From Geosiphon pyriformis uo1 (taxonomy: Eukaryota; Fungi; Glomeromycota): 64,000 nt of DNA. Shown here piece by piece: positions 1 through 64,000 of the stretch. The stretch lies in assembly GCA_016748015.1 (NCBI GenBank), contig JAAOMT010000678.1, forward strand, positions 538,389 to 602,388, in the 5' to 3' direction. The notes beneath the pieces are model-generated. The model was not told the DNA's origin. It did not search any database and worked only from the letters and a program-made list of their open reading frames with translations. A program made the position numbers and the translations under genes. Each line of letters begins with the position of its first letter. The first letter of the stretch is position 1.

Positions 1-329
1 TAATTTTACATAAAAAAATTATAAAATTCTTTAAAAAAACTTTATTTTAATTAATCTAATTACAAAAATAATTGTTTATATTAATATACTTTTGTAAAAC
101 ATTTTTTATATTATAAATAATTAAAATTTTATTTAATAAAATTTTAAAAAAAACTTTGTTAACAATTTTAATTAAAGTAATAAATTAATATTAACCAAAC
201 AGAAAAAAAACTAATTAAAAAAACATAATTAATATATTATAACAAAAAATAATATAAAATTACATAAAATAATTAAGATAATTAATAAAATTCAAAAACT
301 TCTTTTTTTTTTATGTCTAAAATTTACAG

Positions 330-3300
330 AAAAAATACATTTATTGAAAAAAAGTTTTAATCATTTAGTAAAATAAATTCAAACTATTTCTGCTTGATTA
401 TAAGATCATTTTAGGTCTTAATATTGCTATTATAAAGAAATTTGTTAAAGATTTTGGCTTTAATATTATTGTCAAACCTACTTTATTAAAAAAAAAAGAG
501 TGGTGTTTTAGAAGATAGTTTAGATAACAAAAAAGTGTTTGCCAAGAGATTAAGTAATTACTTTTGGAGTTTAGAAATTAGTAATTTTACTAAATCTAAT
601 AGTATTAACATAAAAGTGGAGTGTTTAGTTAAAGAAACTAGTATTGATAATAGTAAGGATAACATTTTTGCTGATGTGAATTCTGACTAAATATCAAAAG
701 ATTCATAAGTAAAAACCAAAAAAGTTTTGAGTAAGCCATTAAGAAAAATCAATTTTTTAAATAATAATGATAATAATATTTTTTTAAATGCTCTTTTGGT
801 GTTTTTTTCTCTTTCAAAAATCTGGTCAATGTCTTTGTTAGAAAGTTTTTTGTTTTAAATATCAAATTAGATAGAATTGCTTGGAAAACATCTCAAAAAA
901 AGTGTATAATAGTCAGAAAACTATTTTCAAGAATCAATAATTTTAAGAAAGCATTAATTTCTTCAAAATTTGCTGGAATTATTTGTCTTTTTTTTACATC
1001 TGAATTGGGTTTAGCACAAATTATAGAAAAGACAAAAGCTGTAAATGTTTTGGTAAACAGTAATCTCAAAAAATTTATTAAGTATTTAGATTAAGCTGTA
1101 ATGATAAAAAAAATTCTAATTAGAATATTAGCTGAAACTGTATATGCTGTATTATCTAAGTTTAGAATAATAAAGTCAATTAAAATGCAATTAATAGAAA
1201 TGTGGCAAAAGGCTGTAATAGAGTTTAAGTAAATAGAGTATGCTAATTTGGTCATAGTGAAATGGTCTATCCTAATCAAAAAAGATGCTATGTATATGGT
1301 AAGAACTTATAAGAACAAAGATTCATGGGATATAAAAAATTATAATAGAGCATTGTTCTATATATTACCAATGGAAACAAATGCTTATAACATCTGAAAT
1401 TTCATTAAATCAATTGGTAAAAAAATGTGCATTATTAATTAGTATCTAGTTATATATACCCAATTAAAATGTGTTGTTGTTTGTTTTATTTCTGCTGAAT
1501 TATTTGATGCTGTCATGAGAACCATATCAGTATTAAGAAGCACTAATCTGCACTAGTTTTGTCTGATTTTTGCTAAGTATGTAAAGTATAGAAATATAAG
1601 TTATATGTTATTAAACTGTTTATAGATGAAAATTTTTTCTTTAGTAAATTTTTTTACAAAATATTGTTAAATACAAATAAGAGCAAACTGGCAATTATTT
1701 ATGCAAAATGTTTGGTTTTTATTCTTTATTTAATTATTTTTAGTAGTGTTTTTTGGGTAAAAGTTGTTGATGAGTTTTTTTTTCCTCTTTTTGTACACAA
1801 TAGTTTGTCAAATTCTGGTTTTTTTCTGAAGATAAAGTTTATTCTATTAGTGCTTAAGTAAATAAATAGTAGATTTGCTGTTTTTGAATACAGTCTTATC
1901 AGTTTTATAGAACAAGTTGGTAAGCTGGTTAAGAGGTTAAACACACTTGGGCCAACAGTTTTCTAGTCTAATTCTAAATATTAGCCATTAGTAACTCTTT
2001 TATTACAGAATTAAGAAGTAAATATAATAATAAGTGAAGGTTTGAGTGCAATAATTAGCAGCAGAATTATTATAAAAGTAGTGGTTTTTGACTTAATAGT
2101 TGTCCCAAAATTGGAAAAAAACATGGACAATTTGTTAATCATAGTTATAAGCCTAATAGCCAAAGTAAACAATACTGTTTTGAGTTCTAATACTTGTTTA
2201 TTTCAATGACCAATCTTATTTAAAAAGTAGCTATATGCAATGTTAAGAGTATAAACAATTTTGTTAAGCAAATATTATTTGTTGGCATAAAGATATGAAC
2301 AATTTGATTTTGATTATTATTAAAACAAAACTGAAAGAGAAAATCTATTTATAAATTGCCAATAAGTTTGATAGTATTTGTGTATTTACTTCTGGTTTGA
2401 ACTCTAATTATTTGGGCTCAAGTATTACAATTGTTATAAATATTGCCTTAATAAAACATATATATAAAGTTTTTTGAGATTTCTGGCTGACTTCTGTTTA
2501 TTAGATTATTCTTCAAAAATAAACTTTTTGTTTTAATTTTAGGGCTGTATATTGATATAGTACTAACAGTACATTTGGCTTAGGCTGAGAAAATTAACTC
2601 ATTGATTGCAAAGACTGTAAATAAATCTTCTTTTATTATTTTGAACAGAAATTTCAATAAAAATGGTTTTTATAAGTGTGCTAGTTTTAAAAAGTGTTTT
2701 GGTTTAAAACTGGTCAATTTTTTAGTAGAAAGCTTGACCACTAAAATAGAAACATAAAAAAATTCTAAAAGTGTTAAAAAAACAATTGATTATATATTTG
2801 TTTTTTTGAGTTTAATTAATACTGTAGTAAATTATAGTATTCTGGATATTGAAGAGTACTTTAACACTAATTATCAAGCTATTTTTGTTTCTGTGAATTT
2901 AAGTAATCTGTTAAATATACATCTGAACTCTGTATACAAGCAAACAAATAAAAATTGTTAAAAGTTTGATTTTAAAAGTTCTAATAAAGCTAAATAAAAT
3001 AAATTTAAGGATGTTATATTGGCTAATACTACAATATTTTCTGACAAGTTCATAGCATTTAAGAAATCCTTAAACCTGAATACAATATAAGATATTATTT
3101 ATAAAATACTGTGTTTATTGGCTAGTAAAATGTTTAAAAAAAAGTGGTTTAAAGACTTTGATAAAATTTTCACCAAAAAGTCTTTTAGGTTTTACAAATT
3201 AGAAATATTAGTATTAAATATTGTTAAATTTTTACATAGTAGAATTAGTATCAAATTTATTTCTTTGATAAACTGCTGGATTTTTTTGAATAATAATAAG

Positions 3301-6300
3301 ACTTTAAGTATTCAAATATTATTGAATTCTAGTGTTGATTGTAAATCTATAAGATCTGTTTTTTTTGGTATAAGAAAAGCATATTGTGCTTTAAAGCTTG
3401 CCAAATTAATAAAAATAGAAAAAATAGGTATTAGAACTGCTATTAACAAGAAAATAAAAAGTTTTGTTGTTAAAAAAGATTACACAATTAGAAGTATATT
3501 AAAGCATTTTTTTTATAAAGTAATATTAGATTATTTAATTGTTAATAGTAAAGTTGATATGAATTTTGAAGAGATAAAATATAAGATTAATATAATCATA
3601 AAGAGTTGAATAAAAAAGAGATTAGTATTGAATAATGTTTCTAATTTGTGACATTGTCAATATATGCCATTGTTTTATGTTAATAATACCACTTTTTCTG
3701 AAATTATAGGTGCTATTAGATATAAGAATATGATATACTTGATCAAAAACTTACTTAATAAGAAGATTGGTGATTTGTCTGATATTACAAATAAACTCTA
3801 AAAGCACTATAATAATTTAATGCTGTTAATACTATTGGATGTCTTAAATACTTATTTGGTATATAAATTAGTATTTCAATCATGAAAAGAGACTTAGATG
3901 TTGATGATTCTTAAATTGTATGAGTAGAAAAGCATTTTAACCAACACCAGGCCAATTACTTTAATTAAGACTGCTTGAAAAATCTTTCTAAAATACTCTT
4001 TGACAGGATTTTAATAATCTATAGCAAATTCAATATTCTTTATAGTAATAATTTTTTTGTGTTAAAAAATACTACTACTTAATTTTCTATCTTTGCAGTA
4101 AATTTAGTAATTAAAGATGTTCTGAAAAAGAATTATGAACTTTGACTGATTTTGCAAAATATGTAAAAAGTCTATAACTCTGTTAATTGTTGTTATTTAG
4201 AAAATAGTTTTATTTGAATCAAGATATGTAAACAATTCATCAGGTTTTTTGAAAGTATTTACAATAATAGAGTCAATTGAATCATAATAAATTATAGGCT
4301 TACTAATAAGTACTCAATACATAATAATCTGAACCAAAATAAAATTTTTTTCTCTTTGCTCTAAAGGATTTTTTATAATTTTTTTTGGTGTAAAATCAAA
4401 ACCATAAAAGTTTGTTTGGCTATTGTATTGACATTAAGTTTGTTGTCAAAACTGGCAGGCTTAAAAATTAGAATAGACTGATCTTTTATCTAATCACTAG
4501 TGCTTTTGTTGATAACACAATTTAGATAAGAAATAGTTAGGCTGCTACTTAATATATTTTGAATATTGCAAGTGATTTTTTTAAAATAAATAATATTTTA
4601 ATAAACAATAAGAAAACAGTAGCTATTTCTATTAATTAGAATGTAAAAAATGTTTTACTTATAATAAGTAGTCTGTCAATATTTGTTGCTCAGAAAAAAA
4701 AGCTTTATAAATATCTTAGTATCTTTTTGTTTTCTAAAGATTTATTAAAGTCTAGTTTAGTAAATACTTACTTTAATATTAGATTTTTTGCAAATTTAGT
4801 CTTAAAGAAAGCTATCTTAAACAAACAATTTTTTTATTCAGTCTTGGCTGTACTGTAGTCTATAGTTGATTACAAAACTCAGTTTAGTTTTATTTCTAAA
4901 AATGTATATAATAAGTGAAATATGTTGATTAAAAAGAGTTTAAGAATAAAGACTGGTTTGTCAAAAAATTTTCCTAATAAAACTCTTTACCATCCATTAT
5001 TGTATAACTTGAAATTATTTAAGCAAATACAAACTAAGAGTAAGACAGCTTCTGTATTAAGTTTTTCAAATACTAATAAGATTCTTAGTTGTCTGTTTAA
5101 TTTTAGGTTTTTAGATTTACAGATTTTATATTGGTTTTTTATTCACTTTTTGTATTATTCTGTAAAGCTAAGAGTTAGTTTAGTTAACAACTTTTTGGCT
5201 AATATGGTAAAAATATTTTTGAATTATAATATGTTTTTTGATAATAACTTTTTTTTTATTCTGTTTTTTTGGTAGCACTCTAATGTCTTCTGTTTTAAAA
5301 AATTCAGTGTTTTATGACATTTTTTACTTACTTAAAAAATTTGGTATAGTCTTTGTTGAACAATTGTATAATAAAAAAGGATTGGTTTTTAATTGAAATA
5401 GCTTTTATTATTGGAAAAAACTTGATTTAAAAGGCCCAATTTCTGTTTGGTTTGGAGTAATATGTAACTTTTTGACTAATTCTGTATTTTATCTTAATGT
5501 TTAGTTGTCTATTAACAGCTTTTAGTTTTCAAAAAATTTTAATATTAGTGGCTTTTTTTAAGCTCAAGCTCTGTTTTTTTAATGCTAATTTAAATATTGT
5601 TAATATTTACACAAATAAATCTTTGAAGAATTTGAATATATGTAAAATAAGATGTGATGTAGCCATATTTTTTTTTGATCTGGATATTAGTGTTAATATT
5701 AAAGTTAGTGATTTAGTATTTTTTACAATGACAAAATTACAAGTAATTGTATTGGTTTTAAAATGTGTTATAGTTTACAGTACTATTGCAATATATTCAG
5801 ACAATTAAGCTGCATTAAATACTTGTGCTGTAGAATTGGACATGAATTTATTAGATTTTTGCAATAATTGCTGGTTAAAAAAATATTGTGTTGTAAATTT
5901 TGTTAAAAATAAGAGATTTAATGTTTCTTAAAATAAAATTAAGAAATATTCAAATGTGTTAAGCAATAAGCATACTGATAAGCTGACCAATTTAGCTTTG
6001 TATTTAAATTTAATGTTTCTTGTTATTATTAATAAAAGATTTATTAAAGCTGGTCAAATAATAATATTTAGAAATATTTATTATTTTATTTGTGAGATTT
6101 TTAAGGCTGTTTATTGTATATACTAGGAAGTTGGGCCTAAATCTAATATTGTTAATATAAACATGACAGAAAATATGAATTAAATTCAAACTTTTTTAGT
6201 CTAATACTCTGACTTACATATGACAGCTGGTTTCATAAGTAAATTTACTACTAGTTTACACTTATATTTTATAAAGCTTTGTACTATTATCTGCCAATTA

Positions 6301-6900
6301 CTGTTTATAAGCATTTATATAATAAAAAATATTCTAATGTATTGTGCTTTTATTGTAGAGAGATAGAGACTTCCAATTATTTTTTTGTGTATTTGATGGA
6401 TTTTGCTGCTTATATTAATCTGTTTAAGCTGTACTTAGTTCAATAAGATGGTATATTAGGCTTGAGTTTGCCATTGTTTTATGTTTTGCAGGTGTTTTAT
6501 TTATGTAGTTCTGATAATACTGTGTATACTGTCTTGTGCAAAAGTTTTGTATTTAAGAAATAGTGCTCAAAAACTGTATTTATTTTTGACAATACCAAAG
6601 TTATTAATGAAAAGATTGTTAATTTAAGACAAAACTTAAGAATAGTCTACTGTGTTAAGATATAAATAGTAAAAGTTAAATATAGGGCAATTATGAAAAA
6701 AAACCTAATTGTACATAATATTTTGGTGTCTTTTAAGGTTTATAGTCTATTATTTCTGCTTTTTAATGATAGTATTAAATTGCTTAGAATTGTAAAAGTA
6801 TATGATATTAGTTTTGGTTTTTGTAAACTTTGTAGTTTTTTTCCTAATACTAATAGTGTGATATTTATTAAAATAGATTCATAGTATTATTTTAACTGGT
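330..6900 (+). mobile_element. Degenerate non-LTR (LINE-like) retrotransposon: ORF1 (Zn knuckle), APE endonuclease, reverse transcriptase, RNase H, C-terminal Zn finger
   Basis: Manual translation through stops gives collinear eroded motifs: ALFYILPMETNAYNI* (~1350, ORF1); VAICNVKSIN (~2227, =ATCNVRG), KTIDYIFV (~2780) and FNTNYQ (=FDTDH) for APE; TNTRPITLIKTA (~3940), LQNM*KVYNSV (~4152, =LQDMRKAYDSV), NLNQNKIFFSLL*RIFY (=GLDQGEVFSPLLWRIFY) and AFVDNTI* (4502, =FVDD) for RT; YTNKS..TKLQVI..YSDN*AAL (from 5608, =YTDGS..AELQAI..SDSQAAL) and KIKKYSNVLSNKHTD (=KVKGHS..GNEHAD) for RNase H; CFYCREIETSNY (~6345). Ends approximate. Confidence 0.88.
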
Positions 6901-8689
6901 TTAAGTAACTAATCACATATAAAAAATACATAATTTTTGCTTAGTTCAGATTACTTAGTTTAATATATTGTGTTAGATAGTATTTGAATCTTACTTATTA
7001 AATAATAATAATAAAAATTAATAATAATACAAAATAATTAATATTATTATTAAATAATTAACAATAATATAAAATAACACAAAATAATTTTTTATTATTT
7101 ATTAAAAAAATAAGATTTAATTGCTATTTCGTATTATATAATATTTAAGTATTTTAAACTAAACACAATTTACATACTTTTTATATATAATTAATTATTT
7201 AGATTATTATAGTATTATTATTTAAACCAGAAAAAAATAAAAAATATTTATGTAATTTAAAACTTATATTAAATGTCTTAATAATATTAAGTAATTATAC
7301 TATACTATTAAATAAAACAACAATAATATTTTTAATAAATAAATATTTAAGACTATAAATTCTTATTAAATATATATAAAAACAATATTTACAATATTAA
7401 TAATAATAAAAAGCATATATTAAACAAAAATTATAACATAAAATAACACAAATTGTAGATTATAATTATTTATAAATTAAACTTAATTTTTTTATTTTTA
7501 AATATTTTATTTATTTATTTTTTAAACCAAAAGCCAAATACAAATTATATAATACTTTTAAAATTATTACTTAAAACAATAATTCTTAAACATAATATTA
7601 CAAAAAATTATTCTTGGTAAATTTGAATATTTATTTTAAATATTATTAAATCTTTAATAATAATTTCTGTTTTTTAATATTAATAAATTATTTGATAATT
7701 CGAAAATTTCTTTAGTAAAATAAAAATTATTATATGTTTTTATGTATTATTATATTATATTTTTTTATTTATAAATTTATATTATTTATACTATATTAAA
7801 TATTTTAATTAATAATTGGCTAATTTATAATTATAATTTTAATCATATTTATGTGTATTTCTTTGTATTATCTAATAATGGTTTTTTGATTTATAAGATT
7901 GTTTATTTTTCTTATATTACATATAATAATTTTTTAAACTAATTTAATTATTTAAAAGTAATATAAAAGTCTTATTCTTAAAAAACAATTTACTAAGTTT
8001 TAATAAAATAGTAGTAATAAGGCCAAAAAATACAAACAATTTTGTTTTTAAACTATTTAAAAATATTTCTAAATCATATTTTGCTTGTTTAAAGAAAATT
8101 ATCTAGACTTAAAACTTGCCATTAAAAGCTATTGAATAAAAAATAAATTTTTTTTTTAATATAAAAATTAGCTTAATAAAAAGTTTTTTTCTTCAAATGT
8201 GTTTTTTTAAAAACTTTTTGGATAAATTAGCAAAAATAATAAAAAAATTACATTTTAATACAAAATAACAAAACTTTTTACAATTTTTACAACAAATTAG
8301 ATCAAATATTATTCATAAAAAATTGATTTTATTAAATATAAAAATAGTACAAAAAGCCCAATTTAAATTTTTTAAAGTTTTAAACAAACAGTAATATATT
8401 TAACTTTAAAATTAATAGTAAATATGCAATTATAATACAAGTTTATTATTAGCTTTTTCTAAAAAATACTAAAATCATGTATAATTGTGTTTATAAACAA
8501 AGTAAACAATAATGTTCTAAACTAATCTTTTAATAATTATATTATCTAATTTTTACTGGCTTTAACCATATATACAAAATTTTTTCTGATTAAAATTAAC
8601 TACTTATATGCTAAAAAATCAGTCTAATTTAATATTAAAAATTTTATTACAAGCTTACTCTTGCACTGAAATTGTTGTTTTCACAGCAG

Positions 8690-9900
8690 CCGAGATCAAA
8701 GCAAACTCAAAGAAATGTATCCAGGCTTCGAGGTGGTGAACAAAGTGTCTGGAAAAAGCTTTCAAAGCTTGGCTATATTGTCATTCTGCTCAAGCATGTT
8801 TATTTTCTCATCGAAAACTCCAAGGAGAACTGCTTACGATGGTTGCTGTTACAAGTGTCATAAGTCGTATTCTCCGACAAGACAACTTTGCAGATGTTCC
8901 GAAACACCTGTTTGGCGTGGAAAACTTATATAAGCAATGATAAAGCACCCCTTCAAGCTTGACGTTCGGGAACATCTCAAGATTAATTTTCATGTATTCA
9001 CGAAGAATTTGAACCCCTTTATCTATCATAAGATACTAAATAATTTGGCTGGTGGGCAAATCTTCCGGAGGAGGTGATTCTTTCTAATATTTACAGCATA
9101 CTTGCCCATGTATAGATGCACATGGAAGCCAAATTACATATAATTATATATATTATAGTATTGGTATTAAAGTATCTCGAGTAAAAAATTTCCAGGGTTT
9201 GTGTTTAATGGGTGACCCTCGTCATTCACGTAGCTCTGAAAATTTGCGATTAAGTTGATTGATGAGATGAGACGGGCTATCAGATGCTTGACAAAGAATG
9301 GCTGCTCAGATCCCTCAAAGAAAAACTGATACATAATTGATAATTCGAGTGAATTTGAGGAAATAGAATACCAGGTCTTCCAAGTAATGAAGAAGGTCCA
9401 GACCAAGTGGTGAAATTAGCTGTTAACATGATTAGGACCAACTGCTCTTGTAACTGTCGCCTTGATAAAGGCCGCCCAGTTGTAAAAATCTTATGTCAAC
9501 ATAGATCCCGATCTTCAAGCTTTATTGAAAATAGGAACTTTTCAGGTACTCAGCTTTCAAGTGATTCTTGACTAGATGAATGCTTTTGATCGAGGAAATC
9601 TTTTCATGCGTATTATTCTTATTTGTACGCCATGGAAAATTTACTACAAAAGATTTCGTGGAAGAAACTTGATAAAATATGTTCTAAAGTTACTTGCAGA
9701 ATTTTTACATTTGGCCCTAAATATTACCTTTTGATACAGTGTAAATAATTTGTCAGCTTTTGTCAACCCAAAGGCTTTTATCTGAACTTTCGAAAGTACC
9801 ATCTATAAATTGATGAAATTACAAAAAACTCATCAACTTTAGTAGGTACGCAGCTTATTTTGTCACAGTGGTTGTCCATTGATAGAAGTTTCAGAGTAAG
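8690..9900 (-). pseudogene. Possible disrupted host gene of unknown function
   Basis: GC and CpG content rise abruptly at ~8670. Two same-strand ORF fragments (9167-9406, 8808-9029) have protein-like composition, separated by stops/frameshifts. No recognisable motif. Confidence 0.25.
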
Positions 9901-10565
9901 TTGTATTGATCATTTCTGTTTAATTCTAAATGTATTAATTTATTTTCCAACAAGTCTTTTAGTCAACAAAGGTTTGAATTTTTTCTTTGAGTTATCTTGA
10001 ATATATTTGGAAACAAGTGCTTTAAGAAATAATTAATCTTTAAAATATCCAAAAGCTCAGACTACAAATCTTTGTTAATCTTAGGAGCTATATCAGCAAC
10101 AAAATGGTCAAATCCAAAGTACTTGGATCTTGGAGACATACTTCAAGAGAAATAATATGTGTATTATACCACCAAAAAATTGCGTTATGGTGGGAAGAGA
10201 CGTTTAAATATATTAAATATTCAAAACCCAATAGAAAAACTTTACACGAGAACCTATTTTCAAGGTATTTTTATAACTTGTGTTTCTCCTTGAAACCTTA
10301 CATAATAAAACCATTCAAGACAACCAAAGCGACGCATAAAATGCAAATTTAAAGCCATATTATTACAAAAACTCTATAGTTATCAACTTTATTTTGAAAA
10401 TCTTTTTGTAAATATTTGAGGAAACGCATAGAATGAATATGAAGTGAAGTAAAGTGATAGTAATAAAAAAATCCAGCATTTTTTTGAGAATAGTTATACT
10501 TATGCTTATGATAAAATTAACCAAGGGATTTCAGTATATTTAATAACAGTTTGGGGATTTTAAAA

Positions 10566-11288
10566 TTAGAAATTTGAGTCTGTATAAGAAAAAAATTGAA
10601 GGAACTCTGGCTGATGACATGACAGGATATTAGTCATTAAAGAGTCATTCTGGAAGGAAGAAGGTATATATTCATAATTAAAATAGAAATTGCTGTTCTC
10701 TGGCAACGTTGGAACTGAAGATTCTGTTCCTTCTATTTGTGTTTTTACTAATGCATTTTCTTGATTTCGTAATTGCTGTGGTATTTTTTTTGAAATATTG
10801 GAAACAAAATTTTTCCAGGATGCCTTAGCTCGTTTCGGTTTGAATTTGTATGTAGGGTTAATTCTCGAATGTTTAGCTCCAACAGCTTTCGACAAAGTTT
10901 TGTATTGGGCTTTATCCTCTGCAGAAGCTAATTTCCATAACTTTGCTGTAACTCTTGACCAGTAGCGCTGATCTTTTTGGTTTATTCCTTTAATTTTTGC
11001 CTGCATAGTGGCACTTTTTCTGAATAATATGTAACAGTTTGGTGGTCTCTTGGTTTGGCCATCCTTTTCTTTATCAAGGTTCGTAATTTCAAAATTGTAA
11101 AGTTCATCACATGTAAATGGAGCAGGAAACAAATTTAGAATTTCACCAATTTGTTTTATTTCTCTTTCTGGCATATCTAATTGTGACGTGATTGCCTTTG
11201 AGACTCTAGCAAATGAATTATTTGGCTCCAATCGATAAATAGGGTAACATGATTTCACGGAAGATGAATTTTGATTTCGGGTTGTCAT
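10566..11288 (-). CDS. HMG-box transcription factor (MATA_HMG/SOX-TCF type), 240 aa, intronless
   Basis: KRPPNCYILFRK...SRVTAKLWKLASAEDKAQYKTLS...HSRINPTYKFKPKR is a sequence-specific HMG box, followed by a low-complexity C-terminus. Confidence 0.92.
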   Translation of the reverse strand: MTTRNQNSSSVKSCYPIYRLEPNNSFARVSKAITSQLDMPEREIKQIGEILNLFPAPFTCDELYNFEITNLDKEKDGQTKRPPNCYILFRKSATMQAKIKGINQKDQRYWSRVTAKLWKLASAEDKAQYKTLSKAVGAKHSRINPTYKFKPKRAKASWKNFVSNISKKIPQQLRNQENALVKTQIEGTESSVPTLPENSNFYFNYEYIPSSFQNDSLMTNILSCHQPEFLQFFSYTDSNF

Positions 11289-11296
11289 TATGATTG

Positions 11297-11475
11297 GGTA
11301 TTTAATGAAATTTTTTTCGTAAGTGTTGCTTTTGAAATATGAAATTTAAAAATACTTTAAAGTAAGAAATTTGGAAATTGGAGACTTTGGTATTTAATTG
11401 AAATATTTTTTCGTAAGTGCTTCTTTGAAATATTAAATTTAAAAACACTTTGAGCAAAAAATTTGGAATCGAGGG
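11297..11475. repeat. ~92-bp imperfect tandem duplication directly upstream of the HMG gene start
   Basis: Two copies of ggtatttaa(t)tgaaat..tttttcgtaagtg...tttgaaatat.aaatttaaaaa.acttt...aaatttggaa. Confidence 0.85.
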
Positions 11476-14400
11476 GAATTCTTTTATTTATATTTCATAA
11501 AAATTGGGCTATATTTCCTTTCATTCCCATATCCAGTATAGCTTTTATTTAGAATACCATATTTTTGCATTTAAACTTTTATCAAACATTTAAATTGGCC
11601 AAGAATCATTTAGATTTCTAAAATTGTCGTTTGGAATTCCAGAACATGATTCGAGGGACCCTTGAATAATAATAAAATTTGAGTCTAAATCCTTTTTTTA
11701 GATCCTATATTTTTGGATTTCCGTGTTTGTTTTCATTTGTGCTGCCATGTTTGATGAACAAGTAAAGGATGAACTATTCCGGCAAAATAGTAAATTTAAT
11801 CAAGTCAAAAGATTATTTGAATTATTTTTTCTCTATCCTAAGCCAGGCCAATGAGAATTCAATGTTGGACAGCATGATGTATTTAAAGGAAACACAACTC
11901 ACTGGGGGTAAATCTACTGATACGATTTAATGCTTTGCCAAGTTGAACTCTTGAGTTCTTTTAGAGTTTAGATTATCTTCTAGAAACTATCGGTAACTCC
12001 AATATCCTTATACAGGTAAAATAGAGTTTTTTTTTTAATAGAAAAGAAGAAAATTATTCGGAAAAAGACGAAAAGAAATTACTAATTGCATAATTATAAA
12101 AATTGTAGAACTTTTTATTATTGTTAACTATTTCGTGTTTTAGATTGACCTTATTAAAGTTAACTTGATTTTTTTTGTAATGCACACAAGAAGTTCATTT
12201 AAGTTCTTTTGCTTAGATTATTAATTCAAACCCGAGATCAATATTTCAATCAAATATTATCTTGAGAAAGTTAATTGAGTTTTTTTTGAAATTCAAAAAT
12301 TAAATATCTAAAATAATATTTAGAAGGTTTAATTATACATGTATATATTGTAAATTATAGATTTGTCAACATTTATAGACTATCATTAATTACACACATG
12401 AGACAATTTCTTTTATTCAAGAATTTCTAATAATTACATAGAACCTTAAATTCAAAATTACCCCAATAATCAAAAATAGTAAAAAGACATTGTGAAAACG
12501 TTTCACAAAATATATCACTTATCAAGTTCCCAACATATAACCAGCTCTACCAATCCAATCCATGATGGCTTAAAGTCTAGAAATACTTGCATTAAAAAAA
12601 TTAAATAAGATATAGAATTGAAAATTTATATTCAAAATGTGAAGGTAAAAGCAGACATTGTCAGAACATATTTTGTTTTAATTGAATAAGGCAAGATAAT
12701 AGGTTTGCTATCATAGTTAATTAAATTTTGAAGATCTTAAATGAGAATTCAGACTGAATAGGATTTGGTTTCATCTTTGGAAATCTTATACGATTATTAG
12801 TACAGTCGTCATTGGGAATATAGCAAGGACGAATCTAATTTTCTTACATAATCTTTCTTCTATTTACAGTTGATCAAAATTTTTATTTATCGAACAATAT
12901 AAAATTTATATCAAAATTTTTTTTTTACTATTCTTAAAATATCAAAAGCACAGGTTCTTTGTTTAAATTTGTTATAATGCAGCATAAATATATGAGCGTC
13001 ACCCAATACGTCATCCCGAGTAACACCAAAGTACATGTTTAATTGTTAAAAAAAATTCTTTTATCGGATATTAACCTTTCCATTTTCCATTGTCTTATCA
13101 CAACGAAATTTTCATTAGGGACAAAGGGAAAACCTTTAATAACAATTAATCCTACCTCTTATGACCCAAATTTTTTTAAAAATTCCCCAAGTGCTTAAAC
13201 TTTTATGATTTGCATTTATTTTAATATGATGTATCGTATGACTTTGATTCAAACCATAGATATTGCCAATTTTTTTTTTGATTCAAACTATACTGCCAGT
13301 TTAAAAGACCCTTCATATCTTATCATTTCAAGGAGACTAAAAATAAGATTCAAGTTAAAAAGTTTTATTTAAATTAAATTATTAATATATATTTACTGAA
13401 ATTTAAATAAACATGTCATAAAACTTGTTTTCTGATTATGTGGCTTATTTCTTTTTTCTCAGTGAATCAGTTAGAATAATTTTAAAGTTTTTTTTTGGCA
13501 CGCAGTCAAAAATTTTTATTTTCAAATTCTGCACGAAATACCCGAAAAAAAAAATTTTACTCAATACTTTTAGAAAAAAGATTAACAAGGTCAATTTTTT
13601 TAAAAAAAATATATTTGTTAACCATAGTATTTAGGTTCTAATAGCACATAAAAATATATTATGATTCTTTTACTATTCAATTTAAAACTTTTAGTTATTA
13701 ATAATTTTTTTTTATCGAAAATACTATTCAATTTTAAGTTTCAAAGATCAAGAGAATATTAAATGGTGTTGAATAAATCAATTTCTTTTTTCATTAGGAA
13801 CTAAATCAATCTAATGCATATCATTTTAAGAGAAGTTAACTTTTATGTGATGGTATGTTTTCGGAATTTCAAGGTAGAAAATTCTTATAATCTTGATTAA
13901 AGATATTCGGATATTAATAAACAAATATTGTGAACCTTTGGGAAAAAAGCATTTTGCATACCATGATGATGTATTAAAATTTTTAATCGAAAGTAAATTG
14001 ACATATTTCGAATTAATAGATCTCCCTAAATGAAACCACATGGTTTAAATATTTTGCTTGGATCGCTTTTAAAAATTGAGTCTGATGTGAACATCACATC
14101 GATTGCTTATCGATGTGTCATTTCATAACGTCAAATTTTAAGTGTTCAATTTAGTTTGAAAAGTTTTTTTTTTTTTAAAAAAAAGATTGCTTATCCAAAA
14201 TATACAAAAATGCTTTGTCATAATTTGGATGACTAAAGTAAAACACACAAGTATGTATCACTGAAATAAAATAAAATAAAATAAAATAAATAAAAACATT
14301 TGGTTCTGTTCAATATATTCTTGCATAAGGGAAAACTCTCTAATATTATTGGAACTTTGGCCTTCTTAATACGGAAATCATATTTTTTAGGATCTTCTTT

Positions 14401-15054
14401 CGGTCATCAATGTGTTTCAAGAAAGCATGGCAGAAAATCTATTGTCTTATTAGCGTTTCCCGGGAAAAGTTTTTTTTCGTGAAATCACATCAATTCAATA
14501 AGAACAGAGGCATGAGACAATTTTTTATGTGGAATAGAGCCATGTGTCTTGAGAGATATCGATCAGTGATTTTCACTTTATTCCTTTAAAAATTTTGTCA
14601 CAACCATACGTTTGTTTTTAATTTCCACTTTTAGTGCATCGCATACCACCTGCTCAAAAACAAAGGAAATTTTTTATTTCAAAATAAATAGTAAAAATTA
14701 TGGATTAAACTTAAATACTCGGAGAAAAAGGTTAATCAAATAAGCTTCTTGAAAAATCTCCACAAAAGCATGAATCTATTTGCAGAATAAGAATAAGCGT
14801 GACTAAATTTTTATCGGGTCAAAATGTGTGATTAATGTTGTTTTTAGCAATAAAATTTTATAACAGAAAATAGTTTCAGAGTTTTGATATTTAATAAAGA
14901 AGCCTTTGAATTACAAGATAATATGTTGGTTTTGATACTTCAAATTTCATATATCTTATATATTTGCTCGATTGTTGGCCGAAAAAATCGAATACCAAGT
15001 CGATCGAGAATTGAAATAGTAAAATTTCGAACGTTATTCCGACTTTACATTAGT

Positions 15055-15127
15055 CGAGCTTGCCAGGGGTCGAACCTGGAATCTCCTGATTCGTAGTCAG
15101 GCGCCTTATCCATTTGGCCACAAGCCC
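15055..15127 (-). tRNA. tRNA-Arg (anticodon ACG), intronless, 73 nt
   Basis: Reverse complement GGGCTTGTGGCCAAATGGATAAGGCGCCTGACTACGAATCAGGAGATTCCAGGTTCGACCCCTGGCAAGCTCG: acceptor stem GGGCTTG/CAAGCTC, anticodon arm CCTGA-CTACGAA-TCAGG, T-arm CCAGG-TTCGACC-CCTGG; no encoded CCA. Confidence 0.97.
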
Positions 15128-16067
15128 CTCTCTTTGATGCCATGATTGACAAATTTTAAAATATTAAAAGTTAAAGATTTTTCATCTTGATAAAATTATG
15201 TAGGAAACAAAACCAAACATTTCATTGGTGACATTTTCAAAATTTTCTATTTAATATTGGAAAAACTGTTAAACTAAAAAATTTCTCACTCAAATACATT
15301 TTAAGGATTAAAAATTTCTTAATAATATTTTATGCTTCAATATTCTAATCAAATAAAAGTATAGGACAAAAAATAATTTTAAAATTGAGACTCTTAAATC
15401 AATTTTCATGTTTCAAATAAAGCTATTACAATTATTCAGGGGTTCTTTGAGAAAACTTAAATTGAAATACTTTTTTGGTTTAGTTCAAATGTAAAGCATT
15501 ACACAAAAGTGGGAGTTATTCCTTTATGGGGGCATGTTTTCATTGTGCTTTCTAAGCTTTATAAGATCTTACAATGAATTATTTTCAAATGGAATTTCTT
15601 TAAATTTCAAGAATAATAATTACAAATTGGTAAAAGGTAAATTATAAAACATTCCGAATTGGAACAATGATATTTACTGTTACTTAAACCCCAACCGTAT
15701 AAAATATTCCCCAACATATTGATTTTGTCAGATTCTGTCAAACAGAAGCAGGACAAAATTTTCTATATTAATTTTGGCTCATAAACCAATAGTATCATTT
15801 TCAAATTGCTAAAATTTTATAGTATTACTATATTAATTGTATTTTGATTCAATTTAAGCGTTTAATAGCCTTATATAAACAGGTCCTCGATTAAAGCTTT
15901 TCAAGAAAAAAAGTTTTCTTACCCTTCAAGCAACTATCTGATTCAAAAATAAAAAAATAAATCAATACCATTTGTTCAAAATAAACTCGTTACTCTGATC
16001 CAACCACTATATCACGTCTAGTGAAACTTTTAAGACGAAAAGTACTTTGAAAATTAATCATAGTGTC

Positions 16068-16262
16068 ATGGCAAATCCTCGTTTATTATTGAATAATCCG
16101 GTTATTCCCCCTTTTGCCCAAGTGCCTGATGAAGATCCTTTCAACAATGGTATAAACCCTTTTGCACCTAACATTGTCAACCATGCTTACCGGACTCAAC
16201 AAGTAATTGCTGTGACGATCCAAAAAAGGATACTCATGGAAAACTCTTACCAAGTTGGATAA
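16068..16262 (+). CDS. Small Pro/Asn-rich ORF (64 aa), possibly the remnant of an internally repeated gene extending to ~16450
   Basis: TATATAAA at ~15872 upstream, ATG at 16068. The same frame continues past the TAA with a second QVPDE..YRxxQ unit. Confidence 0.35.
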   Translation: MANPRLLLNNPVIPPFAQVPDEDPFNNGINPFAPNIVNHAYRTQQVIAVTIQKRILMENSYQVG

Positions 16263-19200
16263 TTGGAATTGGATGTCCACGCTATCAACTTTAGCCAAGT
16301 ACCTGATGAAAATTTTTCTTACCGAGCTCACCAAAATACCTGTTGGGATAATGGAAAAAAAATATATATTTCATGAAAAACTTTTAACAAGTTGGATAGT
16401 TGAATAATTGGGATTTGATTGATGACAACAACACAATCAACCACGACAAATATTTCTAATAGAAAGTATGGAAATGTTTGTTGCATTAACTCCTTACCAT
16501 AAAGAATAATGAGAAACTGTTCTTCTCAAACAAAATTTCTTAAACTGTAGACATTTTTTTTATCTCAAAGCATAAAGATTGATTCAAATATTCTTTAGGG
16601 AAAATTTTTTTTAATAATTTCTAATTTACAATTAATTAAGTTCTAAGTAACTTTTTATATTTTTATGGAAAAACTAAATGAATATTTCGTGGGTAAAAAA
16701 TTCAAAAACTTAATTTAGGAATCGAATATTATTCATGGAAATCTCAATTTAATTACATTATTATATATTCAATAAGAAAATACATGTAGTGCAACCAGGA
16801 ATTAAAATAAACGGTGAATAAAAGAGAATCGTTTCTCCCCGATCCCAAGTCGGATATAAAGAAAAAACATTTTTTGCTTTGTTTAAACATATCAAAAATC
16901 CCGAAGGAGATTACGTTTAATTAAAGGATCGTCACAATGAAAAAAAAATACAAACAAAACAAATCATAAAAACTGAAACATCAAATCGTCGATTAAAAAG
17001 AGAAAAATGTAATCAAAATAAACTGTGAAATAAAAACTTCAGAGTTCCTAACATTCCAAACTTCGAAAATCAGATTCAATTAAGAAAACTTTTGTTGAAA
17101 ATCTTTTCAAAAGCGACTTTTTCTTTTTTCATTTTCCCGCCAAGTAATCATGACTATTTCGCTTAAAAGTTTTTCCTTGATGTTTTCTGCAGTTGAAAAG
17201 AATTTTTTTTTTTAAGGTTCAATGGTATTGTCATTAAAATTAATGTAAAAATAAAAGAACAATTTTTTTTGCTGCTCGAAGCTTCTTAAGAATTAGAAGT
17301 GCTTGTTGAATAAATATTTTGCTGCGTATAATATGAATGAATTTTTTAAGCTAACTATTCTGGTTCATAATTTATACATTTTACAAAATTACTTTATTCA
17401 AAAATCTTAATTTTCAAATTAATCCACAAAAATTTTCTAGAACGTGAACAGAAAATCAATTCATTGTTCTCTCGGAGCATTCTTTTGATAAGCAAAAAGG
17501 AATTAATAATTAAAAATGCAAAAATAATAAATTGCCAAAGAGCCAAGCATTTATTTCGGATTTGGTAATAAAAATAAATTTCCTTTAATTTTCTTGAATA
17601 AAAAAAAAAAAAAAAAAAAAAAAAATTACAAAGAGGAAACAAAGTAAACTCAATCCTCAACAATGCTTTCATCAATTTAATATTTTGGCGTGGGAAAAAG
17701 TTTAGAAATAAACAGGAAATATCTCTTGTTTTAATAATATTTCTTAGGGAATTTTAAAATAAAACCTATGCGCACCCCTTTTTAACTGAGCCACTATTTA
17801 TTAGTTAATTATGACTTAAAAACTCGGAGACTCATATTATTTCAACTTTAAAAAACAGAATAAATTTTGATTTGTACAAATTTTTAGAACAAAAAATATC
17901 TAGTATTCCAATTTTCTAGCAAAGAGCTTGAAATATGATAAAATAATATTAAAATGCAATAAATATCCTTCCCAAGTTATAACTCAATACTATGTTCGAA
18001 ATAAATAATTCACCCTATTAATGATGCAATATTTTACTTTTGGAGGGAAATCTTATTACTAATGAAAGTGCAACATCATGTCATTAGATTTGAAACAGTG
18101 TAACGATGGGCTTTTTTTCTTTTGTAAGTTTCCCTTTTAAATCATTCCAAGGTTTCACAAAGTTTTAGTAACTCACCTAAATCATCAAGGAAAAAAGTTT
18201 GATGGAGACATCAATTTTGAAATTATATTTGTTTAATTAATGATAGATACATGAAAATCAATTTCAATAATTCAATAAACATGCACTAAAAAATTAGCTT
18301 TGGAGAAACTCTTTTTGTGGGAGTTGAAGATTTGATTGACCTTTGATGATCTTTCAAAAACGTAATCATTGGCGCACAAAACTGAAGATCGCATTTATCT
18401 TTTCTATTAACTTTTAACTAACGCTAGAATGGTCAGATTCCAATTATATCATAGATTTTTAAATAATAGTGAACTTAAAAAGAATAATTACAAAAAAACT
18501 TTTTAGAAAAGCCGAACCCTAGTGTTTCAAAATATCTCTTTTTCTATCTCCTGCATTTCTTGTTAAAATTTCTATATCTCTATATCTATATATTTTTACA
18601 AATATATTTATTTTGATTTCAAGGCTACACTTCAAAATCTATAAAGTGCAAAAAAATTTTATCACTTTTTAAATGAATGAATGAATGAATGAATGAAAAT
18701 TTTCCTATATATGGGTCTTGCATCATTTGTTTAATCACATTCCAGCAGCAAAATTCAATGTAAATCGATGTGATCGATAACAATCAAACCTCTAATTGAA
18801 AAAAGCTTTTCATGTAAAATACTTTATATTTTAAACAGTAGTGAATGAATTTTTAATACTTTCTATCGATCAATTTTTTCAATTAACAATAAAAAAAATG
18901 ATTAACTTAGCAGTAAAATACAAAATATATATATATATTGTATTTAGTTAAAGCATATTATGGATTCTTTTTGGGCAGGCCTTTTCAAGAATGCTTGGAA
19001 AAAAATCTTTTTTTTTTTTGGAAAATAAAGGAAAATTGTTTCATTTCTGACCTTGTGACAATGATGATGACATATTAATAATAGAATTTTTAATAAATTT
19101 ACTCGAAATCAAATATTTTTATTATGAAAAACAATGCATTAAACATACTTTCCAAAAATAGTTTCTACCATTACCAATTTAAAAAATTCAGGCAAAGTAT

Positions 19201-19989
19201 ATTTATTGTTTTCTTCTCTTTTCTCTTCTCGATTAAAAAGTTTATCAAAATCAATTTTTTAATTAGAGGAAAAAATATTGACCAGCTCAAATAGGCTTTT
19301 GGTGATTCAATAACAATATTCTAAAATCGGTGATATAAAAAGATAATTTTATGATTGGGGATGATATTAACAATTTTATGTGTATATATAGTTAGTGATA
19401 TTATCTTAATTTTTTGTTGTTTGAATTAAGACAAGCTCATTCACACAAATTTCCTTTTTTTGCTACAGACTCCATTATCATCCCTACTTTTAGTTTTACG
19501 GAAGTCTATCTCCTTTGATCTTAAATTCTAAAGAAGCCCCACGATTTTGGCGTGATAATAACATTAAAAAATTTTGAATTTATTATTATGAGTGCACAAA
19601 TATTTTCAAGTTATGTTTAGTATTTGTACCTCTAAGTGAATATAAACTTTTATTTAGCAATAGACGAATGTTTCATGAAGTAATTTTATGTAATAGGATT
19701 AAAGCCTCTCTTTTTTGGGAAAGGTTTTTACATATGTATACGTCCTTTTGGCCCCTTGATCATATTACTTCATACAGGCTTCGAGAATATGTAGTGAAAA
19801 TTTTAAAAAAAGTTAATAAATTAAATTTTTAGGTTTAAAATTTAATTATTATTATTATTTTTTATATTAGGATGAAACCAAATATGGGGTAAAAAACGTG
19901 TAAAGTTGTGAATGGCTTTTTTAAACTCTTGTACAAGCTAATAGAATGCAAATGATTTAGTTATTAAAATAATTTATTGTTTTCATGTT

Positions 19990-20136
19990 GAAGTAGAAAT
20001 TGAAATAGAAATAGAAATAGAAATAGAAATAGAAGTAGAAATAGAAGTAGAAATAGAAGTAGAAATAGTGGTAGAATAGAAATAGAAATAAAAATAAAAG
20101 TAGAAGTAGAAATAGAAATAGAAATAGAAATAGAAA
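19990..20136. repeat. Hexanucleotide microsatellite (GAAATA/GAAGTA)n
   Basis: Directly visible; explains spurious ORF 19957-20151. Confidence 0.95.
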
Positions 20137-20695
20137 TATATATTTATACAATTCTTCAAAAAAAAATTAAATAATTGAAAATTTCTTTTGAAAAAAGTCT
20201 TGTTTTTTTTTTCCTAGAGTTAAATCAAACTTTTATATTTCTATTTTATAAAATCTAATAATTTCTTTTGTGTTGTTGGATTTGAAATAAAAAAAATTTT
20301 TTTTTAAACATTTGAACGAAAATATCAATCAACAATTGTCAAACAGAGGTTGTGCTACTTTTGAGCCTTTTCTATATATTTTTTTTTAAAAAAAATAATA
20401 ATTTAGTATTGGATGTTCCTAAATTATTTATCCCCTTTAGTTTAAATTAAACAAAAAAGACATTTTACTTTATCATACTATAATGTTTTCTTACTTCAGT
20501 AAGTGATATGCTCTAAACGCCCATTTAAAAAACCCAATATTCAAAACCATAATTTATAATAGGTTTTGTACAATTTTCTCACGGAAAGCTTAAGTTAATC
20601 ATTGTATTCGAGGTTTTTCCAATGTAAATATTAGGTTAGCTCGGATTCATTGCGAATTCAAAAAGTGCACACGTACATCATGTAAAAAAAACTCC

Positions 20696-20703
20696 TATAA
20701 ATA
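20696..20703 (+). promoter_or_regulatory. Candidate TATA box of second HMG gene
   Basis: TATAAATA ~170 bp upstream of the ATG, followed by a pyrimidine-rich leader. The AT-rich background weakens this call. Confidence 0.4.
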
Positions 20704-20772
20704 CCCAAAGTCTTTCACATTGACAAAATGCTTTATGGACATTATTCCATTATTCTTTTGAAGGGCTTCACT

Positions 20773-20841
20773 TTTATTTTATTTTATTTTATTTTCTTTT
20801 CTTTTCTTTTCTTTTCTTTTCTTTTCTTTTCTTTTCTTTTC
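20773..20841. repeat. (TTTTA)n(TTTTC)n pentanucleotide microsatellite in HMG 5' leader
   Basis: Directly visible. Confidence 0.95.
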
Positions 20842-20869
20842 CTTCAAACTTTTTATATCTTTAAATCCA

Positions 20870-21994
20870 ATGATTGAGCTTGACCTCAAAGGTGTGAATG
20901 ATAGTGTTAAGTCAGACCTTAATGGCGTGGACTTATTCGAACTCAACATTAATGAATCTGATTTTTATCATTCACCTAGTGGCTCAAGAGTCAAGAGACC
21001 ACCCAATAGATTTCTAGTTTTTAGAATGAACGTTAAAAATATTGTCCAGGGAAGGAATTTGAGTTGGAATAAACAAATGAGAATAATAACCAGCGTTGCC
21101 TCTCAATATTGGAAGGAGTCTAGTATAGAAAAGAGAAAACCATTTATTGATATCGCGGAAAAAGTTAAAAAACATCACAATAAAAGCTTTCCTAACTACG
21201 CATATAAACCCTTAAAAAAAAAAACGGAATTTAAAGAATACATACCACAAAATACAGTTGATAATTGTACCGATGAAGAAGATGAAAAGGAAACCAAAAA
21301 ATCTGAAACGGAATTAATAAATTTCAAAACCCATATTCCTTCAACATCTCTCACAACAAAGGAAGCTTCTATTTCAAATAATCTAAACACAACACAAATT
21401 TGTACTTCAAACAATCCAAACACAACACCAATCACTCTCCCAATTCCCTTCAATAATGCAAACAACTCAACAAATTTCACTCTTGAAGAAGCCTATCATC
21501 CTATTTCCAATCAAAGCAACTCATATCAGCAAGAAAATCAAAACCAATCTTACTTCACTTCTTCCAACTTCCTTTTAACTAACCCTTATATTCATGGATA
21601 TGACGTTTCAACAACTCCAAAAACTATTTCCCCACAACTATCTCTTAATTTTCCTAGCCAATTTCTCATAAGTCAATTATTTTATAACTCTCAAGAAGGT
21701 TTAATCGATGGTGCAAATTTTTATTCATCAAATGTTTACAATGTTAATCCAGAATTTCAAGAGAATCAAGAATTTTCCCAATTCACCACAAAGTATAGTT
21801 TTCAAAGTCATTTTGTCGATGGTTACCCCTCATGTAATGTAATTGATTTGCCAAATGCAATGCCAAACTCATCCGAAATAACAATGGAATCTCATAATCC
21901 TAATTTTAATTATACCCATGTTGGTTATCCTGGAGAAAGTATAGAAGGGAGTGGGTTCGATATCTCGGATTATTTTGATCCCCTAACCTTTTAA
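20870..21994 (+). CDS. HMG-box transcription factor (MATA_HMG type), 374 aa, intronless
   Basis: KRPPNRFLVFRM...ITSVASQYWKESSIEKRKPFIDIAEKVKKHHNKSFPNYAYKP, then a long S/N/T/Q-rich tail ending in an acidic-aromatic segment (FDISDYFDPLTF). Confidence 0.93.
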   Translation: MIELDLKGVNDSVKSDLNGVDLFELNINESDFYHSPSGSRVKRPPNRFLVFRMNVKNIVQGRNLSWNKQMRIITSVASQYWKESSIEKRKPFIDIAEKVKKHHNKSFPNYAYKPLKKKTEFKEYIPQNTVDNCTDEEDEKETKKSETELINFKTHIPSTSLTTKEASISNNLNTTQICTSNNPNTTPITLPIPFNNANNSTNFTLEEAYHPISNQSNSYQQENQNQSYFTSSNFLLTNPYIHGYDVSTTPKTISPQLSLNFPSQFLISQLFYNSQEGLIDGANFYSSNVYNVNPEFQENQEFSQFTTKYSFQSHFVDGYPSCNVIDLPNAMPNSSEITMESHNPNFNYTHVGYPGESIEGSGFDISDYFDPLTF

Positions 21995-22058
21995 TCGAAA
22001 AAGCGTTTACTTCTGTTTAATATCCATTCAAGTGCTTGTTCTGATTTTTTTTGATTTG

Positions 22059-22182
22059 TTCTGATTTGTTTTGTTTAATTAGTCCTACTGTTATATTACG
22101 TTCTGTTGATTTGGTTTTATTCTAATCGTTTTGTTCAACTAGTCAAACTGTTATATTACGTTCTGTTGTTAGATTTTATTCT
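22059..22182. repeat. ~60-bp imperfect tandem duplication in 3' region of HMG gene
   Basis: Two copies of ttttgtt.aa.tagtc..actgttatattacgttctgttg....ttttattct. Confidence 0.85.
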
Positions 22183-24483
22183 CATATTTATCAGTATCTT
22201 GTACTTTCTGTTTAGCCGAATCGTTCTTTTTACCTGATTCTTAAACAATAGTATTTTAGAAATTTACAAAGAAATAAAGAAAATCTAAATAAAAATGCAA
22301 AAAGCAAAACCTATTATACTACTGCTATTGATTTCTCAAATACTTTTCGGTGAAAAAATCTTGCATGGACCTACTTGCTAGAAAAAAAATCCAAGAGAAA
22401 TTATTACTTCCTCTTTCTATAGGTATGTAGAGTAACATATCCCATTGTCGTTACTTCACACTGCATAAAAAACTTTTTTCGAATTTACTTAGTTGGTTTA
22501 AATTTAGACATAGAAGGACTAGGCACGGAATGAATGTACATATATGGAATTTTGTAGCCATATACAGGATGTGTCAGATTTAGGCATTACTATGAAATTA
22601 TTTTGGTTGATTTGAATAAAAGAAAAATTTCACTTGATGGAGTGAGAGTGGATATTCCATATAAAAATTAAGTAAATTCATTAAGCTAGTTGTATGATAA
22701 AATATCGAAATTTAGAAAAAATAGAAACTATTGACCACCAAGACGGTAATTGTCGTTTGCAAGAAGATTACGGCACATCTATCTAAAATATTAGGTCATT
22801 AAAAAATTGACAGATCCCGGAATCTAAGCAGAAATCATTCATATTTCAATTTTATTTTAAGCCTTTGTTTTGTTTTGTTTTTGTCATTAGATAAATACTC
22901 TTTCAGATCTTGTACCGGAGCAATACTTAATTAATTCATCCACTTTACTCAGTCAGCCCATATTTTCCTAGTTAATCTTCTAAAAAATAGAGAGAAAATT
23001 CGAATCACAAAAAATTGTTCTGTATACAAATTTATGTGAAGCCGTGTCTTTTTTCTGGGTTTTTTGCACTACATCCGTAACGTGACATATCAAATTGTCA
23101 CTCTTTAATGTGATTATGATGATTGAGTGTAGGGCATTGTTACTCGAAAAATGTGTATCCCTATGCTGCGCTTTTTTTTTAAATAAGTGAAATTAATGAT
23201 TTTAAAATATTTATCTAAAAAGTTATATAATTAATTTTCTGTTTATTTAATCTTTACCTTTAAGGCTGAAGTAATCGAATTTGCTAAAAATGGTCGACTA
23301 GGGAAATTGTTAAAGGGCTTAAAAAAAAACTTTGGCTAATTGCAACAATGATTTTTATTTCCAAAATATTTGCTCGGTCAAATTTGGTTAGCATCTTATC
23401 TAAAATAGTCAAGTATGAATGAGTTACAGAATTTTTTTTTAAATGTTAATAGCAGGCTTTTCAAATTTCGCCTGTATATTATCGATGAAATCATTTTGTA
23501 ATAATTTAATGCATATCTACTTTAGGTCATTTTCTCCTTTTCGTGTCATCCTTTGCCATTATCTCAGGGAAAATTAAGCGACAATGAAATTTTCAACCGA
23601 TTACGTACATCAAGAAAAATTGCTTCGCCCATTTAAAAACTCTAAACTAATTAGAGACAAAACAAAAAAGTTAATTTAGTTCATTTTATGCCCATTTTTT
23701 CTCCTCAAAGTAAACTTTCATTTGAAGGTTGTCCATCTCGATTTTCTTTTTCTAGCTTTTGAAGTGTCTGCGTAATAATCTAGCTTTTAACGTATCCACG
23801 TGATAAATGCGGGTGGATATTGAATAACTTATTAGCATGATCAAATATTAATAAGCAAAGCACGAGAACGATCATCATACTCTGTAAATGAAAAAATGGC
23901 AGCTGACTTCCGCGGTCAAAGCACACGTGCTTATAGAGCAACAAACATTGCTAGTACATGTATCTGACATAAATCCCCACAAATAATAAATTCACAAATT
24001 TCGTGTTCCTTGATCTCATGTGAACGTTTGGTTTTCAATAAATTATATGATTATATTTGAATTTATTTATTTTATTCAGAAAATTTTGTGCATGATAGAT
24101 ATTGGGTTTAAATATTCATGGCTTTGTAGCAATAGAAAATATTTTCAGATTTATTTGCAACACAAAAATCTAATTCTCCTATCATGAGTTCAAGAAAGAA
24201 TTTCTTAAAACAAATGTTGTATATTGTGGTCAAAGGAATTTATCATTGATTCAAATTTTTTGAACATTTCATTTGCAAAATTGAATTTTCTTGTGTTGTT
24301 AAGTCTGAACTGAAATAAATTACAAATTTATAAAATATTTTATAATGCTTGATTTCAATAAATTATCAAATAATAATTATTTAAGCACTCCCTCAGACTT
24401 TCTTTAGAACTCTCTAAGGATTAAATTAAACTTTTAGTAAAATTCAGAAAATTTTTATTTTAAATTTTAAATAATAAATTAAA

Positions 24484-24714
24484 ATGAATGGTTACGAAAA
24501 GTTCAAAGTTTTCTGGTTCCGATATCTTGCCCAAAAAAAAATGCCAGAAGATACAATTACATTGCCTTCAGCCAAAAAGCTTTGGGAAGATTATCCATAT
24601 AATTTGAAACTTGCCTTGGGAAAATCTCATATTGATGATTCACCAAGTCCAATTCTGTGTGAATACTTTTCGTTTATTACTTCGCATAAATATCAAAAAG
24701 GTTTTATAATTTAA
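24484..24714 (+). pseudogene. Possible degenerate HMG-box-like ORF
   Basis: MNGYEKFK..F...SAKKLWEDYPYNLK echoes helix 1 (xNxY/FxxF) and helix 2-3 (AKKxWxxxPxxxK) of the neighbouring HMG boxes; helix 3 is not recognisable. Confidence 0.3.
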
Positions 24715-25104
24715 TCAACCTGTCTCGAAATGGGCTCTCAACCAATGACGGCTGAACGGAATTGCAGTGATCAAAGAAATGCAGTTACCTCGTCTAATAA
24801 TAGCCTTTCATACAGCCGCAAGGAATATTGCAAGTTGACCGAGAATTTCTTGAAAAAGGAGGCAGTTTTCCTCTCTTAATAACCGGGGAGAAACTCGATA
24901 ATTTCATTTGATGTAAATGAAGCATACGAATTTGAAGATCAAAAATGAAATCTATGTTGATTTAATTTGATAATCAAAAGTATCTCCATTGTTAACCCAT
25001 ATGCGGCCATTCAATGAACATATGCTAATATTACACGACACATGGAAGATCAACTTATGCAGGGGGTATTGTGTGAAATGATGTTCAAGAAATAGTAGAA
25101 ACTT

Positions 25105-25220
25105 ATTATTATTATTATTTCTTATTAATATTTATTATTATTCTTATTATTATTCATTATTATAATTGTTATTATTATTATTCATTATTATTATTATTAT
25201 TCATTATTATTATTATTATA
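25105..25220. repeat. (ATT)n microsatellite
   Basis: Directly visible. Confidence 0.9.
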
Positions 25221-26689
25221 ATATAATATCTGAAGTTTATGTTTCTTTCAACAAGAAAATTGTTGAAAAATGATTTCAAAATCCATTTGAATGAATCAAA
25301 ACTTTAAATGTTGAAGCTTTGAATGTTTCCTGATGATTCTATTCTTTGGCACCATTCCTAAAATAGTCAGTAGCCTTCAAATATGATGTGAACATTTTTT
25401 CATTGGAAAATACATCGGAATTTGCGGACCTCTTGGATAAAGTTTCCTTAAGAATTCTAATAAAAAATTTCCATTTTAAATTATAATATGTATGTTCACA
25501 ATCATCAGTTCAATTTCTGTCAAGTCAATTTTCATGCATATCGTCGGAAAATATTTCTAGAAGGTACGCAAAGAAATTCTTTGTAATCCCAAAGCACGAT
25601 TCTCATCATTCTCATAGAATTTCAAATTTGTGAACTTGAGCTTAGATTCATGGCAATCAAATTGACGATTTTCCATTTTTTATATTGAGTTTTCCATATT
25701 TAAACTTGGTAATCTGGAACGAAAAAAAAGGGTATTTCAAATTCTAAATATTTAACCTCATTTTGTCCAAATAGTTTTATGATTTGAAAATTCAAAAATT
25801 TTTCTAAAAGAATCCTGATCTGTAACCCCTCTTCATACGGGAAACTTAATCTCCAAATATTAATACTACGAATTCTGGAAAGAAAAAACATCATCGAACC
25901 AATAAATAATATCCTTGGTTTTGAATGCTTTTCCTATTATTGGACAACAGATTGTCTTAATATGAAAAGATGATGTCACAATGTTTTTGAAGCAAGGCTA
26001 AATTTGTTCTTCAAGTGGTCGGAAAATGAACTCCAGTATGAATTTTAATAGAAATTGCCTCAAAAAATAATATAGCTTGGCAGACTTTTCAGATCGAGAA
26101 ATTATTTGTGCAGATTACAAATATTTGTTATATTAAACTTTTTAGGCCACGAAAATTATTCAAGTTCATTTTATTAAAATGTATATTGTATTTAAGCCTA
26201 AAATTGATTTTGAAATAATTTTATGATAAAGAAATATATATATTACATATATACTGCATATATTTTTATTTATTATTTGAATTAAATTCTAATAACTTGA
26301 AGATGAAAAAAAAAAGCCTAAACTAAGATGATAAAAAAAAGATTAGATTTATGTGAAACAAAATTTTTTGATATCGGGAAAGGGTTATCAGGGTAATGCC
26401 CATTTTGGAAAAGGTTCTTAAAGCGAGGAAATTTGCCTCAAGTATTAGGAATTTCCGTATCCAGTTTACAAAATTGATTTTCAAATTTGGGCCAGTGTTT
26501 GAACTTTTTTTTACGCAATTGCCATGGAAAAAATGAAATAAGAAAATTAAATTATTTACTCTTTCAAGGGTCAATCTCGTAACAAGGTACTTTATAATAT
26601 GAAAAAAAAACTACAGCTTAAAAAAAAAATTAAAAATTAAACCAAAAACTTATTTCATTGACAGTCTGAAAATCTCTTGGCCAAATAAA

Positions 26690-26985
26690 TAATGATAAGA
26701 AAAGGGTTGACCTTCCTTTTTTTGCAGGCGAGGAATATAATCAAGAATTAGCTGAAAAATACAAAATAATATTATTGACTTTGGAAAAGTAAGAATAGAG
26801 AAAAAAGTTTGTCAAAAATAAAATTTAAAAAATTGTTAATTCCTAATTGTTACTAGTCTACTCATGATACTAGTAAATTGTCCAATCCACTTTATTCTCG
26901 CTTAGATTGTGTTAATATTGATACTCCCAAGCCTAAGGGGTTTTTTTGAGATAAACATTGCTATTGAATATTAATTCCTTCTTAA
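26690..26985 (+). pseudogene. Bacterial-like gene fragment, possibly AAA+ ATPase C-terminal part
   Basis: FLIVTS/THDTSKLSNPLYSRLDCVNIDTPKPKGFF(TGA)DKHCY(TGA)ILIP resembles the AAA sensor-1/Arg-finger segment (IxTtN...lxxPLxSRld) and ends just before the pepP start. Confidence 0.35.
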
Positions 26986-26994
26986 CTTGTTAAT

Positions 26995-28029
26995 ATGATA
27001 AATGATGCTGTGCGAGAAATGTTTCCAAAGAAAAAATTTAGATGCTATGCTTTTTTTCCCCCTTGAAAATCGCTTTTGACTAACTGGTTATCGCTCAAAT
27101 TTAGGTTATTAAATCATTACTCCCCGGACTAAATACCTTTTTGTTGATGGTCGTTATATTACTGATGGCTAAAAAAATTTAGCAGGCAAGGGCATAGAAG
27201 TTTGTTTATGGAAAAATTGAGAGAGATAAAAAATTTCTTAAAAGAAGAGAAGATTAAGAATATAGGGTCTGAAAAAGATTATATAACAGTCGCATAACTG
27301 GAAAAATGAAAAAAGAGATGCTTACTGTTAGTTTAATATGAATAGAAACCAATAAAATGCGAATAATAAAAAATAGTCAAAGTAATCGAATGTGTTCGCC
27401 AAGCGGGAAAATCACTGACCAAACTTTTCAAAAATTATACGAACAGCAAAAGCTAGTATTAAAAAAAAAATATTGCCACAACTATATTAAACACCATGAA
27501 AGAGTTAGGAGCCGAAGAATTATCATTCGATACTATTGTAATTTCTGGCATAAGGGGAAGTTTGCCCTAAGAGCCCCTAGCAAAAAATTATTCAATTGGT
27601 GAACTAGTTACCATTAATTTTGGCAGTAAAATATGAAAGTTATTGTTCAGATTTTATTCGTGCTTTTTGCTTTGAGTAAATTAGTTAATACCTCAACTTG
27701 TCCAAATCTATCAAATATTTCGTGAAGCTCAATGAAAAGGTATTCAAACCTTAGAGTCCGGAATAAAATCTAGTGAAATTGACCGAATTTTACAGAGTTA
27801 TATTCAAGAAAAAGCTATGGAGAATTTTTTAATCATTCAACTGGCCATGGATTAGGTATTGAAGTTCACGAAGCTCCTTGGGATTCGAGTCATGATAACA
27901 CAATATTACAAACCAGAATGAATTTATATTCCTAATTTTGGAGGAGTAAGAATTGAGGACGACATTTTAGTTAAAGAAGATGGCTATGAAATGCTTGCTA
28001 ACTCTCCCCACGATTTAATTTATGTATAA
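26995..28029 (+). pseudogene. pepP: Bacterial Xaa-Pro aminopeptidase (M24B, creatinase-N + peptidase M24) pseudogene
   Basis: Across frameshifts/stops: NLDAMLFFPLENRF(TGA)LTGYRSNLGY*IITPRTKYLFVDGRYI; MKELGAEELSFDTIVISGIRGSLP; GELVTINFG..YCSD; YGEFFNHSTGHGLGIEVHEAP (GHGLG at 27843); YIPNFGGVRIEDDILVKEDGYEMLANSPHDLIYV*. No introns. Confidence 0.92.
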
Positions 28030-28186
28030 AGCAAATAATAATACTCACTCAAAAAATAATCGTGAAGGTAAAAGAATGTCAACTGAAATGAAAGTTTTTT
28101 TTAGCAATAGTAAGAGTAAAAATATTATTCGCTGTTGGTATTATGTTGGAGGAATTTCTAAAAAACTAAGAAATAAAGAATAATAT

Positions 28187-29002
28187 ATGGCCACAAACAA
28201 AATAAATAAAATTTAAATTTAATAATTGGCCATCACTGCCTAGTAAAATCTCTTAGCTTCCTACCGGGAGCAGTCCGGGAAGCGCTAAGTTATGATGTTA
28301 ATACTCAATGATTTATAGTGGGGCACCGCAAAATAGTTTTCGCCGACCCTTAACAGATTTAAAAATAGCAGAATTTAAAAAAAATTCTCATAGAAACAAT
28401 ATTGGCATTAATAAAGTAGTTGTCAGTAGTCCTTATCTATTGAATTATGGTGGCGTAGTGCATGAGAAGATTTTTCAATGGTAGTAAAATTTTTAAAAAA
28501 AGACATGACACGTGTGGAGGGAATCAATTTAAAAATTATTGTAGTGCACTGAATGCTCAATCACAAAATGTCTTATCACAAGTAGCCAAAGGACTCAATT
28601 CTTCCCTTAAAGAAATTACACGATTTGTATTGCTTTGGAAACAATGTATAGAAGAGTAGTAGAGGTCGGAGGAAGTTTCTAGCAACTCAGATACATAATA
28701 GATAAAGTCGAACAAAAACCAAAAGTAGAGATATGTTGAGATACTTGTCATCTTTATGCACTGGTTATGATATTAAAAACAATTTAGAAGGAGTAATTAA
28801 AGAATTTGAGGGAAAGATTGGTTTAGATAAAATTTTGAGTTATTCATGTTAATGATTCATTTGTTGATTTCAAAATATTAGACATGAAAAAGTTGGTAAA
28901 TTCAATGGCATATTCAAACTACTGGAAACCACTCAGAATAATGAGAGTTATCGCGAAGAAATAAAAATGGTAATAATATTAGATATAAAAATTATGAATT
29001 AA
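28187..29002 (+). pseudogene. nfo: Bacterial endonuclease IV (AP endonuclease family 2) pseudogene
   Basis: LIIGHHC...GAVREALSYDVNT/MIYSGAPQNSFRRPL...NNIGINKVVVSSPYLLN; IALETMYRRVVEVGGSF*QLRYIIDKVEQKPKVEIC(TGA)DTCHLYA; GYDIKNNLEGVIKEFEGKIGLDKI/VIHVNDS..RHEKVG; FNGIFKLLET..YREEIKM. These are Firmicutes/Mollicutes-type Nfo motifs. Confidence 0.92.
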
Positions 29003-30786
29003 GAAAATCAAAAAAATATTTGAAGCAAGAAATGATGGTTTCTTTAACTATAGGTAATAATGGTAATTTTAAAGTAATATTAGAAATATTTTATAGTGCA
29101 AGTGAAGCAAGGCTTCAATGATTTCTTAAAGTTCCTGTGAAAACTAATGGGAAATTTGGGCATTAGGAAGTAGAATGGGGCAAACTCATCATATTTTATA
29201 TAAGATTGAGAACTTTATTTATTCACATCTTTTATTGTTAATAAGTACCAAATATTAAAAACCATATTACTAACACTTTTTGGGTTGAATAAGTATTTAA
29301 ATCTAAATAAAGGTAAAGAATCAAATACAATCAGTGGCAAAATTTGCAATTATCATAAAGCATTTGAGACATGCAATTCTTCTTTTAAGAGAAAATCATA
29401 ATAATGTACTGGTTCCTACTCCTACTCTCTTTCTAACTCAAACTCATATTCCAACTGATTAAATTAAGATGATAATATTAATATATTGGAATAATTGCTG
29501 TAGAAATTCTTGCAATTAGTTTAGAAAATTCAATAATTTTTCAAAAAGGAAGAGAGTTGAGGTTAACTTTCAATCATCAATAGAAGACCGAAGTCTTCCC
29601 TAAGATTGTCCCGAATTATTTTGCTAAAAGGATTGCAATTCCTATCAAAGAAAATTTCCAAGAAAACAAAAAAAATTAGTAAAAGTGAAAGAAACAGAGA
29701 ACCTAATCCTAATTTTGCTTTCAGAACTCAAGAGCTTTTACCAAACGAAACTCTTGAACCATTACTGGCTCAGATTTACTAGTGGATAATCATAATTGGA
29801 AAGCTCTCATTAATAATTGTCCTGATCAAAGATTAACAAGCCAGAATCTCCGCTAACATTTGTGGTAAAAGAAGAGAAAAGACACTTAGGGCTAGCTTAG
29901 TTGGGTTTTAGAAAATGCGGAAAAAGAAAATTAGGACGCCGTAAAAGATATTTTTGTGGAAGTAGAAAAATCATGAGCAAGATGTTTATCATTTACTTAG
30001 TGATAAAATAGACGCTATCATATCTAGTTAGTGTTCAATACAAAAATTTGAAAATTAAAAGTTTATAACAAAGCAATATTAATTAATATTTACAAATATT
30101 AGTTAATAGTTTACCAAAATGCAAAAAATTAACAATTTTTAGCAAGCCCAACTTAACTATATTCAAACTAGACTTTTTTATATTCAAGTAAAATATATTC
30201 TGTAGAAACTTTAAAATTTTCAGTTCATCTTTTTCAAATATTTGTACTATGTTTTTCTATTCAAAAACAATTTTTTTTTACTAAATGCATAATCTTTAAA
30301 TAACTTTAAATTCCTACACAATTTAATTACACTTTTATTTATACAAGTTTTTGCCATTTTTTCTTGGTGCTAAGAGAAAAAAGTAGCCTTTTACCCATTT
30401 TTTAAAATAAAAAAATATGAATCTTTTGTCTTATGTTTTAAAAATTTATTAGCAATAATAAAACATAAAGTAAGAAAAATATCAATAATATTTAAATAAA
30501 ATAAAATTAATTAATTATAGTTAAAAAAAAACTTGATACATATAACAGTAATTAAATTTTTCTTGGAATTATATGATAAAAAGATATTAATCTCAATATT
30601 GATAATTTTTTCACAATTTTTTAAGCCAAAGTTTAAAAATATAAAAAGAAAATTATAACTTTTTTATTATTAGTTTTAATGATGAAACTATAAAACATTA
30701 TATACTTTAGAAAATAGATTCTTTATAAGATCATGTGAAATATTTTTGATTTATTAGTTCAAAGACAGTTTTTATTTTTTGTCTTA

Positions 30787-31728
30787 ATGCAATTACAAAT
30801 AGAAGTGGTAGACCTTCTTTTCTTAATAAAAAAAACTACTAAAATATTACAAAAAACAATTAAGAAGAATCCAAAAAGTACTCTCAAAGAAATTCAAGAA
30901 GATTTCAATAAGAAAAATCTTAAAGTTTCAACAAAAACTATCAGTACTTCCTTACACAAGATTAGTCTTTACTCAAGAATTGCTGCAAAGAAACCATTAT
31001 TAACTCAAATCCAACAAGAAAATCGACTTAATTGGTGTATTAAACGTTCTTTTTGGACAATTAAAAAATGGAATGAAGTTATTTGGAGTGATTAATCAAG
31101 ATTTTGTCTTTTTTCTGATGGACCTCAAAAAGTATGGAGAGAAAAAGGAACAAGATTTAACAAAGAAAATTTATCACCAACTGTAAAGCATGGTGAAGGA
31201 GGAATTATGGTTTGGGGATATTTTTGTGGAACTGGATTAGGTCCTTTAGTTTTAGTAGAAGGCATATTAAATCGGTTTGGATATATTGATCTTTTACAAA
31301 AACATTTATTATCATAGATTAATTATAAATTTTATCATAAACATTATTTATTTCAACAAGATAATGCCCCAATTCATACAGCTAAAGATGTTAAGACTTG
31401 GATGGCTCAAAACATCTCAATTTACTTTCTAAATGGCCACCACAATCACCCGATTTGAATCCAATAGAGCATTTATGGGATTATTTACAAAAACAACTCA
31501 AAAAATGAAATCCGCGCCCCGAAAATAATCACAAATTATTTCTCGCGTTACAAGAAGAATGGCAAACAATTTCACGAAATATCTATATAAATTTGGTTAC
31601 TAGTGTATCTAGACGTATTGAAGAATGTATTAGAAAGGAGGGTAGACCAACTAGTTATTAAGTATTAAATAAAATAAAAAGTTATTAAAGAAATAATAAA
31701 TTGTCCCATGATTTTTTTCCGCCGAGTG
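30787..31728 (+). mobile_element. Tc1/mariner (DD34E-like) transposon relic, 5'-eroded, with right terminal repeat
   Basis: RSGRP; SRIAAKKPLL; WNEVIWSD*SRFCL; TVKHGEGGIMVWG; FQQDNAPIHTAK; WPPQSPDLNPIEHLW; stop at 31659-31661; putative TIR ttgtcccatgatttttttccgccgagtg followed by TA (31729-31730). Left TIR not found. Confidence 0.92.
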
Positions 31729-33146
31729 TATGTCTTTTAATAACCTCTTCAAATTTTGTTTTAAAGCAATTGCTTTACCAAAAATCAAATTAAACTTTTA
31801 GAATATATACATTTTCTAAGATGAAAGCCAATAAATTATAAAAAAATTCCCAATTTTAATTTTTAATCTTAATTTCTAATAATTTTATGTCAAAATACAT
31901 TTAGACAATTTAAAAAATGAAACAATTAGGCATAAGATGATTCAAGATTGTGATCTTGTAAATGGTTTAAAAAACTATGTAAAAACATAAATTCAAAAAA
32001 AGACAAAGTTTAAATTGTCAAAATTTATTTAATTAATTCCCGTCAAATTTATGTTGCCAAAATATTATCAATTATACCATTTTACATCAAAACATGTCCA
32101 CACATCTTGCTAACAATCAAATAGTTAATGTTCAATGAAAATACTAAAATTGCCTGATAATATTCTTTCGCTATTAATGACATCAAAATTTGATTAGCCA
32201 GTTATACCTTAAAAATAAATTCTATTAAAAAATCCAATCATAATCATTTTAATATACGTGTCAAAGAACTATACATAAAATAAATTTTAAACAGATATAT
32301 AATATTGAGTCAAGATAAAATTAAAAGGCCCAAATTTATATAGTCATATTGTGCGAGTAAAATATTAGAAATGCGAAAAATACAAACTTAAAGAAAGCGA
32401 TAAATTCAATTACCTTAGTTTTAGGCTCAAACAAATAGTAAAACTTTGATAGTACATTGTTCACACTTTTTAGACAACAACCAAAACGAAAACCTTCTAG
32501 CGATACATATAAATGCAATAAAATTATAAAAAATTTAAAACTTTTATAAATTTAAATGAAAATTTTGCTCTTGGCAAGATTTTGGCTTTCTTTCTATTAA
32601 TATATATAGTTTAAAAAAACATTCAAAAATAAAACTATTAAAAGATATAATTATAAATTGCTTGTTAATGAGAATTGATAAAAATTTCATATATTAGATA
32701 AATGCAAAAAAATTAATTAATAACATTTATAAATATTTTAATAAATCAAAAATGTAAAAAATAATTTTAAATACGAAATCATTTGATTATGTGATGTTAT
32801 TAATTAATATTAAGATATTTGAAATTACGGTATATATATATCTATTAAATTTTATTTATTTTAAATTAATTTATATATTTAGATCATTTTGTTTAAAAAA
32901 AAAATTTTTAACAATCAAAATTCTTTGGAATTTTAAACAAAGTTATCAAAAAAATTTATATATGACATATTTTGTTTTATTTTTTTGCATTTCAATTTCA
33001 ATTTATAAAAAAAAACCTTAAGTTTTCCAATAACATTTCAAACAATAGTTTTTTTTTAGGATTATTAAAAAGATTAATATCATTTAAAAATCTTATTAAT
33101 CTTTCAAAAGAATTTAATTTATTAATTTAATTTGAATTTTATATTG

Positions 33147-33232
33147 AAAACAACAACAATAACAACAACAACAACAAAAACAACAACAATAATAATAATA
33201 ATAATAATAATATTGTTGTTGTTGTTGTTTTT
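33147..33232. repeat. Compound (CAA)n-(TAA)n-(TTG)n microsatellite, self-complementary
   Basis: aaaaacaacaacaat...attgttgttgttgttgttttt. Confidence 0.85.
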
Positions 33233-34732
33233 AAATTAATTCTGCTAATGAAATTTGAATAAAATAAAACTTATTAAAAAAGAATATTGGTTCAAACTTT
33301 ACAATTAATTTTGGTCATATTATAAATTTGATTTGCCTCATTTTTTAATTTCTGATTTAAAGAAAATTTTTGTTTCAGAATTTTTCACAAATCATTTCAG
33401 ATTCTTCAAGATAATCAGATGTATTGATAGATGTATTGATAAATGGTGTTTAGCTTGCTATAAAAATCTTAAAAGCAATAAGAATTTAAGAATTTGAAAT
33501 TCATTAACGAAATGTTTATAAAATTAGTCAATATTTTCAATATTATTATTTAGAGACTAAATCGAATGATTTCCGAGTTATGAATCTTTTCTTGGCACTC
33601 ATACATTCTAGCTGGTCTATGAATACTTCATTTATGTGTATGCATTCTTCATTTGTGTTGCCTCAATTTGTTTTCACGTGAGAATTAAAAGATGAAATAA
33701 ATTTCAAAAATTTATGTAAACAAGCTGTAAATAGATCTTGCCTGTTAATGAAATCAAAAATTATTAGAAATTCCGAGGGAATTACTCAATCACAATGGTA
33801 ATTATTTTGATTTAATCCATACAGAGATTTTCATAGCAATTAGCGTCATATGAGATCACGAATGATATAAATTTATTAAAAACGTTTCAAATTTAGCCAC
33901 AAAGGCCTAATTCTCAAGCATCTATGAATCTATGAATCTAAATGGAATAAAAATACAAAACTCTTGGTTTTTCTTATTTTCATTATCTGTCAGCAGCGGG
34001 CTAGTTCAATTCTAAGATCAAGGTAAACCTAAAAAATCAATTCAATAAGGTCTTTCAATTTGCTGTGTGGAAATTTCTTGTAGGAAAACGAATGAGCAAA
34101 CAGGTAATCACATCGGTTATGGTACAACAGTAAAAAGATATTCTTTTTGTAGAAGTTCCTATGCTGCATGGATAAAACTAATGTGATATATAACTATTTG
34201 TAACCGTTCCGTTCCACTCCAAAATGAATTCAAAATATTATTAAGGACTCCCATTTCAAAATTCCAAAAGTTCAAACAATTTAATTCAAAGTTTTAATCA
34301 TATGTCGGACTTTTTTTTCCTTTTTTTCTCGAAAAGTAGAGATTTTCCTAAACAATGTGGTACTATTGATCGACTAATTATTATCATCTACTGAATTTAA
34401 TTTTTCCTTTGCCGAATAAATGATGTGACAAGAATGGAAATAAACAAAAGGAAATTTCCTCAGATAAGCCACAATTCTACTCTGTTTTTATGCAAAATAT
34501 TATTCAAAGATAAAAAAATTTTTTGCCACCTTTTTTTACATTTTCGAATTGATTTGAATTGAATTGACATTCCTGATTCTCAAACTTCGAATTCCTTTCA
34601 TTTCTTTATAATGGATTTAAATGAAACTGAAAAATTAATTTCACTTTCAAATACTTTAAAATATCTTTAATAAAAACAGTTTGTTGAATTGGTTTTTAAA
34701 TGTTGTTCCAATTGAAAATGCAAGTAACAACA

Positions 34733-34767
<35 letters not shown>

Positions 34768-35657
34768 CTACTTTTATTAATAATCTTTATTTACTAAATA
34801 AAAAAGTATTTAATATTAAATTTTCAAAAATAAAAGTATTTTTTTGCTTTTAGTTATTCATATAAATATATTACTATACATGTTGGGGGTGGTGGTGTTG
34901 GTAGTGGCGGTAATAGTATAATAATAATAATAGTAGTAGTAGTAGTAGTAGTAATAGTAGTTTTTGGCTAAAAAATAGTTGACTAATCAATTGAAAGAAA
35001 CCTTTTACGATAATTCTTAATTGGTAGAAAAATGTATATCAAAATTAGCCAATTTATTTTCCTTATAAAATAATAAAACTTTTTCATTATACCTGCATTC
35101 TATAAAATTGCCTGATTTATTTTGGTTCAAATGCAAAAAAATGTGAATTAAGAAATTTTTCTATGTGATTCAACCGATTATATATGGTTCGATTCTTAGT
35201 ATTGTTTGTCTACATTCTCAAAGGCATTGTACCTTACCATTTTGATTTTCTAATTCAATTATTTTTGAAAAATATATTAAATTTCAATCAATTTAATATT
35301 TAGACATGCCAAGCTCTCATCTTTATAACGCCACAAAATGGTTTGAGTGATACAGGCATACAAGTTAGGAAAAATTCAAAAAAATAAAATTTGATCCAAT
35401 AAGGTATGCATCTGTGTGACATCGGGTCATAAAGTTTAAAATCATTCAATTTTGACCAAGGAATTGTTATTTTGAAAGTTATTTATCTTATTGCATTGTT
35501 TCACAATTATCCTAATCAAGTAAAAAAGTTTCAGATGAATTAAAATGGTTGAAATGGGTCACATCAGCTTTTCATACTGTACACGCAAGAAGAAAATCCT
35601 TCGATCTTTCCTTTCCTCTTCTCATTTTGATTCACTCATAATAATGATATCATTATT

Positions 35658-35740
35658 ATTAGTAATAGTAATAATAGTAGTAATAGTAGTAGTAATAGTA
35701 GTAATAATAGTAATAATAGTAGTAATAATAGTATTATTAA

Positions 35741-35796
<56 letters not shown>

Positions 35797-35823
35797 ATAG
35801 TAGTAGTAATAAGTAGTAGTAGT
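35658..35823. repeat. (TAG/TAA)n microsatellite
   Basis: Directly visible; explains the poly-V and poly-Y ORFs. Confidence 0.95.
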
Positions 35824-37431
35824 TATATATTTACCAAGTTTGAAAAGATTCACAATTTCTTCCATAAAAGTTAACAACATAAATGCAAAAATAATTGTTT
35901 GAAATATTATAAATGATGTCATTAATTTAACTATTTACAATAAACGCCCTAAATTGTTTTTCATTTAATTTTAAGATATAGTCTATTTATTCTTTCATTA
36001 TCTACTTGACCACCCACCCATCTACTCATACTTCCTTGGCATAAAACTTTTTTTGAAACACAAAGCATGCAGTAACAAATTTTTTGGGTAGTTAGAAATA
36101 AACTAGAAATTTTTTTTTCAAAGCCTGCCCAAACTGTCAAGCATTTGAAGAAACTTTTCATCTCTCTATTTTTTAAGCTTTGCTTCTCGATATTTAATGA
36201 TGAATCAATTTGAATGAATGAAAAAAACAAGAGAATCCGTAAATTTTTTTAGTGTCCTGTTCAGGGACTGTAGCGTGTGGAACTCATGACAATTGGCGTC
36301 GAATATTCTGAATACTTTTATTTAATGTATTTAAAACTTTCTTCCTCCTGAATACTCCTCAACCTTCCATCAAGCACGAATCATAATGATCCCTATAAAT
36401 AATTGACTGGAAACACATTTTCGGACAAGAATTCTTTAATCTAACAAGAGATAATCGTTGTCATTTGCATTGTTCGCAGTAAAGTTGATTTAAAAAATCA
36501 GATTAGATTTCTTGAGCTTAAACGAGGAAATCTTGGCGCTTAATGACGCATAGATATAATTGGGTTATTTCTAAAAATTCTTTTTAATATATAAATAAAT
36601 AAAAAATTTATAATTTTTATTTGAAATATTAATTTATATTGAACAAATTACCAAATTATCAAATTATCAAAATTAATTAAATATTCAGAACTCTAAAATT
36701 TTCTTAAACAAATAAAGAAGTTCATATTTATTCCGCAATATATAAAATATTAATATCACTACCAAATTTCCCGATTTATAATAGATAATATTCAAAAATC
36801 TTGGAAGAGTTAATATTTAGCCCTTAATCTTTTGGTATTTTCATTTGTAACTAAAATAAGAAATAGCCCCTTTTCAAAAAAAAATAAAAAAAATATATTT
36901 TTTCTTTGGCAAAAATTATTCCAAGAATTAAGTTGAGATTCAAAAAAGGATCTATATAAATAAACGTCCATAAACAATGAAAATTCAGATCTACATTGCT
37001 ACACACACATGTATATGCTATATATAAATATATAGGCCCAAAAAAACGGATTGTCATAATTTGGGGCGATTTCAGAATTCCTAAGAGAATATTTAATGCG
37101 AATCGACCGAAAAAATCATTGTCAAAAAAATTAGTTATTGACTCAGGTTACAGTTTGGGAAACCTCTAGAAATCAGAGAATTTCTCAGAAAAAGACAAAA
37201 TTCTATCTTCGGGTTAGTAGCTACGATCATTTTTATTAAGTTGAATACTAAAGTTATCTATAATATATCAACACATAATTTAAGGTATTCCATTATTATC
37301 ACATCAAGAACTAAATTTCTATCAATTTTGATCTTATCAACGATGATATCTCTTGATCAGTAAACTCAAAAAAATTAGTCGTTAGAATTAAATAGTCAAT
37401 AAGTGATAATTTCTTATCAGTAAGTGTAAAT

Positions 37432-37531
37432 TATACATGGGCAGTAGGCACCAAAAGTAAAACGCCCGATTTACATTTATAACAATAAAAAATCGGGTGT
37501 TACTTTTGTTGTTGCCTAATGTACATGTATA
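37432..37531. repeat. ~100-bp imperfect palindrome (MITE-like or hairpin RNA)
   Basis: tatacatg..taggca.caaaagtaa..cgcccgattt-loop-aaatcgggtgttacttttg...tgccta..catgtata. Confidence 0.75.
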
Positions 37532-40318
37532 TAGTAATCGTGAGCCGCGCAAATTAAGAAAACTACTACACTACACTACACTACATTAAGGACGGTTAAC
37601 GGATAATTTGTATCCGACAAGCCTTAGCAAGTCAAAGCTCCAATATTGACTACATTAGTAAAATCATTCATGCCCATAAAACATTTGTGACTAAAAGTCC
37701 ACAAAAAAAACCGTATCCAGAGAAGCAAAAAATTTCCCATCTTTAGCCTTATGCATATCCATCAAAACAGAATCGTCCTCTTTCAACAGCTCCCTCAGTT
37801 CCATATACCACGCCTAATTTGCAGTCTACCAGAACAGGATCTTTAAAAGCAAGGCAATTGCCTCATCAAACAATCACTTCGGCGGCCGAAGATGAATAAG
37901 AGAAACCTGGTAATGTAGAGTCTGCGCTACTTTGAACCTACCTATTCAGGTCTTCAAAGATTTTTGATCTGCGCCTGCTCATTAATAAATATTCATTTTT
38001 TAAATTACGTAATCCTCTGACGATATTTCAGAACATCATCAATCTATAACCTGGAAATTTTATGTCTGAATTAGACGCTTTTTCAGCAAATTTTACCTCA
38101 TTATTATTTATTATTTAATTGGGTAGCGTCAGCACAAATGATTAATAATTTTTATTGAAAGGCTACAAAATGGGTTTTGTTTTTGATAAGGATAATTTTG
38201 GTGTTTTACAATCAATAAAATAACTATTATGCAATCTAATGAACTCCGAATATAAGCTGAACTCTTTAATTATTACAATGAAACGGGTTTCCTATATTTT
38301 AAAATCTAAAGCTATTTATTCTGAAAGCTTGAAAGTTGCCTATCTTTATTTTTTCTTGACTTCATAAAACCCCTAATTAGTTTCACCTAATTTTTTGATA
38401 AAGATATACCTTGCAATACCCCAATTGTGATCTTTAGTTTACTTGAAGTTTTTAAAAAAGAAATTCACATTTTATCATAACATTTACCCTGATTCAACTA
38501 AAATTATTTTTAATTGTTCTGTCTAGAGGACGTTTCAATTTCTTCAAGAAAAAGCAATCATCAATTCTTTCGTATGTCCGATCTAAAATTTATCATGCGA
38601 GAAATGATCATTTGATGATATTTTTAATCATTTACAGCTTTTAAAAATCCGAAAGATATCCAAAGAAACTTCTTTTTCTATAATAATAATAATAATCCAA
38701 TCCTTTTTTTCTTTCTTCAAAAAAGTCATCTTATCAAATGAAATTGTAAAAAGGGTAAAATAAAAACAAAAAGTTTTTGGAAACCTCTTTGATCATCATC
38801 ATCATCATCATCATCATCAAATACACACACTAAAGAATTCCCCATGACACAGATGTATATCAACTTCTGACCCTCGGAATATTATGTAACATTAGAGGAA
38901 GTGATTGTACTTTTTTTTTGAAAAAGTTAAATCATTTATTACATCGATGGACTTGAAAATCTTTGATTTTCGCACAAATTTTATTTATAGATTAATAATA
39001 AACTAAAAATAAATTTGATAATTATGTAGAATTCCAAGAAAAATCAAAAAAAATCACTGATCAATCAATCATTTAATCATTTCTTTGAAATCATATCAAA
39101 AGAAGGAACTATTTTGATTCCATTGATTTCTCGTTTTTTTTTTTTAGAATTCTATGTTAATTTCTTGCAAATTTTTTTTTTTTAAATTTTTACCAAAAAA
39201 AATTTAAACCATTTAAAAAAATGTAGAAATATGATTCGTTCTACTGGTTCTACTAGAAATTAAAGAAAATCAATTTTTCCGCCGAATGTTTCGAAATTTA
39301 CTTTTTCATAAAGAAAAATATTATTTTATGATAGTTCCAAATATATATGATATTTATAATAATTAAATTAAATCAAATCAAATTAAATCAAATCTTTTGA
39401 AACATGAGATTTTCATTTTATCTTATTTATATTTGTAAAAATCAGGTGAAATAAATACTAAAGAGTCTTGTTTCCTGTATAATATTTTATTATAAATTAT
39501 GTTTATTGATTTATTGATTTGTTCATTTCTGTCGAGCTCCCTGTATATCACGCATGCAGAAATTTTTTGAAAAAAAATGCTATTGTATCATTTGTTTGAC
39601 ATTTTCAGCCAAGAGAAATATAAAAAATACAATGGTTTTTTTATTTTTAAATTCAATTTATTTTTCAAATAACCCTTAGATTAAATATTCAATCATTCTA
39701 CTAAAAGAAAATCTAGCCTAATTCCATTTTTAACGAAAACATTCTTCTTTCTTATACTTGAACATTATAAATTTATTTCCTTGAAATTAAACTTGGAAAT
39801 TGATCTTATAAAGGGTAATAATCTGGAAAGTTGATGCCGAGAAAATTTAATTACAAAGTTTAACAAAAGAATATAATTTTAAACTTTTAAACTGGTCAAT
39901 TTTAGACTAACATGTTAAAAAAAAATTTCTTATTATTTTTTAAAATGTCTACTAAAAGGAAGGTTTCTTTTAATTATAGTTTGGACATTCAAAAAAATCT
40001 CGCTAATTTTTCGGTTGCACATTTATGCTATTTGAAGATGCATCTCTTCAGAAATCTTCCAAGATCAAATGGTATTGTTACGCAAAAAATGGAAGCTTTG
40101 ATTTTCGGAAAAGCTAAAAATAGTGATACTTTTTTGAATAGATTGTAAAAGAAATTTAGTTATTTTATATTTACATGGTACAATACCTATTTCTTTCCAC
40201 AGCGATTCATCAATAGTCTCTTTGGCCAAAAATCACAAGTATATGGATGACTTGAAACAAAGTAATCTCTAATCAATCTAACCATAGGTTCCAATTATTG
40301 AAGGCCTAGCTTCATGCC

Positions 40319-40326
40319 TATATAAA
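40319..40326 (+). promoter_or_regulatory. Candidate TATA box of third HMG gene
   Basis: TATATAAA(GG) ~175 bp upstream of the ATG, similar spacing to the second HMG gene. Confidence 0.4.
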
Positions 40327-40497
40327 GGAGACAGTTTTTTCCAAGAAATTTTAATTGCAAAACTGGAAAGTTACTTATCCAAACTTCCCATTATTCTGAG
40401 AATTTGATCAAGGATTCAAAGAAATTTTTCAAAGCAATTTCTTATCAATAAAAATTAAGAGCCTCCAAATAAGTGAACTTTCGATTTTAATAGCAAA

Positions 40498-41514
40498 ATG
40501 GGAAAAGAAAACAAGAACGTTTTTGAAATGGCAAACGTTGTTAAGAAATCAATTGCTTCTCCATATTCACGTAGAAAATCAACAGCAACAGATGGTAACA
40601 AGAAAAGTCGGTCCAAGATAGAAAAGAAACGCATTAGCAGTGAGATTCCAGCAAGTTTTGACCCCAAAATTGTATACAAACCTCGTTTTGATCTTCAAAC
40701 ACTTATATGCACTACAAAAAAACCACCATCCCTTGGTAAACCACCACGTCCTGCAAATAGTTTCTTTCTTTTAAAAAATTGCTTGTTGAAGGAGATGTGG
40801 AGCTTTGGGTTAAAACCGACCATGCCAATGGTTTGTCAACTTGCTAAAAAAGTTTGGCAAGATGCCCCAAATGAGGTGAAAAAACTATATGATGACTTAT
40901 CAACAGAAGCTCTAAAGTTACATCATTCCCTTTATCCAAATTACAAGTATCAACCTAAAAGATCCTCAGTTTATGTTTCAAATTCTTTCCCGGAGGGCAA
41001 CTCCGCCGGTATGATGACAACTTTTAGTATTAATCAATCATATCCCATATCAAATTTTATGATCACTAACACCAACAACAACAACAACAATAACGACAAA
41101 AATGAAGAAGAAAAAGAAGAAGAAGAAGAAGAAAAAGAAGAAGAAGAAGAAAAAGAAGAAGAAGAAGAAGAAGAAGAAGCCTTTACTTCACCAATACAGT
41201 CTGGATATGAAAATTCTGCCTTGTCTCCTGATTCAGATGTAACAACTTCATCTTTATCATCGGAAAATGCTTCACCAATTTATCAAAATTTCGAAGAGTT
41301 TTCAACTCAACAACTTTCAGAAGAAAATACAATTTACCATACAGTTCCGTGCTTTGTCTTTCCCTTAGATTATTTCACTGAAAATGATATTTATGAAGAA
41401 TTATTAATAACAGATGGTACATTTTTCCCATTCGATCAGTTTGAATTGTTTCCACAAATAGGAACATCACACAGCTTACTCCTTGAGCAACACATTACGG
41501 CCCTTTCTTTTTGA
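40498..41514 (+). CDS. HMG-box transcription factor (MATA_HMG type) with poly-N and poly-E tracts, 338 aa, intronless
   Basis: PPRPANSFFLLKN...MPMVCQLAKKVWQDAPNEVKKLYDDLSTEALKLHHSLYPNYKYQPKR; basic NLS-like N-terminus; (GAA)n-encoded acidic tract at 41104-41178. Confidence 0.93.
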   Translation: MGKENKNVFEMANVVKKSIASPYSRRKSTATDGNKKSRSKIEKKRISSEIPASFDPKIVYKPRFDLQTLICTTKKPPSLGKPPRPANSFFLLKNCLLKEMWSFGLKPTMPMVCQLAKKVWQDAPNEVKKLYDDLSTEALKLHHSLYPNYKYQPKRSSVYVSNSFPEGNSAGMMTTFSINQSYPISNFMITNTNNNNNNNDKNEEEKEEEEEEKEEEEEKEEEEEEEEAFTSPIQSGYENSALSPDSDVTTSSLSSENASPIYQNFEEFSTQQLSEENTIYHTVPCFVFPLDYFTENDIYEELLITDGTFFPFDQFELFPQIGTSHSLLLEQHITALSF

Positions 41515-42424
41515 GAAGAATTGCTCTGTTAGAAATCAATCAAGATATATTTTTCAAAATATATCTCCACACTTTGTGACATCTTATTCAATAGAAAGGC
41601 TTCTTTTTTTAATCCTTTGACTTATAATAATGTATATTTTTAATGACTGTAACCTGATAAGTCTTTTGTAATCTTTGAATCACTTATATTTTACTATAGA
41701 TTTATAATTGAACATAGTCCTATCTGTAAATAGTTGTGTATAAAATAAATATTTGAAACCATTTTTTGAATCTAGAGAAATTACTATAGAAGTTTAGCAA
41801 ATAGTAATAATAATATATGAATATGCTATGATCAGTCTCATATTTGAATCTTAAGTATAGAGCCTTAATACAACCGTAAATAGTTACACAAGTTCACTCA
41901 CTTTTGTATTGATTCTTGGCAATAAAGATGATTAACACCTTTATCGATTCTAAAGGAATTTGATTATTTCCAAAATATTTCGATTTTAGCATTTCTTTCC
42001 CTTGTTTAAAAATGGCTGAAAAGCCATTAAAGTGAATTGAAAAAGTTTTGATCAAGAGAGTACAAAATTTTAATGCAAATGCAGTTCACTTGAAATGTAC
42101 TTGACTTGATCTGTAGATATTCTGTAGAAATTCGAAAATGTACTTCACTTGATCTGAGGAAATTCGAAAATGTAATACTACAAAAAAATTTCCATTTATG
42201 CACTATTGCTTTTCTCGGATTTTCTATAGCTAAAACTTTTTTTGCACTTCAAAAAAGTGCTTTGTATCCCTTTTCCAAAGCTTAGAAATCCGAAGCCTGT
42301 GATTAATTATAGGTCTGGCTAGAATAATGGTCATTTGAAGCGGTTTACAAAGTCCGTTGTACCGGAAATATTAACCGAGTAATACAAAAAAAAAAGATCT
42401 TCAATTGAATGATGTGTCACGGTC

Positions 42425-42630
42425 TAGAAATGATTTTTGTTCTTTTGATCTTCAAAAGAGTGAAGTATTCCGAGAAATGATTTTTGATCATTTGATATTA
42501 TCATACATGTACAATTATCAAATACATGTACAGTGCCCCCTCAAAAGTGTGAAGCATTCGAGAAATAATTTTTGATCATTTGACATTTTTATACATGTAC
42601 AATTATCAAAAAAATGTACTGTGCTCCCCC
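42425..42630. repeat. Tandem ~88-bp duplication at the end of the minus-strand Tc1 relic, including a TA|CAGTGCCCCCTCAAAAG TIR-like motif
   Basis: gagaaat.atttttgatcatttga.att...atacatgtacaattatcaaa..atgtac.gtgc.cccc occurs twice, with a partial third copy. Confidence 0.75.
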
Positions 42631-44274
42631 CCTACCCACCCATTTATTTTATGGTAAAAATTAATACTTTTTCGGCCCTCCATTTGAATTTAAGACTGCT
42701 TCAATACTGCTCTAATACTCCTTCAATACTTCATGGCATTGACACAAAAAACTCTTCGGGAACAGAGGTATCGAATTTCTCTCATTCCTTCTCTAGATAA
42801 GTTTTAAGTTCGATCGACCGCAGACTTGGGAAAGACTTCATCTTTTGGATATTGTCTTTCAACAACAATTAAAATATTCTCAATTGGATTCAAATCTGGT
42901 GAATTCGCCGGCCAATTGATAGTCATAATTTTGTTTTCCGTTAATCATTTTTACACAAAATGGGTCGGCGTATCATTTTGGCGAAAAATAATCTAGCTTC
43001 CATTTAACAATTTAATTGTGTTCCAAAATGGTAACAAGTTGGTTTTAAGATTTCATGGTAAGTCTTTGCATTTGTTTTTTACCCATTTTTTTGTTCTTTA
43101 CAAAATACTAATGACTCTTTTAGTCCGCCAAAACTATTACGAATTTTCTTCCACTTTTGAAAGTAGCCTCTAAGCAATTAGCATTAAATTTCTCTCTAGT
43201 GTGCCGCTAAACTCTTGATTATCGTAATTGCTTCCCAATTTCAACACTCATCTCATCAAAGAAGATAACTTTTGCCCAATCATAAGCTGTTTCTGAGATT
43301 TAGGGTTTTTTTGCTGTGATACCTGAATGAATTCTGAAGTTGTACAGTACATTTTCAGCAGTTCACAGACTACTCTTACGGTTGAATCTTTTACTTTTTA
43401 GCTTTTATTTATTTACTTAGCCATAATTAGTCACATGTATTAGCCATCCTATTTTTAAAATTAGTCGTTGATGTGATCAATGGCTTGGTCATTGACCTGA
43501 TCATTGATTGATCATTGGCCGAATCATTGATGTGATCACTGACCTGATCATTGATCCCTTTTAAAGAGTATATAAGCGAGACTTTTCAAAGCCATAGAAA
43601 AGTATTCACACTCGAATAACACTCAGATCAATACAAAGATATCAACTCCTTTATTTCCCTTTTAGTATTTCTTTTCTTGATTTGTATAATTGTTAGTTTT
43701 TGTGAAGTATATTGAATAAACGTTTACTGAAAAGTACAACTGATACCTAATATTGAATTCTAAGAGCGCCGACGTGAGGCATAGAATTATACCAGTGTGT
43801 GTTATCTTTTGTTGACTGTACAGACTATCCCTCTACCTTCAGATTCCCTTGTTATCTTTTGAAAAGAATAGTGACTAAGACTGATCTCGCACATTGAATC
43901 CTTACTAATTCAATTCGCTCATTAAAGTTGAATTACCCTTTTGATTATTTCATCGCCATACAATACTGTTCTCCCTTGCTATCCGTTAGCTTGTTAATCA
44001 GACTGTAACACTACATTTAAGACTTAAATTGTTGACAATTTTGTGGAGTGACGCATATCGTTTTTCGTTGGCTTTAAATACAAGTAATTCTTTTTCGTAG
44101 TTGCAAAGAATCAGTGGTCTTCCGGAAAGTGGGTAAGTTTTCACTTATTACTGTTCTTCGGTACTTGAATATAAAGCGGGGTATTGTTGTGGGGTCATGT
44201 CGAAGCACTTTTGAAATTTTAGTGGATTTATTGTTTTCATGTATTCCTTTTTGCTGTGTAGTAGTGGACGTCAT
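42531..44274 (-). mobile_element. Tc1/mariner transposon relic interrupted by a solo LTR
   Basis: Minus strand: HTH region (ISKVLRHDPTTI..F..KY..SENLP/SGRPL), ITAKKP, WAKVIFFDEMSVEIG, IFRQNDTPTH, INWPANSPDLNPIEN. The frame LSLKCS|L*TAENVLY rejoins when 43374-44014 is removed. Confidence 0.88.
43374..44010 (+). mobile_element. Solo LTR (637 bp) with 4-bp target-site duplication CTAC
   Basis: Ends TCTTACGGT...ACTGTAACA (imperfect inverted termini, TG..CA with 5' G>C); CTAC at 43370-43373 and 44011-44014; internal GATCATTGA repeats, TATATAA and AATAAA in LTR order. Confidence 0.82.
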
Positions 44275-47200
44275 TTTTACATAAAGATATTACAATGTTG
44301 GTGAAGTCGTAAAAATTATTTGATTCCTTAAAAATGATTACACAACAAATCAGGCGTTGTTTTTTTTTTGGGATTAATTAGAATTATATGTTTACAAAAA
44401 ATAGATGTTAAGTTTTCAAAAGTGACAGGATTTTTCTAAGATTCATCTTCAATAATATCAGTTAAAAGTCTGAATTTTGCAATTCTGTTTGAATATTTTT
44501 TACGAACATCGAAAAATTTTTTATTCCCATTTTTTGAATCGAAATTAGTATGATTTCCTAATAAAAAATTCTCAGCATAATTTTTAATATAATATAATTT
44601 TTTTAAAAAGAAATTTTCATGACATAAAGCAATTTACAAAATTAACTTTTAAATTTTTGAAAACTATTTTTAAATTTTAGCCTTGCAATTTTATTCAAAA
44701 TGAATTACGGTTTACAATTTCACATAATATTTTTATAAAGATTGCTAGCAATAATATTGAAGATTTCTTATATGGTACTTTTTCTGCATGTAATACAGGA
44801 AAACCCCTTGCTGTTTGCATTTTTAAACTTTTTTATCACCTTTTAACCGTTCAAATTTGTTGTGAGTTTTTTTTATTGAAAAAAAAAATTTTTATTTATT
44901 GTCATAAGTATTTTCTGGTACAAAATTTTCTTAACTTATTTTGTTTTAAAAATTAAAAATTTGTTGCTTTTATTAAGCTCTTCTTGGTTTTCAATTTTTT
45001 AAGTTTGAATACTTCTCATTTACAAAATTTTAGTTTTTATGTTTAAAAAAAAATTGCATCCAAATTCGCTCGAAAACTTTTTTTTAACTTTTGATAGCTT
45101 TATAAAAATTATCTTTGTTTAGTAAATATTCTTCACTGTATTATTAAGATAATTAATTTGATTGCAATTGAATTCTTGTCTCGATTTCAAACTTGAGATT
45201 TCTAATAATAATAGTTATTTTTGATTTTTAAAAAACTTTTACATATAATTATTTTAAATATTAAATGTTTTGTTTTGAAACCATTATTTTTTTCATTTAA
45301 TTTTATAATTTTTTTTAAAATATTCATATTTGAATTACAATTCAAGTCTGAAATTAAAAATAATATTTGTATAAATCTCTATTCAATAAAAATTTGTTCT
45401 GCAACATATGAAAATGTAACATTATTTGAGATTTATTAATAAAACAATTTTAAGGTAATTTGAGTAGCTTATGAATAGTAGTTTTTTTCAATTCTAGATA
45501 AAGATTATTTAGCATAAATTGTATCAACTGTTCAATATTTTTTATATATTAATATTTTTGATTAAATTAAATTTGAAGAATTTATCTTTGAAATTACACG
45601 CATTACTTATTCAAAATAGTAATATACTTTACATTATGTTAATCGCTAATCTTATTTTTATAACATAATTTTGAAAAATATTTTCTATTTTTATTATGTG
45701 TTTTTTTTATTATGTGTGGTTTGTGTTATATTTGATTTGAAACAATGTTGAAATATTTAAAATAAATTTTTGTGATTTGTTTTGGGAAAATCTTTCAATT
45801 CATTCAATCTGTTAAATATATTTTTTTAAATAACTTCGAAAAAGTTATTTTCAACCAAAGTTTCTTTCATTTTTCCATACTATTTCAGTCTTTTACAATC
45901 CAATTGAACAGAAGCTTTACATATTTTGCTTTATTTGTTGTTTTATGAAATTTTTTACGTTAATTTTTATTAAAAAACACTTTTAACACAAAGTATTTTG
46001 AATAATTTTTTATTCTATTATATTTTTTTTAATTCCAAATCTTTTTTATTTTAAATTAAATAATTGATAAATAATATAATTAGGTTAATCAAAACTTTTC
46101 CAAGTCTTCTTTCTATTTTGAGTTTTAAATTCATGCTTTGTTATTAAATATTTGTAACATTATGTTTAAATGTTGAATATATTTTTTTGGGTTTAAAAAT
46201 GAATTTGTTCTATACTATGATAAAGATTTAGCAATTTTAGTTTTGACTATTTTTATTTTATTTTAGAATACTAACAATTACTAATATAAGACTTGGTTTA
46301 TTTTCACAATTATTTTAATCAATATTTATACTTTTCTGTTTATTGAATAAATTTTTTTTTGAATAAAAAAAGAATCTGTTAATTTTTGTAAAAAACATTT
46401 TTGAACATTTTATATTTTTTGAACCTTTTAAATAAATTTATACCAAAATATAATACATATATTATTCTCACAAAAAATCATAAATAAAAAATGATCTAAA
46501 TTAAATCATTTTTAGAACTAAGTATGAGATTGGATTTGTTGTCGAATTTTACATTCATCGACCACAAATTTGATTTATATATTTTGTTACTGCAAATATC
46601 TTGATGAAAAGATTAAAGAGTCTTTTGTTTCGAAACTAGAATTTTCTATAAGAAATTTTATATCTTAGATTCAAGCTGAAAAAGTATATTAAGGCAAATT
46701 ATGGCTATATATCTTTAATAAAAATAAATTATTAAAACAGATAAGATGAAGTAGAACTTGTAATATAATTCAGAAAAAATATAAATTAACTAGAAATGTT
46801 TCTTTAATATATGTTTTAAATAGATTAAAAAGGAAAAAAACATGTTTATTATATATATATAACCTATTTAAAATAAATTATGCTTTAATTAAAGGAATTA
46901 TAAGTATTAATATAATAAGAAAAATTAATAATAATATATAATATAAATCATTTTATTATGCTGAAATTTCTAAATTTGACAACCAAAAACTTAGTTAAGC
47001 AAAATAAAAGTGAAATTTGAGGAGATCTATTTAGAAAAATATTAAAATGACTATAAATTTATAAAATATCTTTTTATTTTCCCATTTTCAAAGGTCAATG
47101 CTTAAGATTTCTAATATTGAAATTGATACCACAGGCATTACTTTCTTTAGAATGATTTGAAATCATTTGCTTCTCAATTCTACTACTTTGACATTAAAAA

Positions 47201-47759
47201 ATCTGTAATGAATATTTTTTTAATCTACTATTTTTATAACCTTAAATTAGTAGTATGTTTGAGCAAACAAAATTCAATAATGTCTTGCTAAGACTTTTAA
47301 TGTCACAGCAAAATGAATTCCATTCTATCAGGTTCATCCTTTTCTTTGGGCGTAATTTTTTTTAGCCTCAAAGGGTTGCATTCGAAAAAAATCTCACTCT
47401 ACATCATGAATGATGGCTTGATATATTTTTCTTCCTAATATAGAAGCCAGAACAACTAAATGATAATAATATTTCAAACACCTTTGTTCTTCTAAATGGT
47501 AACAAAAAAATTTTCCCGTTTCGAATCGAATAAAAATGACATAATAAACTTAATTCACGTTGAGATAAATCACAAATTGGAAAATATTTTAAAACTAGAA
47601 TGCGAAATAAAGTGATAATTTGATAGTAAAAGTAAAAATTTAAGAGCCCAAAAGGTGGCAAAAAATATTTACCTCTATTAACCCAAATATGACCCAAGAG
47701 ATATTTAGTGCTATTTTAATAATTTTATTGAGGGAAACGGAAACCTGAGTGATAACCTT

Positions 47760-48520
47760 GCCAAAATCCAAAGTACAATACAATTTCTAAAATTCAAACC
47801 TGGGTCTTAATAACAAAATAAACTTTCAGAAACTTCCCAATCCGGCCTTTCACTTCAAGCCATCCACCGATGAGGGACACATATCCGCAGCATAAAAACT
47901 ATCTCGTAAATCAAATATAAATCTCACCCAGAACGCCAAATTCCACAATCAGCTGTAATTCAATGACATATTTCTCTCCCGCCCCCATCTTCTTTATAAA
48001 TTAGTTTGAGTATGATAGCTTTCTAATGCAACTACACCAATTTATTTTTCTTTTGCGGGACAGAAATCAAAGGCGGCATTCACCAATGTAGACAGCATCA
48101 AGGAAAAATTGAATATAAAATATTTCGAATTCAAAAAATCAGTTATTCTAATTATCCTCCAAGCACATCAATATATCAGAATAAAAACTTACGAAACTCA
48201 ACTTTTTCTCGTCAATAGGTTCCAGCATCTTGGTCTCGTAAAGGTGAATTTCAAACTGCACTTCAAATAGGTTGAAAGAGATATTTAAATTGATCCCAAA
48301 AGTCCAATATATCTATACCTATTTTTCTTGGGTATTTCAGATCTGTTTAAAGAATCATGTCAATAATTGGCTCCAATATTTTTTGTAAATTTTGACTGTG
48401 GTAAAAAATGGAGAAAATCAAATAATCGACTCTTGTTCACCAAAACTCATTTGACATTCCAGATTTCACAATTCGAGGCAAAATATGGATTCTTAAAACA
48501 GGGGGCCAACTTTTTTCGTT
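47760..48520 (-). pseudogene. Diverged pseudogene paralogous to the F-box-like gene at 49486
   Basis: Minus strand LNSKYFIFNFSLMLSTLVNAAFDFCPAKEK*IGVVALE/AIILKLIYK...DCGIWRSG aligns by eye with LNAGKYICY...AAFSFFPDNGIEINSIGLESIKIALKYK...DHGVWWSG; GTAAGT..TAG intron-like segment at ~48192-48148. Confidence 0.5.
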
Positions 48521-49485
48521 TAAATTTGGATCCGGTTTTTTCAAAGTGTCGATTCCTTGCAGCTAGAGTATTCACGAGTCGAGTACAAGATTCAACTATA
48601 TTTTAAAAAAAAAGTTCTTTCAAAGAATATCTTATTGAATACTTTTAATCAACGATGCTCCCTAAATTCTGAATGCTTTTCAGCTTTAATATAAATCCAG
48701 ATTTGCATTTTAAATCTTCAATTTCTATTTCTGAGTTTACAAAATAATATAAAATATATTTGTTTGTCATAGAAAATAGGTCATTGATCGAAATTCTTAT
48801 CACGCTTTTTTGTAAGTTTTGTGGCTTTGCTATCTATACGAAAAAAACACAAGCTGCAGTAAACTCCGAAATCTCGGCTCCCCAAACAATTAACTGCATG
48901 TTGTCTGTCGATTGTTCCTGAAAAAGCCGAAAAATAGGTTAAATGATTCGTTCCTATTCCCTAATTCGTTTAAGGGGTTTTGGAGTGGCCTATTATTGCA
49001 CAAAGACATTATCTGTGTTTATCGTTTCACAGCATAAGAAAACTAGATATTAATTAGACCAGCCGAATCCACCCAATGTTGGTTGCGAATCCTGTGTTCG
49101 TCTAGACTTCCTCTCATGAGCTCGCTTAATTTTTAATTCGAATGCTAATTATTCACATCGTGAAAAGCATGTATTTCGAGAAGAATTCTGATTAAAATTA
49201 TTATTTTTTATTTTTATTTTCACTTAAAAGTATTGTTTTGAATTGGTCCAAGACCTTTCATTTTCTTGACCTTTTCGAACAGTACAATTTAATTCATACC
49301 ACGGGCGTATTTAGAAATAGTGGCACATTTGCGTTCCAGGTTTCGAACCACTGACGTATTCGAATATAGTGGGTAAGGAGTTTTGCATAATCACTGGATT
49401 AATCAAGAAATATAAAAATTAATTGACGATTGAAAAATATTTTTTTCAATATCATCTTTTGATCTTCATTGTTTAACCTTGCAAA

Positions 49486-50250
49486 ATGGCAGGTAAAATC
49501 ATGACTCAACTTCCCCCAGAAGTTTGGGCTCAAATATTTGATGAACTTCTTTTCGAGACATTGTGAGTCTTTTAGATAACAACTATCAGCAAAGAGAAAA
49601 CCTTTTATGATGGAGAAATTTCAACTTGTCGCTAAATAATTTTGCTAAATGTTGTTCAAATATTAGAAATCTTACACAAACATGGCCTCTGAGGTGTTTA
49701 TCCCGTAACATCAAAAATGGTGTGGATATGGCTTCGGCTGGCTTTCTACGTGAAAATATGGATTTCACAATCGAAGTCGCGGTCACTAGGGTATTATTTT
49801 TTTTTCTGATTGAAATCTCAAAAAATATTTATACTTCTTTGGGAACGGGAAACTTAATGAAACTTAATGTTACATGTGAAGTCAAGTGTCTTGCCATTAA
49901 ATGCTGGCAAATACATTTGCTACACTTCCCCTTTACCATTCCCAGTTCCAGCAACCGAACATCCAGCTGCCTTTTCCTTTTTTCCTGATAATGGAATCGA
50001 AATTAATTCGATTGGTTTGGAATCAATTAAAATTGCTCTCAAGTACAAACAAAAAAGTGACGAAGAAGATGCCGTCGTCTGCTGGAAAGAAATTGATAGC
50101 TATTTTGAATTCTGGAAGATGCCAGCCGATCATGGTGTATGGTGGTCGGGAAGTCTTGGAATCAGGTACCAATTTGAACATCGGGAGAGTTTTAAATTGA
50201 ATGTCCATGAAATCTTGCTTAATCCGAGACGTGGTTGGTTTCCATCATAG
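49486..50250 (+). pseudogene. F-box-like protein gene, apparently disrupted
   Basis: ATG 49486 MAGKIMTQLPPEVWAQIFDEL is an F-box start motif. A frameshift/stop follows, then ORF segments 49626-~49790 and 49867-50250 with globular composition. Confidence 0.55.
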
Positions 50251-51671
50251 AAAATCCAGAGGTATTTATTAAATTTTGTTCAATTCGCAAGATATAATCC
50301 TTTATCGTATTATTTGTAAATTATAAATACATAAGATCGAATCATTTCCAAATTAAAGCCTCATGATTGGTATAGATTTAATCAGAATAAAATTACAACA
50401 TCGAAGGCAAGAAATTCAGCAAATGGCGTTTTTGAAGAATATGTGATATAAGAAAGATTTTTGCCAAATAACAGATCGAAAAATTCCGCTTTAATGGATT
50501 CAGGAATTTCTCAATATATATATTTTGTTTCAATGTTTTCCAATTATCAAAAATACATTATCTTTCACTAATAGCTGATCAATTTACTCACCCAAGGAAA
50601 TCGCTGAGCTTGGGATTTCCATATTTCAGGGATGGATACCTGATTACCCTCTACATGAATTTTCTACATTTATCAGGCAAGAGTTCTTTATTTTACAACA
50701 AATTTTGATGGAAGGAGAAAATGACTTACTGCACAAAATTTGTGTAGAGTTAACAAAAGTTTGAGCCTTTCTGCATAAACTAGAATGATTACTTGAAAGA
50801 GCTCACTATAATTTTCGATCTCTTTTGTGACAAATAAAATATCGAGTGAAGAATTTTTTAGATTTTACCAAAGAACAAAATTGTTCAACAATTCGGATAA
50901 AAGGTCAATGCCATTTTTGAAAATGTTTCTCTCAAGTGTTGTGACCTGTCTATTCATTAAAATTGTTTCGGGATTATAAATATTAATTCTAAAATAACAT
51001 ATGATACCATAATATGGGGTTCAATTAAAAGTTTCGATGATTTATAGGGAACTTGAAGCGCTAAAATCTTTATTTTCATTGTTCAAATTCTCTACATCAT
51101 TTGAGAATATTGTAGATAAAGGACGGTGTACTCAGGATTAGAGAAGGTAGAAGTGGAAATTTAGTTATATGAATGTTCTTATTTAGACATCTTTGTTTGA
51201 TCATCTAGAATTTTTATAAGGAAACAAACAGCAGAAATCCCAACAAAAAATTTCGCGGTACCCTGTATTCACCTAAATTTGCAGATATTTCTAATCGCAC
51301 TTTTGAAGCATGTAACCTCACACTGATCAATGAAAGTTATTAGTCAAATGATGAGCATGAATTTACTTTATGCAGTACATTTTTGGAATTTAAATTAAAT
51401 TTTCATGTAGAACCTTCGAATCTTCCTAAAAAAAAATTTGTATTAAATATTTAGCAAACTCTTAAAAAAATAAGCGAAAAGGCGCTAATGATGTACATGT
51501 AAAACTAATCATTAGATCAGTTAGTAGGAAAATACTGTATCAATTTTGTATCTTGGACTTGATTTTTCGCTCAAGAAATTCTTTTTTGGTAGTTTTTAAA
51601 GATTTTTAAACATAGTGATGTTCATTGATTCTGTGCCAAAATAGATTAAAGATGTGGGGTAAAAAGGAGTA

Positions 51672-52354
51672 TCGTAGAGTACTGCTTATATTGCCCGAAT
51701 ATTTATTCAAAACTTGCTAGTTAGAAATTGTATAGTACCCGTGGGTAATATACATGCATGGGGGTACTAAATATGGGAGATACTTTACAAGAGGATTATA
51801 TAACAGTAATTCCTGGAGATTTAACATCACAACTTCAAACATTAGATGTAGCTCTTTAATAAAACCTTTTAAAGCTAAGGTAATTAAAATAATGTTTAAA
51901 TAATTTTTATAATATATTCTAAAGAATAGACTCCTTCTAGCAAAATTAAATGACCAACCTATACAACAGTTGCTGAATGGGTAAAATTCTATTAATTCAA
52001 AGATCATTCAAATAAAATGAATGGATGAGAGGAAAAATTAATTCTTGATTTTTCGTGTGTACAATCTAATAGTATTTATCTTTCTAATAATTATATAAAA
52101 ATAATCATTAATATAGAAGAAGATGATGATGATGATTGTACTATTGATGAAAGTGATAGCGAAATTTATGAAAATGAAATAACATATACTAATATTTCGG
52201 ATGACTAAATATATAATAATAATCATTAAATAAATAATAAATCTATAAAATATCCTGGTCTTATTCAATTATCCAACATCAATATTATGCAGTGTACCTG
52301 GTTTTAATTATGAGAAGATACTTTAGGGGGAATGCTATAGGGCAGGCTCTACGG
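51672..52354 (+). mobile_element. Internally deleted pogo/Tigger-like (DDE_1) DNA transposon
   Basis: VIPGDLTSQLQTLDVAL/KPFKAK (=VIPGGLTSQLQPLDVxxNKPFK), TPSSKIK*PTYTTVAEWVK and an acidic tail; degenerate TIRs TA|tcgtagagtactgc ... gcaggctctacgg|TA. Confidence 0.8.
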
Positions 52355-52815
52355 TAGATTAGGATTATATATTGAAAATATGTTACGAGTATTTTATTTC
52401 GAGTTTTGAGTTTTGAGTTTCTTAGCCTTGTTTGAATTGCTTCAAATTAAATGTTGCAAAAAAGTCGTTTTTATAGAGACTTATATACTTACACATTGAA
52501 CTTTACAAAAATTGATGTTTTACACTTGCAATTATTAGTAATGTTAGACATAATAAATAAGAGGTAAAAAATTTAAAATATTCGTTGGGCATATTTCATA
52601 GTACCTTTTAATCAATTTTGCAATCATATTTAGTCAAATTGAAAATCTAATAAAAATGTTTTTTTTTCAATATCTCAAATATAATATTAATGATTATATA
52701 TATATATATATTTTTCTTCGCAACACCCGAATTTTTTATTAAATAAAAATTTTAAATATATACATGATTTATTCCTTTTTTTATTATGTATATAAAACAT
52801 TTTTTATAGAATATA

Positions 52816-53200
52816 TTAATATTTTATTTGCTTACAGTTCACATCCAAAACTCCTTTAATTCTTTGCGGCATTAAATCTACAGCTTTCCAAATAATTAAA
52901 GTATTAAAATTAGACCACTCCTCTCTTAGAGCAGCCTACGGTCTTTAGAGAATTTTGACGTTTTTAGATATCAGTTTTCAGATATTTTCTATGGGATTAA
53001 GGTCGAAGGAGGTTGCTGACCAATTCATTATTTTAATTTTTTTTCTCTTTGAAATCATTTAACAAATTCATTTGCAGTTTAAATTGGTTTATTATCTTGT
53101 TGAAACACCAAATTTTCTCTTACCAATGAAGGTTCTGTTTTGTACGAATATCCCAAAACCATTACCGAGCTTCCATCACCCTTGAAATTTAGGTTTAAAA
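52816..53200 (-). mobile_element. Tc1/mariner transposase C-terminal relic
   Basis: Minus strand: FKGDGSSVMVLGY; MNWSATSFDLNPIENI*KLI; AALREEWSNF...MPQRIKGVLDVNCKQIKY*. Confidence 0.82.
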
Positions 53201-53792
53201 ATTTTACATTATATCTTTCGCCTGTATGATACTATACCTTTTTTTGTCGTAAAAATTTCTTGAAAAAATAACATGTCATCAATAATATAGATTTTTGATA
53301 ATATTATATTTGCATTGAGTTACTCCTTTAATCGCTCTATTTTCCATAACAAAATAATTTTTTGCTGCTATATGAAATCGAATTCCTGCATTATGAAGTA
53401 TTATTCTAGCTGTTATTGAAAGCACTTTACCTCTAAATTTTTTAAAATATTATAAAGCGAAATAATGTCAATAATTATTGAGAAAAGTGTTGATCAGGGA
53501 GTTCTGATTTTTCCAATTATTTATATTTGAAAATGAAACAGTCAAGGCTCAAGTCTTGTTAGAATTATTTATAATAAACCAAGTTCAACAAAAATAAATA
53601 GAAAATTTATCAAAAGTTAAACAAATACATGTATTATTAGCCAAAAACAAGATAAAATCTTGTAACATCAAAAAAAAGTTTATTTACGGTAAAAGTTTGA
53701 ATTCATCCTGATAATCAATATAAATAAGCATGAATTTATACGTAGTGAAAGCTTGCTCTTGACTAATCTTTTTAGTCAAAAAATTAAAAGTG

Positions 53793-55216
53793 ATGGAGAG
53801 TCAAAATTTGGGTCCTTCTAAAAAATTACCATTAATAATATTCACTTATATATTATTTTTAATCATTTTTTTGCAAAATTGGTTATCTAAAGAATCAAAC
53901 TCTAAGAAAAATTATTCGAAAAATTTTAATTTCACTGTTGATTTGCAAAATATGAACTTTAAAATTCGTAATTTAAACCAATCAGATATGAATCTTGTCT
54001 CTAATTTATTTTCAGAAAAAGACTCCAAATATCCACTTACCAGGGGAAAAAATCCTAAAATTTTTCAAATTTTATCCATGGCGGCACGCTATGCTAGTTT
54101 AGCCTACTGTTTGGACGATTCAAATAGCCACAAATTAGCCCCTGGATTTTTTGGTAGAGTGAATGACTGAATATACTTAATTAATAATATAAGTCTCTGA
54201 ATTTTTATTTTTTAGTTAAACAAAAGATTGAAGAATTAGAAGCTGATAATACACAAACGATAAACATATTCTTCAAAGTACCAACATTGGAACAAATAGG
54301 TTGGTTCTCCAGCAATTTCCAACTTGAGAAAATAAAAAAAGATGGAGCTTCAGACATGCAAATTGGAAGCGTTTTCAAAAATGAAATGGACCATGTTAAG
54401 CCTTTCTGGAATATTTTGCAACCAGAAATTGCCAAGCTTGCAACAAAAAACATGAAAAGGACTACCACTACAACAAAGATAAACTTTATTGGTCATGAAA
54501 ATGCCGGGGGTATACTTTTTTATTTGATAAATTTTGCTTCCAACCCCTTTTTTTTCGACTATTTGAAGGGAAACACGCTTTTCTAATAGAGAAAATAATT
54601 AACTTCATCAATTAATCTATAGTTATGGCTTTTTTAAGCGCTATGAGTTTAAGTACTGGAGATACAAATTATTTTTGTCGGGTTTTTCACATCTGTGAGT
54701 TTCGTGCTATCTCATTTGGTGCACCAAGAATCGGTGACGAAAATTTTGCCAACAAAGTCAACCAATTGACTAATAGTGACAAACAAAAGTTGCGTCTCCA
54801 AAAAAAGATTCCCTTTCATTTTATTCGTGTCACACAGGCGTATGATCCTATCCCCCGATTACCACTTCAGTCAGCTTCTGGTCTGATTTATAAACATGCG
54901 GGGGAAGAATTTTGGATTCCACCAGATTCTGAATGCAACTGTTTATCGGATGATACCATTTTTTATTGTCCAGGGAAGGTGGTTGATCCAAGTAAAGGAG
55001 ATATTGAGGAAAACTTGGTATGCTTAAGACTATATTATTTTTCCTAGAGAATTATCTCACTCAATGATTCAAAATAATTTTTTTTAGGCATGCATTAATC
55101 AGTACAAAGCCAGTATCAACCCAAAAAGTCAAAAATCAAATTTTAACAATATTCAATATTACTTTAGCCATCAAATGGGATTACAAAATAATGATGAATG
55201 CCAAAATTTCTTTTAA
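53793..55216 (+). CDS. Class 3 lipase-like protein (4 exons: 53793-54153, 54216-54509, 54623-55017, 55088-55216; 392 aa), N-terminal anchor, nucleophile Ser replaced
   Basis: GT..AG introns keep frame at all three junctions. Motifs MAARYASLAYC, INFIGHENAGVMAFLSA (=GHSxGG), SFGAPRIGDENFA, RVTQAYDPIPRLP, YKHAGEEFWI, YCPG, ENLACINQY; hydrophobic LPLIIFTYILFLIIFL. Confidence 0.88.
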
Positions 55217-55593
55217 ATTCAACGAAAATTTACATTCTATACCAAGGTTATTATTATATAAATTTTAAAAGAATAACTTTTCTACGCGACAGCTAGGGGA
55301 GATTTATTTTGTTGAAAATTTTATTAAATCATTTTTCGAAGCTTTATAGTTTGGATCCGAGAAATAGATTGATGAAGAGATCAATTAATTTTATAGTCGC
55401 AGTAGAGCACGAGTTTAGATCCTTTCTCTTGCATCATGGATGCATAGTTTAGAAAATTTTGATTTATGCAAACATGAATTTTAAAATTAAACTCTTTTAC
55501 TGTCTCATTTCTATAAAGCTCGTGCTCGAAATATAATTTTTTCAAAATAAGCATAATCTTTGAATCCTTGATCAAATTATCTACTCTCTTAAA

Positions 55594-56592
55594 ATGTTTC
55601 AATTAGTTTTGATCTTTTGTTGGGCCTTCCTTTCTGCTGTTTCCGAAGCCGTTTTCAACCCAGAAATTTCGACACTAGGCGCTGATCGTCGGTCTCTGGT
55701 GGATCTTAGCATCCAGAACTCTGCCACTTTGTCTGATGAACCTTCCAATAAAAATCTCTGGGTTTATCCGTACAAATTGGATGATTCAAATATCCATAGA
55801 TTTTCACGTAAAACTCTTTTCGAACCTACGCGTTTTCATCGGTTGAAAGATAATTGGACACCTCGAATTCGAAGTAATCATCATGAAAGAATTCATCATC
55901 AAACGCATCGATTTTCTGAAAGCGATCATTTGTTACAAAATGAATTGCAAATTAACGCTCACCTCAAAACCCTTTTGGAACATGAGGAGAGATATATTAG
56001 TTCTTTATTGTGGCAATTGCAAACTATCAGCGAGACGAACAAAAATGAAGCTAATAAATTGAATTTAGATTTTGGAGAGCCTAAAATGCTTAAACAGTCT
56101 GATATATCAGTTTCCGATTCTTCATTGGCTCCAATAACGGACACGATGGAGGAAAAAAATTTTGCGATGACTCTTCCAGATGATTCATCTATTTCAAACT
56201 CTAAATTTAAAATCTATCCTTTGGAAGATAGCTTGATAACTTTATCTGAAGCGATTCCATTTAATGGCGACCCAGAAAATTTCGAAAATCTCATATCAAA
56301 TCCTCGAGCCGACAACCAAGTGCATGGAAACCGCTTAACATCGAATACAAATGATGGCGTTGCAACAACTCCAATTGAACATCAGCAAGAAAAATCAGAT
56401 ATACAGCTTAGTATTTTTTCTACACCACATCGAAAATCTTCACCTTCTCAAGGCTATTATTTCCCCATTGACGCAGAAATTTGTGAAGCAGAGACAAAGT
56501 CAAGGTTCAGAGATGTTTTTTTAACCGCAACTTTATTTTCCAGCATGCTGATTATAGCTATGGCAGTATCACGATCCTTTGATGGAAATTGA
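55594..56592 (+). CDS. Signal peptide + disordered ectodomain + C-terminal TM protein (paralogue 1), 332 aa
   Basis: MFQLVLIFCWAFLSAVSEA signal peptide; C-terminal RFRDVFLTATLFSSMLIIAMAVSR; long intact ORF in AT-rich DNA. Confidence 0.85.
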   Translation: MFQLVLIFCWAFLSAVSEAVFNPEISTLGADRRSLVDLSIQNSATLSDEPSNKNLWVYPYKLDDSNIHRFSRKTLFEPTRFHRLKDNWTPRIRSNHHERIHHQTHRFSESDHLLQNELQINAHLKTLLEHEERYISSLLWQLQTISETNKNEANKLNLDFGEPKMLKQSDISVSDSSLAPITDTMEEKNFAMTLPDDSSISNSKFKIYPLEDSLITLSEAIPFNGDPENFENLISNPRADNQVHGNRLTSNTNDGVATTPIEHQQEKSDIQLSIFSTPHRKSSPSQGYYFPIDAEICEAETKSRFRDVFLTATLFSSMLIIAMAVSRSFDGN

Positions 56593-57339
56593 TGAATTCC
56601 ATTCAGTATATTGGATTAAGCGAAAAACATAGATTCTAGCAATACGTTTAAAGCCCACTCAATGATCTAATGGGTATTCCCACTTGATTCATTTTTAAAA
56701 CCAAATTTAATATTTCAACTTTATCAAAGATTTTAAGGTGTTCAAAAATGGAGGCTATAATTTTTCAATATGTTTTATTTAACTCATCTTTGGTAACAGG
56801 GATTTCTGTCTTAATTTATTCCAAATGTTCTTACCATTCAAAATTTAAACCAAGAAACATTGTACATTTCTCTAATCAAGGTTAATGCATGATAAAATTT
56901 TCGTGTTGATTAAATGGTTTTATATTATATCGTAATCAACCTCAAAACAAAAACCCATTTTTGGTAGGACTACATTGTTTTTTTATATATTATAGAGATC
57001 CAAATAAATAAAATAATCCGCCGATTATATCACGATAACCAATGAAATTTCATCTCAGTCGGGAAAAAAGTTTCATAATCATCATGGATTTCCCGCAAGT
57101 CGATGTAAATATTTTTATTTCAAAGTTTCAGTTCACCAAATGACTCAATCCAAATAGTTTTGTTATATAAATTTTTAAATTGTAGCAGAAATATTATTCC
57201 GTTCGAGAGAGTATCTATAAAAGATCTATTTTGCGGAATTTTCGACATTCCCAAAAATCTTTTGTAATTCACTTGAAATTTCACAACTTGGAAAATCATC
57301 AAATTAAAATATTTCCCTTATTCCAGAAATATTAACGAA

Positions 57340-58560
57340 ATGATAAAATTGATTTCAATTTCATTACTATTGAGTATATTGTTTTTAAATCAAATTGCGT
57401 TGGCTAATGTAAACAATAAAGCGCCTTTCACTTTTCAAGACAGAAAGTCAAAGACTTCAGAAGGAATGGATAGCTTGGTTTTCACAATAGTTGACCAAGT
57501 TCGAACAAACGATCATATCCCTTCTCTTGACGAACTGTTCACCTTCCCTTTTGCCGACTTCTCAAATGGTGTTGCTGAATTTCGAAAAATGCCTGATCCA
57601 GAACTTCAAAACTTCAAAACACCAATTCCAAAGGCTCTCTTGAGGACACCATTCTTAACTCAATCATCAGAAAAAACTGCTTCAATATCAGGCAGGCAAA
57701 AAAATCGACAATCAGGCCCAAAACGATTGCCTCGTATCCCAGTGTTCATGCCTGGCGATGATGCTGATCAAATTCAACCATATAGTTCAGTCGATAGAAT
57801 GTCATACGGTCAAAATGAATTGGAATATATACTTTCTGCTTTGGACTTTATCACCCAAGGAATCACTCAGGCTACCTCTTTAAATGAGGAGTCAAAAACT
57901 GATCCCCAGCTGATTGTTCCTCCAGTGGTGAATACCCCAATTACTCGCATTTTCATCATGGACGATGAGCCACGACCGGATAATTTCCTTTTTGACAGAC
58001 CAAGCGCCTCGATGCCTGTTCCAATGCCACCAGGAATGAGTCCCGTTGACAATATTGAAATCCCAAAAGATCAACATCAAAGCTTGACAGTTGTTGAAAA
58101 CTTCTTGCCTGATAATTCATTCGGTGGACCAATATTAGAGAAAGTTATGATCTTCGACGAAAACTCCAATCTTTTCAATAATAACAAAGACAATCTATTC
58201 GACTTTATCGATTCTCGTCCTGAAAGGACGCCAAATTATGAAAATTCTATTCAAAGAAATTCCGAAATTGATGAAACCTTGGAGCGTTCAGATGAAGATA
58301 ATACGAAGAAAATTTTGCCTCCTAATGAACCTCTGTTTGCAAAATCGAACAGTCACATTAAAGATAATTCTATCTCATATACTGCTTGGCCCCAAATGGA
58401 ATCAGTGCTTAATGAGCTATTCTATCCGTTTGCATTATTTTCATTAATGCTTTTACTTATACCTGCCGTTGTGAGAATTCTACAGAAAAAGGAGTATAAA
58501 AGTAATAATTATTCACCAACTATCTTTTGCTATTGTGAAGAAAAGTTTAACAAGATTTAA
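57340..58560 (+). CDS. Signal peptide + Pro/acidic ectodomain + C-terminal TM protein (paralogue 2), 406 aa
   Basis: MIKLISISLLLSILFLNQIALA signal peptide; LNELFYPFALFSLMLLLIPAVVR TM; tail QKKE..YSPTIFCYCEEKFNKI. Confidence 0.88.
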   Translation: MIKLISISLLLSILFLNQIALANVNNKAPFTFQDRKSKTSEGMDSLVFTIVDQVRTNDHIPSLDELFTFPFADFSNGVAEFRKMPDPELQNFKTPIPKALLRTPFLTQSSEKTASISGRQKNRQSGPKRLPRIPVFMPGDDADQIQPYSSVDRMSYGQNELEYILSALDFITQGITQATSLNEESKTDPQLIVPPVVNTPITRIFIMDDEPRPDNFLFDRPSASMPVPMPPGMSPVDNIEIPKDQHQSLTVVENFLPDNSFGGPILEKVMIFDENSNLFNNNKDNLFDFIDSRPERTPNYENSIQRNSEIDETLERSDEDNTKKILPPNEPLFAKSNSHIKDNSISYTAWPQMESVLNELFYPFALFSLMLLLIPAVVRILQKKEYKSNNYSPTIFCYCEEKFNKI

Positions 58561-59147
58561 ACTAACAAATTTTCACTGTTCTTAAATTTTCAGAAATAGG
58601 TCAAGATTTACTTGTGAAGATTGAGTAACCCGTTGAGATATAATATAATATTTTGATCATAATAATTAGCCCAAGTAAAGCTTTTGTGAAAATGATATGA
58701 TGAAACTCAATAAATTAAAAAATTTGGATCCTGTTTTAATTTTGACCTAAAAGGTTTAGACAAAATAAAAAAGATAAATAGAATTTCATTTTAGATAAAA
58801 TCTGTTGGAGATCCTGCAAAAACGGAACTCTGAACCACGTTTTAAAACTTTTTAAAACTATATTCAGGCACAGCTGACAGCAAAATCCTCATTGAGTAAC
58901 TTTAAGAATTGACCTGAAAATTTTATGCGCTGCTTAATTGATAAAATCTTTGATCAAATTTCTTTAAAACCGTTAAAGATGCATTATTTTGATGATTCCC
59001 AATTGCTTCTATGATGGGGATGATTTCTGAAAATTGCATGAAAAAAGGATGATATAAAAGTTTTATCCATATTCCTTGAGGAAAATGAAATCCCTTCATT
59101 GTCACCAAATATTTAATGATCCAAAACAAATCTTTATCTTAAAAAAT

Positions 59148-60227
59148 ATGTACCAGTTCATTATGTTCTGTTTATTGTTTAGCCTTCTGCCCCTCAATGG
59201 CATAAAGGCTTTACCCCGACCATCAGTTGGAAAAATTATTACAGTACAAGAAATTACACCAAAATTAGGAAAAGCTGCTGAAGGCTTTTGCATTACCGTA
59301 ATCGAACATGGGCCTACCGAAAAGATTCTTGATTTCCCCGATTCTTCAACTTCTAGCATGAACTTTGGATTCCCACATATCCCAGAAAAGCCTTTTTCAG
59401 GGCCAACAAGTTTCCACGGCTATCGGCAATGCTTCCCATCAATCTCGAAGCCTCTAAGACGAAAGCATCGCCATGAGCCTAACTTTCTGGCAGGTTATAA
59501 ATGGCTTCCTGATAGATTTCCAGATTTTACCCAATTGCCATCGGTATTTAGTTCAGAGCTTAGTGAGCCTGAATCTTTATTCTCATACGTAAAAGATTTA
59601 ACAAATTCCTTGGAAAAAGTTCCTGTCGCCGACAATTCTGAACCTTTGAAATTAGATGATATTGAAAATGAAAGCACTCCTGAGAGGAAAAATATTAGCC
59701 CAGCGCTTGATGAAGATTTTTCCTCAGACCAGTTTCATGATCCTGAAGGATCTCAAGAATCTCACGACTCTATCAAAGACAGAGCTGGAGCTTTAAATTA
59801 TAAGCCTTATCAAGGATGTGACATTCAATTATTTGAATTTCAGCAAGACTCTGAAGAGAGTGAGTTCCCAAATCGAACCAAGTCTAGTTTGATTCCCACA
59901 ACCACAGAGCTTACCGTTTGGTCTGAGAATATAAATTTCTTAATTACCTCAGAAACTGCTCCAATCGCCTATCCCGACTCATCCTTTATTGAAGAAGAAT
60001 CTAACTGTGCGCCTCATTTTGCTTGGTTCATCCCTAAAGACACACTTTCCTGCAACTTGAAAGTTGTTTTCAGGGAATTATTTTATCCGGCCGCACTTTT
60101 TGCCTGCATGTTAATTCTTATCCCTACTATCTACAGATTCGTTCAGAAGAGGGAAGATAGGCGAATTTCCTTTGCCCCGATGATTTTGTGTAATGGTGAG
60201 GATAAAAGAATGATGCAGAAGATTTAA
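59148..60227 (+). CDS. Signal peptide + Pro/Ser/acidic ectodomain + C-terminal TM protein (paralogue 3), 359 aa
   Basis: Start reassigned to ATG 59148 (MYQFIMFCLLFSLLPLNGIKA|LP signal peptide); FRELFYPAALFACMLILIPTIYR TM; tail QKRE..FAPMILCNGEDKRMMQKI. Confidence 0.88.
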   Translation: MYQFIMFCLLFSLLPLNGIKALPRPSVGKIITVQEITPKLGKAAEGFCITVIEHGPTEKILDFPDSSTSSMNFGFPHIPEKPFSGPTSFHGYRQCFPSISKPLRRKHRHEPNFLAGYKWLPDRFPDFTQLPSVFSSELSEPESLFSYVKDLTNSLEKVPVADNSEPLKLDDIENESTPERKNISPALDEDFSSDQFHDPEGSQESHDSIKDRAGALNYKPYQGCDIQLFEFQQDSEESEFPNRTKSSLIPTTTELTVWSENINFLITSETAPIAYPDSSFIEEESNCAPHFAWFIPKDTLSCNLKVVFRELFYPAALFACMLILIPTIYRFVQKREDRRISFAPMILCNGEDKRMMQKI

Positions 60228-60772
60228 ACTTTTATTCCAAATCTCGTAAGCGTTTGGAATAAATTGTACTCCTAGCTTGTATTTTTAAAATATTAGTACA
60301 AAAGAGAAATTGAAAATTGTTTTATATAATAAAGAATAGCTTGTGATTAATATTTTTATGCCTTGAGAATCAACCATAAAAATTTAGCACATACGAATAT
60401 AACTATAAAATTTTACGTAAAAACGAACCATAATGGGTCAAATTAGATTTGGTCGGCCTGTTGTGTCAATTTTAAACGTTAGAAAAGAAGTATAACAGCT
60501 GACTTTTTAATGTCTGATTTGGAAAACTAAAATCGTTAGAGGGTCTCCTGCTGATCATTACCATTTTGAATGCACAGAATATGAGCACTCAATTTCGTCA
60601 TATCATACATAGACGTAACAGCAAAATAAATAAAACCTGAACAAATATGCGAGTGATTAATACTCATGCAACACTTCACTGATCTTCATTTTCCGCGTTA
60701 TAGCTTATTTTAATAGTGACTTGAGTTTTTGAAGTTATCAATCTGTATTTCCAAACATCCCGGGATTAACCT

Positions 60773-61888
60773 ATGGATACTTTTGAAGATGATCTCATGA
60801 AATCCTTGCTATTAATCGAGCCTGAAAAAAATCTACAACAAGTGCTTTACACGGCTGTTACTCGCGGTGAAAAGTCATTTTTTGCCCCAAGATTCTATCA
60901 ATTTTTCCAGCAAAACAGTTATGATGCCAAAAAAGTATTTCAGTACTTGTTAAATGGAGAAAACCAAAACAAATATGGATGCTTACTAGGTTGCTTTTAT
61001 GAACATGGAATTGGGACGGAAGTAGATAAAGAGGCTGCCTTCTTGCATTACAAAAACGCTGCTAACAATGGTGATGCGGTTGCTCAAGCTCTTCTTTCTC
61101 TTTGTTACTTTGATGGATGTGGCACCAAAAAGGATCAAGCTATGGCTTTTTATTGGTGTAAGAAATCTTCAGAGGCTGGATGCACTCGTGGTATGTGTAC
61201 TCTTGCTTACTGCTATAACTACGGTATCGGCGTGCAAAAAGATGAAAAACAAGGTTTTCAGTGGTGTCGATTATCAGCCGAAGGTGGAAATGCTGCGGGT
61301 CAATTTAATTACGGATTGCTTTATGAAACTGAAGATGCAAAAGATGAAGCTAAAAAGGAAGCTCTATATTGGTACCGGCGATCTGCTGAAAATGGCAATA
61401 GTTTTGGACAATTTGAATCGGGAAGATGTTATGAAAAAGGAATTGGCACTTCCATTGACCGAGAAATGGCTTTTTATTGGTATCAGAAATCGGCTAATGG
61501 GGGCAACTCTTCTGGACAATGTAATTTAGGCTTTTGCCATGAATTTGGAATTGGTACAGAGGTGAATATGCAGAGAGCTTTTTACTGGTATCAGAAATCT
61601 GCAGATCAAGGCGAAGAGCTTGCACAATATAATGTTGCGAATTGTTATCGGACAGGATCAGCAACAAAAAAAAATGAAACTAAAGCTGTTCTTTTATATA
61701 CTCGGTCGGCGTTAGCTGGTTGCGAGAGTGCCCAGTATATGCTTGGATTTAGTCATCAATATGGTCATGGAACGAAAAGAAATTTACATAAGGCTATGAA
61801 TTGGTATTTAAAAGCCTTTAGAAATTCCAACGACAATGCACACACTCAATTGCAGCTTCTTTTCAAACCACCAAGTTATTTTTTATAG
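60773..61888 (+). CDS. Sel1-like repeat (SLR) protein, 371 aa, intronless
   Basis: About eight ~36-aa repeats of AQxxLGxCYxxGxGTxxDxxxAFxWYxKSAxxG; no signal peptide or kinase domain seen. Confidence 0.95.
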   Translation: MDTFEDDLMKSLLLIEPEKNLQQVLYTAVTRGEKSFFAPRFYQFFQQNSYDAKKVFQYLLNGENQNKYGCLLGCFYEHGIGTEVDKEAAFLHYKNAANNGDAVAQALLSLCYFDGCGTKKDQAMAFYWCKKSSEAGCTRGMCTLAYCYNYGIGVQKDEKQGFQWCRLSAEGGNAAGQFNYGLLYETEDAKDEAKKEALYWYRRSAENGNSFGQFESGRCYEKGIGTSIDREMAFYWYQKSANGGNSSGQCNLGFCHEFGIGTEVNMQRAFYWYQKSADQGEELAQYNVANCYRTGSATKKNETKAVLLYTRSALAGCESAQYMLGFSHQYGHGTKRNLHKAMNWYLKAFRNSNDNAHTQLQLLFKPPSYFL

Positions 61889-62159
61889 TCATAAAATTAA
61901 TAAAAGAAACGGAAATTATTTTGGATAATTGTATTGATGCAAGATATTCACCCCCGAACAAAATTTGGGTAATTATTTATCATTCAAAACAATTCAGTAT
62001 TTCAAAGGATTATGCATTCATGCTAGAATATTCCATGTCAATTGCTTGACAATTTCAAAGAATTTGACGAAAAATAGAAAATTTTTACATATATGGGCTC
62101 TTGAGCTTTCGATAGATATCATTAGCATTTATAATGAAAGTTTAAATTAATTTTTCCAA

Positions 62160-64000
62160 AGAATAAACTTATATCAAGGTCAAACTTACAAAATTTTTAA
62201 ATGTTATAATTGGCTAGAACTTCTATCATTACTAATAATAATACTTTAATTTATTTTTAATTTATTTGTTACTGTTTAATTTATTGTTGTGAATTGAAAT
62301 AACAAATTAATCAATAGCTGAAAATAAAATTTAAGCAAATAAAAGAAGTAAATTGATTATGAAAATAATTTTTTTTCACATGACTTGTTTTTTTGACATA
62401 TTTTGTATGTTTTAGGTATTTAAGAATTTTATTAAAAATGATTACTCAAGTGAATATAACTTAATTATAATCACAAATTAATAAAGTTTTTGTTAAAAAA
62501 TTTATTAATAAAATAATATTACAAATAGCGATTTTAAAAGTGTAACCAAATTTTCTTAATAAAATTTTGATTGGTCCAAAAATGGTAACAAAGTTAAAAT
62601 AATTAAGCTTTAAACTAAAAATAAAATAAGCTAATATTATTGAATGTTTTAAATTGGAATTGCACAACACTTTAAAAAAATATGGTATTATAGAATAAAA
62701 TAAAATAAAAATTATTAAACAATAACTATCTTTTATAATAGTCAGTCTTATATTGGAAAGCTTTAAATTATACAGAAAAAAGTTGCACGGAAATAAATTT
62801 TAATATTAATTAAAATTATTATAAAATTATTAATAAATAGGATATACAAATATATTTTTATTATAATTAAAATATAAAAAATAAATCAGATTGAAATAAA
62901 TATTTTAATTAATTAAAAATGTATAACAATTAGTTATTTTTAATATTTGTCAATATTTATTATTAATTAATATTTTTACATATGGTTTTCAAATTTTATG
63001 CACATATTAAAATTAGCAAATATAAATAAATTATTTTAAAGATAAAAATAATTTATATCACCATTAAATTAAAAATATTAAACTAGAGAATTACACTTAT
63101 TAAAACAATTTTAATAAAATGCAATCCAATTGCTACTTATTTACACAATACTAAATATGTTTTATTATAAGTGCAGCTTACATACTTTCTATATATAATT
63201 AGCCACTTAAACCTTGTATTAAGATCATATTAAACTAAAATAAAACTAGAAAAAATTCCAATTATCTAATTTTATTTAAATTCTGGCTATGAAAAATGAA
63301 CTCGTTTAGCTAAAGTCTAATCTTATCAACATTTGATATTATATTAGAGTTCAACAATTTTCACAAAACAATTAACTAAATTATAGTATTTTTATTTATT
63401 ACAAAATTGTTTTCATTATTTGCAATATCTTTATATAATATGTACATATTACATTTTTTTTGGCTTTAGTAATACTTTTATACAAATCTGTAAAATTTTA
63501 CTAAAGAACTTAATTTTAGTTTCTACAATTTTCCAATTTTAAATTTGTATTTTAAACAAAAAGCAAAATAACAACCTAGATTATTATTATATTAATAAAC
63601 ATAATTAAGAATTCTATTAACAAACATAATTAAGAATTCTATTAACAAAAAAAAGATTTTACAGCCTTTTTTACCAATAATATACAATATTAGTTTTACA
63701 AAAGAACAATAACTTTGGCATATAATACAAATAACTTGATTTTAGATGTTAGTATAATAAAATAAATAAATTTGTAATTAAATACTAAATAATTAAAATC
63801 TTAACACTTATAACAGTATCAATATCCAAAAGTTTTTTTACCAAATATAACTCTTTTAAAGTATTAGTTTTAAAAATAGTAGTATTATAAGCTTTTTTAA
63901 ACTTAAAAATGACAATAATATATTTTTAATAACAATTATTATTAAAAAGCCAAAGAATAAAACCAGTTTGTTTACACATTTAAACAAATATATATTCCTA
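62160..64000. other. Extremely AT-rich, CpG-poor tract, probably hypermutated repeat DNA; includes a 25-bp direct repeat at ~63597-63646
   Basis: Composition like 6900-8670; aaacataattaagaattctattaac occurs twice; no coding motif recovered. Confidence 0.45.

Follow-up and report, generated by a model that had tools for sequence, protein, structure and literature searches.

How did a row of broken bacterial genes come to lie in the chromosome of a glomeromycotan fungus, and which bacterium did they come from? A preliminary description of the 64,000-nt window analysed here, to which all coordinates refer, reported bacterial-type pseudogenes between fungal HMG-box genes and proposed that they had been transferred to the host from Mollicutes-related endobacteria (MRE). 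The observation of broken bacterial genes in the fungal chromosome is confirmed, and the interpretation as an MRE-to-host transfer is supported by our analysis. Very probably, a fragment of an MRE chromosome of at least 2.26 kb was inserted in a nuclear chromosome of the glomeromycotan host with four genes in their bacterial order. The symbiont-derived segment (26716-28972, 2.26 kb) contains four co-oriented, intronless genes, AAA-like, pepP, a small membrane-protein relic and nfo, all on the + strand and every one of them broken. Of the bacterial chunk of about 3 kb suggested earlier (approximately 3.3 kb as described), these 2.26 kb are borne out, bacterial origin being traceable only to 28972.

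Both the M24B peptidase and the endonuclease IV named in the preliminary description as co-oriented bacterial pseudogenes on the + strand were recovered as Pfam domains through their stop codons. The pepP pseudogene (M24B Xaa-Pro aminopeptidase, 27005-28029, + strand) is full length: positions 1-208 of PF00557 matched at 27388-27978 across nine internal stops in a six-frame Pfam search of the genome, and a frameshift-aware alignment placed 27005-28026 on residues 1-349 of the 349 of protein P0154 with 56.9% identity. The Creatinase_N and Peptidase_M24 architecture extends over this full length, and the relatives carry PF01321 and PF00557. An intact reading frame was not found, and the gene is classified as a family-derived pseudogene with eight frameshifts and in-frame TAA codons at 27110, 27170, 27295 and 27568. 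It also has six TGA codons in frame, four to five of which fall on Trp of relatives (27077, 27218, 27307 and 27733, and against two relatives also 27339). The nfo pseudogene (endonuclease IV, 28206-28972, + strand) matched PF01261 at 28617-28865 across six internal stops in the same kind of search, and its frameshift-aware alignment to P0298 gave 68.8% identity with eight frameshifts and a TAG at 28680; both of its TGA codons (28737 and 28836) fall on conserved Trp. About 20-25 codons, including the DRHENIG stretch, were lost near the C-terminus, and neither an intact TIM-barrel frame nor the C-terminal metal-site region was found, which makes nfo a family-derived pseudogene as well. Together, pepP and nfo have 16 frameshifts within 1.8 kb and five in-frame stops.

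Upstream of pepP, at 26716-27000 on the + strand, blastn and tblastx detected the remains of a membrane-anchored, AAA-like MRE gene. The intact gene encodes 201-212 aa, and here two blocks are left, separated by a deletion of about 176 nt; they match L162:844-982 (74%) and L162:1159-1298 (72%) in blastn, and in tblastx the remains also match the contigs L096, L097 and L104-L113. Positions 26718-26781 match the DhMRE genome with 82% nucleotide identity. The remains are interrupted by TAG at 26854 and TAA at 26983, and a TGA at 26947 falls on the Trp of an FFWDKY motif. An AAA-like gene had been claimed from the start, and this was borne out, as an intact homologue (L097:2813-3217) passes the PF00004 AAA cut-off (22.3 vs 21.2 bits). 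A further AAA ATPase remnant considered at 25600-26720 was rejected, because its scores (97-117) were no better than those of other fungal regions or shuffled proteins; alignment scores upstream of 26716 were in the null range, and no such remnant was found there. Between pepP and nfo, MRE-type contigs have a small zinc-ribbon/TM gene, and the C-terminal membrane-helix part of this gene is weakly indicated at 28049-28183 (+ strand). Its protein score against the 159-aa gene of contig L100 was 56 with a shuffled maximum of 55, and a blastn block from 28069-28856 to L162:2665-3476 passes unbroken through the relic.

The stretch after nfo (28973-30020) is single-copy, has a GC content of about 29%, is purine-rich on the + strand as is the stretch preceding it, and ends where GC falls to 14-20%. 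The preliminary description had placed further bacterial genes of unassigned function in this last kilobase (28973-30000), and relatives for them were found nowhere in the searches run. Ten pieces gave no Pfam matches, a tblastx comparison with MRE loci totalling 300 kb gave nothing, tRNA and Rfam scans were empty, and four protein pieces had no match in five MRE genomes. A 71-aa piece (29567-29779) had no relative among 5.8 billion proteins, and its matches within the fungus's own genome (C136, C371) were dismissed as noise. SBP_bac_3 was rejected as an identity after a six-frame PF00497 search without a match. The HIT, RecA, LRR and ArgRS genes of MRE-type contigs, the three genes on the minus strand after nfo in contig L161 and a 263-aa gene of the same contig were likewise rejected, with scores in the null range bar one marginal score that failed multiple-test correction. 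The stretch may be the remnant of a donor-specific gene or host DNA. Codon-usage frame tracking and a 5-mer Markov classifier gave too weak a signal to set the boundaries of the segment.

The phylogenies point to the same group of bacteria for both pseudogenes. In the Nfo tree the window copy lies within a 47-row MRE clade with an SH-aLRT of 100, whose members include GvMRE, DhMRE, Ca. Moeniiplasma, RC_NB112A and CE_OT135; Spiroplasma and Bacilli are apart from it. In the PepP tree it lies in a 12-row clade inside Mollicutes (SH-aLRT 100) together with MRE-type contigs, L100 among them, and a copy found in an assembly of Funneliformis geosporum. The Nfo of L100, encoded adjacent to its pepP, is 80% identical to that of DhMRE, and for the Nfo of the syntenic contig the relatives with names are the same five MREs. 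The window nfo matches each of the five DhMRE-family genomes at 66-74% in DNA, and its protein is 49-53% identical to the named MRE genomes. The trees show that the donor was, as proposed earlier, an MRE-type bacterium (Ca. Moeniiplasma-type, genetic code 4). Neither window protein clusters with the Apn1 or M24 genes of the host, and the view that this Nfo is not a fungal Apn1 holds: the Apn1-like gene of the fungus is located on a different contig, and over its last exon it is just 40-46% identical to MRE Nfo. In-frame TGA at conserved Trp positions fits genetic code 4, the translation table that had been anticipated, and L100 and L162, both live relatives, have the same TGA codons.

The gene order leads to the same donor group. 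The segment 26716-28972 is collinear with the MRE-type environmental contig L162 (844-3647, 66-74% nucleotide identity), which alone has the whole order AAA-like, pepP, small gene, nfo, while L100 has the order pepP, small gene, nfo. The succession of pepP and nfo expected for MRE was thus seen in two contigs, with the small gene between, and the collinearity shows the order of the segment to be that of the donor. The segment shares with the named MRE genomes the use of TGA for Trp, a GC content of 30-36% and an AAA-like gene upstream of nfo. It differs from them in that the window copy is dead and in that none of the five DhMRE-family genomes has a pepP orthologue, and its order is matched only by the metagenome contigs L162 and L100. 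A donor search with a 50-aa catalytic piece against species genomes gave unspecific bacteria only. Since the nearest known relatives are just 57-69% identical in protein, the actual donor belongs to a lineage not yet sampled, and the age of the insertion is not cleanly separable from donor divergence. That the segment is an old fossil of a pepP-bearing MRE lineage outside the sequenced endobacterial genomes, with a gene of that lineage kept in the 1-kb tail, appears doubtful to us.

Substitutions on the window branch are spread evenly over the three codon positions (nfo 24/31/31; pepP 52/50/41), unlike those of the live sisters (6/2/16 in nfo and 10/11/27 in pepP), which indicates neutral decay. 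The lineage-specific substitutions amount to about 0.12-0.14 per site, flat over codon positions, and by this measure the insertion would be old, not recent. Among the lineage-specific changes no clear RIP-like excess of C-to-T or G-to-A was found. The earlier argument that the decay speaks against a live contaminant is strengthened, as the copy is heavily broken and free of codon-position constraint.

The fungal setting of the segment was described correctly, as HMG-box genes identified with Pfam (10566-11288, 20870-21994 and 40498-41514) lie on both sides of it on the same contig, which exceeds 600 kb. Just one public run (X1) contains the stretch, and it probably derives from the sample behind the reference assembly, so the specimen is not independent. 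The contigs built from it are a de Bruijn assembly of the public reads made with an independent assembler, not raw long reads. They cover 25206-27260 (depth 72) and 27231-30713 (depth 81) with 0 mismatches and cross both junctions (26716 and 30020) at the depth of the flanks; the expectation that the junctions would be spanned at the coverage of the flanking nuclear DNA was thereby borne out, in what is probably the specimen of the assembly. These contigs bear directly on the suspicion that a live endobacterium's DNA, or a region of its genome with many pseudogenes, was mis-joined to fungal sequence. In favour of such an artefact, published assemblies of glomeromycotan fungi often contain MRE contigs, MRE genomes abound in pseudogenes (PMC11423566), and several assemblies annotate MRE genes as fungal proteins. 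It is nevertheless very improbable here, because, in addition to the spanned junctions, the 3' contig continues into a high-copy fungal repeat, the frameshifts are dense and the codon-position pattern flat, and no further nfo of MRE type, whether intact or broken, turned up when the whole assembly was searched in six frames with PF01261. The other matches in that search were the Apn1-like gene of the fungus and, on C418, a TIM-barrel gene that is only distantly related and was rejected as an MRE nfo. The locus combines nesting in an endosymbiont lineage, physical continuity with host nuclear DNA at either end with the depth of the host, and donor gene order, as is characteristic of nuclear integrants.

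A cut-and-paste transposon with genetic code 4 could also have carried the genes as cargo, the trailing kilobase then being the decayed transposon. This would account for the unexplained 28973-30020, and a weak match, uncorrected for multiple testing, links 29485-29765 to a small gene in one of the MRE-type contigs (score 79, null maximum 71). However, the 128-Mb genome has just one copy of the stretch at both DNA and protein level, the inverted repeats around it are just weak AT-rich ones, and no transposase or long code-4 open frame was found within 5 kb of it. The sole nearby transposase is a Tc1/mariner relic in standard code outside the insert (30787-31508, + strand; PF01498 E 5e-17, PF13358 E 1e-7), multi-copy in the reads, at which the depth of the contig climbs from about 81 to about 1000. 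With housekeeping chromosomal genes in the order of L162, and none of the terminal inverted repeats, transposase or further copies that define such an element found at the locus, we consider the transposon quite unlikely. A donor other than a fungal endobacterium, be it another code-4 mollicute related to Spiroplasma or Mycoplasma or some other bacterium, might be suspected from the missing pepP in the five DhMRE-family genomes and from the metagenomic origin of the closest PepP and Nfo sequences. Against this, the window Nfo nests among named MREs, the PepP clade has both L100, with its DhMRE-like neighbouring Nfo, and the Funneliformis geosporum copy, and PepP of Spiroplasma or Mycoplasma is at most about 45% identical to the window copy; such a donor is extremely improbable.

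For the insertion of an MRE chromosome fragment, a mechanism like that of NUMTs and Wolbachia nuclear inserts may be envisaged, in which DNA from a lysed endobacterium would have been captured during the repair of a chromosome break. The fragment would have brought the end of the AAA-like gene, pepP, the small membrane-protein gene and nfo. Because Trp positions are written as TGA, in pepP from about codon 25 onwards, and eukaryotic expression signals were presumably absent, no full-length protein would have been made in the fungus, and the genes would then have drifted neutrally in the host.

As fossil evidence of DNA transfer from a symbiont to its host, the segment documents a type of event that is already known. 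Wolbachia inserts in arthropods and nematodes, as well as NUMTs and NUPTs, are captured in the nucleus with donor order kept, are mostly non-functional and decay neutrally. Compared with Wolbachia inserts and NUMTs, the host is here a fungus and the code of the donor differs, making the DNA untranslatable from the start, in a comparison that rests on one short fragment in the window. Transfer from MRE to the fungus has been published for Diversispora epigaea, where RNase III, Uma2 and HNH endonucleases and a methyltransferase are described (Sun et al. 2019, New Phytol 221:1556, as summarised in PMC8227670). The donor group and the transfer into a glomeromycotan nucleus are the same in both cases. 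In contrast, the Diversispora epigaea genes are reported as single genes taken as retained and useful (PMC8227670), whereas the window has a contiguous, dead piece of four housekeeping genes that kept its bacterial order and is unreadable in the host code.

The segment provides clean physical evidence that MRE chromosomal DNA enters and persists in the nuclei of mycorrhiza-type fungi, and the direction from bacterium to fungus is the less described one in published MRE work. It records the donor lineage, which had pepP, and its gene order. Because it was unreadable on arrival, the segment evolved as a neutral marker, and it could gauge neutral mutation in its fungal host, for which we know of neither sex nor close sequenced relatives. 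It is also a warning for annotation, as such stretches escape standard ORF calling, and several glomeromycotan assemblies list as fungal proteins bacterial genes that deserve equal scrutiny. In case other Glomeromycotina share the insertion at the orthologous site, it would set a lower bound on the age of the association with endobacteria and inform the debate over early versus late invasion.

Pfam models compared with the six-frame translation of the whole genome (AT-rich, 128 Mb in 792 contigs; the window is G000:C622:538389-602388) detected a full-length Peptidase_M24 domain (1-208) at 27388-27978, running through four TGA, three TAG and two TAA codons, and an AP_endonuc_2 domain at 28617-28865, running through six stops. 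Every other match to these families in the genome is on a different contig and is broken into segments the size of exons, with at most a few internal stops, the pattern to be expected if the fungus's own genes contain introns. When relatives were aligned to the DNA by a frameshift-aware dynamic programme with TGA read as Trp, the pepP pseudogene occupied 27005-28026, followed by TAA, and spanned the whole of the relative P0154 (residues 1-349 of 349) with 56.9% identity and eight frameshifts. Its four in-frame stops (27110, 27170, 27295 and 27568) are all TAA; relatives have Gln at both 27170 and 27295. At four of its six in-frame TGA codons every close relative has Trp, and at a fifth two of them do. 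The nfo pseudogene (28206-28972, 68.8% identity to P0298) has eight frameshifts and one TAG and has lost its DRHENIG region by deletion, while both of its in-frame TGA codons are on conserved Trp (motifs CWDTCH and LWVIHVNDS). Live relatives carry TGA codons identical to those of the pseudogenes, and these are therefore inherited code-4 Trp codons, not decay products. At 26716-27000 a gene of 201-212 aa survives as two blocks, the roughly 176 nt between them having been lost; the intact homologue barely meets the Pfam AAA cut-off, and the label AAA-like in the preliminary description is thus fair. A remnant of an AAA ATPase was not found upstream of it. Between pepP and nfo, 28049-28183 holds a weak relic of a small gene with a zinc ribbon and a membrane helix.

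When 1.84 billion representative proteins were scanned with the 50-aa catalytic piece of pepP, the top match was P0001, which also came first in the comparison of full-length PepP, with Spiroplasma eriocheiris next. The homologues of P0001 form one clade (64-77% identity to it), followed by PepP of Spiroplasma, Mycoplasma and Entomoplasma at about 50%. The preliminary description had proposed an endobacterial donor, and both trees agree with this: the window PepP falls within a 12-row clade inside Mollicutes (SH-aLRT 100), together with the MRE-type contigs L096, L097, L099 and L100 and a copy from an assembly of Funneliformis geosporum, and the maximum-likelihood tree places the window Nfo within a 47-row MRE clade (SH-aLRT 100), with Spiroplasma and Bacilli outside. 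Nfo of L100 scores 80% against DhMRE and 73% against Ca. Moeniiplasma glomeromycotorum, and its further named relatives are GvMRE and the RC_NB112A and CE_OT135 endobacteria. Against MRE Nfo, the fungus's own Apn1-like gene (contig C701) reaches 40-46% identity in its final exon.

The adjacency of pepP and nfo is likewise found in MRE-type contigs. The order in L100 is pepP, a 159-aa gene and nfo. In L162, a code-4 metagenome contig of 5.1 kb, an AAA ATPase and then a 212-aa AAA-like gene precede pepP, roughly 310 nt separate pepP from nfo, and an LRR gene and argS follow; L162:844-3647 is collinear with the window at 66-74% nucleotide identity. The AAA-like gene precedes pepP in L096 and L097 and lies directly 5' of nfo in L104-L113. 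The next gene 3' of nfo varies among the contigs examined (LRR, recA, HIT, cysS, minus-strand genes), in keeping with the genome plasticity reported for MRE; in L101, L103, L104, L108-L113, L161 and L162, the 5' AAA-like gene is usually kept. In the five DhMRE family genomes (G001-G005) both nfo and the AAA-like gene are present, but the search for pepP found no orthologue, the sole match being about 30% identical; among 401 sampled genomes of the order, no PepP was more than 52% identical to P0154. As pepP was not found in these five genomes and is present in several MRE-type metagenome contigs (compared here: L096, L097, L099, L100, L161 and L162), MRE lineages differ in gene content.

Both junctions were recovered in contigs of the public sequencing run X1, which were assembled independently of the genome assembly and are contig data, not raw reads. 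X1 contains 97% of sampled words from 25500-31000, and its contigs cover 25206-27260 (depth 72) and 27231-30713 (depth 81) without mismatches or gaps. Both junctions are therefore spanned at the depth of the flanks, although X1 is probably the sample from which the assembly was made. In a whole-genome comparison 26600-30100 matched only itself. About 770 bp past the unassigned tail of the bacterial stretch, a Tc1/mariner transposase relic in the standard code (30787-31508; HTH_Tnp_Tc3_2 and DDE_3) begins, where X1 depth climbs from about 81 to about 1000-1500, and the family is therefore highly repeated. HMG-box genes lie at 10566-11288 (minus strand), 20870-21994 (plus) and 40498-41514 (plus), three open frames inside 31 kb that make a local cluster. 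At 7001-8000, G+C is just 9.4% over 1 kb, compared with 22-24% in adjoining DNA.

The bacterial segment had been described as about 3 kb (26690-30000), of which 26716-28972 is confirmed. In GC and purine skew the tail at 28973-30020 is like this confirmed part, and an abrupt GC drop marks its end. No relative of it was found by Pfam, Rfam and tRNA scans, in MRE loci and genomes, or with a 71-aa piece against 5.8 billion proteins. A marginal likeness of 29485-29765 to a 115-aa L161 protein (L161:3591-3938, minus strand, beside an HVO_A0114-family gene) scored 79, the best of 25 shuffles reaching 71, a difference that is not significant once about 12 tests are allowed for. The bacterial stretch and its surroundings showed no convincing inverted repeats and no transposase apart from the mariner relic, and no further copies were found in the genome. 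Arrival as cargo of a code-4 transposon is not supported at this locus.

Decay, which had been claimed from the broken frames, is also seen when changes are assigned by parsimony to the window branch and the live sister branch. In nfo, the window branch has 86 changes in 744 sites (24, 31 and 31 at codon positions 1, 2 and 3) and the sister branch 24 (6, 2 and 16); in pepP, the numbers are 143 in 990 sites (52, 50 and 41) and 48 (10, 11 and 27). The even spread over codon positions indicates that most of the window branch has run without selection. We infer that the insertion is old. The true donor is unsampled.

MRE-type proteins also occur in public glomeromycotan assemblies (P0003, P0287, P0301, P0347, P0363, P0365). 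PepP and Nfo of this type are labelled fungal in those of Funneliformis geosporum, Gigaspora margarita, Cetraspora pellucida and Entrophospora sp., as is Nfo in Racocetra persica and Ambispora leptoticha; contigs of 19-72 kb carry some of them, and one is joined to an Abhydrolase_2 domain. These may be either MRE contigs or nuclear inserts. Transfer from MRE to host has been described in Diversispora epigaea for single genes taken as functional (Sun et al. 2019, as cited in PMC8227670), and other MRE papers report host-to-MRE transfer or entire MRE contigs within fungal assemblies. The window fragment is comparable to NUMTs and to Wolbachia nuclear inserts, and as a contiguous, dead, multi-gene piece of chromosome it is a new example of the already known transfer from MRE to their hosts.
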